Below, one piece after another: positions 1 through 64,000 of a DNA stretch of 64,000 nt; position 1 is the stretch's first letter, and each line of letters opens with the position of its first letter. A program made the position numbers and the translations under genes. Origin of the DNA: Alphaproteobacteria bacterium (lineage in GTDB: Bacteria > Pseudomonadota > Alphaproteobacteria > GM7ARS4 > G965262615). Under the pieces are notes generated by a model. That model saw only the letters and a program-made list of their open reading frames with translations, did not search any database and was not told the origin of the DNA. The stretch lies in NCBI GenBank assembly GCA_965262615.1, contig OZ253545.1, positions 448,001 through 512,000 of the forward strand. The letters run 5' to 3'.

Positions 1-440
1 GGCAGGGATAAATCATTGACACGCTTGGGTGCGGTGAATGACAAACCCGCCAGATGAAAGCGCGCCAGCAGCTGTCCCACATCATGACAGTGACGGGGGG
101 TGACACAAGTCACACCCGTTCCTTGCAAAAAATTGGTGATGGCACACGGTTTGTCGGCAATGTGATGAAGCGTCCTGCCCTCGCGCGTGGCAATGGCAAT
201 GGGGCAGGGAATGGATTGGTGATGCAGGTGATTCATCACATCATGAAAAAAAGGCAAATGCTGCAAAGAGGTGCGCCCTTCATAGATGGTCAAAATGTAG
301 CGAGACTGGTCGGTGATGAGATGATAATTGGTGTTTTCAACACCCTCATGAATGCCCTCAAATGAGACAAGACTGCCGATGTCATAATTCGCCAGTAAGT
401 GAGTGAGTTCATTTTCAAAAATGGGAGTGTAGATAGCCAT
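1..440 (-). CDS. thrB: Homoserine kinase type II (APH-like fold), runs off the window start
   Basis: Manual minus-strand translation from ATG at 440: MAIYTPIFENELTHLLANYDIGSLVSFEGIHEGVENTNYHLITDQSRYILTIYEGR, matching the MAVYT...G.EN(S/T)NY...YILT.YE N-terminus of alphaproteobacterial ThrB. Absent from the ORF track because it has no stop inside the window. Confidence 0.88.
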   Translation of the reverse strand, partial: MAIYTPIFENELTHLLANYDIGSLVSFEGIHEGVENTNYHLITDQSRYILTIYEGRTSLQHLPFFHDVMNHLHHQSIPCPIAIATREGRTLHHIADKPCAITNFLQGTGVTCVTPRHCHDVGQLLARFHLAGLSFTAPKRVNDLSL

Positions 441-443
441 CAA

Positions 444-1172
444 TCACAGAGGCGAGTTATAGTCTTCTAGTTCGCTGGTGAAATAATTCGTGCCGTAGAG
501 TTCGCTGAAGGTTTTTTCGATGCGGTGCATTTTGACCATGCCCACATTGGGGGCGTACCACTCTTCGCTGGTGACTTCCACCTGCTCGGTTCCACTGCCG
601 CGCGTGGTGCTAAAAGAAGTCGCGCCTGTGCCGATAATATGCAGACAATTGGAGAATTCTCCTGCCGCCACCCGCACGGTGGCATCACGACTCACCACTC
701 TATAGTTCAGAGGCACAATGAGCTTGACCGATTCATTAAACAGGGGTTTTTCGCGAATGATAATGTAGGTGGTATCAATGATAGACCATGTGCTGTTTTC
801 ATCAAGATTGGTCGCCATGACGGTGCGCGCCCCCTCCTCCCACTGCGGCATCCCACTGGGACGCTTCTGCAACGCCACTCTTTGAATGGCGTGATGGTCG
901 TGACTGTAATAATAGATGAGTCCATTTTCGTGCAAAATGGGGGTGGCATTGAGTGAGTCGCCATTGGGGCGCGTGAGGGTGACCTCATCAAGGCTCATCC
1001 GCACGCTTTTATAGTTCTCGGTGGGGCTATATTGGGGCGCAAAGGTGATGCGATAGTGCCACTCATAGCCGGCGGTGAGGGGGAAATAAGCCGCCTCATG
1101 ACGCACCAACAGCACCACAAGAGGCACTGCCAGCAGCCACAAAAAACGCGCATTATTTTTCAGGAAGGACAT
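444..1172 (-). CDS. Exported/membrane-anchored beta-rich hypothetical protein (DUF3108/TapB-like pattern)
   Basis: C-terminal part of ORF 444..1559. Likely start MSFLKNNARFLWLL at 1172 gives an N-terminal hydrophobic segment. Motifs YFPL..G..W.Y, V.VAAGEF..C and EWYAPNVGMVK. Confidence 0.6.
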   Translation of the reverse strand: MSFLKNNARFLWLLAVPLVVLLVRHEAAYFPLTAGYEWHYRITFAPQYSPTENYKSVRMSLDEVTLTRPNGDSLNATPILHENGLIYYYSHDHHAIQRVALQKRPSGMPQWEEGARTVMATNLDENSTWSIIDTTYIIIREKPLFNESVKLIVPLNYRVVSRDATVRVAAGEFSNCLHIIGTGATSFSTTRGSGTEQVEVTSEEWYAPNVGMVKMHRIEKTFSELYGTNYFTSELEDYNSPL

Positions 1173-1668
1173 AGACGGGAAGATCATGGAACGATAGTTG
1201 AGGGGTTGCTTGAATGACATTCTGGTCGGTGATGCGTCCTTCTTGCATGCCGATGCGGGGTTTGTTTTCACCCATTTGCGGCTGTCCATTGGATATTTTT
1301 TGCAGAGCGTGGGCGACCTCTTGGTGTAACAATTCATCATAACGCAGGCTGTAGGAGCGAGGCTGGGTGTGACCGACACGCTCATCCATGTCGGTGATCC
1401 ACAAATAGACCGCGCCATCGTCTCCCGTGATGGAATTGGGCTCTTGAATTTCCGCCGCCACCAGACGAAAACGCGGCGGCAATGCGTCCGGCACGGGCCA
1501 GCCGCGCACCGCGAGTTGCGTCTCATAGTGAATGCCGTAAAACAGTGACAACAGAGCAATCAATGATGCTTTTTTCATCGCCGACCAATCGCTCTCCAGC
1601 AGCAAAAACAAAACAATTGCCGCCATGATGAGATAGCTGGTGATGAGTCCAAAAAACGAGAGTGTCAT
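1153..1668 (-). CDS. Hypothetical membrane protein (2 N-terminal TM helices plus soluble domain)
   Basis: 171 aa ORF with two hydrophobic segments, then GWP...P.RF...EP...VYLWI...PRSY. Overlaps both neighbours. Confidence 0.7.
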   Translation of the reverse strand: MTLSFFGLITSYLIMAAIVLFLLLESDWSAMKKASLIALLSLFYGIHYETQLAVRGWPVPDALPPRFRLVAAEIQEPNSITGDDGAVYLWITDMDERVGHTQPRSYSLRYDELLHQEVAHALQKISNGQPQMGENKPRIGMQEGRITDQNVIQATPQLSFHDLPVYVLPEK

Positions 1669-2273
1669 GATGGCAAATCCGGAGCGTACGAGACCAGTTG
1701 TTTTTCAAGAAAGTTCAAGTCCAACATAGCACCATTTCCACTGAGGGTGAAACGAAAAGCTGTTTTTTCTGCTCCTGTGCGCTCAAGGGTGACGGTGTCA
1801 TAATGGAGCACCTGAAGGGCGGGATTGACTCGTTCCAGCTTGACGGTCACCTCCACGGGCTCTTTGGTCTCCGACATGTAATAGTGGACATTGACCACAT
1901 ACTCGCCAGGCACAACGCCTCGCAGGGTGACGATTTCTTGATTGAGTTCATTGATGATGGTGGTTTCATTGTGTGTGGTGGCATCAAAGAGTTTTCCGCG
2001 ATCGTCACGGTCAAGATGGAGCAATCCGCCTTCTTTGTTGCGATACCAGATGAGGTCTCCTTGGGGCCCTTGCACCCACAGGTCAATATCGTCGGGGCTA
2101 CCGTCTTGCCAGGTGACCGAGATGATGTATTCGGCTTTGCGCTCCACATTGCCTCTGGTGACGATGGGATTCATGAAGATGACGGCGATAAAAAACAGGA
2201 AAGTGAATCCCATAAGGGCATTGAAAAGCAAATCGGTAAAGGGATCGCTGCGAATACGACGATGAGCGCGCAT
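1665..2273 (-). CDS. Single-TM protein with MotB/ExbD-like N-terminal Asp-containing helix and YfaP/DUF2135-like periplasmic domain
   Basis: N-terminus PFTDLLFNALMGFTFLFFIAVIFM; soluble part has W...DDIDLWV..P.G, LDRDD.G, E.VTL...PGEY.VNVHYY. Confidence 0.65.
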   Translation of the reverse strand: MRAHRRIRSDPFTDLLFNALMGFTFLFFIAVIFMNPIVTRGNVERKAEYIISVTWQDGSPDDIDLWVQGPQGDLIWYRNKEGGLLHLDRDDRGKLFDATTHNETTIINELNQEIVTLRGVVPGEYVVNVHYYMSETKEPVEVTVKLERVNPALQVLHYDTVTLERTGAEKTAFRFTLSGNGAMLDLNFLEKQLVSYAPDLPS

Positions 2274-2275
2274 GG

Positions 2276-2815
2276 CTATGACGAGGGTTGCGTGGCGATG
2301 AAATGATGGGTGATGCTTTCAAGAATGTAGTATTGTGCGCTTAAGAAGATGGCGGCGAGCAATCCGGTGAGGGTGGTATAGAGGGCGATGCCCATGCCTG
2401 CGCCCATGTCGGTCATGAGTTTTTGGGCGATTTCAATGTCAAGGCGCGTGATGGAAGCAAGGGATGACAGCATGAAGATAAAGCCCACAACCGTGCCCAG
2501 CAGTCCCAATTTGACGAGCACATCAACGATGAACCAGCCGAGTTCATAATGGTCATGAAGGTCGGTGTTGCTGTAGGGAAGTTGCAGGCGGTGATGATGA
2601 ATGGCGCGCGCCATCGTATAAATATGAAAGCCGCAATGCACCGTCATGGCGGTAAAAAGAATCATGATGACCACAGAAATATGACTGCGGTCGGCAATGA
2701 GCAGTGTGGTGAGCCATCCCTCGCGCCAGCAAATCCACAGGGCAAACACGGTGAATCCCAGCAAGCTCATCCAGAGGAGAAAGGGATGATAGTTAGGGCG
2801 CGCGATGGTTTTCAT
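2276..2815 (-). CDS. MotA/TolQ/ExbB proton-channel family protein (short)
   Basis: Hallmark helices LGLLGTVVGFIFML and GMGIALYTTLTGL; 179 aa; about 4 hydrophobic segments. Confidence 0.8.
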   Translation of the reverse strand: MKTIARPNYHPFLLWMSLLGFTVFALWICWREGWLTTLLIADRSHISVVIMILFTAMTVHCGFHIYTMARAIHHHRLQLPYSNTDLHDHYELGWFIVDVLVKLGLLGTVVGFIFMLSSLASITRLDIEIAQKLMTDMGAGMGIALYTTLTGLLAAIFLSAQYYILESITHHFIATQPSS

Positions 2816-3776
2816 GAGTCATAGTCCAAAGAGCCAGAGTGAAGGCGGCAACACCGCCCGCTTGATGAATGATAGCCAAAGAAGGCATGGCAGACAACAG
2901 CACGGTGGCAACGCCCAGGCTCCATTGCAGGGTCACAATGATTGCCGTCGTGACCACAAGGGGATGGCGCAGTTTCCACACGCCATACCAAGCCCACAGG
3001 AGGGTGACGGTGGCAATCATGCGATGGAGCCACTGCCATAGGACGGGGTTTTCTTTGAGATTGAGCCACAGTGGTGTGAGGGCAAAGGCATCATGAGGAA
3101 GAAACGCGCCGTTCATGAGGGGAAAGGTGTTGTAGATGGTGCCGCCGTGCAGTCCAGCGACAAAGCTGCCTGCCACCATGGTGATGAACACCAGCAATGT
3201 CAATGTGATGAGGACAGCTGGCGGTCTGGTGCAGGGGCGCGCGGTCAGCAGCAACAACGATAAAATGGTCAACGCCAATGAGAAATGCAAAGCCAGACGC
3301 AGATGACTCACTTGAGGTTCATGGATGAGCCCGCTTTGCACCATCCACCATCCCACCCACGCTTGCAGCGCGCCCAACGCAAGAGTGCAAGACAGCAACA
3401 CATATTCTCGCTTTGTGAGCATGTTTTTGGTGAGGAAAAATAAAAAGGGCACTAAAAAAACAATCCCCAAAAGGCGTCCCCACATGCGATGACCGTATTC
3501 AACGAGATAAATCAACTGAAATTCGGCAAGGCTCATGGAGCGATTGACCAACTGATATTCGGGGTATTGTTGGTAGATGGCGAATGCGTCAAGCCACTGG
3601 GCGTGAGAGAGTGGCGGCAGGATTCCCGTGATGGGATGCCAGCTGGTCATGGAGAGTCCCGAGCCCGATAGGCGCGTGATGCCGCCGATGAGAATCATCA
3701 GCACCACCATGCCGGCACACACATAGAGCCAGTGGCGCATCGAGCGCGAGATGGGGGAGGCGGTGAAAAATGTCAT
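2793..3776 (-). CDS. ctaA: Heme A synthase, COX15/CtaA type 2
   Basis: GGITRLSGSGLSMTSW, EYGHRMWGR, QAWVGWWMVQSGL, RLALH, HR and HQ motifs. Start trimmed to MTFFTAS at 3776. Confidence 0.93.
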   Translation of the reverse strand: MTFFTASPISRSMRHWLYVCAGMVVLMILIGGITRLSGSGLSMTSWHPITGILPPLSHAQWLDAFAIYQQYPEYQLVNRSMSLAEFQLIYLVEYGHRMWGRLLGIVFLVPFLFFLTKNMLTKREYVLLSCTLALGALQAWVGWWMVQSGLIHEPQVSHLRLALHFSLALTILSLLLLTARPCTRPPAVLITLTLLVFITMVAGSFVAGLHGGTIYNTFPLMNGAFLPHDAFALTPLWLNLKENPVLWQWLHRMIATVTLLWAWYGVWKLRHPLVVTTAIIVTLQWSLGVATVLLSAMPSLAIIHQAGGVAAFTLALWTMTHENHRAP

Positions 3777-3867
3777 AACAACAATTATGCTCTTTTGGAC
3801 GATGTTTTGGCAAGACTCACAAATAACATTATTTTGTTGTGAATATATCTTTTTACACATTTTTCCA

Positions 3868-3896
3868 TTGACAATAGAAGCACATTTTTTTAGATT
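3868..3896 (+). promoter_or_regulatory. Putative sigma70 promoter of the cysH operon (probably leaderless)
   Basis: TTGACA (3868-3873), 17-nt spacer, TAGATT (3891-3896); the cysH ATG follows 6 nt later with no SD sequence. Confidence 0.6.
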
Positions 3897-3902
3897 GGCG
3901 CG

Positions 3903-4637
3903 ATGGCTCATTCTGCTTCCAATGACGCACTTGCGGCGCGTGCGCGTGATCTCAAAACTCGCTATGGCTCTTTGCAGGGAGAGGCATTGTTGCGTCCGTT
4001 GATTGAGAAGGAACTGCATGGACGGGTGGCTTTGACTTCCTCGTTTGGAGCGGAATCGGCGGTGTTGCTTCATATGGTGGCGCGCATTGATCAGAATGTG
4101 CCGATTATTTTTCTGGACACGGGAAAATTATTTGAAGAGACTTACAACTATGTCTCGTTATTGGCGGGTCATTTGGGTTTGACGGCGTTGCGGATTATTC
4201 GTCCGGACAATGAGGATTTGACTCGTGAGGATGCTCAAGGAGACTTATGGAATAGAGATCCCAATCGCTGCTGTCATATTCGCAAAGTGTTGCCCCTTGA
4301 GCGACTGTTTGCGAGTGGTGCGTATGATGCGTGGATTACAGGACGCAAACGCTATCACGGTGATATGCGTTTGCATCTGGAGACCATTGAGTATGTGGAG
4401 GGAAAGATTAAAATCAATCCACTGGTGCATTGGGGAGGTGAGGATATTCGGGCGGCATTTTTGCAATATGGTTTGCCGTTGCATCCGTTGGTGGGTCAGG
4501 GATACCCGTCTATTGGCTGTCATCACTGCACCCATAAGGTGGAAGAGGGTGATGACCCTCGTTCGGGACGATGGAAGGGATTGGAGAAAACCGAGTGCGG
4601 CATTCATCGCGCGTCATGGGCAAAGAAGGCATCATGA
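3903..4637 (+). CDS. cysH: (P)APS reductase, [4Fe-4S]-type (APS reductase-like)
   Basis: SSFG, DTG, RCCHIRKV, GYPSIGCHHCT, RSGRW and C-terminal ECGIH. Confidence 0.93.
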   Translation: MAHSASNDALAARARDLKTRYGSLQGEALLRPLIEKELHGRVALTSSFGAESAVLLHMVARIDQNVPIIFLDTGKLFEETYNYVSLLAGHLGLTALRIIRPDNEDLTREDAQGDLWNRDPNRCCHIRKVLPLERLFASGAYDAWITGRKRYHGDMRLHLETIEYVEGKIKINPLVHWGGEDIRAAFLQYGLPLHPLVGQGYPSIGCHHCTHKVEEGDDPRSGRWKGLEKTECGIHRASWAKKAS

Positions 4638-5428
4638 ATCATTTAGAGCGACTGGAGCAAGAGAGCATATTCATTTTGCGGGAGGCGTATCATGCCTTTG
4701 ACAAGATGGCGATGTTGTGGTCACTGGGCAAGGATTCCAATGTGATGCTTTGGCTTGCGCGCAAAGCTTTTTTTGGCACGATTCCATTTCCCGTGGTGCA
4801 TGTGGATACCGGCAAGAAGTTCAAGGAGATGTATGCGTTTCGCGATCGCTACGCTGATGAGTGGCGGTTGGATTTGATTGTGCGGGATTGTCCCGATGTA
4901 TTGGCGGCGGATCGTCATCTGCCGCCTGCGGCAAAATCGGCGGCGCGCAAGACGGCAGGATTGCGAGCGGCACTGCAGGAATTTCAGTGGGATGCGGTGA
5001 TTGCGGGTATTCGGCGCGATGAACAAGGCACGCGCGCTAAGGAACGGTTTTTCTCGCCACGCCAAAAGGATGGCTCGTGGGATGTGCGTCATCAGCCACC
5101 GGAATTTTGGGACCACTATCATACGGAATTTCCCAGTGGCACACATGTGCGGGTGCATCCGTTGCTCAGTTGGCATGAGATTGATATCTGGCGTTATGTT
5201 GCCCAAGAGCACATTCCTGTGGTGCCGCTGTATTTTGCTCGTGACGGCAAACGCTACCGCTCACTGGGGGATGAGGATATCACAGAAGCGGTGGCGAGTG
5301 AGGCATCCACTCTGGAGGAGATTATTGCCGAATTGGAAGAGACGCGCGTGCCAGAGCGCGCGGGACGCAAGATGGATCACGAGCGCGAGGATTCTTTTGA
5401 GCGTCTGCGGGCGACAGGATATTTGTGA
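4634..5428 (+). CDS. cysD: Sulfate adenylyltransferase subunit 2
   Basis: [25 protein letters not shown]-loop, RRDE..RAKER.FS, ends GYL. ATGA overlap with cysH. Confidence 0.95.
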
Positions 5429-7272
5429 TGACGGCAGCAGATATGGTGCGGGTGGTGATGGTGGGGCATGTGGATCATGGCAAATCGACTCTGTTGGGGC
5501 GACTGTTTTATGAGACCGATGCGCTTGCCGAAGGACGCTATGAAGCCATTCAAGAGATGTGCCGGCGGCGCGGCATGCCCTTTGAGTGGGCGTTTTTGAC
5601 CGATGCCTTGCAGGCAGAGCGCGATCAGGGCATCACCATTGACACCACACAGATTGCGTTCAAGACGCGTACGCGCCCCTACATGCTGATTGATGCGCCG
5701 GGGCATCTGGAGTTTTTACGCAACATGATCACGGGAGCCGCCACCAGCGATGCGGCTTTTTTGTTGATTGATGCCAAAGAGGGAATTCAGCAACAGACAC
5801 GCCGCCATGCGCGCCTTTTGGCAATGCTGGCGGTGGAGCAGTTTTTTGTGGTGATGAATAAAATGGACTTGGTCAATTTTGACCAAAAAATCTATCGGCA
5901 ATTAAAATCTGAGATGGAAGTGATTTTGCACGAACTGGGCATGACGGCGCGCGGCTTTATTCCAGTGTCGGCTCGTGAGGGTGATGGGGTGGCGGCGGCA
6001 TCAAAGCGTATGAGTTGGTATCAAGGCAAGAATTTGTTGACGGCACTGGATGATTTTGCGCCGCCGCGCGGCAAAGAAAAATTGCCGCTGCGTCTGATGG
6101 TTCAGGATATCTATAAGTTTGACGAACGGCGCATTATTGCAGGACGGGTTGAGCAAGGCACGGTTCGTGTGGGCGATGAGGTGTTGTTTTTGCCCAGTGG
6201 CTTGCAGGGCACGGTGCATCGTTTGGAGCAATGGTCGTCCGGCAAGACCGAGCCTTTGCAGCGGGTGCGTGCGGGCGGTTGTTTTGGCATGACGCTGCGG
6301 CAGCAGATTTTTGTGGAACGCGGGCATATTGGGTGTCACAAAAAAGACTCGCCCGCTCTGACTCATGAATTGACGGCGCGACTTTTTTGGCTGAGCAAAG
6401 AGCCGTTGCGGCAGGGGGCTTGTTATGATGCCGTGTTTGGAACGGCACGCCATCAAGTGGAGGTGCTGGATATTTATGATTACGATGAGACGGGACAGAA
6501 AGCATCATCGGCGGTGGCACAGCTGCCGACCCATGCCATTGCCGATGTGCGTCTGCGCAGCACGGGCTATGTGGTGTATGACCACGGGGCGCGCTTTATT
6601 GTGCGCGACGGCTATGAGATTGCGGGGGGCGGATTGGTTTTGGACGGCGTGTCATTGCCTCAGCAACATGGTGAAAAGAAGCATATTTTTGTGGCACACA
6701 CACGGGTGAAGGATGACGACCGTCACAAGCGCAATGGTCATAAGGGCGGCGTTTTCTGGCTGACGGGATTATCCGGTTCGGGCAAGAGCACCATTGCCAC
6801 CGAATTGGAGCGACAGTTGTTTGTGAAGGGATATCAGGTGTTCATGCTGGATGGGGACAATTTGCGCCATGGATTGAATGAAGATTTGGATTTTAGTGCG
6901 GCATCACGGCGAGAGAACATTCGCCGTGCCGGTGCGGTGGCGGCATTGATGGAGCAGGCGGGCATGGTGGTGCTGGCGGCATTCATCTCGCCCTATCGGG
7001 ATGATCGCATCACGGCGCGGCGGGCGGCACGGTCGTTTCATGAAATTTACATCAAAGCCTCGCTGGATACCTGTGAGGCGCGCGATCCCAAAGGACTCTA
7101 TCAAAAGGCGCGCGCGGGCGATATTACTGACTTTACCGGCATTTCCGCGCCCTATGAAGCACCTGAAAATCCCGAATGCATCGTGGACAGCGACCAATGG
7201 ACGGTGGAACAATCGGTGGGAGAATTGATGGCGTATATTGAAAAAAACCTTGATTCGGTGAGGCGGTCATGA
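5425..7272 (+). CDS. cysNC: Bifunctional sulfate adenylyltransferase subunit 1 / adenylylsulfate kinase
   Basis: [23 protein letters not shown] and NKMD (GTPase), plus C-terminal [26 protein letters not shown] (APS kinase). Confidence 0.95.
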
Positions 7273-10200
7273 CGGCACAAAAAAACAAACAGCCCGTCCT
7301 CACATTGTCCTACGGTGTTGATTTTGCCGACCTCTACCAGCAAGAAGGGTTGCAAAAGATTGATGACATTTTTATGGGGGAACTAGAGACAAAGGATGCC
7401 GCTTTGGCATCATCTTTGCGTGGCGCGCGAGCAACGCCTGCCGACTATGAAGGCAAGGAGGGCGCCGAATTATTGTTGGCGGTGGCGGCGCATCTGGATG
7501 ATTTTGTGGCGCGCCTGTTTGCCATTGAAAAAGAGACGGCATCCCTTGCCCATCACCATGCTTCTCATGACGATTTATACACGGTGCGGCGATTGTTCAT
7601 TCAAAAGCAGGCGGTGCGGCGGCATCGTCATGACGAGGTGAAAGACTGGGATGGGGATGTTTTGGCGCGCACCCTCAATGGCTGGATGAAGCAATCGGGG
7701 GCACATGTGGATGAGACTGTTTATGCCCATCATGTTCTGCGATGGCTTGGGGATGAATCTCGCTACGAGGAGGCTCTTGATGCGGCGCGCCGCTATGGCG
7801 CGTGGGCGAGTTTGACGGCGGCGGGACGGCGGCGGCATGAGGGAGATGTGGTTTTTGTGGTGCCGTCACCTGTGGATGCCATGCACAGAGTGGCTTTGTT
7901 GCCTCTGCCCGATGCTCATGGCGCACAAGGGTACGAAAATTCTCATTTACGCTCACGCTTGGGATTTTCTTTGACCGATCAAGGCTATGACACCCGTCAG
8001 GCACTGGCGGAGGTGTCTTATTGCATTTTGTGTCACCATCAGGGCAAGGATTCGTGTTCTAAGGGCTTGGCTGCCAAAAAAGATGAGGAGGGACTCTTTC
8101 ATCGCAATGTTTTTGGCGAAGAGTTGGCGGGGTGTCCTCTTGAGGAGAAAATATCCGAGATGCATGAGGCAAAAAAGAATGCGTTGTCCATCGGGGCATT
8201 GGCGATTGCGTGTGTTGATAATCCCATGCTGGCGGGAACGGGGCATCGCATTTGCAATGACTGCATGAAGGCGTGCATTTATCAAAAACAGGATGCGGTG
8301 GATATTCCTCAGGTGGAATCGCGCGTTCTCAAGGATGTGTTGTCTCTGCCGTGGGGCTTTGAGATTTATTCGCTGCTGACTCGTTGGAATCCTCTCAATT
8401 ATGCTCGTCCTGTGCCTCGCCGTGCCAGTGGTTATAAGGTTTTGGTGGTGGGACTGGGTCCTGCGGGCTACACGCTGGCACACCACCTGATGAATGACGG
8501 ACACGATGTGGTGGCGGTGGATGGTCTTAAGATTGAACCGTTGCCCTCTCATTTGAACGGGGTTTGTCATGATGGTACGCGCGTCGCCTTTGAACCCATC
8601 CATGATGTGTCCGCATGGCAAGAAGACCTAGATGAGCGGGTGAGTGCGGGCTTTGGCGGCGTTGCCGAATATGGCATCACTTCTCGTTGGGATAAGAATT
8701 TTTTGCTGGTTTTGCGTTTGTTGCTGGAGCGGCGCGCCTCGTGTGCCATTTATGGCGGTGTTTTGTTTGGCGGCACACTGACTTTTGCGGATGCCTTTGC
8801 TATGGGGTTTGACCACATTGCCTTGTGCATGGGAGCGGGACGACCCACCGTGCTGGATTTGCCCAATGGTTTGGCGCGCGGGGTGCGTCAGGCATCGGAC
8901 TTTTTGATGGCACTGCAATTGACGGGCGCGGCGCGCAAAGACAGTGTTTCCAATTTGCAATTGCGCCTGCCTGCGGTGGTCATCGGCGGCGGACTGACCG
9001 CCATTGACACGGCGACAGAGGCTTTGGCGTATTATGTGCGTCAATGTTTGAAGTGGCTGCATCGCTATGAGTCATTGGGAGAAAAAGCTCTCGCAAACAT
9101 TTGGGATGAGGAAGAGCGCGCCATCGCCGATGAATGGCTCGCTCACGGGCGCGCTCTGCAAGACGAAATCACCGCCGCACAAAAAGAAGGGCGCGCGCCT
9201 CATTTCACTCCTTTGTTGCGCTCATGGGGTGGTGTCACCATTGCCTATCGTCGGCGCATGGTGGATTCTCCCGCCTATCGCCTGAATCCCGAAGAGGTGG
9301 ATCTCGCCATGGAGGAAGGCATTTCCTTTATGGAATTGGTGTCACCACAGCACATTGAACTGGATGAGTGGGGGCATGCGGCTCGCCTTGATTTAGAAAA
9401 ACAGCGGCTGGATGACAATCACCGTATTCACGGCAGTGGCGAGACAATATCCATTGCCGCCCGCGCCATTCTTGTGGCTGCGGGAACAAAGCCCAACACG
9501 GTGCTTGCCCGTGACACAGACAATGGATTGCAGATGGATGGCAATTATTTTCAATTGCTGGATGATGATGGCAAAGCCAAGAAGGTCACATGGTCTGTCA
9601 AGACTATCGGGGGCGAATACGGCTTTTTGACCTCTCTCAGAGATGATGGGCGCGGGGTGAGTTTTTTCGGTGATTTGCATCCCTCCTTTGCGGGCAATGT
9701 GGTCAAAGCGATGGCATCGGCAAAGCATGGGTATCCTGTGATTGATGGGGTGCTGCGCCGCCGTGCCCCTTGCGGCGATGACTTTGCTCAGCTGCGTCAT
9801 CATTTGGATGACTCTTTGCGGGCGCGTGTGACGCAAGTCAATCGTCTTGCGCCTGCCATTGTGGAGATTGTGGTGCGTGCGCCTCTGGCGGCGCGGCATT
9901 TTCGTCCTGGTCAATTTTATCGGTTGCAGAATTTTGAGTCGTCATTGCATAGCGTCGGTGGCACGCGTCTTGGAATGGAGGCTTTGGCATTAACGGGGGC
10001 ATCGGTGGATTTGCAACAAGGCACTCTTTCCACCATTGTGCTGGAGATGGGCGGCTCATCGGACTTGTGCCGCTCTCTCAAAGCGGGGGATGATGTGGTT
10101 TTGATGGGACCCACCGGCACCCCCACAGAAATTCCTCACGATGAGACTGTGCTGCTGGTGGGGGGCGGATTGGGCAATGCGGTGTTGTTTTCCATTGCCG

Positions 10201-10781
10201 AGGCTTTGCGCGCTCACAATTGTCGTGTGCTTTATTTTGCCGGCTATCGCACCCATGACAGCCGCTACAAAGAGGAACAGATTTTGAAATCGTCCGATGT
10301 GGTGGTCTGGTGCTGTGATGAAGGTGTTTTTTCCACCACGCGCGCTCAAGATAAAAGTTTTCACGGCAATGTTGTGGAAGCCATGATTGCCTATGGCAGT
10401 GGTGATTTGGGCACTGTGACCATTGAGCTCAAGGATGTCACCCGCATGGTTGTGATTGGCTCTGATGCCATGATGGCGGCGGTGGCGTTGGCGCGTCATA
10501 ACGAATTGCGTCCTTTTTTGCGCTGTGACCATCTTGCCATCGGCAGCATCAATTCGCCCATGCAGTGCATGATGAAAGAGATTTGTGCCCAATGTTTGCA
10601 GCGGCATGTGGATCCCGTTAGCGGGGAAGAGCGGGTTGTTTTTTCGTGTTTCAATCAGGATCAGCCTTTGGATCGGGTGGATTTTTCTTGTTTGGCGGCG
10701 CGTTTGCGGCAAAATTCGGTGCAAGAAAAGCTCACCGCTCAATGGTTGGCACGGCAGACGGCTCTTGACATGCACGATTGA
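7269..10781 (+). CDS. Large Fe-S/FAD oxidoreductase: GltD/SudA/NfnL-like module fused to a C-terminal PyrK/SudB/NfnS-like module
   Basis: CILCH...C...[34 protein letters not shown]; then RPGQF, GPTG, GGGLG and the [2Fe-2S] motif [12 protein letters not shown]...C. Confidence 0.85.
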
Positions 10782-10792
10782 GCAGACTACAT
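10764..10792 (+). promoter_or_regulatory. Putative RpoH(sigma32)/sigma70-type promoter of groESL
   Basis: CTTGAC at 10764 and ACTACAT at 10786-10792 resemble the alphaproteobacterial CTTG-N17/18-CYTATNT pattern; directly upstream of CIRCE. Confidence 0.55.
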
Positions 10793-10801
10793 AGGGAAGT
10801 G

Positions 10802-10828
10802 TTAGCAGTCTCACCATGTGACTGCTAA
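10802..10828 (+). promoter_or_regulatory. CIRCE operator (HrcA binding site)
   Basis: TTAGCAGTC-N9-GACTGCTAA perfect inverted repeat (consensus TTAGCACTC-N9-GAGTGCTAA) upstream of groES. Confidence 0.9.
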
Positions 10829-10866
10829 TGTTGTGGCAATGTGAATGAATCAAGGAGACAGTAATC

Positions 10867-11160
10867 ATGAGTACACAATTCAAGCCGCTTCATGATCGGG
10901 TGCTGGTGCGCCGTCTTGAGGGCGAGGATAAATCTTCGGGCGGCATTATTATTCCCGACACGGCAAAGGAAAAACCCAGCGAAGGCGAGGTTGTCTCGGT
11001 GGGCGCGGGGGCGATCGCTGAGGATGGCAAGCGTCAGCGGATGGCGGTCAAAGCGGGGGATAAAATTCTCTTCGGCAAGTGGTCTGGCACGGAGGTCAAA
11101 CTCAATGGCGAAGATTTGCTCATCATGAAAGAATCCGATATTTTCGGAATCATCGGTTAA
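10867..11160 (+). CDS. groES: Co-chaperonin GroES
   Basis: [11 protein letters not shown]...[13 protein letters not shown]; SD AAGGAG upstream. Confidence 0.99.
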
Positions 11161-12812
<1,652 letters not shown>

Positions 12813-12813
<1 letters not shown>

Positions 12814-12848
12814 AGCCTTGAAGCCGTGAGAAGCCGTGAAGCCGTGAG
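12813..12848 (+). repeat. Short imperfect tandem repeat (AAGCCGTG-like, about 4 copies)
   Basis: aagccttg aagccgtgag aagccgtg aagccgtgag immediately after the groEL stop. Confidence 0.7.
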
Positions 12849-12867
12849 TCGTGCCGCAGCAATAAAT

Positions 12868-12920
12868 AAAACCTCTGGGGACACCTTGATTTTGGTTGAG
12901 GACGGTCTCCAGAGGTTTTT
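12868..12920 (+). terminator. Long hairpin with U-tract, probable intrinsic terminator of groESL
   Basis: AAAACCTCTGGGGAC...GTCTCCAGAGGTTTT(T) inverted repeat, pairing completely with one G-U; inner CTTGAT/GTTGAG stem. Confidence 0.7.
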
Positions 12921-12932
12921 GAAATTATAGTG

Positions 12933-14261
12933 ATGTTTACTAAGCCTCTTACAGACATAGATGAAGACGATATTCAAGCTCTTGTGAATCATAAGGAGCA
13001 AGAGAGTGCTGAATTGGAATTCAAGAGAGACATTGAAAGCACCGACAAAGGAAAAAAGAAATTGGCGAAACATGTCTCAGCAATGGCGAATGCCAATGGT
13101 GGCATCATCATTTTTGGAATTGAAGAAAAAGAAAGCAAGGCAGACAAGCTCATTGGCATTGATGAAATGGTTGGCGACCAGCCTGTAGGCGAATTCGTCA
13201 ATAATGTATTGATTTCAAGGGTTCGCCCGCGCCTTGCCGTTCAGCCACAAGCGGTCAAGCTGGCAAATGGAAAGGTTGTATTGGTGTTGCAGGTTTCAAG
13301 AATTCCTTATCGTCCTCACATGGTGCTGGCTGAGAATGTCTATTATGTGAGGCATAATTGTAGTGTCGCCCTCGCCGATGAGCATGAGGTGCGCGCAATG
13401 GTTCTTGAGAGCAAGTCGTCATCCGATGAAGTGAAAGAATTTCTCAAAAAAAGAAAGCTTGATGACAAAGACAGAGAAGATTTTGCTTTGACACCCCTTG
13501 CAAAAAGAATGAGGGAAAATCCTCTCATGGCGAAGCAAATTCCTGAAGGTCATGAAGGCAAGCCATTTGTGCTTTTTGCCAGCTGCCCCAGACATCTTGA
13601 AGAAAGAGTAAATATTGCATCAGGGGCTTTTTATGAGAAGGTCAATAAAAGCAGTTGTTTTAACCTATTTGGTGAAAAAATTGATTTTTTTTATCTGGCT
13701 AGACAGTCACGCATAACCTCCGATAGCCTATCCCGAGTCGCTTACGATGACGAGGGTGAGAGCGAAATTCGCAGATATGTAGAAATTTGCAGAAACGGGT
13801 ATGTGGAAAGAGGATTGTGTCGCGATATTCTTCTTCGGAAGAATGAAAATTCTGAATTGTTATTTCGCACTGCGCGCTTCGTGGCATATTTTTGGGCTTA
13901 TATGACATTCATCAATCGGCTATACAGGGCAATCGGCTATTTTGATGAATTAAATATCATCGTTGCTTTGTCAGATACAAAGGGAATCGCCGCGGCGTTA
14001 TTTGGAAATAAAGATCAAAATCATTATGATGATGACTCTTATGTATCTCGTGCAGGCATTGCACAAGAAGGGAATGCTCTCATTGAAAGTTCTGTTGTTA
14101 TTTCGGAATTGGGGGATGAACAAATAGAAGCAATTGTCAAGGAAGTTGTTGGGCGCGTGTTAAATCATTTCAATAAAAGTATTGAGAAATGCCTTGATGA
14201 AGAAGGAAAATTTGATGAAGAGCGTTTGAAAATGGGTATTCGTGATATGTATTTGCCTTGA
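12933..14261 (+). CDS. Schlafen/AlbA_2 domain protein with uncharacterised C-terminal domain
   Basis: ESAELEFK, SAMANANGGIIIFGI and YYVR motifs of the AlbA_2 (Schlafen core) domain; visibly more AT-rich than the flanks. Confidence 0.85.
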   Translation: MFTKPLTDIDEDDIQALVNHKEQESAELEFKRDIESTDKGKKKLAKHVSAMANANGGIIIFGIEEKESKADKLIGIDEMVGDQPVGEFVNNVLISRVRPRLAVQPQAVKLANGKVVLVLQVSRIPYRPHMVLAENVYYVRHNCSVALADEHEVRAMVLESKSSSDEVKEFLKKRKLDDKDREDFALTPLAKRMRENPLMAKQIPEGHEGKPFVLFASCPRHLEERVNIASGAFYEKVNKSSCFNLFGEKIDFFYLARQSRITSDSLSRVAYDDEGESEIRRYVEICRNGYVERGLCRDILLRKNENSELLFRTARFVAYFWAYMTFINRLYRAIGYFDELNIIVALSDTKGIAAALFGNKDQNHYDDDSYVSRAGIAQEGNALIESSVVISELGDEQIEAIVKEVVGRVLNHFNKSIEKCLDEEGKFDEERLKMGIRDMYLP

Positions 14262-14358
14262 CAAAAAAATTGGTGGTTGTTTTGTTGTCTTGACTTTGTC
14301 CACAGATGTATCCATTTAGTGGGTGTCATGAACACGAACCTTTGTGGGAGGGCGAGAG

Positions 14359-14829
14359 ATGAACGCGCGTAGTGGCGAGTCTATGGGCAATCGCGATCCT
14401 TTTGTCATCGCCAATTATTTGATTGAGAATTATGATGGCGGTCTTAGACCTTTGCAATTAATCAAGTTGGTCTATATCGCGCACGGGTGGTTTTTGGCTT
14501 TTACAAACGGCATTCCGCTTTTGCGGGAGCCTGTTCAGGCGTGGAAGTATGGTCCCGTTGTGCCGAGTCTCTATCATGCCGTCAAAGGAAGCAGAGAAAT
14601 TGTGAAGCTTTTGCCAGGGGCACAGAGCTGGGATATTTTGCATCAAGATGAGCGTAAAATTTTGGACGAGACGCTTGAGCTCTATGGTCATTTTACGGGA
14701 ACGCAACTGTCATCTTTGACTCATCAAAAGGACACTCCGTGGGCTGAAACATGGGATGGCACTTTCTATAATGATATTCCTAATGAATTGATTAGGGATT
14801 ATTATTTGCGGAAAAAAGAAGAAAATTAA
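14359..14829 (+). CDS. Panacea (DUF4065/SocA/GepA-like) antitoxin domain protein
   Basis: IANY, LQLIKLVYIAHG, AWKYGPVVPSLY and LSSLTHQKDTPW motifs; GGAGGG SD before ATG 14359. Confidence 0.9.
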   Translation: MNARSGESMGNRDPFVIANYLIENYDGGLRPLQLIKLVYIAHGWFLAFTNGIPLLREPVQAWKYGPVVPSLYHAVKGSREIVKLLPGAQSWDILHQDERKILDETLELYGHFTGTQLSSLTHQKDTPWAETWDGTFYNDIPNELIRDYYLRKKEEN

Positions 14830-14848
14830 TTTATTGTCAACAAGATTG

Positions 14849-15184
14849 ATGATGAAAAAAGATGAACAATATGTAAAAGGGGTATCGTCCCCTGATGATA
14901 CGGATGAAAGCAAGGCGGATGAAGAAAGCCTTGCTCAAGCGAGGCGATACAGATTTGCAAAAGAAAAAAGAAAAGAGGATAAAAGAAAGCTTATTCATTT
15001 TTTGAGCATGACGCTTATCGGGCTTGCCTTTGCAATTCTTTTCGCTATTCTTATTTTGGGTGCTTCTTATTTGTATTATGGGGGTGAGTCATTAGTCGTT
15101 CAATTTCTTGGTGCTACGGCTGGTTCTATGGTGGGTTCTTTCATAGCTTATCTTGTATGGAACATATATCGCCATGATATCTAA
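14849..15184 (+). CDS. Small protein with charged N-terminus and two C-terminal TM helices; candidate Panacea-cognate toxin
   Basis: Two hydrophobic segments (FLSMTLIGLAFAILFAILILGASYLYY; FLGATAGSMVGSFIAYLVW); 19 nt downstream of the Panacea gene; AT-rich. Confidence 0.6.
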   Translation: MMKKDEQYVKGVSSPDDTDESKADEESLAQARRYRFAKEKRKEDKRKLIHFLSMTLIGLAFAILFAILILGASYLYYGGESLVVQFLGATAGSMVGSFIAYLVWNIYRHDI

Positions 15185-15202
15185 TCGTAAGGATTTTGCA
15201 TT

Positions 15203-16126
15203 ATGGAGATTTTGGTTTTAGGTTCTGGAGCGGGAGGCGGGTCGCCGCAATGGAATTGTGCGTGTGATGTCTCGCGAGCGGTACGGGATGGCGATGCGCC
15301 GCGCCGCACCCAATCATCGGTGGCGGTGTCGGCGGATGGCAACCAGTGGTTTTTGCTCAATGCCTCGCCCGATCTCGGCACGCAAATCTGCGATAACGCC
15401 CCCTTGCATCCTCAAGAAGTTCCCCGTCATAGCCCCATCAAGGGGGTGATTGTCACCAATGGCGATGTGGATCATGTGGCGGGATTGCTCACTCTGCGGG
15501 AGAGTCAGCCGCTCGCATTGTATGGCACAACGCGCGTGCTGAATTTTCTCGCCGACAACAGCATCTTCAATGTGCTCAACAAAGACTATGTGACGCGTCG
15601 TCCCCTCACTTTGCATCAGCCGTTCAGCCTCACCGACCATGACGGCAATGACAGCGGCTTGGAGGTGGAAGCCTTTGCGGTGTCGGGCAAAATTGCCCTG
15701 TGGCTGGAGGATGAGTCCAAAGGTGACAATCTCGGCACTGAGGAGGAAGACACCATCGCCCTGGTCATACGGGATGCCAATTCGGACAAGCGATTTTTCT
15801 ACATTCCCGCCTGTGCCACCGTGACCGATTCCTTACGCCAACGCCTTGAGGGTGCGGCTCTGGTGTTTTTTGATGGCACGGTATGGCACGATAATGAGAT
15901 GGCACAGGCAGGCGTGGGCACAAAAACTGGACAGCGCATGGGGCATATTTGTAACGCCGGAGACAACGGCGCAATGGCATCCTTGGCACCATGTGATATA
16001 GCTCGCAAGGTTTTTATTCATATCAATACCACCAATCCCATTTTGCTGCCGTCATCGCCTGAGCGCAAGCAGGTGGAGGCAAACGGATGGGAAGTGGCGA
16101 ATGATGGTATGCATTTGACACTGTAG
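15203..16126 (+). CDS. pqqB: PQQ biosynthesis protein B
   Basis: LGSGAGGGSPQWNCAC, RTQSS, LLNASPD, DVDHVAGLL, MGH, HINTTNP. Confidence 0.97.
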   Translation: MEILVLGSGAGGGSPQWNCACDVSRAVRDGDAPRRTQSSVAVSADGNQWFLLNASPDLGTQICDNAPLHPQEVPRHSPIKGVIVTNGDVDHVAGLLTLRESQPLALYGTTRVLNFLADNSIFNVLNKDYVTRRPLTLHQPFSLTDHDGNDSGLEVEAFAVSGKIALWLEDESKGDNLGTEEEDTIALVIRDANSDKRFFYIPACATVTDSLRQRLEGAALVFFDGTVWHDNEMAQAGVGTKTGQRMGHICNAGDNGAMASLAPCDIARKVFIHINTTNPILLPSSPERKQVEANGWEVANDGMHLTL

Positions 16127-16195
16127 CTGTGGCTTGATGACTCGTCACCATTCAGGAATTGCTGGATTTGCTGGAAGCAGACGCAAAGTGAGGTA

Positions 16196-17068
16196 TCATC
16201 CAGTAATCAATGAGCGAAAGAGATGAGCATCAGGAATTTTTGTTTTATGCCCGTAAAATAGAATTTCTGCCCCCTTTTTCATTTTATAAGCAAAGTGCTT
16301 CAGAAGATATTTCTCTGACAAAGCCCAACGATACATTTTCCTTATTTGTGGCACATCGTCATACGACACAATCCAGTGAAAATGCTTCATGGATTTTATC
16401 TTGTCCGCAACCTTCTTATGCTGTTCATCATTGTAATGATTCATATACAGCGAACTTCCCTTTGAATAATAGGGGGGGTCAAAATAAAAAATCGTGTTGT
16501 CACCCCATTTGTCCATATCCTCAATGAGCTCTAAAGCGTCTTTGTGATGGAGCGTGATGTTTTTTTTATGCTTGGCTATCAGTCGTATTCTCTCTATGAG
16601 GTTTGTTTTATTGAAGCGACAATCCATTTTGTAATTTCCCTGTTGAGCAATGCCGCCAATAACGCCCGCATTGATAATGCCAGAGCGATTGGTTCTGTTG
16701 AGAAAAAAAGTGGAAAAGCCTAACTCCAAAAGGTCAGCTTGAGCCTTAAGATTAGCTTGAGCCTTGTTTTTTTGTATCTCTTTCGCTTTCCGCCAATGAG
16801 GCATTGTCACGGGTGTTTTTTCTATGCACTCACACAATTCATCCGTGCGATTTAACACACAATACCAAAAAGCATAAATTGAGCTGTCGTAATCGTTGAT
16901 TGTGATTGTTTTGACCTTACCCTCAATCAATAAATACAATGCCACCGCCGCACCGCCAACATAAGGCTCTACATAGTGTCCATCAACGCCATTATCAACG
17001 CATATTTGAGCAATCAAGCGCGCCAATCTATTTTTGCCACCTGGATATCTCAACGGTGAGTAAAACAT
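16196..17068 (-). CDS. Dam-like (D12 class, alpha group) DNA adenine methyltransferase
   Basis: SPLRYPGGK, YVEPYVGGAAV (motif I variant), FFLNRTNRSG, catalytic DPPY, SYD. Confidence 0.92.
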   Translation of the reverse strand: MFYSPLRYPGGKNRLARLIAQICVDNGVDGHYVEPYVGGAAVALYLLIEGKVKTITINDYDSSIYAFWYCVLNRTDELCECIEKTPVTMPHWRKAKEIQKNKAQANLKAQADLLELGFSTFFLNRTNRSGIINAGVIGGIAQQGNYKMDCRFNKTNLIERIRLIAKHKKNITLHHKDALELIEDMDKWGDNTIFYFDPPYYSKGSSLYMNHYNDEQHKKVADKIKSMKHFHWIVSYDDVPQIRKMYRWALSEKYLLKHFAYKMKKGAEILFYGHKTKIPDAHLFRSLITG

Positions 17069-17074
17069 ATCATG

Positions 17075-18493
17075 TCACTTTTTGTCTTTCTGGATTTGAT
17101 TGTACACTATTTCAAAAAATTCCTGCAGGTCGTTCCAACACACCCTCAAATCATTTTCAAGCGGTTTCACATCGTTATCGTGGACATAATAGTGAAAATC
17201 TTCCACAGACAAAAAACGTGTATTTTTGTTGGTAAGATTTTTTACCTTCCTAAATTTTTCACTCCCTATTCCATGTTGATTTTCCAAGTGAGCTGCAACC
17301 TTTTCAATCTTTTTTGTAAGTGCTGTTTTTTTCTCGAAGGAAAAGCCGTATTTTTCGGCGTAAGAATTCACTGTGCCTTCTAAAAAAACCCTAAAAAGAA
17401 CTGCCACTGCATTTGGTGTATCTCTCACCACCAAATGCTTTTTTAATTCTAAATAGATATCATTTACCTTTCCTTTCTCAATTCTTAATGAGAAATTATC
17501 TGGTATTAGATGTTTTCTTTCTGTGCTCCGAGGATTTTCTACAGGTTTGGGGGGGATGACAGGTTTGGGGGGCAGTGGCTTCACTGCTGGTTTTTTCTTT
17601 TGCTGTGATTGCGCGTTCAGATTGGCTATTTCTTCATTAGCCCTTGATATAGATTCATCGTCTATACTATTCAGATATTTTTTTATGTCCTCTTTCAAAT
17701 TAAGAGTACGGCTATTCAAAGCATCTTTCTTACCAACACTTTGATTGGTAAAGATTTCTTTATAGGCTTTTCCATTTACAACATTTAGAATAATAACCTT
17801 CAATTTGTTTTCAAAATTGTCAGTGCCTATTGATAGTTTCCCATTTTCAATCTTGAACTGAAAAAATTCTTTGGACACATCGCGGGTGAGTATTCTCTCG
17901 AATGTATAAGAGAAGCCTCTACTAAATACCTTTTGTTTTATGCCCTCTGGCATATTTAAATCATTAACAATTTTGCGAATTCCTGTTTGCAAAATCGTCT
18001 TATCATCTACTTCTCCAATCCTTTGCTTAAAATTTGCGTTTTCAAAAGAACCCCAATTAAGGTGATTATTTCCATATAAGTGCTTTATTTTAACTTGATC
18101 TATAGCAATTTTTTCATCTTTAGTTACCAAGCAATCCATTGGAAAATCACTTCCAATTTGTGTTGTATCCTTCCCTTCTTCAAAAATTACTTTAACCCTC
18201 TCGTCATCCAAAAGAGATGGGTTCAATAACAATTTGTAAATCATCAAGCGACGATTTCCCTCGTAGCAGATTTTTTCAGTTCCTGAATCAAAAATTATGA
18301 GGGCTTCTGCGGGCGGAAGGTGAAAATACCTAATGATAGCTTCTGTTAGTTCTATCATTTTGTTTTTTCGGGCTTTTTCACTAAACATATAGTGGATAAG
18401 CTCTTTTTCAGACTTTCCAGAAAGGTCGTCAGGAAAGCGGGGATTTCTATCCCATAAAATCATGTCGGTGACCTTAATACTTTCTCTATTCAC
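17075..18493 (-). CDS. ParB/Srx-like N-terminal domain protein with a HEPN/DUF4145-like helical C-terminal domain
   Basis: RNPRF and EGNRR motifs at the N-terminus; Pro/Lys linker; C-terminal NAVAVLFRVFLE...FHYYVH; strongly AT-rich; ends 6 nt before the methyltransferase start. Confidence 0.7.
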   Translation of the reverse strand: MNRESIKVTDMILWDRNPRFPDDLSGKSEKELIHYMFSEKARKNKMIELTEAIIRYFHLPPAEALIIFDSGTEKICYEGNRRLMIYKLLLNPSLLDDERVKVIFEEGKDTTQIGSDFPMDCLVTKDEKIAIDQVKIKHLYGNNHLNWGSFENANFKQRIGEVDDKTILQTGIRKIVNDLNMPEGIKQKVFSRGFSYTFERILTRDVSKEFFQFKIENGKLSIGTDNFENKLKVIILNVVNGKAYKEIFTNQSVGKKDALNSRTLNLKEDIKKYLNSIDDESISRANEEIANLNAQSQQKKKPAVKPLPPKPVIPPKPVENPRSTERKHLIPDNFSLRIEKGKVNDIYLELKKHLVVRDTPNAVAVLFRVFLEGTVNSYAEKYGFSFEKKTALTKKIEKVAAHLENQHGIGSEKFRKVKNLTNKNTRFLSVEDFHYYVHDNDVKPLENDLRVCWNDLQEFFEIVYNQIQKDKK

Positions 18494-18683
18494 AATTAAA
18501 GCCCTTTCTGTGATTGGCTTGCCATTTCATCTTATAAATACAATTTTTTATGCCCTCATGCAATACAACTCGCACACGCGCCACGTCCCCCGCCTGTGGG
18601 ATTGGCAATATTCTGACGGCATTCATCTGACGTTGTCGCTGTTTTTTGTTCATTGTGCCATCATATTGGTGTATTATAACGGC

Positions 18684-19511
18684 ATGATGGATGATTATGT
18701 GAGAGACACAACCGTCTATGTGACCGATGACCTCCCCGTTGTTCCCAACGATGATGGGGTGCGTGCCTTGTCGGAACAGGAGTTTGAAGCCCGTCTGCGC
18801 GCCATTGGGGCGCGCTGTTATCATGACCAGCATCCCTTTCATCATTTGCTGCATGAGGGCGCATTGAATAAGGGGCAGGTTCAGGCGTGGGCACTCAATC
18901 GCTATTATTATCAGATATCCATTCCCATCAAGGACAGTGCGTTGCTCTCGCGTATGCGGAATCGTGAGCTGCGTCAGGTGTGGCTCAAGCGCATCATGGA
19001 TCATGACGGCAGAGCCAAAGAAGAGGGCGGCATCATGCGCTGGTATCGTCTGACCGATGGCTTGGATTTGCCACGCGCCTATGTGCGCTCCACCGCAGGC
19101 ATTCTGCCCGCCACGCGTTTTGCCGTGGATGCCTATGTGCGCTTTGTGCGCGAGCGCAGCTTGCTGGAGGGAATCACCTCCTCTTTGACTGAACTGTTTG
19201 CACCGAAGATTCATCAAGAGCGCATCGTTGGCATGCTGGCGAACTACGATTTTATCAGTGACGATGTGATGGCGTATTTCAAAAAACGCCTTGATCAAGC
19301 CACCGAAGATGCCGATTTTGTGCTCGCGTATGCCTTGCGTCATGCCCGCAGTCGTGAGCAACAAGAAGCCGTGTGTGCGGCGTTGCGCTTCAAGACCGAT
19401 GTTTTGTGGGTGATGCTGGATGCACTTTACCATGCTTACATCACGGGCGGGGTTCCGCTCGGAGCTTTCAAACCTGAGGATTTTGATGAGAGATCGCGTC
19501 ATTCTTACTGA
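18684..19511 (+). CDS. pqqC: Pyrroloquinoline-quinone synthase
   Basis: YHDQHPFH, WALNRYYYQ..IPIKD, RIMDHDG, ATRFAVDAY, SSLTELFAP, FKTDVLW.MLDAL. Start trimmed from ORF 18462. Confidence 0.96.
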   Translation: MMDDYVRDTTVYVTDDLPVVPNDDGVRALSEQEFEARLRAIGARCYHDQHPFHHLLHEGALNKGQVQAWALNRYYYQISIPIKDSALLSRMRNRELRQVWLKRIMDHDGRAKEEGGIMRWYRLTDGLDLPRAYVRSTAGILPATRFAVDAYVRFVRERSLLEGITSSLTELFAPKIHQERIVGMLANYDFISDDVMAYFKKRLDQATEDADFVLAYALRHARSREQQEAVCAALRFKTDVLWVMLDALYHAYITGGVPLGAFKPEDFDERSRHSY

Positions 19512-19791
19512 GTCTCATGTGGTGTCGTTTGCCTCCCATGCGCGTTTGCACTTCAATGAGCCGCGCCAGCAGTGGGTGATTCTGGGGCCCGAGCGGTTGC
19601 TTGAGCCCGATGAGACGGCGGTGGCGATTTTGCGTCTGTTGGATGGCACACGCTCCATTGCCATGATGGTGGATAAGCTGGTCGCGCAGTATCGTGATGC
19701 ACCGCGTGAGCAAATCACTAAGGATGTGTTGTCTTTGCTTCAGGGACTACTAGATAAGGGGTTTATTTGTCATGAGCCAGTTACAGTCTGA
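19486..19791 (+). CDS. pqqD: PQQ biosynthesis peptide chaperone
   Basis: WVILGPER, IL.LLDG.RS; about 100 aa between pqqC and pqqE; GAGGA SD. Confidence 0.92.
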   Translation: MRDRVILTESHVVSFASHARLHFNEPRQQWVILGPERLLEPDETAVAILRLLDGTRSIAMMVDKLVAQYRDAPREQITKDVLSLLQGLLDKGFICHEPVTV

Positions 19792-20919
19792 TATTCAACA
19801 ATCATCTTTGTCCTCGTTGGGGATTGGCGCGCCGCTTGCGTTGCTGGCGGAGTTGTCTCACCGTTGTCCCTTGCAGTGTCCCTATTGTTCCAATCCGTTG
19901 CATTTGGAAGAAAAGTCGCTGGAGCTGGAACTGACAGATTGGAAGCGTGTGTTTTCTCAAGCGGCGGCGTTGGGGATGCATCAGGTGCATTTGTCGGGAG
20001 GCGAGCCCACCGTGCGCAAGGACTTGGAAGAAATGGTGGCTCATTGTCGCGAGGTGGGGCTTTACACCAATCTCATCACATCGGGCGTTTTGTTGGATGA
20101 GGCGCGTTTGCGCTCATTGGCGGCGGCGGGCTTGGATCATGTGCAGATTAGTTTTCAGGATACCAATGAAGCCAATGCCGATCGCATTGGAGGATATGAA
20201 GGCGGTCACGCTAAAAAAATAGAAGTGGCGGGATTGGTGCGCAAAGTGGGATTGCCTTTGACTATCAATGCGGTGATGCATCGGCAGAATTTGGACTCGC
20301 TGGAAGACTTTCTTGCCATGGCGGTGGATTTGGATGCGGCGCGCATTGAAATCGCTCAAGTGCAATACTATGGATGGGCACTCAAAAACAGGGCGGCGTT
20401 CATTCCCACCTATGACCAATTGCAGCGCGCCACCGCCATTGTGGAAAAAGCCCGCAAAGATTTACAGGGCGTTTTGGAAATTGACTATGTCGTGCCTGAT
20501 TATTACGCCAAGCGTCCCAAAAACTGCATGGGCGGATGGGGACGCCAGTTCATGAATATATCGCCGTCTGGTGATGTTCTGCCGTGCCATGCGCACAGAC
20601 GCTGTCTCATTTGAAGTTTGATTCTGTGCGGGAGCACTCGTTGGAATGGATATGGCATCATTCGGAGGCTTTTAATCTCTATCGCGGCACATCATGGATG
20701 CCTGAGCCGTGTCAGAGCTGCGATCGCAAAGAGATTGACTGGGGCGGCTGTCGTTGTCAGGCGATGGCACTCACGGGGGATGCCGCCAACACCGATCCCG
20801 CCTGTGAGCTGTCACCGCTTCATGAGGAAATTTTTGCCATGGCGGCACAAGAAGCCGCGAGCGATGCTCCTGAATTCATCTATCGCCGTTTGGGGGTGCG
20901 TTTTAATCAGGCGGGGTGA
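19772..20919 (+). pseudogene. pqqE: PQQ radical SAM/SPASM peptide cyclase, split by an apparent 1-bp deletion near 20593
   Basis: ORF 19772..20614 carries CPLQCPYCSNP, SGGEP, CMGGWG, LPCHA; ORF 20584..20919 continues with the SPASM half (C..C...DWGGCRCQA). CAT GCG CAC AG would read H-A-A-Q if one G were restored. Confidence 0.88.
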
Positions 20920-21431
20920 GCACTGGAGGCTTCCACCTTGCGACACGCCCATTGACTGCGGCGAGTCACCGCTTTCATCACCGCTTGATAATGATGAAGA
21001 ACTTTGGTCAAGGTTTCGCCATTGAGGAGTGACGGTCCTTCGGCGGGCGAATTGATCATCATGAGCAGAGTGATGTTTTTGCGAAACAATTCGCTCACAT
21101 TGGTCATTTCTTGAAGGAAATTCTTTTCTGCGCCATGCAGGTGCTCACTGCCCACTTTGCGGCTTTGCACGATTTTCTCGTGCAGAACATTTTGTTTTTG
21201 TTTTATTTCCTTTTGAAAGGAATTCATCAGAGCCGAACAGATGGCATGGCGCGTTTCTTCTGGAGAGAGAACCAAGCGACTGTCGGTGGGAGCGCCGTCA
21301 GAGATGAAAAAGCGAGACTGTTCGTCACTGTAGGTAAAAAAGCCCTCGGTGGTCAGACGAATATCATGCTGACCCTCGTGGATGAGAGTCAGTTTATCAA
21401 TGATATAGTTTTCATCGTAGGTCTCCATCAT
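20907..21431 (-). CDS. Hypothetical protein
   Basis: Fills the gap between pqqE and exbB; likely start MMETYDENY preceded by GAGGGG; no recognised motif. Confidence 0.6.
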
Positions 21432-21503
21432 GATGCATCCCCTCGTGTGATGTTTAGTCTGTAACAATTGATAGGATTTTGTTACATTCCTCAAAACACG
21501 GGA

Positions 21504-22106
21504 ATGATGATGACGGAACTCTTATCTTTATGGAAACTGGGCGGCGGCATCATGGTGGTGCTGTCATTGTGTTCGGTGTGGCTGCTGGCGATGGTGTTAT
21601 ACAAATTGTGGCAATGGCGATGGGTGCGCAGTCACTGCGAGGAGTCCATTCGTCGGGTGATGGAAGGCGCGAGTGAGCGTTCTCGTCAGCAATTGATCAA
21701 GGATCTGAGTGGCATTCCTCATGTGGCGGCACTGGCATGTGTTCGCATTGCGAGCACCAATGGCAGACGCGTGTCATGGGAATGGGGGGCGGTGCCGATT
21801 TTGTTGGAGGAATCTCGTTGGCTACGGCGATTTTGTCCCTCACTGGAGCTGCTGGCGCACTTGTCACCTCTGCTGGGATTGTTGGGAACGGTGCTAGGCA
21901 TGATTGATGCTTTCAGCATGTTGGAACAGGTGGGAGACCAAGCCGACCCATCGGTTTTTGCGGGAGGCATATGGAAGGCTTTGTTGACAACGGCAATGGG
22001 GCTGGTGGTGGCGATTCCCGCTTTGGCGGCGTTCAATTTTTTTGATGAACGCGCGAGCCGCGCCGAACAGTTCATGGAGCGCACCGCACGAGGACTGTTC
22101 TCATGA
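21504..22106 (+). CDS. exbB: ExbB-type MotA/TolQ/ExbB proton channel
   Basis: SPLLGLLGTVLGMI and GGIWKALLTTAMGLVVAIPA. Confidence 0.9.
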   Translation: MMMTELLSLWKLGGGIMVVLSLCSVWLLAMVLYKLWQWRWVRSHCEESIRRVMEGASERSRQQLIKDLSGIPHVAALACVRIASTNGRRVSWEWGAVPILLEESRWLRRFCPSLELLAHLSPLLGLLGTVLGMIDAFSMLEQVGDQADPSVFAGGIWKALLTTAMGLVVAIPALAAFNFFDERASRAEQFMERTARGLFS

Positions 22107-22483
22107 GCTTTCTGTTTGGCGCAAAAAAGAACAAGCGTGCACCCAATTGGACACCATTGGTGGATGTCATTTTTCTTTTGCTGATTTTTTTCATGGTGAC
22201 CAGCTCCTTATCACACCCATCGGCACAGCCACTGGCGGCAACGGCCCATGGCAGTGGACAAGAGCCCATTCCTCTCTTGTTGGTGCGCCGCGATGGCTCT
22301 TTTGTGCTGAAGGGAGAGGAGATGAGTGAGTCGCAATTGCGTCTTGCTCTGCAGCCCGCTTCATTGGCTCGCGGCGTGACCGTGACGGTGGAAGAGGGCA
22401 TTACAATCGGTCGCATGGTGCGCGTGACCGATTGGCTACGGCGAGCTGGCATTGCGCCGTTGTTTTTCGCCGCAAAGCCGTGA
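22103..22483 (+). CDS. exbD: ExbD/TolR family protein 1
   Basis: TPLVDVIFLLLIFFMVTS with the conserved Asp. Confidence 0.9.
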   Translation: MSFLFGAKKNKRAPNWTPLVDVIFLLLIFFMVTSSLSHPSAQPLAATAHGSGQEPIPLLLVRRDGSFVLKGEEMSESQLRLALQPASLARGVTVTVEEGITIGRMVRVTDWLRRAGIAPLFFAAKP

Positions 22484-22487
22484 TGTC

Positions 22488-22871
22488 ATGCTGTTTGAAC
22501 CGTCCACGAAAAAGCAAGACAGCGGATTGAGTCTGATTCCGCTGATTAATATTGTTTTTTTGTTGTTATTGTTTTTTTTGGTGAGTGGCTCATGGCGAGA
22601 CTCGGTGGAGCGAGATGTGTCACTGCCCAGCAGTGACCAGCCATTGGAATCGTTGCATGATGGCGTGGCGGTGGTTTTGACTCATGATGGCACATGGCAC
22701 ATGGCAGGGCAGACGGTGACACTGCCGCAGCTGACACAGCAATTGCAAAGAGCGGGGCGCATTAACATTTATGCCGATGAGGCGGCGGCGGCATCCTCTT
22801 TGCTGGCATTACTGGCGGCGATGGAATCATCACAGTCTCAATTGTTTCTCATTGTGCGGCGCAGTCCATGA
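22488..22871 (+). CDS. exbD: ExbD/TolR family protein 2 (Asn at the conserved Asp position)
   Basis: IPLINIVFLLLLFFLVSG, LP.S, I.AD motifs. Confidence 0.85.
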   Translation: MLFEPSTKKQDSGLSLIPLINIVFLLLLFFLVSGSWRDSVERDVSLPSSDQPLESLHDGVAVVLTHDGTWHMAGQTVTLPQLTQQLQRAGRINIYADEAAAASSLLALLAAMESSQSQLFLIVRRSP

Positions 22872-23413
22872 CAGATAGGCAAGACAGATTGATTTTTTCG
22901 CTGGCGATGGCGGTGTCGGTGATGATTCATGCCGCCGTGCTTTGGGGCATGTCTTGGCGGGTGCATGAGCCTTCACCACCACAACGCCATTCTGTGACTC
23001 CATTGCAATTAATTCTGCTGCCCCGTGAGCAATCCTCTGTGGAGATTCCTGTCAAGAAGGAGGGTAGTACGCAATCAGAAGAAGATCCCGTGGCGGTGCA
23101 GCAACTCGTCAGGGAGCAACAATTAATCAAAGAGCAAAAAGCCGATTATTTCACCGTGCTGCACGCCATGATTGACGCATCCAAGACCTATCCCACGCGG
23201 GCATTGCGTCGGCGATTGGAGGGCAGCGTTGTGGTGCGGGTTGTGGTGGATGACATGGGCGCGCTGGTGTCGGCTGTGATTGCACAAGGCGATGAGACTT
23301 TTGAGGCGGCATCATTGGATGCGGTGCGCCGAGCCGCGCCTTTCCCGCCATTGCCATCATCACTGGGGGAGCGTTTGGTGTTTGATGTGCCACTTTATTA
23401 TCGCTTGCGCTGA
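22868..23413 (+). CDS. tonB: Energy transducer TonB
   Basis: N-terminal TM with SVMIH (S-x3-H); C-terminal YPTRALRRRLEG.V.V...AAPFPP. Confidence 0.9.
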   Translation: MTDRQDRLIFSLAMAVSVMIHAAVLWGMSWRVHEPSPPQRHSVTPLQLILLPREQSSVEIPVKKEGSTQSEEDPVAVQQLVREQQLIKEQKADYFTVLHAMIDASKTYPTRALRRRLEGSVVVRVVVDDMGALVSAVIAQGDETFEAASLDAVRRAAPFPPLPSSLGERLVFDVPLYYRLR

Positions 23414-23457
23414 GCTTGACCTAATGATGGCTCTTGCCTACAAGCAAAAGAGAGGAG

Positions 23458-23534
<77 letters not shown>

Positions 23535-23551
23535 CACAAAAGGATATCACC

Positions 23552-23920
23552 ATGCTTATGGCTGTTGCCATTGATTATTTGCCCGTCATCATATTTCTCG
23601 CCATGCTGTGCGGTCTGGCATTGGTGATGCTTTTGGCATCGTGGTTTGTGGCATGGCAAAAACCGTATGGCGCAAAGAATGCTCCCTACGAGTGTGGCTT
23701 TGACCCCTTTGAGCGCACCAAAGGACGATTTGACATTCGCTACGCTCTGGTGGCGGTGCTCTTTGTGATTTTTGACCTGGAGGTGGCATTTTTGTTTCCG
23801 TGGGCGGTGACGATTGGCGTGAATGGAATGGTGGGATTTTTTGCCATGATGATTTTTTTACTTATATTAACGGTGGGCTTTATCTATGAGTGGCAATCGG
23901 GGGCATTGGAGTGGGAATGA
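23552..23920 (+). CDS. nuoA: NADH-quinone oxidoreductase subunit A
   Basis: [26 protein letters not shown]. Confidence 0.97.
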
Positions 23921-23921
23921 C

Positions 23922-24422
23922 ATGATGAACCACAATGTCAGTGGCGACAAGGCGGGGCCTTTTGCTCAGCGTGGCTATGTGCTGGGTCAGTTGGATGAAA
24001 TGATTGGCTGGGCGCGTGCTGGGTCACTCTGGCCCATGACTTTTGGACTCGCCTGTTGCGCCGTGGAGATGATGCAAGCCGCCGCCAGTCGCTACGATTT
24101 TGACCGTTACGGCATTGTGCTGAGACCCTCGCCGCGCCAATCGGATGTCATGATTGTGGCGGGCACGCTCACCAACAAGATGGCGCCCGCTTTGCGCCGC
24201 GTCTATGACCAGATGGCAGAGCCGCGCTGGGTGATTTCTATGGGGTCATGTGCCAATGGGGGTGGGTATTATCATTATTCCTACTCGGTGGTGCGGGGGT
24301 GTGACCGCATTGTCCCTGTGGATATTTATGTGCCCGGATGCCCTCCCACGGCGGAGGCGTTGCTCTATGGATTGATGCGCCTTAAGAAAAAAGTAAGGCG
24401 AGAGAGCGGAATCAGACGATGA
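23922..24422 (+). CDS. nuoB: NADH-quinone oxidoreductase subunit B
   Basis: [31 protein letters not shown]. Confidence 0.98.
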
Positions 24423-25003
24423 GCGCAATTTTGCAAGACATCAAGGAGCGGCTGGTACAGCAAGCGGGCGACGATGTCCATTTTGACAACGACCATCAGT
24501 GTGTGGTGGAACTCTCTGCCATTCGCTCTGTGCTCACTTTTTTGCGTAATGATCCGGTGTGTGCCTTTGAGCAATTGACCGATGTGTGCGGTGTGGATTA
24601 TCTGGGACGCAAACCGCGTTTTGATGTGGTGTATCATCTCTTGAGTTTGCAGCGCAATGTGCGTGTGCGTCTGCGGGTGGCGGTGGATGAGGACGGCATT
24701 GTTCCCAGTGTGACATCCATCTGGGCGTGTGCCTCATGGTATGAGCGCGAGGTGTGGGATATGTTTGGCATTGCGTTCGGCGACCATCCCGATTTGCGCC
24801 GCATCCTCACCGACTATGAGTTTGATGGTTATCCACTGCGAAAAGATTTTCCTCTCAGTGGTCATCACGAGGTGCATTATGATGAAGCCACGCAGCAGTT
24901 GCGCCGTGTGCCCGTGCAGTTGGCGCAAGGATATCGTGATTTTGATTTTGAAAGCCCCTGGCAAGGCATGATGTCTGCCAGTCGCCCACGAGATGACTCA
25001 TGA
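24419..25003 (+). CDS. nuoC: NADH-quinone oxidoreductase subunit C
   Basis: [22 protein letters not shown]...PLRKDFP. Confidence 0.97.
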
Positions 25004-26178
25004 CACGGGACGACGATGGGCGATATTTTTTGAATTTCGGACCGCAGCATCCCGCCGCGCATGGAGTGTTGCGTCTGGTTTTGCAGATGGACGGCGAAGT
25101 GGTGGAGCGCGCCGACCCTCACATCGGATTCTTGCACAGAGGCACGGAAAAGCTCATTGAGCACAAGAGCTATTTGCAGGCATTGCCGTATTTTGACCGT
25201 CTGGATTATGTCGCGCCGATGGCTCAAGAGCATGCGTGGGCATTGGCGGTGGAGCAATTGTTACAGCTGAAAGCGCCTCCTCGAGCCCAAGCCATTCGTG
25301 TTTTGTTTGCCGAATTGAGTCGCTTGCTCAATCACGCTCTCAATGTGACCACCTTTGCTTTGGATGTGGGGGCGATGACGCCTGTTTTTTGGCTTTTTGA
25401 AGAGCGCGAAAAAATGATGGATTTTTATGAACGGGTCTCGGGCTCTCGTATGCATGCGGCGTATGTGCGTCCTGGCGGGGTGCAGCGGGATTTGCCACAC
25501 GGGTTGCTGGATGACCTCAGTGATTTTATCGCTCACATGCCCAAAGTCATCAAGGAGATGGAGCAGTTGTTGGATGACAATCGTATTTTTCGTCAGCGCA
25601 CGGTGGATATCGGCGTGTGTGCGGCGGAAGATGCCATCGCATGGGGATTCACGGGACCGTGTTTGCGAGCCTCAGGGGTGGCGTGGGATTTGCGTAAAGC
25701 GCAGCCCTATGATGGCTACGACCAATTGGAATTTGATATCCCCGTTGGCTCTGCGGGTGATTGTTTTGATCGCTATCGGGTGCGGGTGTTGGAGATGTAT
25801 CAAAGTCTTGCCATCATGAAGCAGGTGATTGAACGCATGCCCAAGGGTGACATCATGACATCAGACGGCAAAGTCGCGCCGCCCACCCGCCAAGAAATGA
25901 AGGAATCTATGGAGGCACTCATTCATCATTTTAAATTGTATACGGAGGGCTATCATGTGCCTGCGGGCGAACTGTATTGTGCGGTGGAAGCTCCCAAAGG
26001 AGAGTTTGGCGTTTTTCTCATTGCCGATGGCAGTGCGCGTCCGTATCGGTGTAAGATTCGTGCCCCTGGGTTTCCTATTTTGCAGTCCTTTGATTTTTTG
26101 ACGCGCGGCGCAATGCTGGCAGATGTGGCGGCTATTTTGGGCAGCTTGGATATTGTCTTTGGAGAAATTGACCGATGA
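25000..26178 (+). CDS. nuoD: NADH-quinone oxidoreductase subunit D
   Basis: [25 protein letters not shown], ends DIVFGEIDR. Confidence 0.98.
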
Positions 26179-26639
26179 GTGATTTTTCGTTCAGCTCAGA
26201 AGATGAGGATTATATCACCGATGTGCTGGCTCGCTATCCGCAAGGTCGTGAGGCGAGTGCGGTGATGCCTCTGCTGACGCTGGCACAAAGGCGCGGCGGC
26301 GGACACCTCACCCGCGCCGCTATGGATGCGGTGGCACGGCGACTGTCAATGTCTCCTGTGCGGGTCTATGAGGTTGCCCATTTTTATTCTTTGTATCACC
26401 ATCGCCCGGTGGGCAAAAAGCAGATTCATGTGTGCACCTCCATCTCTTGTTGGTTGCGAGGGGCATCGGGTTTGTTGGCAATGGCGCGCTCGCTGGAATC
26501 TGATGGGGTGTCGGTGCATGAGACGCAATGTCTGGGCGCGTGTGTCCATGCTCCTGTGGTGATGATGGATGACAGCTATCATGAGCAGGTGAACGCCCCT
26601 CAATTGGCTCGGATAATGAAGGGTGCTTCCGATGCTTAA
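26175..26639 (+). CDS. nuoE: NADH-quinone oxidoreductase subunit E
   Basis: YP...[23 protein letters not shown] [2Fe-2S] ligands. Confidence 0.95.
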
Positions 26640-27930
26640 GACAAAAGATCGCATTTTTACCAATTTGCAAGGCATGGAGGAGTGGCATCTGCAGGCGGCA
26701 AAAAAGCGCGGGTGTTACCACAATGTGACCGAGATTTTGCAAAAATCCAGAGCCGAGATTATTGGCGAGGTGACCCAATCGGGTCTGCGGGGGCGTGGCG
26801 GCGCGGGATTTTCCACTGGCAAGAAGTGGTCATTTATTCCCTCATCGCAGGACACGCCGTGTTATGTGGTGGTCAATGCCGATGAGGGCGAGCCGGGCAC
26901 ATGCAAAGATCGCGATATTATGCGCTATGAGCCCCATCGCTTGCTGGAGGGAACAATGATTGCCTGTGCCGCCATTGGTGCGCGTGTGGCTTATATCTAT
27001 ATCAGAGGCGAATTTGCTCATGAGGGAGCGATTGTTGAAGAAGCCATTGGGGAAGCTTACGCAGCTGGCTTGCTGGGAGACAATGCGGCACAATCGGGAC
27101 TTGCCATTGATTTTTTCGTTCATTATGGCGCGGGGGCGTATATTTGCGGCGAAGAGAGTGCGCTGCTGGAGAGTCTTGAAGGACGCAAAGGACAGCCGCG
27201 TCTCAAGCCTCCCTATCCAGCCGAGGTGGGACTTTATGGATGTCCCACGCTGGTGAATAATGTGGAGACGCTGGCTGTTGTGCCGGAGATTATGCGGCGC
27301 GGCGCGGCATGGTTCGCCTCTATGGGACGGCACAATAATCACGGCAGCAAGATTTTTTGCATCAGTGGCCATGTCAATAAGCCGTGCAATGTGGAAGAGG
27401 AGATGGGCGTGCCACTGCGCTGGCTCATTGAGACTTATGCGGGCGGCGTGCGCGGCGGATGGCACAATCTGCTCGCCGTCATTCCGGGAGGCAGCTCCGT
27501 GCCGATTTTGCCAGCCTCTGTCTGTGACGCTATCACGATGGATTTTGACGCATTGCAACGGCATCATTCCGCGTTGGGAACGGGGGCGGTGATTGTCATG
27601 GATCGCAGCACCGATATTGTCAAATGCATGGCGCATCTCATGGCGTTTTACAAACACGAATCGTGCGGACAATGCACGCCGTGTCGTGAGGGCAGTGGAT
27701 GGGTCTGGCGGCTTCTGGATAAAATCGCAAACGGCAAGGGGTCTATGGAGGATATTGAGCTGTTGGAACAGCTCACCCATCAGATTGAAGGACACACCAT
27801 CTGTGCCTTTGGGGAAGCCGTCTCTTGGCCCATTCAGGGATTGCTGCGGCATTTTCGCGATGCGGTGGAGCAAAAAGTAACGCCTTCTGCTCACGCCGTC
27901 ACACAGGAGGCGAATCTATGCCTCAATTGA
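26632..27930 (+). CDS. nuoF: NADH-quinone oxidoreductase subunit F
   Basis: [41 protein letters not shown]. Confidence 0.98.
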
Positions 27931-29960
27931 TTATCAATGGCACACCCATTGAGGTGGCACAGGGGCTCACGCTGATGCAGGCGTGTGAGCAGGCGGGGAT
28001 TGAAATTCCTCATTTTTGTTATCATGAGCGATTGTCCATAGCGGGCAATTGTCGCATGTGTCTGGTGGAACTCAAAGGCAGTCATAAACCCATCGCCTCG
28101 TGTGCCATGGCGGTGCAAGACGGCATGGAAGTCACGACCGACAGCGAGACGGTGCGCAAAGCGCGCCATGGCGTGATGGAATTTCTCCTTGCCAACCATC
28201 CGCTGGATTGTCCCATTTGCGACCAAGGCGGCGAGTGTGACTTGCAAGACCAAGCCGTCGCCTACGGACGCTCATACTCACGATTTCAGGAAGAAAAGAG
28301 AGCCTTTGCCGATGATGATTGGGGGCCTCTCATCAAAACTCATATGACGCGCTGTATTCATTGTATGCGGTGTGTGCGTTTTGCCACGGAGGTGGCGGGG
28401 GTGGAGGAAATCGGCTCGCTGGGCAGAGGCGAAGAGACGCAGATTATCCCCACCATTGAAAAAACCCTCACTTCCGAATTGTCTGGCAACATTATTGATT
28501 TGTGTCCTGTGGGCGCGCTCACCTCCAAGCCCTATGCCTACAAGGCACGCCCGTGGGAACTGGAGAGCACCTACAGCATTGATGTCATGGATGCCATGGG
28601 AAGTCATATTCAGGTGGATGCCCGCGGGCGCGAGGTCATGCGAGTTTTGCCCAGAGAATGTGATGACATCAATGAAGAGTGGATCAGCGACACGGCGCGT
28701 TTTTCTTATGACGGCTTGGCTTTGCAGAGATTGGATCGTCCGTGGGTGCGCGAGAACGGTCGCTTGCGATCGGTCTCATGGGAGCGGGCATTGGAATTCA
28801 TTGAGGGCACATTGAAAAAAGCTGATGGTGCGACCATGGCGGCTCTGGCAGGAGATTTGTGCTGTGGAGAATCCATGATGGTGCTGGGGGATCTACTGGA
28901 TTTCTACAACTGCCCGCACAGAGATTGCCGTCAGGACGGGGCATTGTTTGATGGCTCACAAGCGGCGGGGTATGTGTTTGGTGGCGGCTTTGCGAGCGTT
29001 GATGAGACTGATGCCTGTTTGCTGGTGGGATGCGATTTGCGTCACGATGCCCCTTTGCTTCATAGCCGCTTGTTGCGCCGCGTCATGCACGATGACATCC
29101 CTCTGGCATTCATCGGACAACGCCAGCCGCATGATATTCTGCCCTATGAGCATCTGGGTGAAAACACCGACGCTTTGCTGGATTTGCAACAAAGCCCCTT
29201 TGCTCAATCATTGAACAAGGCACAAAAACCCATGCTGATGGTGGGAATGGATGCCTTCACGATGCCACAGGGGATGCTGGTGCATCATGTTTTGTATCAG
29301 TTGGCACAGCGGTATGAGTTGGTGCGGGATGATTGGTGGGGGTTTAATGTGGTGCATCGGGCGGCGGCGCGGGTGGCGGGACTCGCCTTGAACTTTCTGC
29401 CGCGCCCCGAAGGATGGCACACAAAAATCATTGTTGATGAGGCACAAAAGGGCACAATCGGAATCCTCTGGTTGCTCGCCGCCGATGAGGCTCTGCCCTC
29501 TGATTTCAAAAAAAGCAAAGACACCTGCATCATCTATCTGGGGCATCATGGTGACACCGCCGCCCACCATGCCGATGTCATTTTGCCCACCGCCGCCTAT
29601 ACCGAAAAAAATGCCACCTACATTAACAGTGAAGGGCGGGTGCAACAGACGCACAAAGCCGTATCGCCGCCCGGACTTGCTCAAGAGGATTGGATTGTGC
29701 TGGCTGAAATCGCTCGCCGATTGAAAATTCCTTTGGACTATCATGACAAGCCCTCCTTGCGTCAGGTCATGAGTCGCCGTCATCCACTGTTTCTCAATCG
29801 GGATCGGCACGAAAAGCCCCAGTGGCGCGCGTTTGGTGCTGAGGGAAATTGTTCTGGTCTAATTTTGCCGTCTCGTGAGACGAATTTTTATTTAAGCAAC
29901 GCCATCTTGCGGGCATCACCCGTGATGGCTTCCTGTGCGCGGTTGGCTCGGTCGTCATGA
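27918..29960 (+). CDS. nuoG: NADH-quinone oxidoreductase subunit G
   Basis: [42 protein letters not shown]; SD AGGAGG before ATG 27918. Confidence 0.98.
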
Positions 29961-30952
29961 TGCATCCGTTGTTACTGTCGGTGGCACATGGGCTTGTGTT
30001 GATTGTGGGGGTTTTGTTTGCCACGGCGTGGCTCACATGGTTGGAGCGTAAAATTCTCGCCGCCGCCCACTGGAGACGAGGGCCTCAAGTGGTGGGGGTG
30101 TTTGGATTGTTGCAACCCGTTGCCGATGGCATCAAGGCTCTCACAAAAGAAACCATTGTGCCGCACGGAGCGCAGACCTTTCTCTTTGTTCTTGCACCTG
30201 CCCTTACTTTTGTCTGTGCTTTGCTCGCGTGGGCGGTCATTCCTTTTGATGAGGGATGGGTGATGGCGGATGTCAATGTGGGGGTGCTTTATATTTTTGC
30301 CGTCTCATCATTAGGTGTCTATGGCATCATCATTGCCGGATGGGCGAGCAATTCACGCTATGCATTCTTAGGAGCAATGCGCTCGGCAGCTCAGATGATC
30401 TCCTACGAACTTGCCATTGGCTTTATTCTGGTGACGGTCATCATTCTCGCCGGGTCTCTCAATTTATCCGATATTGTGCGGGCGCAACAAAATCTGTGGT
30501 TTGCCATTCCACTGTTTCCTGTGTTTGTCATGTTTATCATCTGTGCCCTTGCCGAGACCAATCGCGCCCCGTTTGACCTGCCCGAAGCCGAAGCCGAACT
30601 GGTCGCCGGATACAATGTGGAATACTCATCCCTCACCTTTGCCCTCTTTTTTCTCGCAGAATATGCCAACATGCTGCTGATGGCTGCCATGACCACCATC
30701 CTCTTTCTCGGTGGATGGTTGCCGTTTTATGACATTGCACCTTTGAATCTCATCCCTGGCATTGTTTGGTTTATGCTCAAAATGACGCTGGTCATCGTGT
30801 TGTTCATTGTGGCGCGCGCCAGTTTTCCTCGCTATCGCTATGACCAATTGATGCGCTTGGGATGGAAAATTTTTCTGCCCTTATCGCTTTTTTGGCTGGT
30901 GGTGGTATCATGCTATGTTTTTATCACCTCGGCTTATGGATGGACATCATGA
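29957..30952 (+). CDS. nuoH: NADH-quinone oxidoreductase subunit H
   Basis: ERK...[31 protein letters not shown]. Confidence 0.98.
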
Positions 30953-31452
30953 GAGGCTTATTTTCCAAAGCGCGCGCCTTTTTGCTGCTGGATATGATGA
31001 AGGGCTTGTTGTTGGTGGCGCGAGCGATGCTGCGGCGCAAGGTCACGATTTTCTATCCTCATGAAAAAACGCCTCTTTCCCCTCGTTTTCGCGGCGAACA
31101 CGCATTGCGGCGATATCCTTCCGGAGAAGAACGGTGCATAGCATGCAAACTGTGTGAGGCGGTGTGTCCCGCTCAAGCCATCACCATTGAAGCCTATGTG
31201 GATGATGATCAAATCAGGCGAGCGTCCCGCTATGACATTGATATGACCAAGTGCATCTATTGTGGCTATTGCGAAGAAGCGTGTCCTGTGGATGCCATCG
31301 TGGAGGGGCCCAATTTTGAATTCGCCACCGAGACGCGCGAAGAGCTCATTTATGACAAAGAACGCCTTCTTGCCAATGGCGATCGCTGGGAGAGCATTCT
31401 TGCTGCGCGCCTTGCTCACGAGCGCGACCAAACGACACGCGAGGGACAATGA
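30949..31452 (+). CDS. nuoI: NADH-quinone oxidoreductase subunit I
   Basis: [12 protein letters not shown] and [12 protein letters not shown]. Confidence 0.98.
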
Positions 31453-32039
31453 ATCAATTGTTGTTTTATCTGCCCGCGGTTCTCATCACCGTGAGCGCGA
31501 TGACGGTTGTGGGGGCGCGCAATCCTGTCTATGGCGTTTTTGCCCTTATTCTCGCTTTTTTCAATGGCGCGGCTTTGTGTTTGATGCTGGGGGCGGAACT
31601 CATCGCTATGGTGATTCTCATCGTTTATGTGGGCGCGGTGGCGGTGCTTTTTTTGTTTGTGGTGATGATGCTGGACATTGACGGCGCAATCAAAGACGCG
31701 CGCCTGACGCAATACCTGCCTTTGGCATCATTGCTGGCTGCCATTTTGTTTCTTGAATTGCTGTTTTTCATTCGCATCTCGCTCAGTGAGGTTTCTGTGT
31801 CCGCCGCCTCATCACCCACCATCACCAATGCCGAGGCTTTGGGACGAGTCATCTACACCGATTACATGCCGTTGTTTGAAATCGCCGCCTTGATTTTGTT
31901 GGTGGCGATGGTGGGGGCGATTATTCTCATGAATCATCACAGGCGCAGGCAGCGACAGGATGTCATGCACCAAACAGACAGCGCACGCAAAGAGTCGGTT
32001 CAGCTGCGGCAGGTGAAAACAGGACAGGGACTCAAATGA
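31449..32039 (+). CDS. nuoJ: NADH-quinone oxidoreductase subunit J
   Basis: [17 protein letters not shown]; FE....LLVAMVGAI. Confidence 0.96.
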
Positions 32040-32359
32040 CTTCCATCACGCTGGAGCATTACATTATTCTCTCCGCTTTATTGTTCTCGCTCGGGGTGCT
32101 TGGGATTTTTATCAATCGCAAGAGCTTATTGCATCTTCTGATGTGTCTGGAGCTGTCTCTGTTGGCGGTGAATATTGCACTCATTGCTTTTGGGGCGGCG
32201 CATGGAGATATCAAGGGTCAGGTGATGGCACTGTTTGTGCTGACGGTCGCCGCCGCCGAAGTGGCGGTGGGACTCGCCATTGTGACCGCATTCTTTCGCT
32301 TGCGCCGTTCCATTCACATGGATGACATCACCCTTCATTCCCAGCAACGACAAGAATGA
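32036..32359 (+). CDS. nuoK: NADH-quinone oxidoreductase subunit K
   Basis: MCLEL.LLAVN; VAAAEVAVGLAI. Confidence 0.96.
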   Translation: MTSITLEHYIILSALLFSLGVLGIFINRKSLLHLLMCLELSLLAVNIALIAFGAAHGDIKGQVMALFVLTVAAAEVAVGLAIVTAFFRLRRSIHMDDITLHSQQRQE

Positions 32360-34212
32360 GAACTGTGCAATTCTTGTTTGTCAGTGCCGTCATGCTGCCC
32401 TTGGTGGGAGGCTTGTGTGCCGCCGCCTTGTTGGCTTTTCCCCAATGGCGATGGCGAGCGGCGCGTGGCGTGACCATCACTCTCATTGTGTCGGCGGTGT
32501 GTGCTCTTGGAGCTCTGGCTCTTTTTGATGGACAGCCACGCGCCATTGTCATCATGCCGTGGATTGTATCAGGGGATGTCGCGATTGAGTGGAGCTTGTA
32601 TCTTGATTCGCTCTCCATTGTGATGGTGGCGTTGGTGACTTCCGTTGCGGCTCTCATTCATGTCTATGCTCTGGATTACATGAAGGATGATGCCAGCCTC
32701 ACGCGCTTTTTTTGTTATTTGAGTCTTTTTACCTTTGCCATGCTGATGCTGGTGAGCGGTGGCAATCTGTTGGTGTTGTTTTTTGGCTGGGAGGGCGTTG
32801 GCTTGTGTTCCTATTGGCTGATTGGGTTTTGGCACACGAGGCGCGCCGCCTCGGTGGCGGCGGTCAAGGCATTTGTCTATAATCGCTTCGGTGATACCGC
32901 ATTCATGGTGGGATTGGTGGGAATCACCATTGTCACAGGAACGGCGCAATGGCAGGCGATTGAATCGTGGGTAGAGCTCAATCAATCACCGTTCCTTGTC
33001 TCTGTCTTTGCGGGATGCTTGCTGGTGGGGGCGATGGCAAAGTCCGCTCAGTGGCTACTCCATGGATGGCTCGCCGATGCCATGGAAGGTCCCACGCCCG
33101 TCTCCGCCTTGCTCCATGCCGCCACCATGGTCACCGCAGGCGTGTTTCTCATCATCCGCATGCAGCCGTTGTTCATGGGCGCACCCATTGTCATGGATGT
33201 CATCATGGTGGTGGGAGCCGTGACCGCTCTTTTTGCCGCCATCATCGCGTGCGCTCAATATGACATCAAACGCATCATCGCATGGTCAACCTGCAGTCAA
33301 ATCGGGTACATGTTCATCGCCTTGGGCGCGGCGGCGTGGGGAGCGGCATTGTTTCATCTTGTCACCCATGCCTTTTTCAAAGCCTTGTTGTTTCTTGCCG
33401 CAGGCAGTGTCATCCATGCTCTGCACGGCGAACAAGACATCAGACACATGGCACGGCTCGGACGATTCATGCCGTTCACTTTTGCCGCCATGACCATCGC
33501 CGCACTGGCACTCATGGGAATACCCCTGCTGTCGGGATTTTATTCCAAAGAAGCCATTTTAGAAGCCGTCTGGAACAGTGACAGCGCGGTGGCATTGCTC
33601 GCATGGAGCGGCGGACTGCTCGCCGCCTTGCTCACCGCCATTTATGCCACACGCTTGATTGTTGTGCCCTTTCTATCAAGGCAGCCATCGGCTCTCATAC
33701 CCACCGGGCAGCCTCGTGAGGCATCTCTTGTGATGCTCATTCCCATGATGCTGATGGCGTTGGCAGCCATCTTCATGGGATGGGCAACCCATCATTATTT
33801 TCTTGGAACAAGCTCCCATCACGCCGCCATGATCATTCGCTTTTTGCCGTTGGGGATGGCAGGTGGCGGCATGTTGTTGGCACTCATATGGTTCTTGGCG
33901 CGCTTCTCTTTTCCCGCTCGGGTGCAATCATGGATTGGGTTTGTGCGCCGTGGATGCAATATGGACCGCCTGTATCATGTCCTGTGGGGACGAGGATGTG
34001 AGCGCATAGCTCACAGCTGTGTCGTGGCAGAAAAAGAAGTGATTGACCAATTGGGACCCGATGGCATCGCTCAGTTTGTTAAAAGGCAAAGCACACATAG
34101 CGCACAGTGGCAAAAAGCAGGACTCGCCGTCTATAGCTTCTTTCTCATCATGCTGGTGACCCTCCTGCTCACCTGGTACGGATTTACCTTCATCGGGGTG
34201 GAATCACTGTGA
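32356..34212 (+). CDS. nuoL: NADH-quinone oxidoreductase subunit L
   Basis: WEGVGLCSY.LIGFW, KSAQ..LH.WL.DAMEGPTPVSALLHAATMV, HAFFKALLF. Confidence 0.97.
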   Translation: MRTVQFLFVSAVMLPLVGGLCAAALLAFPQWRWRAARGVTITLIVSAVCALGALALFDGQPRAIVIMPWIVSGDVAIEWSLYLDSLSIVMVALVTSVAALIHVYALDYMKDDASLTRFFCYLSLFTFAMLMLVSGGNLLVLFFGWEGVGLCSYWLIGFWHTRRAASVAAVKAFVYNRFGDTAFMVGLVGITIVTGTAQWQAIESWVELNQSPFLVSVFAGCLLVGAMAKSAQWLLHGWLADAMEGPTPVSALLHAATMVTAGVFLIIRMQPLFMGAPIVMDVIMVVGAVTALFAAIIACAQYDIKRIIAWSTCSQIGYMFIALGAAAWGAALFHLVTHAFFKALLFLAAGSVIHALHGEQDIRHMARLGRFMPFTFAAMTIAALALMGIPLLSGFYSKEAILEAVWNSDSAVALLAWSGGLLAALLTAIYATRLIVVPFLSRQPSALIPTGQPREASLVMLIPMMLMALAAIFMGWATHHYFLGTSSHHAAMIIRFLPLGMAGGGMLLALIWFLARFSFPARVQSWIGFVRRGCNMDRLYHVLWGRGCERIAHSCVVAEKEVIDQLGPDGIAQFVKRQSTHSAQWQKAGLAVYSFFLIMLVTLLLTWYGFTFIGVESL

Positions 34213-35681
34213 CTCTGAGTGAATTGCCCATCCTGTCCATGCTGATTGTGACGCCTCTGTTTGGAGTCGTCATTTTGTTGCTGGCGCGCGGGCGGGGCGA
34301 GGTTTTTGACCGTAATGTGTATCAATTGGCTCTGTGGGTGAGTGCCACAGAAGCCTTTCTTGTCTTGATTCTATTGTGGCAGTTTGATGCCTCCCAATTC
34401 GGTCTGCAATGGCAAGAATCTGTCGCCTGGCATGCTCCCTTTGGTTTGACCTATCGTCTTGCTGTTGATGGCATCTCCTTGCCCATCATTCTTTTGACGG
34501 CTTTGATCATCCCGCTGTGTTTTATCTATCGCTATCGCTCCCTCAGAGATGTGCACAGTTACGCCATTTGCCTGCTTCTTTTGCAATCTTTTGTGATGGG
34601 CGCATTGACGGCGATGGATATTGTTCTGTTTTATATCTTTTTTGAGGCGTCACTGATTCCATTGTTTTTGATCATTGGTATCTGGGGCGGGGAGCAAAGA
34701 CTGTATGCCACATTCAAATTTTTCCTCTACACATTCGCTGGCTCGTTGTTCATGCTGGTGGCGATTGCGTTCATGGTGGTGCATGCCGAGACGACTCAAT
34801 GGGATGAATTGCGTGACCATTCATTTCCTTTTTTGACGCAGCAGTGGTTGTGGCTTGCTTTTTTCGCGTCTTTTGCCGTTAAAACGCCGATGTTTCCTTT
34901 TCACACCTGGTTGCCCGCCGCCCATGTGGAAGCCCCTGCGACTGGGTCTGTCATATTGGCGGCGGTGTTGTTGAAGCTGGGAATCTACGGTTTTATGCGT
35001 TTCTCCGTCCCTCTGTTTCCTGAAGCGTCCGTCTTTTTTGCGCCCTTTGTGTTGGCGTTGAGTGTGATTGCCATCATCTATGGTTCTCTTGTGGCATGGG
35101 CGCAGGAGGATATCAAAAAAGTCATCGCTTATTCTTCTGTTGCCCACATGGGATATGTCACACTGGGGCTCTTCAGTATTCATATCAATGGGGCACAGGG
35201 GGCGATGGTGCAGGTAATCAGTCATGGTTTGATCTCTGCCGCATTGTTCTTTTTGGTGGGCATGATGTATGAACGCACCCATCGCCGAGACATTGCTTTC
35301 TACGGCGGGGTGGCGAGTGTCATGCCTCGGGCGGCATTCTTTTTCATGTTTTTCACACTGGCATCCATCGCCTTGCCTGGCACAAGCGGATTTGTGGGGG
35401 AATTTCTCACCTTGTTGAGCGCGTGGCAGGTGCATCCTTTGTGGGCTATGGGAGCATCGGCGGGGGTCATTCTTGCCCCTCTCTACATGTTGTCGCTCTA
35501 TCGGCGGGTTTTTTTTGGTGCCGTGAAAAAATCCATCGCCCCCCTCACGGATCTTTCGTCTCGTGAGACAATTATTCTCATTCCATTGCTTGTCGCCGTG
35601 GTGGCGTTGGGAATGTTCCCATCGCCTTGGATGAATGTCAGCCAAGCCAGCCTTGGTGTCCTTTGGGGAGCTGCGCCATGA
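34209..35681 (+). CDS. nuoM: NADH-quinone oxidoreductase subunit M
   Basis: K.PMFPFHTWLP.AHVEAP, LLKLG.YG, AYSSVAHMG, LPGTSGFVGEF. Confidence 0.97.
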   Translation: MTLSELPILSMLIVTPLFGVVILLLARGRGEVFDRNVYQLALWVSATEAFLVLILLWQFDASQFGLQWQESVAWHAPFGLTYRLAVDGISLPIILLTALIIPLCFIYRYRSLRDVHSYAICLLLLQSFVMGALTAMDIVLFYIFFEASLIPLFLIIGIWGGEQRLYATFKFFLYTFAGSLFMLVAIAFMVVHAETTQWDELRDHSFPFLTQQWLWLAFFASFAVKTPMFPFHTWLPAAHVEAPATGSVILAAVLLKLGIYGFMRFSVPLFPEASVFFAPFVLALSVIAIIYGSLVAWAQEDIKKVIAYSSVAHMGYVTLGLFSIHINGAQGAMVQVISHGLISAALFFLVGMMYERTHRRDIAFYGGVASVMPRAAFFFMFFTLASIALPGTSGFVGEFLTLLSAWQVHPLWAMGASAGVILAPLYMLSLYRRVFFGAVKKSIAPLTDLSSRETIILIPLLVAVVALGMFPSPWMNVSQASLGVLWGAAP

Positions 35682-37144
35682 CCTCGTTCCTTGACATATG
35701 GATGCCCTATCAAAGACTGCTGCCAGAAGCGGTGCTGATGAGCGCAGTGCTGCTGTTGCTGGCGACTCACCGCCATCCGACAATGCAATCCTACGCTCAT
35801 CTCATCGCCATTGCCGCGTTGTTGCTGGCGCAAGTCATCGTATGGAATTTGAGTCACACGCCCAGTCCAACGGCGGATGGATTGTTTTTGTTTGACACTC
35901 TATCCTTTTTTGCTCGCTCGTTGATTTTATTGGGCGGCGCACTCATTTTGTTTTTGCCCTTTGAAAATGAATCACTGCTTGAGCAAAAGCCGTTGGCGGT
36001 GGAGCATCCGTCACTGATTTTACTGGCATCCATTGGCTTGATGGTGATGGTGAGTGCATACGATTTGCTCACACTCTATTTGGGCATGGAATTGTCGTCA
36101 TTATCGTTGGCGATTTTAGCGGCATCCATGCGGCGCGATGCCGTGTCGGTCACGGGAGGGCTGGTGTATTTTGTGTTGAGTGCGGTGGCATCACTTTTTT
36201 TCCTGTACGGCATGGCGTTGTTGTACGGCTTTGGCGGAGGAACTTCTTTTGGCGAGCTGTCGCAACTGGCGGTGGCGGCGCAATCGGGAACGGATGCCAT
36301 TGTCATTGTGGCATCGTTATTTGTGTTGGTGGCGTTTGCCTTCAAGATGGCGGCTGCGCCCTTCCATTTTTGGGTGGCGGATGTCTATCAAGCCGCCCCC
36401 ACCCATGTGACCGCATTCTTTGCCACCATTCCTAAAATTACTGTTTTTATCCTCTTGGTGCGGTTGATTTTCTTGCCTTTTCAGGGGTTTTATGATGCCC
36501 TCACCGATAGTCTCGTTTTGCTGGCGTGTGTCTCCATGCTGGTGGGAAGCTTGGCGGCGATGGCGCAGAATAACATCAAACGCTTGCTGGCGTATAGCTC
36601 GGTTGCCCACATTGGCTTTGCTCTGGTGGGACTGGTCGCCGCCAACAAAGCAGGATTGAACGGCGCACTCATTTATATGCTGATTTACGGAATGATGACC
36701 ATCGGATGCTTTGCTCTGATTTTGCTCATTCAGAGGCGCAGTGGCTCTATTGGGCATGTGGATGATTTAGCGGGCTTGGCGCGCAGTCATCCTGTGATTG
36801 CACTCGCGCTTGCCATTGTGATGCTCTCTATGGCGGGCTTGCCGCCTTTTGCGGGATTTTTTGCCAAATTGCAGGTGCTGCTGCCTCTCATGCAACAAGG
36901 ATATGAAATTGTCGCCTTGGTCTTTGTTGTGAGTGCGGTCATCGGATGTGCCTACTATTTGCGTGTGATCAAATGCATTTATTTTGATGCGCCTCATGAG
37001 GACATTTCTTTGCTGAAAAACAGAGAGACCGCCTTTGTGATTGCGGTGGTCACGGCATTTTTGCTTTTTTATGGATTGTTTCCTATGGGCTTTTTAGACC
37101 TTGCGGCATCATCGCTCGCGGCTTACGGGCGTGGTCTGCCATGA
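35678..37144 (+). CDS. nuoN: NADH-quinone oxidoreductase subunit N
   Basis: FKMAAAPFHFW.ADVY, KRLLAYSS.AH.G, SMAGLPP.AGF.AK. Confidence 0.97.
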   Translation: MTSFLDIWMPYQRLLPEAVLMSAVLLLLATHRHPTMQSYAHLIAIAALLLAQVIVWNLSHTPSPTADGLFLFDTLSFFARSLILLGGALILFLPFENESLLEQKPLAVEHPSLILLASIGLMVMVSAYDLLTLYLGMELSSLSLAILAASMRRDAVSVTGGLVYFVLSAVASLFFLYGMALLYGFGGGTSFGELSQLAVAAQSGTDAIVIVASLFVLVAFAFKMAAAPFHFWVADVYQAAPTHVTAFFATIPKITVFILLVRLIFLPFQGFYDALTDSLVLLACVSMLVGSLAAMAQNNIKRLLAYSSVAHIGFALVGLVAANKAGLNGALIYMLIYGMMTIGCFALILLIQRRSGSIGHVDDLAGLARSHPVIALALAIVMLSMAGLPPFAGFFAKLQVLLPLMQQGYEIVALVFVVSAVIGCAYYLRVIKCIYFDAPHEDISLLKNRETAFVIAVVTAFLLFYGLFPMGFLDLAASSLAAYGRGLP

Positions 37145-37887
37145 ATCTGCGTTTTCGGACACTGGATTGCGTGGACAGCACCAATGATTATCTGTGCTCC
37201 CTTGCGACACAAGGCGAAAAAGAAGGTTTGGTGGTGGTGGCGCGCCGGCAAATCAAAGGGCGAGGGCGGCATCGCCAAGCTTGGATTTCGCCGACCGGCA
37301 ACCTTTACAGTTCTCTTTTGCTGATGCCGTCTGTGGCATCGTCTTTGATATCGCAGCTCTCGTTTGTGTGTGCCGTTGCCTTTGCTTGTGTTCTGGAACA
37401 ATTGGGAGGGCGGCGTGTGCAGATTAAATGGCCCAATGATTTGTTGATTCAAGGACGCAAAATTGGCGGATGTCTCATTGAGCATCACGCGCCGCATGTC
37501 ATCGTGGGGGTGGGAATTAACATTGCCAGCAAGCCCGCCGATGACGATGTGTCGTGGCGTGCCAGCTGTTTGAGCGAGGAGGGCTATCCTCCCTTTGGCG
37601 CAGAATTTTTGGCACAGAGGTTATGGCAAGGATGGGGTTCATTTTATGAGCAATGGCGGCGAGAAGGATTTGCCATTACGCGCCAGCGGATGCTTATCCG
37701 CGCCTTTGGGCTTGGCAAGACATGGCGGTGTGAGCATGATGGACACATGCTGAAGGGACGGTTTGCAGGGCTGGCGGCAGATGGCGCACTGTTGCTGATG
37801 CCCGACGGCGCGCATGCCCCGTATATCATTCACAGTGCCCGTGCCATGCGTTTGCACGATGGAGATGACGATGATTCTTGCCATTGA
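37141..37887 (+). CDS. birA: Biotin--[acetyl-CoA-carboxylase] ligase (class I, no HTH)
   Basis: DSTN, Q..GRGR, WISP.GNL, KWPND, KIGG.LIE; conserved position after nuoN. Confidence 0.95.
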   Translation: MNLRFRTLDCVDSTNDYLCSLATQGEKEGLVVVARRQIKGRGRHRQAWISPTGNLYSSLLLMPSVASSLISQLSFVCAVAFACVLEQLGGRRVQIKWPNDLLIQGRKIGGCLIEHHAPHVIVGVGINIASKPADDDVSWRASCLSEEGYPPFGAEFLAQRLWQGWGSFYEQWRREGFAITRQRMLIRAFGLGKTWRCEHDGHMLKGRFAGLAADGALLLMPDGAHAPYIIHSARAMRLHDGDDDDSCH

Positions 37888-38449
37888 TATTGGCAATAAC
37901 CATAGCGTGTTGGCGTTGTTCTCTGATGAGGGACGGATGGTTCATCATTGGCGATTTGCAGGGCTGGCGGCGGATGGCGCACTGTTGCTGATGCCTCACG
38001 GCGCGCATGCCCCGTATATCATTCACAGTGCCCGTGCCATGCGTTTGCACGATGGAGATGACGATGATTCTTGCCATTGATATTGGCAATAGCCATAGCG
38101 TGTTGGCATTGTTCTCTGATGAGGGACGGATGGTTCATCATTGGCGATTTGCCACCATTGTGACACGCAAAATCGGCGGATGTCTCATTGAGCATCACGC
38201 GCCTCATGTCATCGTGGGGGTGGGAATTAACATTGCTAGCAAGCCTGCCGATGACGATGTGTCATGGCGCGCCAGCTGTTTGAGCGAGGAGGGCTATCAT
38301 CCCTTTGGCAAGACATGGCAGTGTGAGCATGATGGAGATGACGATGATTCTTGCCATTGATGTTGGCAATAGCCACAGCGTGTTGGCGTTGTTCTCTGAT
38401 GAGGGACGGATGGTTCATCATTGGCGATTTGCCACCATTGTGACACGCA
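37762..38449 (+). repeat. Complex triplication of the birA 3' end / coaX 5' start, with internal birA pieces
   Basis: 193-bp tandem duplication (37762 vs 37955); 38165-38309 copies 37455-37599; about 38305-38336 copies 37712-37743; three copies of GATGGAGATGACGATGATTCTTGCCATTGAT; copies differ by scattered substitutions. Confidence 0.92.
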
Positions 38450-39123
38450 CTGTGGATGATTGGACGGTGCAATTGAAAATGGCGTTTGACGGCGAAGGAT
38501 ACGCATTGTCGTCAGTGACGGGCGTGGCTCTCGCCAGTGTTGTGCCACAGGTGACGCACTGTTGGAAGATGGTGAGTCACCAATTGTTTGCCATTGAGCC
38601 GTTGTGTGTGGATGGCACATTGAGTGTTCTGCCTCAGATGGAGCTGGAGCATCCCGAGTCGGTGGGCGGCGATCGCATTGCCAATGCGGCGGCGGCGGCG
38701 GCGTTATACGATTTGCCCGCACTCATCATTGATTTTGGCACTGCCACCACTTTTGATGTCATCAATGGCGATGGCGCGTATCTCGGCGGCGTGATTGCTC
38801 CTGGACCTTTGTTGTCGCTGGATGCCCTCATCAAAGCGGCGGCGCAATTGAGTGATATTCCGTTGGAATTTCCGCCCGCCACCATCGGACGCAACACTGC
38901 TCATGCCATGCAGGCGGGGCTCATGGGGGGATACTTGGCGTTGCTGGAGGGACTCATTCGTGCTATTGATGCAGAAGTGGAGGGAAAACTCTCCGTGATT
39001 GCCACAGGAGGGCTCGCCAGCCTGTTTGCATCAAGAACGCAGCTGATTGATGACTATCATGAGCATGTCACATTATATGGTATTTACCAGTTATATTGTT
39101 TGAATGATCACAATGTTCACTAG
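38344..39123 (+). CDS. coaX: Type III pantothenate kinase
   Basis: MILAIDVGNS, ASVVP, GGDRIAN, IDFGTATT, GG.IAPG, IATGG. Confidence 0.96.
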   Translation: MILAIDVGNSHSVLALFSDEGRMVHHWRFATIVTRTVDDWTVQLKMAFDGEGYALSSVTGVALASVVPQVTHCWKMVSHQLFAIEPLCVDGTLSVLPQMELEHPESVGGDRIANAAAAAALYDLPALIIDFGTATTFDVINGDGAYLGGVIAPGPLLSLDALIKAAAQLSDIPLEFPPATIGRNTAHAMQAGLMGGYLALLEGLIRAIDAEVEGKLSVIATGGLASLFASRTQLIDDYHEHVTLYGIYQLYCLNDHNVH

Positions 39124-39148
39124 AGAGAGACATCGCAGGCGACAGCCA

Positions 39149-40846
39149 ATGGCGCGCCGTGACGGGTCTGAATGGAATCATCAGACCATCATTCCAGACA
39201 ATGAAATTTTGTTTCTGCCCTTGGGGGGGGCGGGCGAGATTGGCATGAACTTGACCATGTACGGATGTAACGGCGAGTGGCTGGTGGTGGATTGCGGCAT
39301 GACTTTTGGCGGTGACGACCAACCAGGGATTGACCTCATTTTTCCGGACATTCAATTTTTGGAGCATCACAAGGAGCATGTCAGAGGGATTGTCATCACC
39401 CACGCTCACGAAGATCACATCGGAGCGTTGCCCTATGTGTGGAATCGCTTGCGCTTGCCGATTTTTGTCACGCCTTTTGCGGCTGCGCTGTTGCGCGCAA
39501 AGAATGATGAGCACCATGTGGACTGGAATCAATTCATCCATGTGGTGGGGGATGACAAAAAAATCACGGCGGGGTCTTTTGCCATTGAGATGATTCCCAT
39601 GACTCATTCCATTCCAGAGAGTCATTCGCTGCTCATCACCACGCCTTTGGGGCGGATTTTTCACAGTGGCGATTGGAATTTTGATGAGAGCCCGCCGCTC
39701 GGGTCACCATCATCATCCACACAGCTGGCGGCGATTGGCAAGCAGGGTGTGGATTTGTTGGTGTGTGATTCCACCAATGTTTTTGTCAAACAGCGAGAAG
39801 GCTCGGAGCGACAGGTGGAGGAAAATCTTGCCGCTGTGGTGAGAGACATCACGCGTGGACGGGTGGCGGTGACATTTTTTGCCTCCAACATCGCTCGCAT
39901 GCAAAGCATTGCTCGCGCGGCTCATGCCGCAGGACGCTTCCCCGTGCTGGTGGGGCGTTCCATGAGGCGATATGAGAAAGCAGCGCGCCAGTGTGGGTAT
40001 TTGCGCGATGTGCCGAGATTTGTCAGCGATGAGGATGCCGTCACCATGTCTCCCGATAATGTGCTGTATCTATGCACGGGCTCGCAAGGCGAAGAACGCG
40101 CCGCCATGACGCGCCTTGCCGAAGATTCGCACCCCGCATTGTTTTTGGAAAAAGGAGACACGGTGTTATTTTCCTCTCGGGTGATTCCGGGCAATGAGAG
40201 ACGCATCGGCACGGTGCATAATAATCTGGTGGCGCGCGGCATCACGGTGATGGACAGTGATGACCTTGCCATTCACATATCGGGACATCCATCCCAAGAG
40301 GAATTGGCTCAGCTGTATGGGCTTCTCAAGCCCGCGGCACTGATTCCTGTGCATGGAGAGATGCGTCATTTGCGAGAGCATGTGCGTTTTGCGGAGCATC
40401 ATATTGAGCGCAATCTGTGTGTGACCAACGGCACGATGGCGCGTCTCAAGGGTGATGAATTATCCGCCGTGATGAGCGTTCCTGCGGGTCGGTTGGCTTT
40501 GTATGGCAATCGTATTTTGCCTTTGCGTCATTCGTTGCTTCATCGTCGGCGCGCTCATGCCTTGCGTGGCAAGGCGACAATCCTTATGGTGATGGATGAC
40601 GAGGGGCAGCTGGCGGCTCAGCCGCAGCTGATTGCCGATGGAATCGTTGACCACAAAGACACAGAGGATCTCCAATTGACGAAAGAGTTCATCAAAAGAT
40701 TATTGACCTATTACCAGACCATGCCGCTATCCGATGGCGATGATGCCGTCTTGCGCCGACGCTTGCGGCGGACGAGCGAGGAGATTTTCTCCGAGCTTTT
40801 TGCTTTGCGTCCGTTGGTGGAGGTGCGGATCGTGCGGGTGACATGA
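39149..40846 (+). CDS. rnj: Ribonuclease J
   Basis: PLGGAGEIGMN, THAHEDHIGA, HSIPE, TGSQGE, HISGH, PVHGE. Confidence 0.96.
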   Translation: MARRDGSEWNHQTIIPDNEILFLPLGGAGEIGMNLTMYGCNGEWLVVDCGMTFGGDDQPGIDLIFPDIQFLEHHKEHVRGIVITHAHEDHIGALPYVWNRLRLPIFVTPFAAALLRAKNDEHHVDWNQFIHVVGDDKKITAGSFAIEMIPMTHSIPESHSLLITTPLGRIFHSGDWNFDESPPLGSPSSSTQLAAIGKQGVDLLVCDSTNVFVKQREGSERQVEENLAAVVRDITRGRVAVTFFASNIARMQSIARAAHAAGRFPVLVGRSMRRYEKAARQCGYLRDVPRFVSDEDAVTMSPDNVLYLCTGSQGEERAAMTRLAEDSHPALFLEKGDTVLFSSRVIPGNERRIGTVHNNLVARGITVMDSDDLAIHISGHPSQEELAQLYGLLKPAALIPVHGEMRHLREHVRFAEHHIERNLCVTNGTMARLKGDELSAVMSVPAGRLALYGNRILPLRHSLLHRRRAHALRGKATILMVMDDEGQLAAQPQLIADGIVDHKDTEDLQLTKEFIKRLLTYYQTMPLSDGDDAVLRRRLRRTSEEIFSELFALRPLVEVRIVRVT

Positions 40847-41250
40847 TGTTGGGACGGCTCAATCACATTGCCATTGTTGTGCCGGACATTGAGGCGGCGC
40901 GCCTTAAATACAAAGAGGCACTGGGGGCATCGGTATCGGAGGTGGAGGATTTTCCCGAGCACGGTGTGCGGGTGGTGTTTGTGAATCTCAGCAACAGCAA
41001 AATTGAGCTGCTCACGCCACTAGGGGACTCGTCTCCCGTGGCGCGATTTTTGCAAAAAAATCCATCGGGAGGATTGCATCATATCTGTCTTGAGGTGGCG
41101 AATGTGCGTGAGGCGATGGCACGGGCTGAGTGGGCGGGCATTCGTCTGTTGGGAGATGGTGTTCCTAAAGTTGGCGCACACGGCAAGGATGTCATTTTCA
41201 TCCATCCCAAAGACATGGACGGCACGCTGGTGGAACTGGAAGAGGCTTAA
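40843..41250 (+). CDS. mce: Methylmalonyl-CoA epimerase
   Basis: LNHIAIVVPD, EHGV.VVF, KIELL.PL, GGLHHIC, GAHGK.V.F.HPKD..G.LVELE. Confidence 0.95.
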   Translation: MMLGRLNHIAIVVPDIEAARLKYKEALGASVSEVEDFPEHGVRVVFVNLSNSKIELLTPLGDSSPVARFLQKNPSGGLHHICLEVANVREAMARAEWAGIRLLGDGVPKVGAHGKDVIFIHPKDMDGTLVELEEA

Positions 41251-42464
41251 GAAAAAAGACCCGTGTCTTTGCCCTGTGTCACGAGGGCATCAAAAAAGTG
41301 TTCTGTGGTGAGCCATGTGGCGTGAGGTCCCGTGAGCAGTGCGAGGTCTTTGGTCACGCACCCGCGTGCCACGCAGTCCAGACACAATTGCTCCAGCGAT
41401 TGAGAAAAGACACGCAAAGGCTCGTTGTGGTCAAGCCGCGCCCGATGAAACAGGGCGCGACTCCACGCAAAAATACTCGCCAGTGGATTGGTGGAGGTGG
41501 CTTTTCCTTTTTGATGGGCGCGATAGTGGCGAGTCACCGTGCCGTGTGCCGCCTCTGTCTCCACTGTTGTGCCGTCAGAGGTCATCAAAACGGAGGTCAT
41601 CAGACCCAGTGAGCCAAAGCCTTGAGCAATCACATCGGACTGCACATCGCCATCATAATTTTTTGCCGCCCACAAAAAGCCTCCCGATGAGCGCAGAGCC
41701 ATCGCCGCCATGTCATCAATCAGACGGTGTTCATAAGATATATGAGCGGCGCGAAAATCAGACTCAAATTCCTCGCGATAAATGGCGGCAAAAATTTCCA
41801 TAAAGCGTCCATCGTAAGTTTTGAGAATGGTGTTCTTGGTGGAGAGATACACCGGCAGCTGACGCGTCAAGCCATAGCGAAAACAGCTGCGAGCAAAGTC
41901 GGCGATGGAATCATCCATATTGAACATGGCAAGGGCAACGCCTTTTGAGGCAAAGCGATGCACCTCATGACGCTGTTCATCGCCCGCCTCATTGGTGAAG
42001 ACCAGCTCCAATTTTCCTTTATCATCAATTGGGATGTCACAGCTTTGGTATTGGTCGCCAAAGGCGTGGCGGGCAATCACGATGGGTTTTTGCCATGAGG
42101 GAATTTTGCGCGGCACATTGGCACAGACAATGGGCTCGCGAAAAATAGTGCCTTTGAGAATGTTGCGAATGGTGGCGTTGGGAGAGGGATAGAGGCGTTT
42201 GAGCTTGAACTCACGCAGACGATTCTCATCACTGGTGATGGTGGCGCATTTGACACCAACGCCGTGTTCTTTGATGGCAAGGGCGGCTTGGGTGGTGATG
42301 GCATCATCGGTTTTGTCACGATTGCTCATGGACAGATCAAAGGGCAACAGTGGCACATCAAGATGGGGGAGAATGAGTCGTTCTTTGATGTGTTGCCAGA
42401 TGACGCGCGCCATCTCATCGCCTTCAATTTCCACAATGGGCTGGGTGACGGTAATTTTTGCCAT
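41247..42464 (-). CDS. icd: NADP-dependent isocitrate dehydrogenase (eukaryote-like type II)
   Basis: GDEMAR.IW, KCATIT, SPN.TIRN, KNYDGDVQSD, EAAHGTVTRHY. Confidence 0.97.
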   Translation of the reverse strand: MAKITVTQPIVEIEGDEMARVIWQHIKERLILPHLDVPLLPFDLSMSNRDKTDDAITTQAALAIKEHGVGVKCATITSDENRLREFKLKRLYPSPNATIRNILKGTIFREPIVCANVPRKIPSWQKPIVIARHAFGDQYQSCDIPIDDKGKLELVFTNEAGDEQRHEVHRFASKGVALAMFNMDDSIADFARSCFRYGLTRQLPVYLSTKNTILKTYDGRFMEIFAAIYREEFESDFRAAHISYEHRLIDDMAAMALRSSGGFLWAAKNYDGDVQSDVIAQGFGSLGLMTSVLMTSDGTTVETEAAHGTVTRHYRAHQKGKATSTNPLASIFAWSRALFHRARLDHNEPLRVFSQSLEQLCLDCVARGCVTKDLALLTGPHATWLTTEHFFDALVTQGKDTGLFS

Positions 42465-42486
42465 GCCTTATGCTATAAGGATTGTG

Positions 42487-45400
42487 TCACCTCTTCAACA
42501 GATTTTTCGGCAGCGTGATGCGATCCGCCAGCATGAGGGCAGACGGCGTGACCACAAGGGTCAGAATGGTGGAGATGGTGAGTCCAAAGGCGATGGAGCT
42601 GGCAAGAGGCTGCCAAAATTGGGTTGAGGGCGCGCCTTGTGTGATTTGCATATTGATGAAATCCACATTGATACCCAGCACCAGTGGCAGCAATCCCAGC
42701 ACGGTGGTGACGGCTGTCAGCAGCACGGGGCGAATGCGCTGAATTCCCGTGCGAATGACGGCTTCGGCGGGGTCTTTGATGGTTTTTTTGAGTCGTCCCC
42801 AAGTGTCAATGAGGATGATGTTGTTATTGACCACAATGCCCGCCAGCGCAATGATGCCAATGCCGTTCATGATGATGCTAAAGGGCTGATAGGTGAGCAA
42901 AAGCCCCAGCATGACACCAACGGTGGAGACGATGACGGCACTGAGAGTGAGAAAGACACTGTAGAAGCGATTAAAGCGAGTGAGCAGTGTCAGGGCGATG
43001 AGAAACAGGGCGGCGAGCAGGGCTTTTTGCAAAAAAGCGGCGGCTTCGTTTTGTTTCTCGTCCTCCCCTTTGAAATCCACAAAGACTCCTGGCGGCGGAC
43101 GCTGTGTTGCCAGCCAGCTTTTGGTGGCGCGCACGATGTCATCGGCGAGCACTCCCTCGCCCTCACGCACATCGGCTTTGATGGTGACGGTGCGAATGCC
43201 ATCGGTGCGATGAATGGTGCCCACTTTGGGACGCGCCTGACGGGTCACAAAGGTGCTGATGGGAACTTGTCCCATAGAGGTATCCACATAGAGGCGGTCT
43301 ATTTCATCCAGTTGGCGCATATGGCGCGGCAGGCGCGCCACGATATCCACCTCTTCAAAGGAATCATTGGGGCGATAGTCACTGATTTTCAGCCCTCGTG
43401 TCACAAGACGCACCACCGAGCCAATGGATGCCACATCGGCAGCAAACTGCGAGGCTTTGGGGCGATCGATTTCCATCTCCCACGAGATGCCGGGGATGGA
43501 GACACCTTCTTCAATGTTGGTGAGATAGGCGGTGGATTTGATTTTGTCGGCAATCACCTGGGCGGCGGCATAGAGTCGTTCGGGCTCACGCGCTCCCACT
43601 TTGATTTGAATGTCTTTGCCCACGGGGGGGCCTCTTTTTTGTCTTTGCACCTCCACCACGACTCCGGGCATTGCGCTCAAGCGTTTTTCTGCTTCAGCCA
43701 GAATGACGCTTGCCAAGGGACGAGTCTGCCAATCGGCAAATTCCAGATAGATAGAGCCAATGATGTCTTCGGCTTTATCTCGTGAGTCGCCGCCTTTGCC
43801 GGTGCGGGTGTAGATGGTGTCAATGCCGCCGATATCATACACATGGGCTTCGGCTTCTTTCATGATGTCATCTTTTTCAAACACCGAGAGATTGCCGCGC
43901 GCATGCATCTGAATGACGGCAAAATCGGGGTCGGTTTGCGGAAAAAAGATGACCCCCCGTCCAAACATGCCATAAAGAATGACCGAAGCCACCAAAGCCA
44001 CAAAAGAGAGGATAATCACCAAAAGAGGTCTTTGAATGCACCGTTTCATGACGGCGACATATTTTTGTGCCAGAGGTGACATGTCCTTGAAGTCGCCCTT
44101 TTCCCCCGCTTTGAGAGTCGCCAGAGCCTGAGAACTGATGGGGCGCGGCTTGCCGATGTATGCTCCCAGTGTGGGCACAAAGAACAATGCCATCATAAGA
44201 GATGCGCTCAGCACGGCGATGAGTGTCAGTGGCAGATAATACATGAATTCGCCCGTGGTGCCGGGCCAAAACAACAAAGGCAAAAACGCCAGCAAGGTGG
44301 TGAGGGTGGCGGTGATGACCGATGGAGCCATGGCACTGGAGGCGCGTGCGTAGGCTTGTTTGCGCGCCACGCCTAAATTCATGAGACGATCGGCGTATTC
44401 CACCACCACGATGACACCATCCACCAGCATTCCCACCGTGAGAATGAGAGAAAACAACACGACAATATTGAGGGTCACGCCCGCCAGACCCAATGCCAGA
44501 ATGCCTGCGAGAAATGATCCGGGGATGGACAGGCAGACCAAGCTGGCAGAGCGTCCGCCGAGAATGAAAATAATCACCGCCACCACGATTAAAATCGCCA
44601 GCATGACGCTGTTTTCTAGGTCGCTCACCATGTCAATCACTCGTTTGGATTTGTTTTGGGTGTAGGTGATTTCTATGGATGGCGGGAAGTATTGTCTCTG
44701 CTGTTCCACAATCGCGCGCACATCCGCCACCGTTTTGATGATATTCTCGCCGGTGCGTTTGGATATCTCAAGAGCCACTGAGGTTTGTCCATTGATGCGA
44801 GCAAATCCTTGTCGGTCTTTGAAGGTGCTGCGAATCTCGGCGATGTCTCGCAGGGTGATGGTCTCGCCGCTTGCCAGACGGATGGGAAAATTGAGCAAAT
44901 CTTTGGCGGTATTGACGAGCCCTGGCACTTTAATGGCAAATGCGCCGTGTCCTGAATCCAGCTGACCACTGGCGACCAGAGCGTTATTGCGTCCCACGGC
45001 ACTGAGCACCTGTTGCGCCGTCAAGCCGTAGTATCGGATTTTAGCGGGATCAATGATGAGTTCCAATTGGCGTTCACGATCCCCTGCGATCTCAACTTTG
45101 AGCACTCGCGGCAGGGCGCGCAATCGCTGTTGCAGGTCGGTGGCGATGGTGGTGAGTGTGCGCTCGGGAACAGCCCCCGACAGAGTCACCACCAGAATGG
45201 GAAAGAGACTCAGATTGATCTCTCGCACACGGGGTTCATCGGCATCGCTGGGCAGTTCACTTTTGGCAATATCCACCTGTGCCCGCACATCCGACAGTGC
45301 TTGGTCCACATCAAACCCTGCGTCAAATTCCAGAATGATGTTGCCGCCATTCTCATAGGCGGTGGCGCGCATTTCTTCGACCCCATCAATGGAGCGCATG

Positions 45401-45612
45401 GCTTGTTCCATCGGACGAATGAGCAGTCGTTCGGAATCTTCGGGCGAGATGCCCTCATAGTGCATGGAGATGTAAATATTGGGGATGTTGATGTCCGGCT
45501 CGGCTTCACGAGGCACACTGTTGTAGGTGACGACTCCCGCCACAATGATAAAGAACAAAAATCCAAACACGGAGCGGGCATAGGTGATGGCGGTGCTGAC
45601 GATTGTTTCCAT
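42487..45612 (-). CDS. RND efflux transporter permease (AcrB/AcrD/AcrF family)
   Basis: 1041 aa; GMLVDGVIVVVE, GIVVNNNIILID, R.RPVLLT..TT.LGL.PL. Confidence 0.95.
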   Translation of the reverse strand: METIVSTAITYARSVFGFLFFIIVAGVVTYNSVPREAEPDINIPNIYISMHYEGISPEDSERLLIRPMEQAMRSIDGVEEMRATAYENGGNIILEFDAGFDVDQALSDVRAQVDIAKSELPSDADEPRVREINLSLFPILVVTLSGAVPERTLTTIATDLQQRLRALPRVLKVEIAGDRERQLELIIDPAKIRYYGLTAQQVLSAVGRNNALVASGQLDSGHGAFAIKVPGLVNTAKDLLNFPIRLASGETITLRDIAEIRSTFKDRQGFARINGQTSVALEISKRTGENIIKTVADVRAIVEQQRQYFPPSIEITYTQNKSKRVIDMVSDLENSVMLAILIVVAVIIFILGGRSASLVCLSIPGSFLAGILALGLAGVTLNIVVLFSLILTVGMLVDGVIVVVEYADRLMNLGVARKQAYARASSAMAPSVITATLTTLLAFLPLLFWPGTTGEFMYYLPLTLIAVLSASLMMALFFVPTLGAYIGKPRPISSQALATLKAGEKGDFKDMSPLAQKYVAVMKRCIQRPLLVIILSFVALVASVILYGMFGRGVIFFPQTDPDFAVIQMHARGNLSVFEKDDIMKEAEAHVYDIGGIDTIYTRTGKGGDSRDKAEDIIGSIYLEFADWQTRPLASVILAEAEKRLSAMPGVVVEVQRQKRGPPVGKDIQIKVGAREPERLYAAAQVIADKIKSTAYLTNIEEGVSIPGISWEMEIDRPKASQFAADVASIGSVVRLVTRGLKISDYRPNDSFEEVDIVARLPRHMRQLDEIDRLYVDTSMGQVPISTFVTRQARPKVGTIHRTDGIRTVTIKADVREGEGVLADDIVRATKSWLATQRPPPGVFVDFKGEDEKQNEAAAFLQKALLAALFLIALTLLTRFNRFYSVFLTLSAVIVSTVGVMLGLLLTYQPFSIIMNGIGIIALAGIVVNNNIILIDTWGRLKKTIKDPAEAVIRTGIQRIRPVLLTAVTTVLGLLPLVLGINVDFINMQITQGAPSTQFWQPLASSIAFGLTISTILTLVVTPSALMLADRITLPKNLLKR

Positions 45613-45615
45613 TGT

Positions 45616-46695
45616 TCAAAAAGCCACCGTGTCGGTGTTTTGTGTTTCATGAGGGGTGACGATTGCGCCATCAAGGATAAAACCCTGTCCGCGGGTGATG
45701 ATGGTGCTGCGTTGCGGCAAGCCGGTAATCCAGATGCCATCGGCATCTTCCCCCACGGCGGTGACGGTGATAAAGCGGGCAATGTTGCCTTCATCCATGA
45801 TTTTAACGCCCAGTCGTCCGTCATCATCCAAGCTGAGCAAAGAGGAATGGATGCGATGGGCGAGGATGGGTTGGCGTTGCACAATGAGTTCCACCGAAAA
45901 ACCACTGGGAATGTTGGCATCGTCATTGGGGGTTTGTGCCTCAATGCGAAAAGTGCGGGCGTTGGTGGTGGTCGCGGGAGCTTTATAGGTGACGGTGGCA
46001 TCCACCATCTGTCCGTTGGTGAGGCGAATGTGTGCTTTTTGTCCTTTGGCGATGAACGGCATGTCTTTTTCGCTGGCATCGGCTTGAACGATCAACGGCG
46101 TGAGCGACACCATGCTGACAATGACATCTCCCGAGCGCATGAATTGTCCCTCATCCGCCTGATGATTAAAGATGATGCCATCAAAGGGGGCGGCGATGGT
46201 TCGTTTCTCCAGTTGGTTGAGGATGGTCTGCACGCGAGCGTAGGCGGTGGCATGGGCGGCGGTGGCGCGTTGTTTTTCAATGGCACTGCGATGACCCTTG
46301 AGAGACAATGATTCTGCCGCTTTCAATTCGGATGTGCGTTGTTCCAGCAGAGCTTGAGCCTCCAGCAATTGGGCTTGTTTGTCCTCTGGGTCTAATTGGG
46401 CGATGATGTCGCCTTTGTTGGCAAAGCTGCCGTCACTGAATGGGCGTTTGATCAAGATGGCATCACTGGCGGCGCGAATGGTGACTTCTTTGTTGCCACT
46501 GGTGACGCCGCGCAAGACCACGACGGGCGTGTAGGAGTGTGCTTGGGATTGCGTCACCTCCACCGCAAAAGGCGGCATGGTGGGGGCGGAGGGTGGCGGT
46601 GATGATGGTGACAAAACCACCACCACGATAACCAGCACGGCGACTGCCACCAACGCGAGACGCCATTTACGATGTGGGGTGCGCATAGAATTCAT
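45616..46695 (-). CDS. RND periplasmic adaptor (membrane fusion protein)
   Basis: N-terminal TM, lipoyl-like halves, I.APFDG, TF.IE; directly upstream of the RND permease. Start uncertain. Confidence 0.9.
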   Translation of the reverse strand: MNSMRTPHRKWRLALVAVAVLVIVVVVLSPSSPPPSAPTMPPFAVEVTQSQAHSYTPVVVLRGVTSGNKEVTIRAASDAILIKRPFSDGSFANKGDIIAQLDPEDKQAQLLEAQALLEQRTSELKAAESLSLKGHRSAIEKQRATAAHATAYARVQTILNQLEKRTIAAPFDGIIFNHQADEGQFMRSGDVIVSMVSLTPLIVQADASEKDMPFIAKGQKAHIRLTNGQMVDATVTYKAPATTTNARTFRIEAQTPNDDANIPSGFSVELIVQRQPILAHRIHSSLLSLDDDGRLGVKIMDEGNIARFITVTAVGEDADGIWITGLPQRSTIITRGQGFILDGAIVTPHETQNTDTVAF

Positions 46696-47365
46696 GATAG
46701 CGTTGCCGAATTTCTTTGCTGTGTTGGGTTTTTTGGTCATGAATGATGCCTGTGGGGTTGCCTCCGAAAAGGATGACGCGCTGTCCCAAAAGAAGAGCTT
46801 CCTCCAATTGATGGGTGACGAATACTATTGTTGTATTATTTTTTTGCCATAAGGCAAGAGTGAGTTCTTGCAGTTGGCGCGCCATGGCGGCATCAAGGGA
46901 TGTGAAGGGTTCGTCCATGAGAAGCAGGGAGGGCTGATTGAAAAAGGCTCGTGCCAGAGCCACCCGCCGTTGCTGTCCGCCTGAGAGTTGATGAGGGTAG
47001 TGGGAGGCTTTGTCTTCAAGTCCCACATGGACGAGCCAACGGTGTGCCTCTTGAATGTGGTGAGGCGATGGGGAAGTGTTTTGCACCAGCAAAATATTAC
47101 CGATGGCGGTGAGCCACGGCATGAGACGCGGCTCTTGAAAAACATAGCCGATGCGGTGTTGTGAAGGGATGTCATGAGAGATGAAGTCATCGGGCTGGGT
47201 GATTCCCGCAAGAATATTCAACAAGGTGGATTTGCCGCAACCAGATGGACCCAGCACACACAGAAATTCACCGCTTGCCACCGACAGCTGCAGGGGGGCG
47301 AGGATTTGTTCGCCACTGACAAAACTTTTGCCAGAGATGTGAAGAGACACGCTCACTTGCGCCAC
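46667..47365 (-). CDS. NitT/TauT family ABC transporter ATP-binding protein
   Basis: GPSGCGKST, VFQEPRLMPW, LSGGQ, LLLMDEPF, FVTH. Confidence 0.95.
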   Translation of the reverse strand: MAQVSVSLHISGKSFVSGEQILAPLQLSVASGEFLCVLGPSGCGKSTLLNILAGITQPDDFISHDIPSQHRIGYVFQEPRLMPWLTAIGNILLVQNTSPSPHHIQEAHRWLVHVGLEDKASHYPHQLSGGQQRRVALARAFFNQPSLLLMDEPFTSLDAAMARQLQELTLALWQKNNTTIVFVTHQLEEALLLGQRVILFGGNPTGIIHDQKTQHSKEIRQRYHEFYAHPTS

Positions 47366-48093
47366 CGATTGATATGACTTTCCAGAGGACGCAATAAAAA
47401 CGCCTCAATGAGAATGATGACAAAGATGAAGGCAAAGCTGTAGGCGAGGATGGCGGCGATATCAAAGAATTGAAAAAAATGATGCAATTGAAAGCCGATG
47501 CCATCGCTGCGTCCCAGCAGTTCCACCACCAGAACAATTTTCCAGATGAGGGAGAGTCCCGAGCGCGCCGCCGCCATCATGTAGGGATACAGTTGCGGCA
47601 GAATAATCAAACGCAAAATACGCACCGAAGACAAGCGATAGACAGCTCCCACCTCTAACAGGTCTTTGTTGAGGGCGCGCGCTCCCTCACGCAGATTAAT
47701 CACCACGAGGGGAATTTTATTGATGGCGACCGCAAGGATGGCGGCACTGTCATTGAGTCCCACCCAAATATAACACAGAATGATGGTGACAAGAGCGGGC
47801 ATATTGAGTGCCAAGATGAGGAGGTCATCAAAGGTGGAGTTGATGATGGTGTTGCGTCCCATGATGATGCCGATGGCACTGCCCACCGACATGGCGATGA
47901 TAAAGGATATGACGACTCGTCCCATGGTGACAAGGCTATGATGGATGAGTTCGCCATGGACGGTGTGCTGGATGATGGCGTGCATGACGGTGGCGGGCGA
48001 GGGGAGGATATCGTCATTAATCCACAGGGCGGCACTCCACCACAGCAGCATAAAGCTGCCGAATCCCAGGATGCGCCAGAGGGTGCTGGTCAT
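47353..48093 (-). CDS. NitT/TauT family ABC transporter permease
   Basis: LPSP..V, EAA-like loop LLEVGAVY, WKIVLVVELLG...GIG. Confidence 0.93.
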   Translation of the reverse strand: MTSTLWRILGFGSFMLLWWSAALWINDDILPSPATVMHAIIQHTVHGELIHHSLVTMGRVVISFIIAMSVGSAIGIIMGRNTIINSTFDDLLILALNMPALVTIILCYIWVGLNDSAAILAVAINKIPLVVINLREGARALNKDLLEVGAVYRLSSVRILRLIILPQLYPYMMAAARSGLSLIWKIVLVVELLGRSDGIGFQLHHFFQFFDIAAILAYSFAFIFVIILIEAFLLRPLESHINRWRK

Positions 48094-49079
48094 GGTTGTG
48101 GTTGCGAGGGATTCCAGAGGATGGATGGCGGAATTTCATGAGCATCGCCGACCAGTTCTGTGCCGCCCACTTGTTTGAGAATGGAGAAGAGTTGTTGCAT
48201 GGCGGGGAAGGCTTCGTGGAGGGTGAAATTGGGGATGCCCTCAATGTAGCCTTGTTTGAGTTGTTGCAGGGCGGGACGGTCTTGTGACGGCATGATGGTG
48301 GCGAGGCGTTGCCATTCGGCATCGGAGCTGTGCATGATGGCATTGGCACGCTGGCTGGCATTGATGAACGCGGCAACACGCTCGGGGTAACGCTGTGCCC
48401 ATTCCTTGCTAAAAATCCAGCCATTGATGGGAACCGGATGAGAAATACCCAACGCTTGAATCATTTCAGGAACAGAACTGATCACGGTGTGATTATGAAA
48501 GCGCAAGCGCGCCTGATAGTGCCAGAAGGTGAGGACGGCATCCAGCTTGTCTTTTTTCAGCAGTTGGCTCAGCAGTGGCGGTGCGCCGTAGGTGATGGTG
48601 TTGTCATCGGCGGGGTCGCGCTGCTGTGTTTTGAGCAGGAAGGCGCGCGTGATGAGCCAGCTTTTGTCTATTTTGCCTCCCGCGACTCCGATGGTGCGTC
48701 CTGTGAGATCTGAGAGAGAGGTGATGGGGCTATTGTGGGCAAGCAAAATGCCCCCCGCCGCTTGAGAATAGGGAACGAAGAGATAGTCCTTGCCTTTGGT
48801 GTTTTGGCGAATGACCCAAAACCAGTCACCCACAATGATATCCACGCTGCCCCCTTGAAGGGCAACCGCCGCCGCATTCTTGCTGGCAAGAGGAATGACG
48901 CTGAGCTGAAAATTATTTTCCGTATCCAGCTGATGATGCTTCATGACATTGAGATGCCAATTGACAGTGCCAAAGCGCAATGCCCCCACACGAATTGTGT
49001 CATTGGCATGAAGGCTGGAGCTGAACAGCACCAGCACAAAGAGTACAAAGGGAAGAATTTTTATTCGCAACATGGCCAT
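48090..49079 (-). CDS. NitT/TauT family ABC transporter substrate-binding protein
   Basis: Signal peptide; FGTVNW, ALQGG.VD.IV.DW.WV, VAGG.IDKSW, GAPPLL. Confidence 0.9.
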   Translation of the reverse strand: MAMLRIKILPFVLFVLVLFSSSLHANDTIRVGALRFGTVNWHLNVMKHHQLDTENNFQLSVIPLASKNAAAVALQGGSVDIIVGDWFWVIRQNTKGKDYLFVPYSQAAGGILLAHNSPITSLSDLTGRTIGVAGGKIDKSWLITRAFLLKTQQRDPADDNTITYGAPPLLSQLLKKDKLDAVLTFWHYQARLRFHNHTVISSVPEMIQALGISHPVPINGWIFSKEWAQRYPERVAAFINASQRANAIMHSSDAEWQRLATIMPSQDRPALQQLKQGYIEGIPNFTLHEAFPAMQQLFSILKQVGGTELVGDAHEIPPSILWNPSQPQP

Positions 49080-49131
49080 GAGATGTTAGAATTATTTGAT
49101 GAATGGTGCTTTAATGGCAGGGATGACTGTA

Positions 49132-49380
49132 ATGGAAAATGAAAATAATTGCCAATCGTTAGATATGCGGGGTTTGCGATGTCCGTTGCCAGTGCTCAAA
49201 GCTCACAAGGCATTGCGGAGTTTGGCGGCGGGCACACTGGTGGTGGTGCTGACTGACGATGAGGGCGCACCGAAGGATTTTCGTGATTATTGCCAGACGG
49301 CGGGGCATGAATGGGTGTCATCGTCTTATGATGAGACAGACAGCGCGTGGCATGTGACCATTCGCCGCAAGGGAGATTGA
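49132..49380 (+). CDS. tusA: TusA/SirA-family sulfur carrier
   Basis: LDMRGLRCPLPVLK...DD.GA..DF (CPxP motif). Confidence 0.9.
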   Translation: MENENNCQSLDMRGLRCPLPVLKAHKALRSLAAGTLVVVLTDDEGAPKDFRDYCQTAGHEWVSSSYDETDSAWHVTIRRKGD

Positions 49381-49385
49381 GAACG

Positions 49386-50429
49386 ATGGGCTCATTGCGT
49401 TACGGCTGGACGACAGGAGCGTGTGCCACGGCGGCGACGGTGGCGGCGTGTCGGGTGTTGATGGGAGGCGTTGCGCCGTCACAGGTGACGATTCCGCTCA
49501 AACGGCGTGTCCTCACACAAGGGGTGTTTGTGATTCATGACTGGGGCTGGCAGGAAAACGGAGCATTTGCCTCGGTGATTAAGGATGCGGGCGATGACCC
49601 CGATGTCACCGATGGGGCGAAAGTGAGCGTGTTGGTGCGGCGCGGCGCGGCGGGGTCGGGCATTGTGTTCAAGGCGGGAGAGGGTGTGGGAACGGTCACC
49701 AAACCGGGGCTCGCGTTGGCGGTGGGAGAGGCGGCAATCAATGATGCGCCGCGCCGCATGATGACCGATGCCATCAAAAAAGAAATGAGACAAAATGATG
49801 TGTGCGTGACCGTGAGTGTTGCCGATGGCGAGCGGCTCGCTCAGCGCACCATGAATGCACAGCTGGGCATTGTGGGGGGACTGTCTATTTTGGGGACGAG
49901 TGGCATTGTGGTGCCGTTTTCGTGTGCGGCGTGGGTGGCGTCTTTGCATCAGGCGGTGGATGTGGCACTGGCGGTGGGGCATCGCCATTTGGGTGCAAGT
50001 GTGGGAACGACCTCGCGCCGTTTGTTGCAAAAAAATACATCCCTTGCCGATGATGCCATCATTGATATGGGGGATTTTATCGGCGCGTTGGTCAAATATG
50101 TTAAAAAACAAGAAGGGATACAATCTTTCACCATCGCGGGGGGATTTGCCAAAATGGCGAAATGGGCTGATGGCGCACAAGACTTGCATCATAAAAAATC
50201 TTCGGTGTCTTTGGATTCTCTGGCGCAATGGGTGATGGCAATGGGCGCGCCGCCTGCTGTGGCACAGGCGGTGCGGGAGAGTCATTCGGCGCGCGATGCA
50301 CGCGCCATTGCCCACAAGCACGGATGGAATCTCGCCCATGAGGTTGCCCGCAGAGGCGAGGCTCGCTTGCAAGAGATGCTGCCTCACACACGCTGCCGCA
50401 TCATGATTGATGGGGTCGGTGATGAATGA
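49386..50429 (+). CDS. cbiD: Cobalt-precorrin-5B C1-methyltransferase
   Basis: LRYGWTTGACATAA, KDAGDDPDVT, GVG.VT.PGL, GGLSILGT.G.V.PFS, MGDF.G. Confidence 0.96.
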   Translation: MGSLRYGWTTGACATAATVAACRVLMGGVAPSQVTIPLKRRVLTQGVFVIHDWGWQENGAFASVIKDAGDDPDVTDGAKVSVLVRRGAAGSGIVFKAGEGVGTVTKPGLALAVGEAAINDAPRRMMTDAIKKEMRQNDVCVTVSVADGERLAQRTMNAQLGIVGGLSILGTSGIVVPFSCAAWVASLHQAVDVALAVGHRHLGASVGTTSRRLLQKNTSLADDAIIDMGDFIGALVKYVKKQEGIQSFTIAGGFAKMAKWADGAQDLHHKKSSVSLDSLAQWVMAMGAPPAVAQAVRESHSARDARAIAHKHGWNLAHEVARRGEARLQEMLPHTRCRIMIDGVGDE

Positions 50430-51237
50430 CTCACGGCGATCGCTGCTGATTGTGGGGGGCACGAGCGAGGCGATGGCGGTGGCGCGTGTGCTTAAAGATG
50501 AGGCGCGAGTGACCATGTCTCTGGTGGGCATGACGCAGGCGCGTCTGCCAGATGGGGTGGATTTGCATCGGGGGGGATTTGGTGGAGTGGGCGGTCTTGA
50601 GGCGTATGTGCGTGGCAAAGGGGTGGAGGCGATTGTGGATGGCAGTCATCCGTTTGCCACCACCATGCGCGCATCTGTGACAGCGGTGGCACAAAAACTT
50701 GATGTGCCGCGCATCGCGCTGGTGCGAACATGGCACAAGAAAAGCGATGACCAATGGGTGACATGTTCGTCTCGTGAAGAAGCAATCGCAGGAGTGAGCC
50801 AATACATGAAGCATTTGCGAGGGCGTGTTTTTTTGAGCGTTGGCGGGCGCGGCGCATTGGCGTGGCGCGATGATTTGGCGGATGTGCCTGTGGTGGTGCG
50901 AACGATGGGCATTGCGCCGCCGCCGTCTGTGCCACCTTCATGGCGATGGCTATCGGCTGCGCCTGCCGATGAAGAATCGGAGGTGGCATTTTTCAAAGAG
51001 CATGATATTGACCTGGTGGTGAGCCGTCACAGTGGCGGGGTGCGATCCTACGGCAAGATTGCGGCGGCACGGCGATTGGCAATCACGGTGGTGATGCTGG
51101 ATGCGCCGCCGCCGCCACCGCCTCCGCTTTTTTCTCATGCCAATGAGGCGGTGCGGTGGTATCGGTCATTGAGGGCGAAAGATGTGGCGATGGGCGGGGT
51201 CATACAGCGCGCTGTTGGATGCGGGGGCATCGGATAG
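50422..51237 (+). CDS. cobK: (Cobalt-)precorrin-6A/6x reductase
   Basis: GGTSEA, GGFGG..GL, VDGSHPFA, SGG...KI.AA..L. Confidence 0.92.
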   Translation: MNDSRRSLLIVGGTSEAMAVARVLKDEARVTMSLVGMTQARLPDGVDLHRGGFGGVGGLEAYVRGKGVEAIVDGSHPFATTMRASVTAVAQKLDVPRIALVRTWHKKSDDQWVTCSSREEAIAGVSQYMKHLRGRVFLSVGGRGALAWRDDLADVPVVVRTMGIAPPPSVPPSWRWLSAAPADEESEVAFFKEHDIDLVVSRHSGGVRSYGKIAAARRLAITVVMLDAPPPPPPPLFSHANEAVRWYRSLRAKDVAMGGVIQRAVGCGGIG

Positions 51238-51921
51238 AACCGGTGACACAATAATCAAAGCGGTGCGGGTGATTTTATGCTGCCGCACCAGAGCGGCGAT
51301 GTCTTTGAGGGGGCTTTGCAAAATGAGTTCATCCTCGCGACTGGCATGATAGATGACGGCACATGGGGCATCATCGCCATAGAAGGGAGTCAGGTCGCGC
51401 ACGATGGTTTTGATGCGGCGAATGGAGAGATGAATGACTAAGCTCGCGCGACTGTGAGCAAAATGAGCCAACGATTCGCGCGGCGGCATGGCAGATGCCG
51501 AGCCGTCCGTGCGGGTGAGAATGACACTCTGGGTGACATGCGGTGCGGTGAGTTCTTTTTTCAAACTGGCAGCGGCAGCGGCGAAGGCGGGCACACCGGG
51601 GATAATCTCGTAGGGAATGGAACGGGAATCCAACGCCGCCATTTGTTCGCCAATCGCGCCATAGATGGAGCAATCGCCCGAATGAAGGCGCACGATTTTT
51701 TTGCCATCCTTGTGATATTGCTCCATGCGTTCAATGATGGCGGGCAGGGTGAGGGATGCGGTGTCAATGGCTTGGGCATGGGGTGGTAGGTATTGCAGCA
51801 TGGCATCCGGCACGAGGGAGCCGGCATAGAGACAGCAATCGCACTGTTGCATGACCTCATAGCCTTTGAGGGTGAGCAGTTTTGCGTCCCCTGGACCTGC
51901 GCCAATGAATGTGACGCTCAT
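51166..51921 (-). CDS. cobM: Precorrin-4 C11-methyltransferase
   Basis: FIGAGPGD, LYAGSLV, RLHSGD.SIYGA, ELT.P.VTQSVILTR, HLS. Confidence 0.96.
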   Translation of the reverse strand: MSVTFIGAGPGDAKLLTLKGYEVMQQCDCCLYAGSLVPDAMLQYLPPHAQAIDTASLTLPAIIERMEQYHKDGKKIVRLHSGDCSIYGAIGEQMAALDSRSIPYEIIPGVPAFAAAAASLKKELTAPHVTQSVILTRTDGSASAMPPRESLAHFAHSRASLVIHLSIRRIKTIVRDLTPFYGDDAPCAVIYHASREDELILQSPLKDIAALVRQHKITRTALIIVSPVLSDAPASNSALYDPAHRHIFRPQ

Positions 51922-53660
51922 GATGATGGTTCGTCACGGCGCGGCGTGACCATCAGAGGCGGATGATGGGTGCGCGCCACCAGATGACTGTTGGAATTGC
52001 CAATAATAAGAATGGTGTTCATGTCAATGGCATCGGCATTGAGTTTTTCAAGTTGAGTGACAATTGAATGTTCCTGTGGGTGATTAAGATGACGAGCGAT
52101 GATGATGGGTGTCTCGGGCGCACGATGCTCGCGAATGAGCTGCAGACATTCGGTGAAGAAAGCGTGTCGCTTGGTGGAGGTGGGATTGTAGAGGGCGATG
52201 ACGAATTGGGCAATGAGGGCATGGGTGAGCCGCTCACGAATAACATCTCGCTGCGTGAGCAAATCGGACAGTGAAATGAGGGCGGTGTCGTGTCCCACAG
52301 CTGCGCCGTGGCGACTGCTGGCTTCTTGCATCGCGCTGACACCGGGAATGATGGTGAGCTCAATGCGCTGCCATGATGCCTCGCCGTTCTGTAGGCACTC
52401 AATCGCGGGCGATGCCATGCCGTAGATGCTCGCGTCACCTGACGACACCAGAGCCACATTGCGTCCTTGATTGGCAAGGGTGAAGGCTTTGCGGACACGC
52501 TCTTCTTCTTTGCCGATGGCATAGGGAAAGAATTCGGCGGTGTGTTGAAATTCGTCCAACAAGGAGAGATAGGCGGAAAATCCAACGATGGCATCGGCTT
52601 GACACAACGCATTGTGGGCGCGGCGCGTCATGGAATCTGTGCCGCCGCCGATGCCGATGATGGTGAGGCGTCCGCGTGTGTGTCCTGCGAGTTCCGTCAT
52701 GGGATGGCGCGTAAGGCTCACCGCAAGGGTGACATCGCCAAGGGTGGTTTTAGGAATGATGAGCCGTCCGTGCGTTCCCACCGCCGCCAATGCCGCACTT
52801 TCTGCCACGCCGTACACACCCACCTCACGAAAAACGCGCGTTGATGGATGACGCAGACGATGATGCTGCGCCGCCAGTTCATCTTTGCTGAAAAAACGCG
52901 CCGCGCGCCGATGGTGATGAGCCACATCATGAATGGCTTTTTCATCCATTTTGATGTCCAAAGAGAAAAATCCCGCAATGGCAAGAGGATGAAGGCGATG
53001 ACGCGTCAGCAATTGATGCAAAGCATCAATCATGGCTTGAGATGAGGCATGGCGCACACAGCCCACTCCCACCGCCAGCCGCCCTGGCACATAAACCATG
53101 TGATGGGGATGCTCTTTGCGGGTGCGCCATGAAGCCATGAGGCGAATGGCAGCGTCCGCCTGATAGGGCAGGTGATGCAGCCATGCCAGGTCATGATGCC
53201 ACCGCACCGCCTCCCCTTGAGCCACTCGCGCCGTCAATGAGGCATAACGGCTATGAGGTTGCCAGTGCCATCCGTCTGGCGTTTCACTGAGAGCGTGTCC
53301 CCACAGAGTTTGCGCGGCGGTGGCGGGCAGAACGGAAGATTCCTTGAGAACGGTAATCACGGCATGCACCCAACGGCTCGCGCCGTGATGACTGTTGGTG
53401 AGAGGCAACACATATGCTCCTTGTGGATGGACAAGAATTAAAGGGGCATCGTCTCCTTTTTTGTGCAAAAAGGGAGCAAAATGACGCACCAAAATCCCCG
53501 CCGCCATCACCCCAATGATTGCCGTGCCGTGCCGAAATGCCGTGATCGCTTGAGGCAATTGGTGCGGCACAATCATGAGACGCAATTTCAAAGAAGCCGC
53601 CAGCTTCTCGGCAAGAGGCGCACCATGACCGCCCACCGTGATGACAACGGCATCAGTCAT
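51918..53660 (-). CDS. cobJ: CbiG/CobE - precorrin-3B C17-methyltransferase (CobJ/CbiH) fusion
   Basis: N-terminal CbiG-like (GILVR, K..D.P, HHGA; GVGC, K.DE, GVAESAAL); C-terminal methyltransferase (VSSGD..IYGMA, PGVSA, GHD...ISLSDLLT, YNP.S). Confidence 0.9.
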   Translation of the reverse strand: MTDAVVITVGGHGAPLAEKLAASLKLRLMIVPHQLPQAITAFRHGTAIIGVMAAGILVRHFAPFLHKKGDDAPLILVHPQGAYVLPLTNSHHGASRWVHAVITVLKESSVLPATAAQTLWGHALSETPDGWHWQPHSRYASLTARVAQGEAVRWHHDLAWLHHLPYQADAAIRLMASWRTRKEHPHHMVYVPGRLAVGVGCVRHASSQAMIDALHQLLTRHRLHPLAIAGFFSLDIKMDEKAIHDVAHHHRRAARFFSKDELAAQHHRLRHPSTRVFREVGVYGVAESAALAAVGTHGRLIIPKTTLGDVTLAVSLTRHPMTELAGHTRGRLTIIGIGGGTDSMTRRAHNALCQADAIVGFSAYLSLLDEFQHTAEFFPYAIGKEEERVRKAFTLANQGRNVALVSSGDASIYGMASPAIECLQNGEASWQRIELTIIPGVSAMQEASSRHGAAVGHDTALISLSDLLTQRDVIRERLTHALIAQFVIALYNPTSTKRHAFFTECLQLIREHRAPETPIIIARHLNHPQEHSIVTQLEKLNADAIDMNTILIIGNSNSHLVARTHHPPLMVTPRRDEPSS

Positions 53661-54372
53661 GGTGGATCGCACCGCGAGCGGGAATTAAAACGAGGGAGAA
53701 ATAACCATCGTCACCCATGGTGCTCCATTGGGAGAGAGGAAAGACTGCCATTTCACCGTCACGGTCTTGCGCGAGAAAACTGTGTTGCAACAAATGGTGA
53801 CGGGTGCAATGGTCTATGAGGCTTTGCCAGAGATCTTTTTGCGAGGTCACTTTGAGCAACACGACTCCTTCGCCGTCACTGAGGCGCGCCAATACATGAT
53901 TCAGGCGACCAAAGGGCGCAATGGTGAGCAGATCATCGCCCATGGCAATGGCTTGATTTGCCAGCGCGGCGGCATGACTCATGGCACTGACGCCGCTCAT
54001 GACACGACAGGGATAATCACTGAGATGCGCGCGCAGATGCCAATAGCTGCCATAGAGCAGCGGGTCACCAAGACACAAATAGGCGACATCTCTGCCTTGT
54101 TGCAAAAACCGCGCAAGATTTTCCCCATGATGACGATAGCGCGCCACGCGCGCCTCTTCTTTTTGATGCAATGGCAGCACGCACGGATGCAGTTCAGCAC
54201 CCTGAGGCACAAAGGGTTGAGCCAACCGCAACGCGCGTGAATCACCATCATGGTCACTGGCGGCATAGGCAATGACGGGATGGCGCGCCAACAATTGACA
54301 CGCGGCATGAGTCATTTGATGCAAAGCAACGCCCACACTCACGCCATAAAAAGTTCCTGTGGATGATGTCAT
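53653..54372 (-). CDS. cobI: Precorrin-2 C20-methyltransferase (CobI/CbiL), divergent
   Basis: GTFYGVSVG, LCLGDPLLYGSY, GVSAM..AAA, V.LK, YFSL. Confidence 0.85.
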   Translation of the reverse strand: MTSSTGTFYGVSVGVALHQMTHAACQLLARHPVIAYAASDHDGDSRALRLAQPFVPQGAELHPCVLPLHQKEEARVARYRHHGENLARFLQQGRDVAYLCLGDPLLYGSYWHLRAHLSDYPCRVMSGVSAMSHAAALANQAIAMGDDLLTIAPFGRLNHVLARLSDGEGVVLLKVTSQKDLWQSLIDHCTRHHLLQHSFLAQDRDGEMAVFPLSQWSTMGDDGYFSLVLIPARGAIHHD

Positions 54373-55583
54373 GATGGTTTCTGCCAAATCCATTGCAGCA
54401 AGGGGCGATTGCTGTGAAAGGCTTCGTGCTGCGGTGTGAGAGATTCAACCTGCGACCATTGCAAATGACGCAGCACCCCGCCGCGCTGTTGTTTGTGGTG
54501 CATGAGGGCGTGTTGTGCCGCCAGTGTGATGGCATGGGCGACAAGGATGCCATCGTCATGCAACCGAGCAAGGCAGTGCCCGATGAGGTCGTTGTCAGAG
54601 ATGCCGCCGCCGATGAATATGGCGTGTGGCGAATCGTCAGTGGGACAGCAAGCGGGCGCATCTCCTTTGATGAGCGTCAGACGGCTCGCAACGCCCCACC
54701 TGTCGGCATGAAGGGTGATGGCATCACACAGCCGAGCTTGTCGCTCAATGGCGATGGCGCGATTGCGTTTATGAGCCCGCAGCCATTCAATGGTGATGCT
54801 GCCACTGCCAGCCCCAACATCCCACAATGTGCCGCCCTGAAAGGGACGCAGTGCCACCAGTGCAAGCGTGCGGGGGACGAATTTGGTGGCGGTGTGCTGT
54901 GTGAAATGGTCATCATTCAAGCCCAGCCGTGGCGGCAGGGATTGATTGTCACAATGGCAAGTGAGTGCCATGATGTGACGCTCATGGCATGATGGCATGG
55001 CAGACCAGTCGGCGACATGCCAGTGACTGATGGATTCCTCATCTTCTTCCAATTGTTGCAAAAGGCTAATCTGTGAATTGCCGTAGCCATGAGAACAGAG
55101 CCACTCAGCACATTGAGCAGGGGGCACGGCGGGGTCACCGAGAATCAAATAGCGTCCGCCATTCTCCAGCCGAGGCAGAAGAGAATGCAACGGGCGACCA
55201 TGAATGGAACAACAGGTGATATCTTCCATCGCCCATCCCATGCGCGTCGCGGCATGACTCAGAGAGGACACCGCGGGCAACACAATGACGGTGTGTTTTT
55301 GGGCATGGCGGCGCACAAATTGCGCCACGCCAAAAAAAGACGGGTCACCACTGGCAAGAATGGCGATGGTGCGATGGCGGCTGAACAGGGTGTCATTGTC
55401 AGCAAAGGGTTTCTGCCACTGTTTGTAAGGGCGGTTGTGATGCGCCACGCGCGCCCGATGACGCTCCGCTCCCACGATGATTTCCGAATTACTGATGTAA
55501 TCATCGGCGCGATGAGGCAACTTCTCTTGGTTATGAAGCGGCACGCCGATGATGGCAATCCACGAATGAGCCAATGACATCAT
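54369..55583 (-). CDS. cobL: Precorrin-6B C5,15-methyltransferase (decarboxylating), CbiE-CbiT fusion
   Basis: G..RH, LASGDP.FFG, S.HGR; WDVGAGSGSI.IEW, AIFIGGG. Confidence 0.92.
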   Translation of the reverse strand: MMSLAHSWIAIIGVPLHNQEKLPHRADDYISNSEIIVGAERHRARVAHHNRPYKQWQKPFADNDTLFSRHRTIAILASGDPSFFGVAQFVRRHAQKHTVIVLPAVSSLSHAATRMGWAMEDITCCSIHGRPLHSLLPRLENGGRYLILGDPAVPPAQCAEWLCSHGYGNSQISLLQQLEEDEESISHWHVADWSAMPSCHERHIMALTCHCDNQSLPPRLGLNDDHFTQHTATKFVPRTLALVALRPFQGGTLWDVGAGSGSITIEWLRAHKRNRAIAIERQARLCDAITLHADRWGVASRLTLIKGDAPACCPTDDSPHAIFIGGGISDNDLIGHCLARLHDDGILVAHAITLAAQHALMHHKQQRGGVLRHLQWSQVESLTPQHEAFHSNRPLLQWIWQKPS

Positions 55584-56197
55584 GAATGGTGCGCGGCGGC
55601 ATTGATGGCAGCCGCAGCAAGGGCACTGCCTCCCCGCCGTCCTGTGAGGGTCACAAAGGGAATGGTGGCATAGTGGCTTAAAAATTCCTGTTTGGCTTCC
55701 GCCGCGCCCACAAATCCCAAAGGAAACAGCGCAATCGCCGCGGGCAAGGGTGCGCCGTCACGCCATAGATTCATCAGTTCATACAAAGCGGTTGGTGCAT
55801 TGCCGATGGCAACAACCGAATTTTGCAAATGAGGTAGCCAATGATGAACAGCACAGGCGGTACGCGTCTTGCCTTGTGATGCGGCATCTTTCGCACTCAC
55901 CTGATGCAAAAAGCACAATACATTATTCTGGCGCGGCAGGCGATGAGTCATGATGCCGGCGCGCGTCATCATGGAATCTGTTAAAATCGGGTGTCCTTTG
56001 GTGAGAGCATCACCAGCTGCCGTCATAAAGCTGTCATGCCATTGCAGCTGAGGGACAATATTGGGGTCAGCAACCGCATACACCAATCGCTCCACCAATG
56101 GCGCGGGGGCATGAGGCGGCAGTGTGAGCGTTGCGCGCAAACGCTGCCTTGATAACTGCTCAATGGCGGCAGGCTCGCTCACATAATCAAAAGACAT
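55580..56197 (-). CDS. cobH: Precorrin-8X methylmutase
   Basis: IGNAPTAL, P.GFVGAAEAK, GRRGGS..AAAAINA. Confidence 0.95.
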   Translation of the reverse strand: MSFDYVSEPAAIEQLSRQRLRATLTLPPHAPAPLVERLVYAVADPNIVPQLQWHDSFMTAAGDALTKGHPILTDSMMTRAGIMTHRLPRQNNVLCFLHQVSAKDAASQGKTRTACAVHHWLPHLQNSVVAIGNAPTALYELMNLWRDGAPLPAAIALFPLGFVGAAEAKQEFLSHYATIPFVTLTGRRGGSALAAAAINAAAHHS

Positions 56198-56202
56198 CTG
56201 CC

Positions 56203-57210
56203 CTAGAACGCACGCTTGAGGGATGACGGACCCAAAGGATGATCATGATGGGGATAGGGCGGACGATCATCATGACCATGAGAATGATGAGAATGGTGCG
56301 CATGGTCGTGCCCATTGGCAAGCAAGCCCTCCACATGATGATGGTGACCCGCTTGCGGCAATCCCACCTCATGAGCAAAGGCGGGCATGGGAACTCGGTA
56401 CTTGCACAGATGACAATTCATCACCGCTTGAGATGAGGACGAAAGACACTCTTGCAATCGCTCCAATGCCGTTTGGGTAAGCAGCTCATGACGATTGAGA
56501 TAGGGTGCACAGACAATCTCTCCTGCTCGCCACTCCGCCGCAATCTGCTGGCTATGTTCATAAATGCGTTTGACCAAAATTCCCGTGAAGAGAAAATAGG
56601 GAAAAACAATGATTTGCTTGAAGGGCAGCTGGATGGCATGGGACAGTGCCGCTCTTGTCAAAGGAAAGGTGACACCGGAATAGGCGACTTCCAGCCAGCC
56701 AAAGCCCATGTTTTCCTGCAAAAGACGCGCCACCTTGCTGACATTGCCATTGGCATCGGGGTCCGATGAGCCGCGCCCCACAACCATCAGTAATTGGTCA
56801 TGACGAGGCAACGGCGATGGCATGTGTGCCAAAGCCTCTTCAATGCGCAGGCAGGACAGCTGAATCAGACGATGGTCTAAGGAGAGATCGCGCGCCATCT
56901 CAATGGTGACACCATGATGGCGCGCCGATTCTCGCAATGCGGAGGGGACATCATTTTTGACATGCCCCGCAGCAAACAGCATCACGGGCAGGGCGATGAT
57001 ATGACGACACCCCTGCCCAGCCAGCGCACTGATGGCATCATGCAAAACGGGCGTTGCGAATTCCAAATAGCCGTAGCTCATGATGACATTGGGGGCAAGC
57101 GCGGCGCGGATATCATCGGCAAAATCGTGAAAAGAGGCAATGGCTTCTTCATCCCGTGAGCCGTGTCCCACCAAAAGAACGCCCAGAGGCGGTGATTTGT
57201 GTTTGTCCAT
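56203..57210 (-). CDS. cbiX: CbiX-family sirohydrochlorin cobaltochelatase with MxCxxC motif and His-rich tail
   Basis: GHGSRD, YLEFA.P, AGHVKND.P, GRGSSDPDAN, PYFLFTG.LV, MNCHLCKYR, HHHHVEG, YPH.DHPLGP. Confidence 0.92.
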   Translation of the reverse strand: MDKHKSPPLGVLLVGHGSRDEEAIASFHDFADDIRAALAPNVIMSYGYLEFATPVLHDAISALAGQGCRHIIALPVMLFAAGHVKNDVPSALRESARHHGVTIEMARDLSLDHRLIQLSCLRIEEALAHMPSPLPRHDQLLMVVGRGSSDPDANGNVSKVARLLQENMGFGWLEVAYSGVTFPLTRAALSHAIQLPFKQIIVFPYFLFTGILVKRIYEHSQQIAAEWRAGEIVCAPYLNRHELLTQTALERLQECLSSSSQAVMNCHLCKYRVPMPAFAHEVGLPQAGHHHHVEGLLANGHDHAHHSHHSHGHDDRPPYPHHDHPLGPSSLKRAF

Positions 57211-57272
57211 AGGCTCACAATAAGATAGAAAGACCAGTGAGGCTAGAGCTCTTTTTTGATGACAGTGATTTT

Positions 57273-58202
57273 ATGACAGTGACACTCTTCACCGATGAGG
57301 TTTTTGCCCTTCACGACACGGGAACGGGTCATCCAGAGACGGCGGCGCGCGTGGAGGTGATTGCCAAAGCCGCGCGCGATCTCAAAAAGGCAGTGGCGTG
57401 GCACACCACAGCGCGCGAGGCAACCGATGAGGAGCTGCAGCGGGTGCATGAGCGTGGCTACATTCGTCAGTTGCGAGGAGCATCCCCGAGCGAGGGGCGT
57501 GTTTTTTTGGATGGTGACACCATCCTGTCGCCGCAAAGTTTGCGGGCGGCGCGTGTCGCATGTGGCGGCGCGATGATGGCGGTGGATGAAATGCTGGCGG
57601 CGGGAGGCGGTCATGCCTTTGTGTTGGCGCGCCCGCCAGGGCATCATGCCACGCCGCAGCGAGCGATGGGGTTTTGTCTTTTCAATCAGGCGGTGATGGC
57701 GGCGCGCCATGCCATGCATCACCATCGGCTGGACACTGTGGCAATCATTGATTTTGATGTCCATCACGGCAATGGCACGCAGGATTGTGTGTGGGAGGAT
57801 GAGCGGTGTTTTTATGGCTCGGTGCATCAGTATCCGTTTTATCCGGGAACGGGGGCTGCCGATGAGGTGGGACGATTTCGCACCATTCACAATGAACCCA
57901 TTCTCGGCTACACAGAGCCCGCCGTCTTTCATGAGGCAATGGCGCGCATTTTGGAATCCATGATTCGCTTTGCGCCGCAAATGGTGGTCATCTCGGCTGG
58001 ATTTGATGCCCATCGCGATGACCCCCTCGCCATGTTGCATTTGCAAGAAGAGGATTTTGCTCGGCTCACCGATGCCATCATTGGCGCGGCGCGCAGTGTG
58101 GGCGTGCATACGGTGATTTCCGTGTTGGAGGGAGGCTATCACTTGCGAGCATTGGCAAGCAGTGCTAAAGCTCATTTGCAACGATTGAGTGATTCAGCAT
58201 GA
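57273..58202 (+). CDS. Histone deacetylase family (AcuC/AphA-like) amidohydrolase
   Basis: HPE...R, RPPGHHA, MGFCLFN, DFDVHHGNGTQ, SAGFDAH..DPL, LEGGY. Confidence 0.95.
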   Translation: MTVTLFTDEVFALHDTGTGHPETAARVEVIAKAARDLKKAVAWHTTAREATDEELQRVHERGYIRQLRGASPSEGRVFLDGDTILSPQSLRAARVACGGAMMAVDEMLAAGGGHAFVLARPPGHHATPQRAMGFCLFNQAVMAARHAMHHHRLDTVAIIDFDVHHGNGTQDCVWEDERCFYGSVHQYPFYPGTGAADEVGRFRTIHNEPILGYTEPAVFHEAMARILESMIRFAPQMVVISAGFDAHRDDPLAMLHLQEEDFARLTDAIIGAARSVGVHTVISVLEGGYHLRALASSAKAHLQRLSDSA

Positions 58203-58471
58203 ACGACCAACCCAAAGCCACTGAGAAGAAAAAAATTTCCGCCATGACTTTTGAAGAAGCCATGACGGAATTGGAGACTCTTCTGCAATGGGTGGAAAAA
58301 GGAGAAGGCTCACTGGAGCAATCCATCGCCGCCTATGAGCGCGGCATGGCACTGGCAGAGCATTGTGGGACATGTTTGGCAAAGGCGGAGCAAAGGGTGG
58401 AGCAGATTAAAGAGAGTAACGGCAGCGTCACCCAAGAGCCTCTGTCTTTGTTTGATGAGGACAAAAAATGA
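58199..58471 (+). CDS. xseB: Exodeoxyribonuclease VII small subunit
   Basis: TFEEAM.ELE......E.G..SLEQSI..YERG..L...C...L..AE.RV. Confidence 0.95.
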   Translation: MNDQPKATEKKKISAMTFEEAMTELETLLQWVEKGEGSLEQSIAAYERGMALAEHCGTCLAKAEQRVEQIKESNGSVTQEPLSLFDEDKK

Positions 58472-59370
58472 CCCGCTTTGCGGATGCATCCTTTGACGAT
58501 GCCAGTGCTTTTGTCGCCGCGCGCATGGAAGAATTATTGGCTGATGCCATTGCTCATGAGTCCCATGCGCCGAGCCGTCTGCGTGATGCCATGGCGTATA
58601 GTGTGCTGGATGGCGGCAAGAGATTGCGTCCGTTTTTTGTGCTGGCAAGCCACCATCTTTTTTCCGATGATGACGCACCCGCATGGCGCGTGGCAATAGC
58701 GGTGGAGATGATTCACTGCTACTCCCTTGTGCATGACGACCTGCCTGCGATGGATGATGATGACCTGCGGCGCGGCAGAGCATCGTGTCATAGGCACTAT
58801 GATGAAGCCACCGCCATTTTGGTGGGTGATGCCTTGCAGACTCTGGCTTTTGCCATTCTTGCCGATGAGCGCGCTCATCCTGATGCGCGACGCCGCGTGA
58901 CCTTGATTGCGGAGCTGGCGCGTCGCGCTGGCGCACAAGGCATGGTGGGCGGGCAGATGGCGGACTTGCTCGCCGAAGGACAATCCCTCTCGTTTGATGA
59001 CATCGCCCAGCTGCAACGCATGAAGACGGGAGACTTGCTCATGTTTGCCATCACCGCGGGGGCATTGCTCAATGATGCGTCCGATGACGATTATCAGCGT
59101 CTGGCGCGCTACGCTCAATGTGTGGGGCTTGCTTTTCAAATCAGGGATGACATTCTTGATGTGCAAGGCTCATCCGACCAATTGGGAAAAACATCGGGCA
59201 AGGATGAAGCCTCAGGCAAGGCGACTTTTGTTCATCACTTGGGATTAGCCCAGGCGGAGCAAAAGGCAGCCAGCCTTATTGATGAAGCCGTTGCAGAAAT
59301 TGCTCCCTTTGGCACACGCGCCCGCCTTTTGCAAGAAGCCGCGCATTTTATCATCGGACGCCATGCGTGA
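58468..59370 (+). CDS. ispA: Farnesyl diphosphate synthase
   Basis: GGKRLRP, HCYSLVHDDLPAMDDDDLRRG, GMVGGQ, KTG, FQIRDDILD. Confidence 0.96.
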   Translation: MTRFADASFDDASAFVAARMEELLADAIAHESHAPSRLRDAMAYSVLDGGKRLRPFFVLASHHLFSDDDAPAWRVAIAVEMIHCYSLVHDDLPAMDDDDLRRGRASCHRHYDEATAILVGDALQTLAFAILADERAHPDARRRVTLIAELARRAGAQGMVGGQMADLLAEGQSLSFDDIAQLQRMKTGDLLMFAITAGALLNDASDDDYQRLARYAQCVGLAFQIRDDILDVQGSSDQLGKTSGKDEASGKATFVHHLGLAQAEQKAASLIDEAVAEIAPFGTRARLLQEAAHFIIGRHA

Positions 59371-60208
59371 TGAAAAAATCATTCAAGATGAGGTCAAACG
59401 CGCAGGCAGTTCTTTTTATGCCGCCATGCGATTTCTGCCCACCACGCAAAAACGCGCGCTCTTTGCTTTGTATGCTTTTTGTCGCCATGTGGATGATATT
59501 GCCGATGATGATGACACTTTAAGCACGCAAAGAATGAACCAATTGCAAAAGGAGCAAAAGACATTTCATCGGTTGTTTCACGGCAAAAAAAGTGTGGCGG
59601 TCACGCCGCTGCAACGAGAATGGCAGTGGGTGATTCAATCGTTCCCCGTGTCTTTTGTCGATTGTGATGCCATCATTCAAGGCATGATGATGGATTGTCG
59701 CGCCCCCATCGTTGCGCCCTCTTTGCGTCAATTGGATGATTATTGCGACCATGTGGCATCGGCGGTGGGACGACTCTGGCTGGCGATTTTTGGTGATGTG
59801 TCATCCCATGCCCGCCGTTATGCCCATCATTTGGGACGCGCCTTGCAGCTCACCAACATCGTGCGGGACATTGATGATGACGCACAACGCGGCAGGGTGT
59901 ATTTGCCGCGCGAATGGCTTGCGGGAAAAAAAATCCCTTGCGATGATGTGGCATCTTTGGTGCGTCATCCCGCATTGGATGATGTGGCGCGCGAGGTAGC
60001 GCGTGAGGCGCGTGACCATTTTATCAAGGCAAATCAGGAAGCGCGCCATGTGAAAAAACGCGCGGTGCGCCATGCCAGCATCATGGCGGATGTCTATGAA
60101 CACATGTTGCACCGCCTGTGTGCCAGAGGATGGAAAACGCCGCGCACCTCCATGCGGGTGGCTCGCTGGCGGGTGGCGTTTTATGTGGCGCGGCGGCATC
60201 TGTGGTGA
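59363..60208 (+). CDS. hpnD: Presqualene diphosphate synthase
   Basis: GSSFYAAMR.LP, YAFCRHVDDIAD, YCD.VASAVG, LGRALQLTNIVRDIDDDA.RGR.YLP; next to hpnE and shc. Confidence 0.88.
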   Translation: MRDEKIIQDEVKRAGSSFYAAMRFLPTTQKRALFALYAFCRHVDDIADDDDTLSTQRMNQLQKEQKTFHRLFHGKKSVAVTPLQREWQWVIQSFPVSFVDCDAIIQGMMMDCRAPIVAPSLRQLDDYCDHVASAVGRLWLAIFGDVSSHARRYAHHLGRALQLTNIVRDIDDDAQRGRVYLPREWLAGKKIPCDDVASLVRHPALDDVAREVAREARDHFIKANQEARHVKKRAVRHASIMADVYEHMLHRLCARGWKTPRTSMRVARWRVAFYVARRHLW

Positions 60209-61449
60209 TGGAACGGCGTTTTTTCATCATCGGCGGCGGGCTGGCAGGACTCGCCGCCGCCGTCAAAGCGGCAGAGACCCACGAGGTGCACATCTTTGAA
60301 GCCGCCACACTGCTGGGAGGACGATGTCGCTCCTTTCACGATGACACACTGGGAATCACCATTGATAATGGCAATCATTTGATTCTCAAAGCCAATGAGA
60401 ATCTGTTCTCGTATATTCATCGCATCAATGCCACCTCCCGCATGAACTATGCCACGCGGGCGCGCTATCCTTTTTTTGTGAAACAAACCGCATCCCATGT
60501 CACTCTTGATTTTGGCAACGGACGGCATCCACTGGGCATGGCAAAAACCCTATGGACGATGCCTCACGGCGGATGGCACTGTTATCGCTCATTGATGACT
60601 CTGTGGCGCGCATCGCCGCAGAAAACAGTCGCTCAATGTTGTGATGCATCCCATCCCAGTTATGATTTTTTTTGGAACATGCTGTCGCTGGCAATTCTCA
60701 ATGGCGAGGGAGATGTTTCATCGGCGCACTCATTGGCGCGAGTCATGAAAAAACTGGTTTTGACGGGAGGCGAAGGAATGTGTCCCGTCATGCCTCGGAA
60801 GAATTTGGCGGACGCTTTGATTGACCCCGCCATAACATTTCTCAACCATCACGGTGCAACCATTCATCTGCAAAAACCCATCACCAAGCTGGAGACTCAC
60901 AAGGGACATGTGACCGCTTTGCTCACCAAAAATAATCAGCGCATTGCCGCCCGCCAGACCGATCGCGTGATTGTGGCAGTGCCTGAATATCAGCTGGCGC
61001 GCCTGTTGCCCACTGTGTCTGTGCCGTCTCACTACAATGCCATTGCCAACATTCATTTTGCGTTTTCTCATGATTTGCCGCCCTCTGTGATGGGGGTTGT
61101 GGGCGGCTATAGCCATTGGATTTTTGTGCGCCAGTCTCATGTGTCGGTGACCATATCCGCCGCCGATGACCTACCCACGCGCTTGAACGAGCTCATCACG
61201 CCCATCTGGCATGAAGTGTGTGATGCGTTGTCTTTGTCGGCTCATGAAACTGTGCCGCCTCATCGCTGTCTTGTGGAGAAGCGGGCGACATTTGCGCAAA
61301 CACCGATGAATGAGTCACTGCGTCCGCCATGCACCACTGTCTGGCACAATGTTTTTCTGGCGGGACAATGGACTCGCACGGGGCTTCCCGCAACTCTGGA
61401 AGGAGCGGTGCGTTCAGGACATCTTGCGTTTGCCGCCGCCGTGAGGTAG
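60208..61449 (+). CDS. hpnE: Hydroxysqualene dehydroxylase (FAD-dependent)
   Basis: IIGGGLAGLAAA, GGRCRSF.D...IDNGNH, EKRATF, TGLPATLEGAVRSG. Confidence 0.93.
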   Translation: MERRFFIIGGGLAGLAAAVKAAETHEVHIFEAATLLGGRCRSFHDDTLGITIDNGNHLILKANENLFSYIHRINATSRMNYATRARYPFFVKQTASHVTLDFGNGRHPLGMAKTLWTMPHGGWHCYRSLMTLWRASPQKTVAQCCDASHPSYDFFWNMLSLAILNGEGDVSSAHSLARVMKKLVLTGGEGMCPVMPRKNLADALIDPAITFLNHHGATIHLQKPITKLETHKGHVTALLTKNNQRIAARQTDRVIVAVPEYQLARLLPTVSVPSHYNAIANIHFAFSHDLPPSVMGVVGGYSHWIFVRQSHVSVTISAADDLPTRLNELITPIWHEVCDALSLSAHETVPPHRCLVEKRATFAQTPMNESLRPPCTTVWHNVFLAGQWTRTGLPATLEGAVRSGHLAFAAAVR

Positions 61450-61462
61450 AAGGGGAGTTTCC

Positions 61463-63403
61463 ATGAGAAATGGCAATCACACATCGGCGTTGCTGGCGCA
61501 ATTGGACACCATTATTGAACGCCAGAAAAAGGCATTAGGAAAGCAACAAAAAAAGGATGGACACTGGGTCTATCGTTTGGAGGCGGATGTCACCGTTCCC
61601 GCCGATGTCATCTTCATGCATCATGTCATTGGCATTGCCGATGATGGCTTGCTGGAGCGCATTGCTCGCTACATTCGCCGCTGCCAGATGAAAGAGGGCG
61701 GCTGGGCATTGTTTCACGGCGGCGATTGTGACCTCACCGCCAGTGTGAAGGCGTATGTGGCGTTGAAGCTTGTGGGGGACAGCAAGGATGCCCCTCATAT
61801 GGAGCGGGCGCGTGATGCCATTGCAAAAGCGGGCGGTGTGATGAAGGCTCAAATTTTTGCTCGCATTCCGCTGGTGCTTTTTGGATTTCTTCCATGGCGG
61901 GCGATTCCTGTGTTGCCCGTGGAATGGATCTTTTTGCCGCGCTGGGCGCCTTTTCACTTGAGCAAGGTGTCCTACTGGTCGCGCGTGACCATTGTGCCGT
62001 TGATGATTTTGATGGCACTCAAACCCAAAGCCGCCAATCCCAACAATGTGACCATTGACGAATTGTTTAGCGTCTCTCCTCACAGCGTGAAGCGTTACAA
62101 TGTCAATACCACCGGCACGATTGTGGGGTATGTTCTGTTATTGATTGATGATTTTTTGCGTTTTTTAGAACCCATTGCGCCTCCTTTTTTAAGACGCATG
62201 GCGGTGCGCCGTGCCTTTCGCTGGTGTGTCGCCCATGCCAATGGCGTGGGGGGGCTTGGCGGCATTCTGCCGCCGATGGTGTATCTGGCGATGGTGTGTC
62301 ACTTTCTTGGGTTGCGCAATCACAAAGCCTACACAGAGACTTTGGAGGCAATCAGACTGCTCATCGTGGAGGGCGAGTATGAGGGTGAGGTGTTGTGTCA
62401 ATCGTGCGTCTCGCCGGTGTGGGACACCGGACTTGCCATGCATGCCCAATTGGAGGCGGGAGTCGCTACCGATGATTCTTCCATGCGTGAGGCGGCTTCA
62501 TGGCTGATGGAACGAGAGGTGCGCATCAAGGGGGATTGGGCAATTGGTCGCCCACAGCTGGCGGCGGGCGGTTGGGCGTTTCAATATCTCAATGACCACT
62601 ATCCCGATGTGGATGACACCGCCGTCGTGGCAATGGCTTTGGATCGCATGCAAGACCATCGCTATGAACCCGTCATTCGCCGCGCCGAGCAATGGATTCT
62701 CGGCATGCAAAGCCAGAGCGGCGGATGGGGAGCGTTTGAAGCCGACAATGACTATCAATACTTCAATCACATTCCATTCAATGACCACGGCGCGTTGCTT
62801 GACCCTCCCACAGCCGATGTCTCGGCGCGCTGCATCAGCTTTTTGGCACAGCGCGGGTATGATGTCGCCCATCCCGTCATGAAAAAAGCCATCGGCTATC
62901 TCAAAAAAGAGCAAGAAGATGATGGTTCGTGGTATGGACGATGGGGAACCAATTACATCTATGGCACATGGTCGGCAATCAGTGCGCTGGTGGCAGTCGG
63001 AGAGGATGCCGCCAGTGATGCCATGCGCCGTGCCGTCTCGTTTTTGTTGAACAGACAAAATGATGACGGCGGCTGGGGCGAGAGCTGCCGCAGCTATTGG
63101 CAAGAACAACGCAATGCACCCTGTCGCAGCACGCCGTCGCAAACATCATGGGCAATGCTGGGACTGATGAGCGCAGGTGAAATTGACAATCAAGCGGTGC
63201 AAGAGGGCATCGCGTATCTCATGGCGCGCGCCCCAAAAGATGGAGCTGACCGATGGCAAGAGGATGACTATACGGCTGTTGGATTTCCAAGGGTCTTCTA
63301 CTTGCGCTATCACGGCTACTCGGCGTATTTTCCGCTCTACGCACTGGCGCGCTACCGCCACATGACGACAAGCAACAGCGGAAATACGCTATACGGAATT
63401 TGA
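61463..63403 (+). CDS. shc: Squalene-hopene cyclase
   Basis: QW repeats (Q..DGHW, QEDDGSW, QNDDGGW), SPVWDT, catalytic DVDDTAVV, GFP..FYLRY. Confidence 0.97.
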   Translation: MRNGNHTSALLAQLDTIIERQKKALGKQQKKDGHWVYRLEADVTVPADVIFMHHVIGIADDGLLERIARYIRRCQMKEGGWALFHGGDCDLTASVKAYVALKLVGDSKDAPHMERARDAIAKAGGVMKAQIFARIPLVLFGFLPWRAIPVLPVEWIFLPRWAPFHLSKVSYWSRVTIVPLMILMALKPKAANPNNVTIDELFSVSPHSVKRYNVNTTGTIVGYVLLLIDDFLRFLEPIAPPFLRRMAVRRAFRWCVAHANGVGGLGGILPPMVYLAMVCHFLGLRNHKAYTETLEAIRLLIVEGEYEGEVLCQSCVSPVWDTGLAMHAQLEAGVATDDSSMREAASWLMEREVRIKGDWAIGRPQLAAGGWAFQYLNDHYPDVDDTAVVAMALDRMQDHRYEPVIRRAEQWILGMQSQSGGWGAFEADNDYQYFNHIPFNDHGALLDPPTADVSARCISFLAQRGYDVAHPVMKKAIGYLKKEQEDDGSWYGRWGTNYIYGTWSAISALVAVGEDAASDAMRRAVSFLLNRQNDDGGWGESCRSYWQEQRNAPCRSTPSQTSWAMLGLMSAGEIDNQAVQEGIAYLMARAPKDGADRWQEDDYTAVGFPRVFYLRYHGYSAYFPLYALARYRHMTTSNSGNTLYGI

Positions 63404-63608
63404 GAGAGTCTATAGTAGGAATTGTATCTGGTTATTTGTATCAATTGACAGCTTTTCAGCATGCACGGATTCGGAGCTAGTGAGGATAGAACTTTCGATT
63501 TTCAACATAGAATCGTTTATCTCGGTAATAACTGCACCGCTAGCACATTCTGGCAAAGCCAAGCACACCACAAACAAAGCACCCCCCTTTTTACAAAGCA
63601 AATGCAAA

Positions 63609-64000
63609 TTAAACAGGGCTATTTTGAAGGGGAACGGCTCTATTAATGGCTGTATTAACGGCTGTATTGACGGTTGTATTCACGGCTTTGAGGGAATCGG
63701 GCAGTTTGAAGACGACATTTTCTTCTTCGCCCTCCACAGGCACCATTTCAATTTTGCGATAGCGTCTCAGGGTGTCAATAAGCTCTTGCACCAGTTCATC
63801 GGGGGTGGATGCGCCGGAGGTGATTCCCACCGTTTCCACTCCTTGCAGCCACTCTTCTTTGAAGCGTGAGCAATCTTCCACCAGGTGACTCACCACTCCG
63901 CTTTGCAAGCCAATTTCTTTGAGGCGATTGGAGTTGGAGCTGTTGTGTGCCCCCACCACAAGTAACAGGTCAATCTTTTCGGCGACATGGCGCACCGCAC
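63609..64000 (-). CDS. ispH: 4-hydroxy-3-methylbut-2-enyl diphosphate reductase, C-terminal part (5' end outside the window)
   Basis: VVGAHNSSNSNRL.E, VGITSGASTP..LV, E.V.F.LP. Confidence 0.93.
   Translation of the reverse strand, partial: AVRHVAEKIDLLLVVGAHNSSNSNRLKEIGLQSGVVSHLVEDCSRFKEEWLQGVETVGITSGASTPDELVQELIDTLRRYRKIEMVPVEGEEENVVFKLPDSLKAVNTTVNTAVNTAINRAVPLQNSPV
63636..63687. repeat. 12-bp tandem repeat (about 4.3 copies) in the ispH 3' tail
   Basis: ggctctattaat ggctgtattaac ggctgtattgac ggttgtattcac ggct; encodes AVNTTVNTAVNTAINRA. Confidence 0.85.

What the first reader, a model, noticed from the sequence alone, without database searches (positions are those of the whole stretch)
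444..2815. Four-gene module that looks like an uncharacterised ion-driven (MotAB/ExbBD-type) membrane motor
Seen: four tightly packed, co-oriented genes between ctaA and thrB. They encode (1) a short MotA/TolQ/ExbB protein, (2) a single-TM protein whose helix carries an Asp (FTDLLFN) followed by a YfaP/DUF2135-like domain instead of an OmpA or ExbD domain, (3) a 2-TM protein with a soluble domain, and (4) an exported beta-rich protein. Established: MotAB, ExbBD, TolQR and ZorAB are 5:2 motors that use a TM Asp in the small subunit. Inference: this is a separate motor type, with protein 3 as transducer and protein 4 as periplasmic client or carrier. A canonical ExbBD-TonB set lies elsewhere in this window, so this module is probably not the Ton system.
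Basis: partly seen in the sequence, partly recalled or inferred. Interest (0 to 1): 0.75.

Follow-up and report, generated by a model that had tools for sequence, protein, structure and literature searches.

The report
Conserved uncharacterised MotAB-like membrane motor
Three tightly conserved membrane-protein genes, plus one lineage-specific exported-protein gene, look like an unstudied relative of the ion-driven motors that power flagella and nutrient uptake, and the trio also occurs in many other proteobacteria and in some Rhizobium phages.

Summary
Four intact, co-oriented, overlapping minus-strand genes lie between ctaA and thrB.

- **p1** (2276-2815) passes the Pfam MotA_ExbB cut-off.
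- **p2** (1665-2273) has one N-terminal TM helix with Asp14, which is D in 118 of 128 diverse relatives. Behind it sits a beta-sandwich that is neither ExbD nor OmpA.
- **p3** (1153-1668) is a TM hairpin plus an OB-like domain and belongs to no known family.
- **p4** (444-1172) is an exported, DUF3108-like protein.

The conserved unit is the trio, not the quartet. The order p1-p2-p3 is kept in 79, 80 and 79 of 80 related genomic loci, and both misses are at contig ends. It is also kept in Azospirillum brasilense and in three size classes of rhizobiophage. p4 follows in only 12 of 80 loci. Elsewhere a vWA-TM-FHA protein takes its place, or nothing does.

My best reading is a divergent MotAB/ExbBD-type ion-driven motor with a new B-subunit head and a new third subunit. 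Its output is unknown but probably lies at the cell envelope. The 5:2 stoichiometry could not be tested here. I found no published description. The closest concept is the TolQ-like motors with Asp-bearing 'TPH-vWA' partners (PMC12204202).

Verdict: a new variant of a known kind, interest about 0.65.

The parts
2276..2815 (-). p1: 179-aa, four-TM MotA/TolQ/ExbB-family protein, the putative pentameric A subunit. It is a short form without the cytoplasmic loop.
   Evidence: Pfam MotA_ExbB 3e-10, 40.4 bits against cut-off 22.9. hhalign against the window's own ExbB gives probability 84%, E 7.5e-6. Four hydrophobic peaks at 12-30, 45-63, 95-113 and 140-158. The loop and tail present in 25 of 25 relatives are missing. 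A 96%-identical 179-aa twin and independent 183- and 197-aa forms exist.
2492..2506 (-). p1 residues 104-108 (GLLGT), in TM3. This is the candidate pore-lining Thr108.
   Evidence: G104, L105, G107 and T108 are invariant in 26 sequences. The segment aligns with the LLGLLGTV motif of the window's ExbB.
2372..2377 (-). p1 residues T147-T148, in TM4. This is the second candidate pore-lining Thr position.
   Evidence: A144, L145, T147, T148, G151 and L152 are invariant. The segment aligns with ALLTTAMGL of the window's ExbB and with ALIATAIGL of TolQ in PDB 8odt.
1665..2273 (-). p2: 202-aa bitopic protein, the putative dimeric B subunit. It has a basic N-terminus, a TM helix at 11-34, a linker of about 10 residues, and a beta-sandwich head at 47-187.
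   Evidence: AlphaFold model, pLDDT 70.4. 4267 homologues at E<=1e-3. 1847 clusters at 50% identity. No Pfam or NCBIfam family above cut-off.
2232..2234 (-). Codon of p2 Asp14, the candidate ion-binding residue. The FTDLLFN motif spans 2220-2240.
   Evidence: Invariant in 19 of 19 sequences. D in 118 of 128 diverse representatives. Aligned to the TM Asp of the window's ExbD, weakly, at E 0.0087. Kept in the phage and Azospirillum homologues.
1995..2018 (-). p2 residues 86-93 (HLDRDDRG). This loop is part of an invariant acidic cluster (D62, D64, D90, D91, D97, E113) in the head domain.
   Evidence: W55, D62, D64, D90, G93 and E113 are invariant, and D91 and D97 are at least 90% conserved, in 65 sequences. 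The same residues are kept in phage homologues. The loop has low model confidence.
1153..1668 (-). p3: 171-aa protein with an N-terminal TM hairpin and a C-terminal domain with OB-fold topology. It ends in a conserved LPxPxxPEK/PDK tail.
   Evidence: AlphaFold model, pLDDT 80.5, with helices 2-25 and 30-54, then b1-b3, a helix, and b4-b5. No Pfam, NCBIfam, PADLOC, PDB or Atlas family. It sits directly downstream of p2 in 79 of 80 loci. The inter-helix loop has net charge about +1.9, which suggests a periplasmic C-domain.
444..1172 (-). p4: exported protein of about 242 aa, DUF3108-like. It is a lineage-specific accessory. The alternative start is at 1187.
   Evidence: DUF3108_like at 3.3e-5, 24.3 bits, below the cut-off of 27. 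The profile hits PDB 4fvs 'putative lipoprotein' at 4.5e-4 and 3fzx at 6.5e-3. Present in 12 of 80 loci. The lipobox Cys column is at least 90% conserved in the 12-row alignment, which leaves the window's own p4 as the only row that can lack it.

Best explanation
p1, p2 and p3 form one conserved functional unit: a divergent member of the MotAB/ExbBD/TolQR class of ion-driven inner-membrane motors.

The mechanism below is inferred by homology. A ring of p1 subunits surrounds the TM helices of a p2 dimer. Ions pass by protonation and deprotonation of p2 Asp14, which faces the conserved p1 threonines (T108, T147/T148). This drives p1 to move relative to p2.

The output parts are new.
- In place of an ExbD or OmpA-like domain, p2 has a beta-sandwich held only about 10 residues above the membrane. 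It carries an invariant acidic cluster, which probably binds Ca2+ or another cation or ligand.
- p3 is an obligatory third subunit, a TM hairpin plus an OB-like domain that is probably periplasmic. It would dock on the motor and couple or gate it.

Both linkers are short, so the work is probably done at the periplasmic face of the inner membrane rather than at the outer membrane.

p4 is a lineage-specific exported partner and not part of the machine. In most relatives it is a lipoprotein.

The cellular process served is unknown. The gene context points to the cell envelope.
For: Shown directly:
- p1 passes the Pfam MotA_ExbB cut-off.
- p1 shares the two Thr-bearing TM motifs with the window's own ExbB, and these are invariant in 26 sequences.
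- p2 has a single TM helix at 11-34 with Asp14 near its cytoplasmic end.
- Asp14 is D in 19 of 19 close relatives and in 118 of 128 diverse relatives. Of the 10 exceptions, 5 are N-terminally truncated and 3 carry an Asp one helical turn earlier.
- The order p1-p2-p3 is kept in 79, 80 and 79 of 80 loci from alpha- and gammaproteobacterial genomes. The two misses are at contig ends.
- The same order, with the Asp, is kept in A. brasilense Sp7 and in four rhizobiophage loci. There the gene upstream of p2 matches the p1 profile at E 5e-10 to 3e-5 (3.5e-3 in phage 16-3). The gene downstream matches the p3 profile at E 7e-6 to 1e-3. Off-diagonal comparisons give E >= 0.02.
- p2 is under unusually strong constraint. 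Mean pairwise identity is 73.5%, against 48.9% for p1 and 52.7% for p3, in the same 53 genomes plus the window.
- The acidic cluster D62, D64, D90, D91, E113 is invariant or nearly so in 65 sequences and is kept in phages.
- The head resembles Ca2+-binding beta-sandwiches, though only weakly. Foldseek finds TerD-family structures at E 2.6e-3 to 1e-2. Pfam PPC hits 5 of 65 members. A subtilisin C-terminal jelly-roll appears at E 0.27-0.35.

Context:
- In gammaproteobacterial loci the trio is preceded, co-oriented, by a YkuD L,D-transpeptidase (51 of 72) and a DUF302 protein (40 of 72).
- It is followed by a vWA-TM-FHA protein in 32 of 72.
Against: - No 5:2 or any other complex was predicted or observed here, so the stoichiometry rests on family membership alone.
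- p1 is remote from every solved or named subfamily. The PDB profile search gives TolQ at only E 0.3. The NCBIfam MotP, ZorA and PomA models score E >= 0.019, far under their cut-offs.
- The p2 TM matches ExbD only weakly: hhalign probability 4.6%, and Pfam ExbD in 2 of 65 members.
- The head-domain assignments are all sub-threshold, and the key acidic loop is modelled with low confidence.
- The orientation of the p3 soluble domain rests only on a charge-bias count.
- With heads held so close to the membrane and no recognisable peptidoglycan anchor, it is unclear what would act as stator. The complex may not transmit force at all.
- The window's p1 lacks the cytoplasmic loop that its relatives have.
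Confidence: 0.62

Rival explanations
1. An ion-conducting channel or sensor rather than a force-generating motor. On this reading p1 and p2 form a gated proton or cation leak. The acidic p2 head senses periplasmic Ca2+ or envelope state, and p3 acts as a plug or regulator. Phages would use it to change membrane potential, for example to time lysis.
For: The linkers are very short: about 10 residues between the p2 TM helix and its head, and about 10 between the p3 hairpin and its OB-like domain. No peptidoglycan-binding or outer-membrane-reaching domain was found in any subunit. The A subunits are minimal, 113-148 aa in phages and 179 aa here, with almost no cytoplasmic domain. The invariant acidic cluster is consistent with cation binding.
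Against: All characterised members of the MotA/ExbB family with an Asp-bearing partner are force or torque generators (established knowledge; reviewed in PMC9389320, which I saw only in a search listing). The strict conservation of a third membrane subunit fits a transduction chain better than a simple channel.
Confidence: 0.15
2. A Zorya-like anti-phage defence or superinfection-exclusion module. The MotAB-like complex would sense envelope perturbation during infection.
For: p1 gives weak ZorA hits in PADLOC (E 0.0033-0.11) and in NCBIfam. Homologous trios are carried by temperate and lytic rhizobiophages, where exclusion genes are common. A vWA-TM-FHA signalling protein follows the trio in 32 of 72 loci.
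Against: p2, p3 and p4 match no PADLOC model. No ZorC/ZorD-type or other effector lies in the module. The neighbours are housekeeping genes: ctaA and thrB here, tilS and accA in relatives. p2 shows 73.5% mean identity across classes, which is unlike fast-evolving defence genes. The ZorA hits cover only the shared TM core.
Confidence: 0.1
3. A divergent Ton/Tol-type system. p3 would play the TonB/TolA role and carry energy to the outer membrane, and p4 would be its outer-membrane or periplasmic client.
For: The gene order (A subunit, B subunit, third membrane-anchored protein, then an exported protein or lipoprotein) mimics exbB-exbD-tonB and tolQ-tolR-tolA-...-pal. The p4 relatives are lipoproteins.
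Against: p3 has two TM helices, no Pro-rich or helical spacer, and no TonB_C or TolA domain. p2 has no ExbD domain. p4 is absent from 68 of 80 loci. A canonical ExbB-ExbD-ExbD-TonB set is already present in the window.
Confidence: 0.06

Closest known systems
[quoted passage not shown]
   Same: The A subunit belongs to PF01618 and has the same two Thr-bearing TM motifs. The B subunit is encoded directly downstream and has a single N-terminal TM helix with a conserved Asp near the cytoplasmic end. A third membrane-anchored protein is encoded next.
   Different: p1 has four TM helices, as MotA does, and almost no cytoplasmic domain. The p2 head is a beta-sandwich with an acidic cluster, not an ExbD/TolR domain. 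p3 is a TM hairpin plus an OB-like domain, not TonB or TolA. No NCBIfam TolQ, ExbB or TolR model is approached.
TolQ-like motors with 'TPH-vWA' partners (Mol Biol Evol 2025, PMC12204202; passages read)
   Same: The concept is the same. A TolQ-like gene has no tolR/exbD gene beside it. Instead it is paired with a protein whose N-terminal 'transpore helix' carries the conserved Asp and whose periplasmic head is a non-ExbD domain. These were proposed from synteny and AF3 models and have no known function.
   Different: The head there is a vWA domain and the genes come in heterologous pairs. Here the head is a TerD/PPC/DUF2135-like beta-sandwich, there is one copy, and an obligatory third gene (p3) follows. 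The words 'sandwich', 'OB-fold' and 'YkuD' do not occur in that paper's main text. Its supplements were not examined.
MotA-MotB / PomA-PomB flagellar stator units
   Same: The A subunit has a four-TM topology. The B subunit has a TM Asp. The gene order is A then B.
   Different: p1 has no large cytoplasmic torque-generating domain. p2 has no plug helix, long linker or OmpA-like peptidoglycan-binding domain. The NCBIfam MotP and PomA models score only E 0.019-0.8.
ZorA-ZorB (Zorya anti-phage system)
   Same: It shares the MotAB-like TM core, with weak PADLOC ZorA hits to p1.
   Different: p1 lacks the long ZorA cytoplasmic tail; it is 179 aa against ZorA profiles of 383-699 positions. There are no ZorB, ZorC or ZorD equivalents. 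The context is housekeeping.

Membership tests
MotA/TolQ/ExbB superfamily (PF01618) - p1 | Scores above the curated Pfam gathering threshold | tested here: met
   40.4 bits against 22.9, E 3e-10. All 39 relatives found carry a precomputed PF01618 annotation.
MotA/TolQ/ExbB superfamily (PF01618) - p1 | Two C-terminal TM helices with the conserved Gly/Thr motifs that line the pore | tested here: met
   GLLGT(104-108) and ALxTTxxGL(144-152) are invariant in 26 sequences. They align to the same motifs of the window's ExbB at probability 84%. The equivalence to TolQ T145/T178 is recalled, not tested.
MotA/TolQ/ExbB superfamily (PF01618) - p1 | Pentamer that encloses two B-subunit helices (5:2) | not testable with these tools
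   The complex tool takes at most 6 chains and 1000 residues. 5 x 179 plus 2 x 202 residues in 7 chains exceeds both limits.
Named A-subunit subfamilies (TolQ, ExbB, MotA/PomA/MotP, ZorA) | Reaches the curated NCBIfam or PADLOC model score | tested here: not met
   The best NCBIfam hit is MotP, at 14 bits against a cut-off of 394. ZorA_4 scores 13.4 against 500. PADLOC ZorA gives E >= 0.0033. The PDB profile search gives TolQ at E 0.3.
MotB/ExbD/TolR-type B subunit - p2 | Single N-terminal TM helix with a conserved Asp near its cytoplasmic end, encoded directly after the A subunit | tested here: met
   Helix 11-34. D14 in 19 of 19 and 118 of 128. Adjacent in 79 of 80 loci.
MotB/ExbD/TolR-type B subunit - p2 | Periplasmic ExbD/TolR domain (PF02472) or OmpA-like peptidoglycan-binding domain | tested here: not met
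   Neither is found in the window protein. Pfam ExbD hits 2 of 65 relatives, best E 5e-3. The model shows a beta-sandwich.
TonB/TolA force transducers - p3 | One TM helix, a long Pro-rich or helical periplasmic spacer, and a TonB_C or TolA C-terminal domain | tested here: not met
   The model has two TM helices, a linker of about 10 residues and an OB-like domain. There is no TonB_C or TolA hit. The window's real TonB does hit TonB_C.
Zorya defence system | ZorA with a long cytoplasmic tail, ZorB, and ZorC/ZorD or another effector | tested here: not met
   PADLOC gives only weak TM-core hits for p1 and nothing for p2-p4.
DUF2135 (YfaP-like) / PPC / TerD beta-sandwiches - head of p2 | Significant sequence or fold match to the family | tested here: inconclusive
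   DUF2135 at E 0.14 here, and in 4 of 65 relatives. PPC in 5 of 65, best 6.4e-4. Atlas score 0.89 to a DUF2135 cluster. Foldseek finds TerD structures at E 2.6e-3 to 1e-2, TM 0.39-0.48, with no hit at E<=1e-3. Two homologues are named 'YfaP (DUF2135 family)' by JGI.
DUF3108-like exported proteins or lipoproteins - p4 | Reaches the Pfam gathering score | tested here: inconclusive
   24.3 bits against 27. A relative scores 19.6 bits. The profile hits PDB 4fvs at 4.5e-4 and 3fzx at 6.5e-3.
TolQ-like + TPH-vWA motors (PMC12204202) | The Asp-bearing transpore helix is fused to a vWA head | tested here: not met
   The p2 head has no VWA hit. The vWA protein found next to the trio in 32 of 72 loci is a separate vWA-TM-FHA protein.

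The most novel reading that the evidence does not exclude
The trio would be a distinct, previously unrecognised class of minimal ion-driven motor, shared by free-living and symbiotic proteobacteria and by rhizobiophages.

- Its A subunit can shrink to 113-148 residues in phages.
- Its B subunit carries a membrane-proximal beta-sandwich, probably cation-binding and loosely C2- or TerD-like, which acts on the inner-membrane surface or on nascent envelope material rather than on the outer membrane or a rotor.
- Phages would bring their own copy to re-engineer the infected cell's envelope or membrane energetics.

This would add a new output type to the Mot, Ton, Tol, Gld, Agl, Sii and Zor list. 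It would also be a phage-encoded 5:2 motor; my searches found none described.
Probability: 0.35. Interest if true: 0.85.

Novelty: new variant of a known kind. Interest (0 to 1): 0.65.

Why it matters
Ion-driven 5:2 motors are the only known way for Gram-negative bacteria to deliver membrane energy to the envelope, and each new output module has revealed a new process: motility, uptake, envelope integrity, secretion, gliding and phage defence.

This family is large. Its B subunit is unusually conserved. It has no Pfam, NCBIfam or PADLOC model and no paper that I could find.

Most carriers are uncultured. However, Azospirillum brasilense Sp7 and several Rhizobium and Sinorhizobium phages carry the trio, so its function can be tested directly in tractable laboratory systems. 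The very small phage versions could also serve as minimal models for how these motors work.

Tried and rejected
1. Complex prediction of p1 + p2 + p3 at 1:1:1, with p3 as partner. ipSAE was 0.01 and 0.00, and the tool's verdict was 'no answer'. This is not evidence either way. A 5:2 job is beyond the tool's chain and residue limits and was not sent.
2. The listing of cluster members, to find organism names for distant p2 relatives.
3. Fold and sequence searches for p3. Foldseek against the PDB gave no hit at E<=1e-3, only weak OB-fold proteins at E 0.07-0.4. The PDB profile search gave 0 hits. The Atlas gave only unnamed clusters.
4. Foldseek of p2 against viral models. There was one hit at E<=1e-3, an uncharacterised Cellulophaga phage protein, which was not informative.
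5. PHROGs. Only the p2 head matched, to phrog_1735 of unknown function at 5.8e-5. There was nothing for p1, p3, p4 or the six phage proteins.
6. A functional link to ctaA or thrB. The synteny is shared by 1 of 80 loci (L016), so I rejected it as local synteny.
7. p1-p2 fused ORFs as 'Rosetta stone' evidence (P0198, P0310, P0311, P0314). All four rest on single contigs: three are single-member clusters, and one search gives no cluster size for P0198. A fifth long ORF, P0312, looks like a frameshifted p2-p3 read-through. These may be assembly or gene-calling artefacts, so I gave them no weight.
8. Literature searches:
   - 'DUF2135': 0 papers.
   - MotAB/ExbBD/ZorAB/GldLM/TolQR: 11 papers.
   - TerD/MotA/vWA/FHA: 5 papers.
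   - 'DUF3108': 5 papers.
   - 'transpore helix'/TolQ/aspartate: 93 papers, 15 listed.
   - phage + encoded + 'MotA TolQ ExbB' + rhizobi: 0 papers.
   - '5 2 motor'/uncharacterized/gene neighbourhood: 107 papers, 15 listed, none containing the first term.

   None describes this trio. For PMC12505986 I read the abstract and sections 8 and 14. It classes non-flagellar homologues broadly as 'GIT' and does not describe this family in those parts.
9. Not checked:
   - the metagenome contigs and viral contigs collections, which were closed;
   - the 414 confirmed genome loci beyond the best 80;
   - the supplements of both papers I read;
   - the second match in each Azospirillum record.


Full report
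**What is in the window**

Four intact minus-strand ORFs occupy 444-2815:
- p1, 2276-2815, 179 aa
- p2, 1665-2273, 202 aa
- p3, 1153-1668, 171 aa
- p4, which lies in the long ORF 444-1559. Its plausible start is the ATG at 1172, with an alternative at 1187.

The genes are packed as in an operon. The upstream ctaA overlaps the p1 start by 23 nt. p1 and p2 are 2 nt apart. p2 and p3 overlap by 4 nt, and p3 and p4 by 20 nt. The p4 stop abuts the thrB start. No convincing internal terminator was found: 5 terminator-like sites against 4.0 expected in shuffles.

The flanks are heme A synthase and the N-terminal part of homoserine kinase. A canonical ExbB-ExbD-ExbD-TonB cluster lies at 21468-23410.

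**The four proteins**

p1 passes the Pfam MotA_ExbB threshold, at 40.4 bits against 22.9.
- It aligns to the window's own ExbB over the two last TM helices (probability 84%, E 7.5e-6).
- The motifs GLLGT (104-108) and ALxTTxxGL (144-152) are invariant in 26 family members.
- It has four hydrophobic segments, so its topology is MotA-like.
- It is remote from every named subfamily. NCBIfam MotP, ZorA and PomA score E 0.019-0.8, far below their cut-offs. PADLOC ZorA gives E >= 0.0033. A PDB profile search gives TolQ at E 0.3.
- The window's copy lacks a cytoplasmic loop of about 55 residues and a C-terminal tail that all 25 aligned relatives have. A 96%-identical 179-aa twin and independent 183- and 197-aa forms exist, so short forms recur.

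p2 has a basic N-terminus, a TM helix at 11-34, a short linker and a beta-sandwich at 47-187 (model pLDDT 70.4).
- No Pfam or NCBIfam family reaches its cut-off.
- The head gives only weak leads, which agree with one another in pointing to cation-binding beta-sandwiches:
  - TerD-family structures by Foldseek (E 2.6e-3 to 1e-2, TM 0.39-0.48);
  - Pfam PPC in 5 of 65 relatives and DUF2135 in 4 of 65;
  - a subtilisin C-terminal jelly-roll and a virion protein in the PDB (E 0.12-0.35);
  - a DUF2135 cluster in the Atlas (score 0.89).

p3 is modelled with pLDDT 80.5 as a TM hairpin (helices 2-25 and 30-54) followed by b1-b3, a helix, and b4-b5. That is OB-fold topology.
- It matches no family or solved structure.
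- The loop between its helices carries a mean of 1.92 K+R against 0.04 D+E in 73 sequences. By the positive-inside rule this puts the OB-like domain in the periplasm. This is an inference.

p4 has an N-terminal hydrophobic segment and sub-threshold DUF3108-like similarity.
- The lipobox Cys column is at least 90% conserved in the 12-row alignment, which leaves the window's own copy as the only row that can lack it.

**The Asp and other invariants**

- p2 has 4267 homologues at E<=1e-3 in the 90%-clustered collection and 1847 clusters at 50% identity.
- Asp14 is invariant in 19 close relatives.
- It is D in 118 of 128 diverse representatives. Five of the ten exceptions are N-terminally truncated. 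Three have the variant DPF[ST]V.LFK, with an Asp one helical turn earlier. Two have unrelated N-termini.
- Asp10 is not conserved.
- hhalign places Asp14 on the TM Asp of the window's ExbD, but weakly (E 0.0087, probability 4.6%).
- In the head, W55, D62, D64, D90, G93 and E113 are invariant. D91, D97, N111, R118, G123 and N128 are at least 90% conserved in 65 sequences.

**Co-occurrence**

Of these, 494 were confirmed and the best 80 were kept. Nearly all are alpha- or gammaproteobacterial MAGs.
- tblastn finds p1 directly upstream of p2 in 79 of 80 loci, and p3 directly downstream in 79 of 80. The two misses (L064, L056) are cut by contig ends.
- p4 is found in 12 of 80 loci, both by tblastn and by a profile. 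In one locus it lies upstream of p1. In two loci it occurs as three tandem paralogues.
- Among the 72 loci where p3 was called, a co-oriented YkuD L,D-transpeptidase precedes the trio in 51 and a DUF302 protein in 40.
- A vWA-TM-FHA protein follows the trio in 32. It never occurs together with p4. 21 loci with enough flank have neither.
- The ctaA...thrB synteny is shared by 1 of 80 loci.
- Within the same 53 genomes plus the window, mean pairwise identity is 73.5% for p2, 48.9% for p1 and 52.7% for p3. It is unusual for the B subunit to be the most constrained part.

**Phages and a cultured host**

tblastn with p2 finds 30 phage records: 27 Rhizobium, 2 Sinorhizobium and one weak Serratia hit. 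Several are GenBank/RefSeq duplicates. It also finds 7 Azospirillum chromids.

I examined four phage loci and A. brasilense Sp7:
- RHph_I1_9 and RL2RES, about 155 kb, Pootjesviridae;
- RHph_N3_19, 69 kb;
- phage 16-3, 60 kb.

In these, the gene just upstream of the p2 homologue matches the p1 profile, at E 2.2e-6, 2.6e-5 and 7.8e-6 in the first three phages and 5.2e-10 in Azospirillum. In phage 16-3 the candidate lies two genes upstream, at E 3.5e-3. The gene downstream matches the p3 profile, at E 6.8e-6, 6.7e-5, 6.1e-4, 1.2e-4 and 9.8e-4. All off-diagonal comparisons give E >= 0.02.

The TM Asp and the acidic head cluster are kept in these homologues. The phage A subunits are only 113-148 aa. 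In the large phages the trio sits among gyrase, late-sigma and recombination genes. The trio is therefore a mobile, self-sufficient unit, and p4 is not part of it.

**Interpretation**

The simplest reading is a divergent MotAB/ExbBD-type ion-driven motor. p1 is the ring, p2 the Asp-bearing axle, and p3 an obligatory third subunit.

What is shown:
- family membership of p1;
- the conserved Asp, and the Thr motifs;
- strict synteny across bacteria and phages.

What is inferred:
- the 5:2 assembly;
- ion flow through Asp14;
- physical association of p3;
- cation binding by the head;
- an envelope-related output.

The short linkers argue for action at the inner-membrane surface and against a Ton/Tol-like reach to the outer membrane. 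The main rivals are a gated channel or sensor without force output, a Zorya-like defence or exclusion role, and a divergent Ton/Tol system. Each is listed with its evidence in the Rival explanations section.

**Comparison with what is known, and novelty**

The system works like ExbBD, TolQR and MotAB, but it fails the membership tests for their B-subunit domains and for TonB/TolA.

The nearest published idea is the TolQ-like motor paired with Asp-bearing 'TPH-vWA' proteins (PMC12204202; passages read). That paper's main text mentions neither a beta-sandwich head nor an OB-fold partner.

PMC12505986 classes non-flagellar homologues as heterogeneous 'GIT' proteins, and does not describe this family in the abstract or in sections 8 and 14, which are the parts I read.

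Seven literature searches found no description. I therefore rate it a new variant of a known kind.

**Limits**

- The 5:2 complex could not be submitted.
- The single complex job returned no verdict.
- Only the best 80 of 494 loci were seen.
- All assignments for the p2 head are sub-threshold.

Noticed in passing
L082 3579-5068; L085 2043-3544; L084 2113-3489; L081 3271-5132: Rhizobium and Sinorhizobium phages of three genome-size classes carry the p1-p2-p3 trio, with miniature A subunits of 113-148 aa. All of these genes are annotated 'hypothetical protein'. In the ~155-kb phages the trio sits between gyrase and late-sigma or recombination genes.
   Followed up: partly
L083 4303-6147 (Azospirillum brasilense Sp7 chromid NZ_CP012915.1): A cultured, genetically tractable bacterium carries a divergent trio. 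Each of the 7 Azospirillum records has two matching places. I did not look at the second place.
   Followed up: partly
L001-L080, about 2.5 kb upstream to 2 kb downstream of p2: In gammaproteobacterial loci the trio lies in a longer co-oriented cluster: YkuD L,D-transpeptidase, DUF302, p1, p2, p3, then a vWA-TM-FHA protein. The vWA-FHA gene and p4 are mutually exclusive in the slot after p3.
   Followed up: partly
L009 6141-8980 and L012 6141-9046: Three tandem p4 paralogues, each with a lipobox, follow p3 in two alphaproteobacterial MAGs.
   Followed up: no
P0122, P0207, P0264 (also P0141, P0198, P0314): A p2 subfamily has Val at the Asp14 position, an Asp four residues earlier, and Lys in place of Asn18 (DPF[ST]V.LFK). 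This may be a shifted ion-binding site.
   Followed up: no
window 12930-15181: Next to groES/groEL lie a Schlafen/AlbA_2-domain protein (12930-14258), a SocA/Panacea antitoxin-domain protein (14344-14826) and a small ORF with no family (14834-15181). This could be a toxin-antitoxin or defence islet.
   Followed up: no
window 16196-18490 (-): A D12-class N6-adenine DNA methyltransferase sits beside a 471-aa protein with no Pfam family. This could be a restriction-modification pair.
   Followed up: no
window 7269-10778 (+): A 1170-aa ORF directly after the cysH-cysD-cysNC genes has only a Pyr_redox_2 hit, over residues 389-769. It is an unusually large, mostly unassigned protein in a sulfate-assimilation context.
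   Followed up: no
window 21468-23410 (+): The canonical Ton/Tol-like cluster has two tandem ExbD/TolR paralogues, and its A subunit scores better against the tolQ model than the exbB model in NCBIfam. A tRNA gene follows at 23458-23531.
   Followed up: no
window 2276-2815 (-): The window's p1 has lost the cytoplasmic loop of about 55 residues and the C-terminal tail found in 25 of 25 aligned relatives. The window's p4 has lost the lipobox Cys that is at least 90% conserved among its aligned relatives. Both features are lineage-specific.
   Followed up: partly
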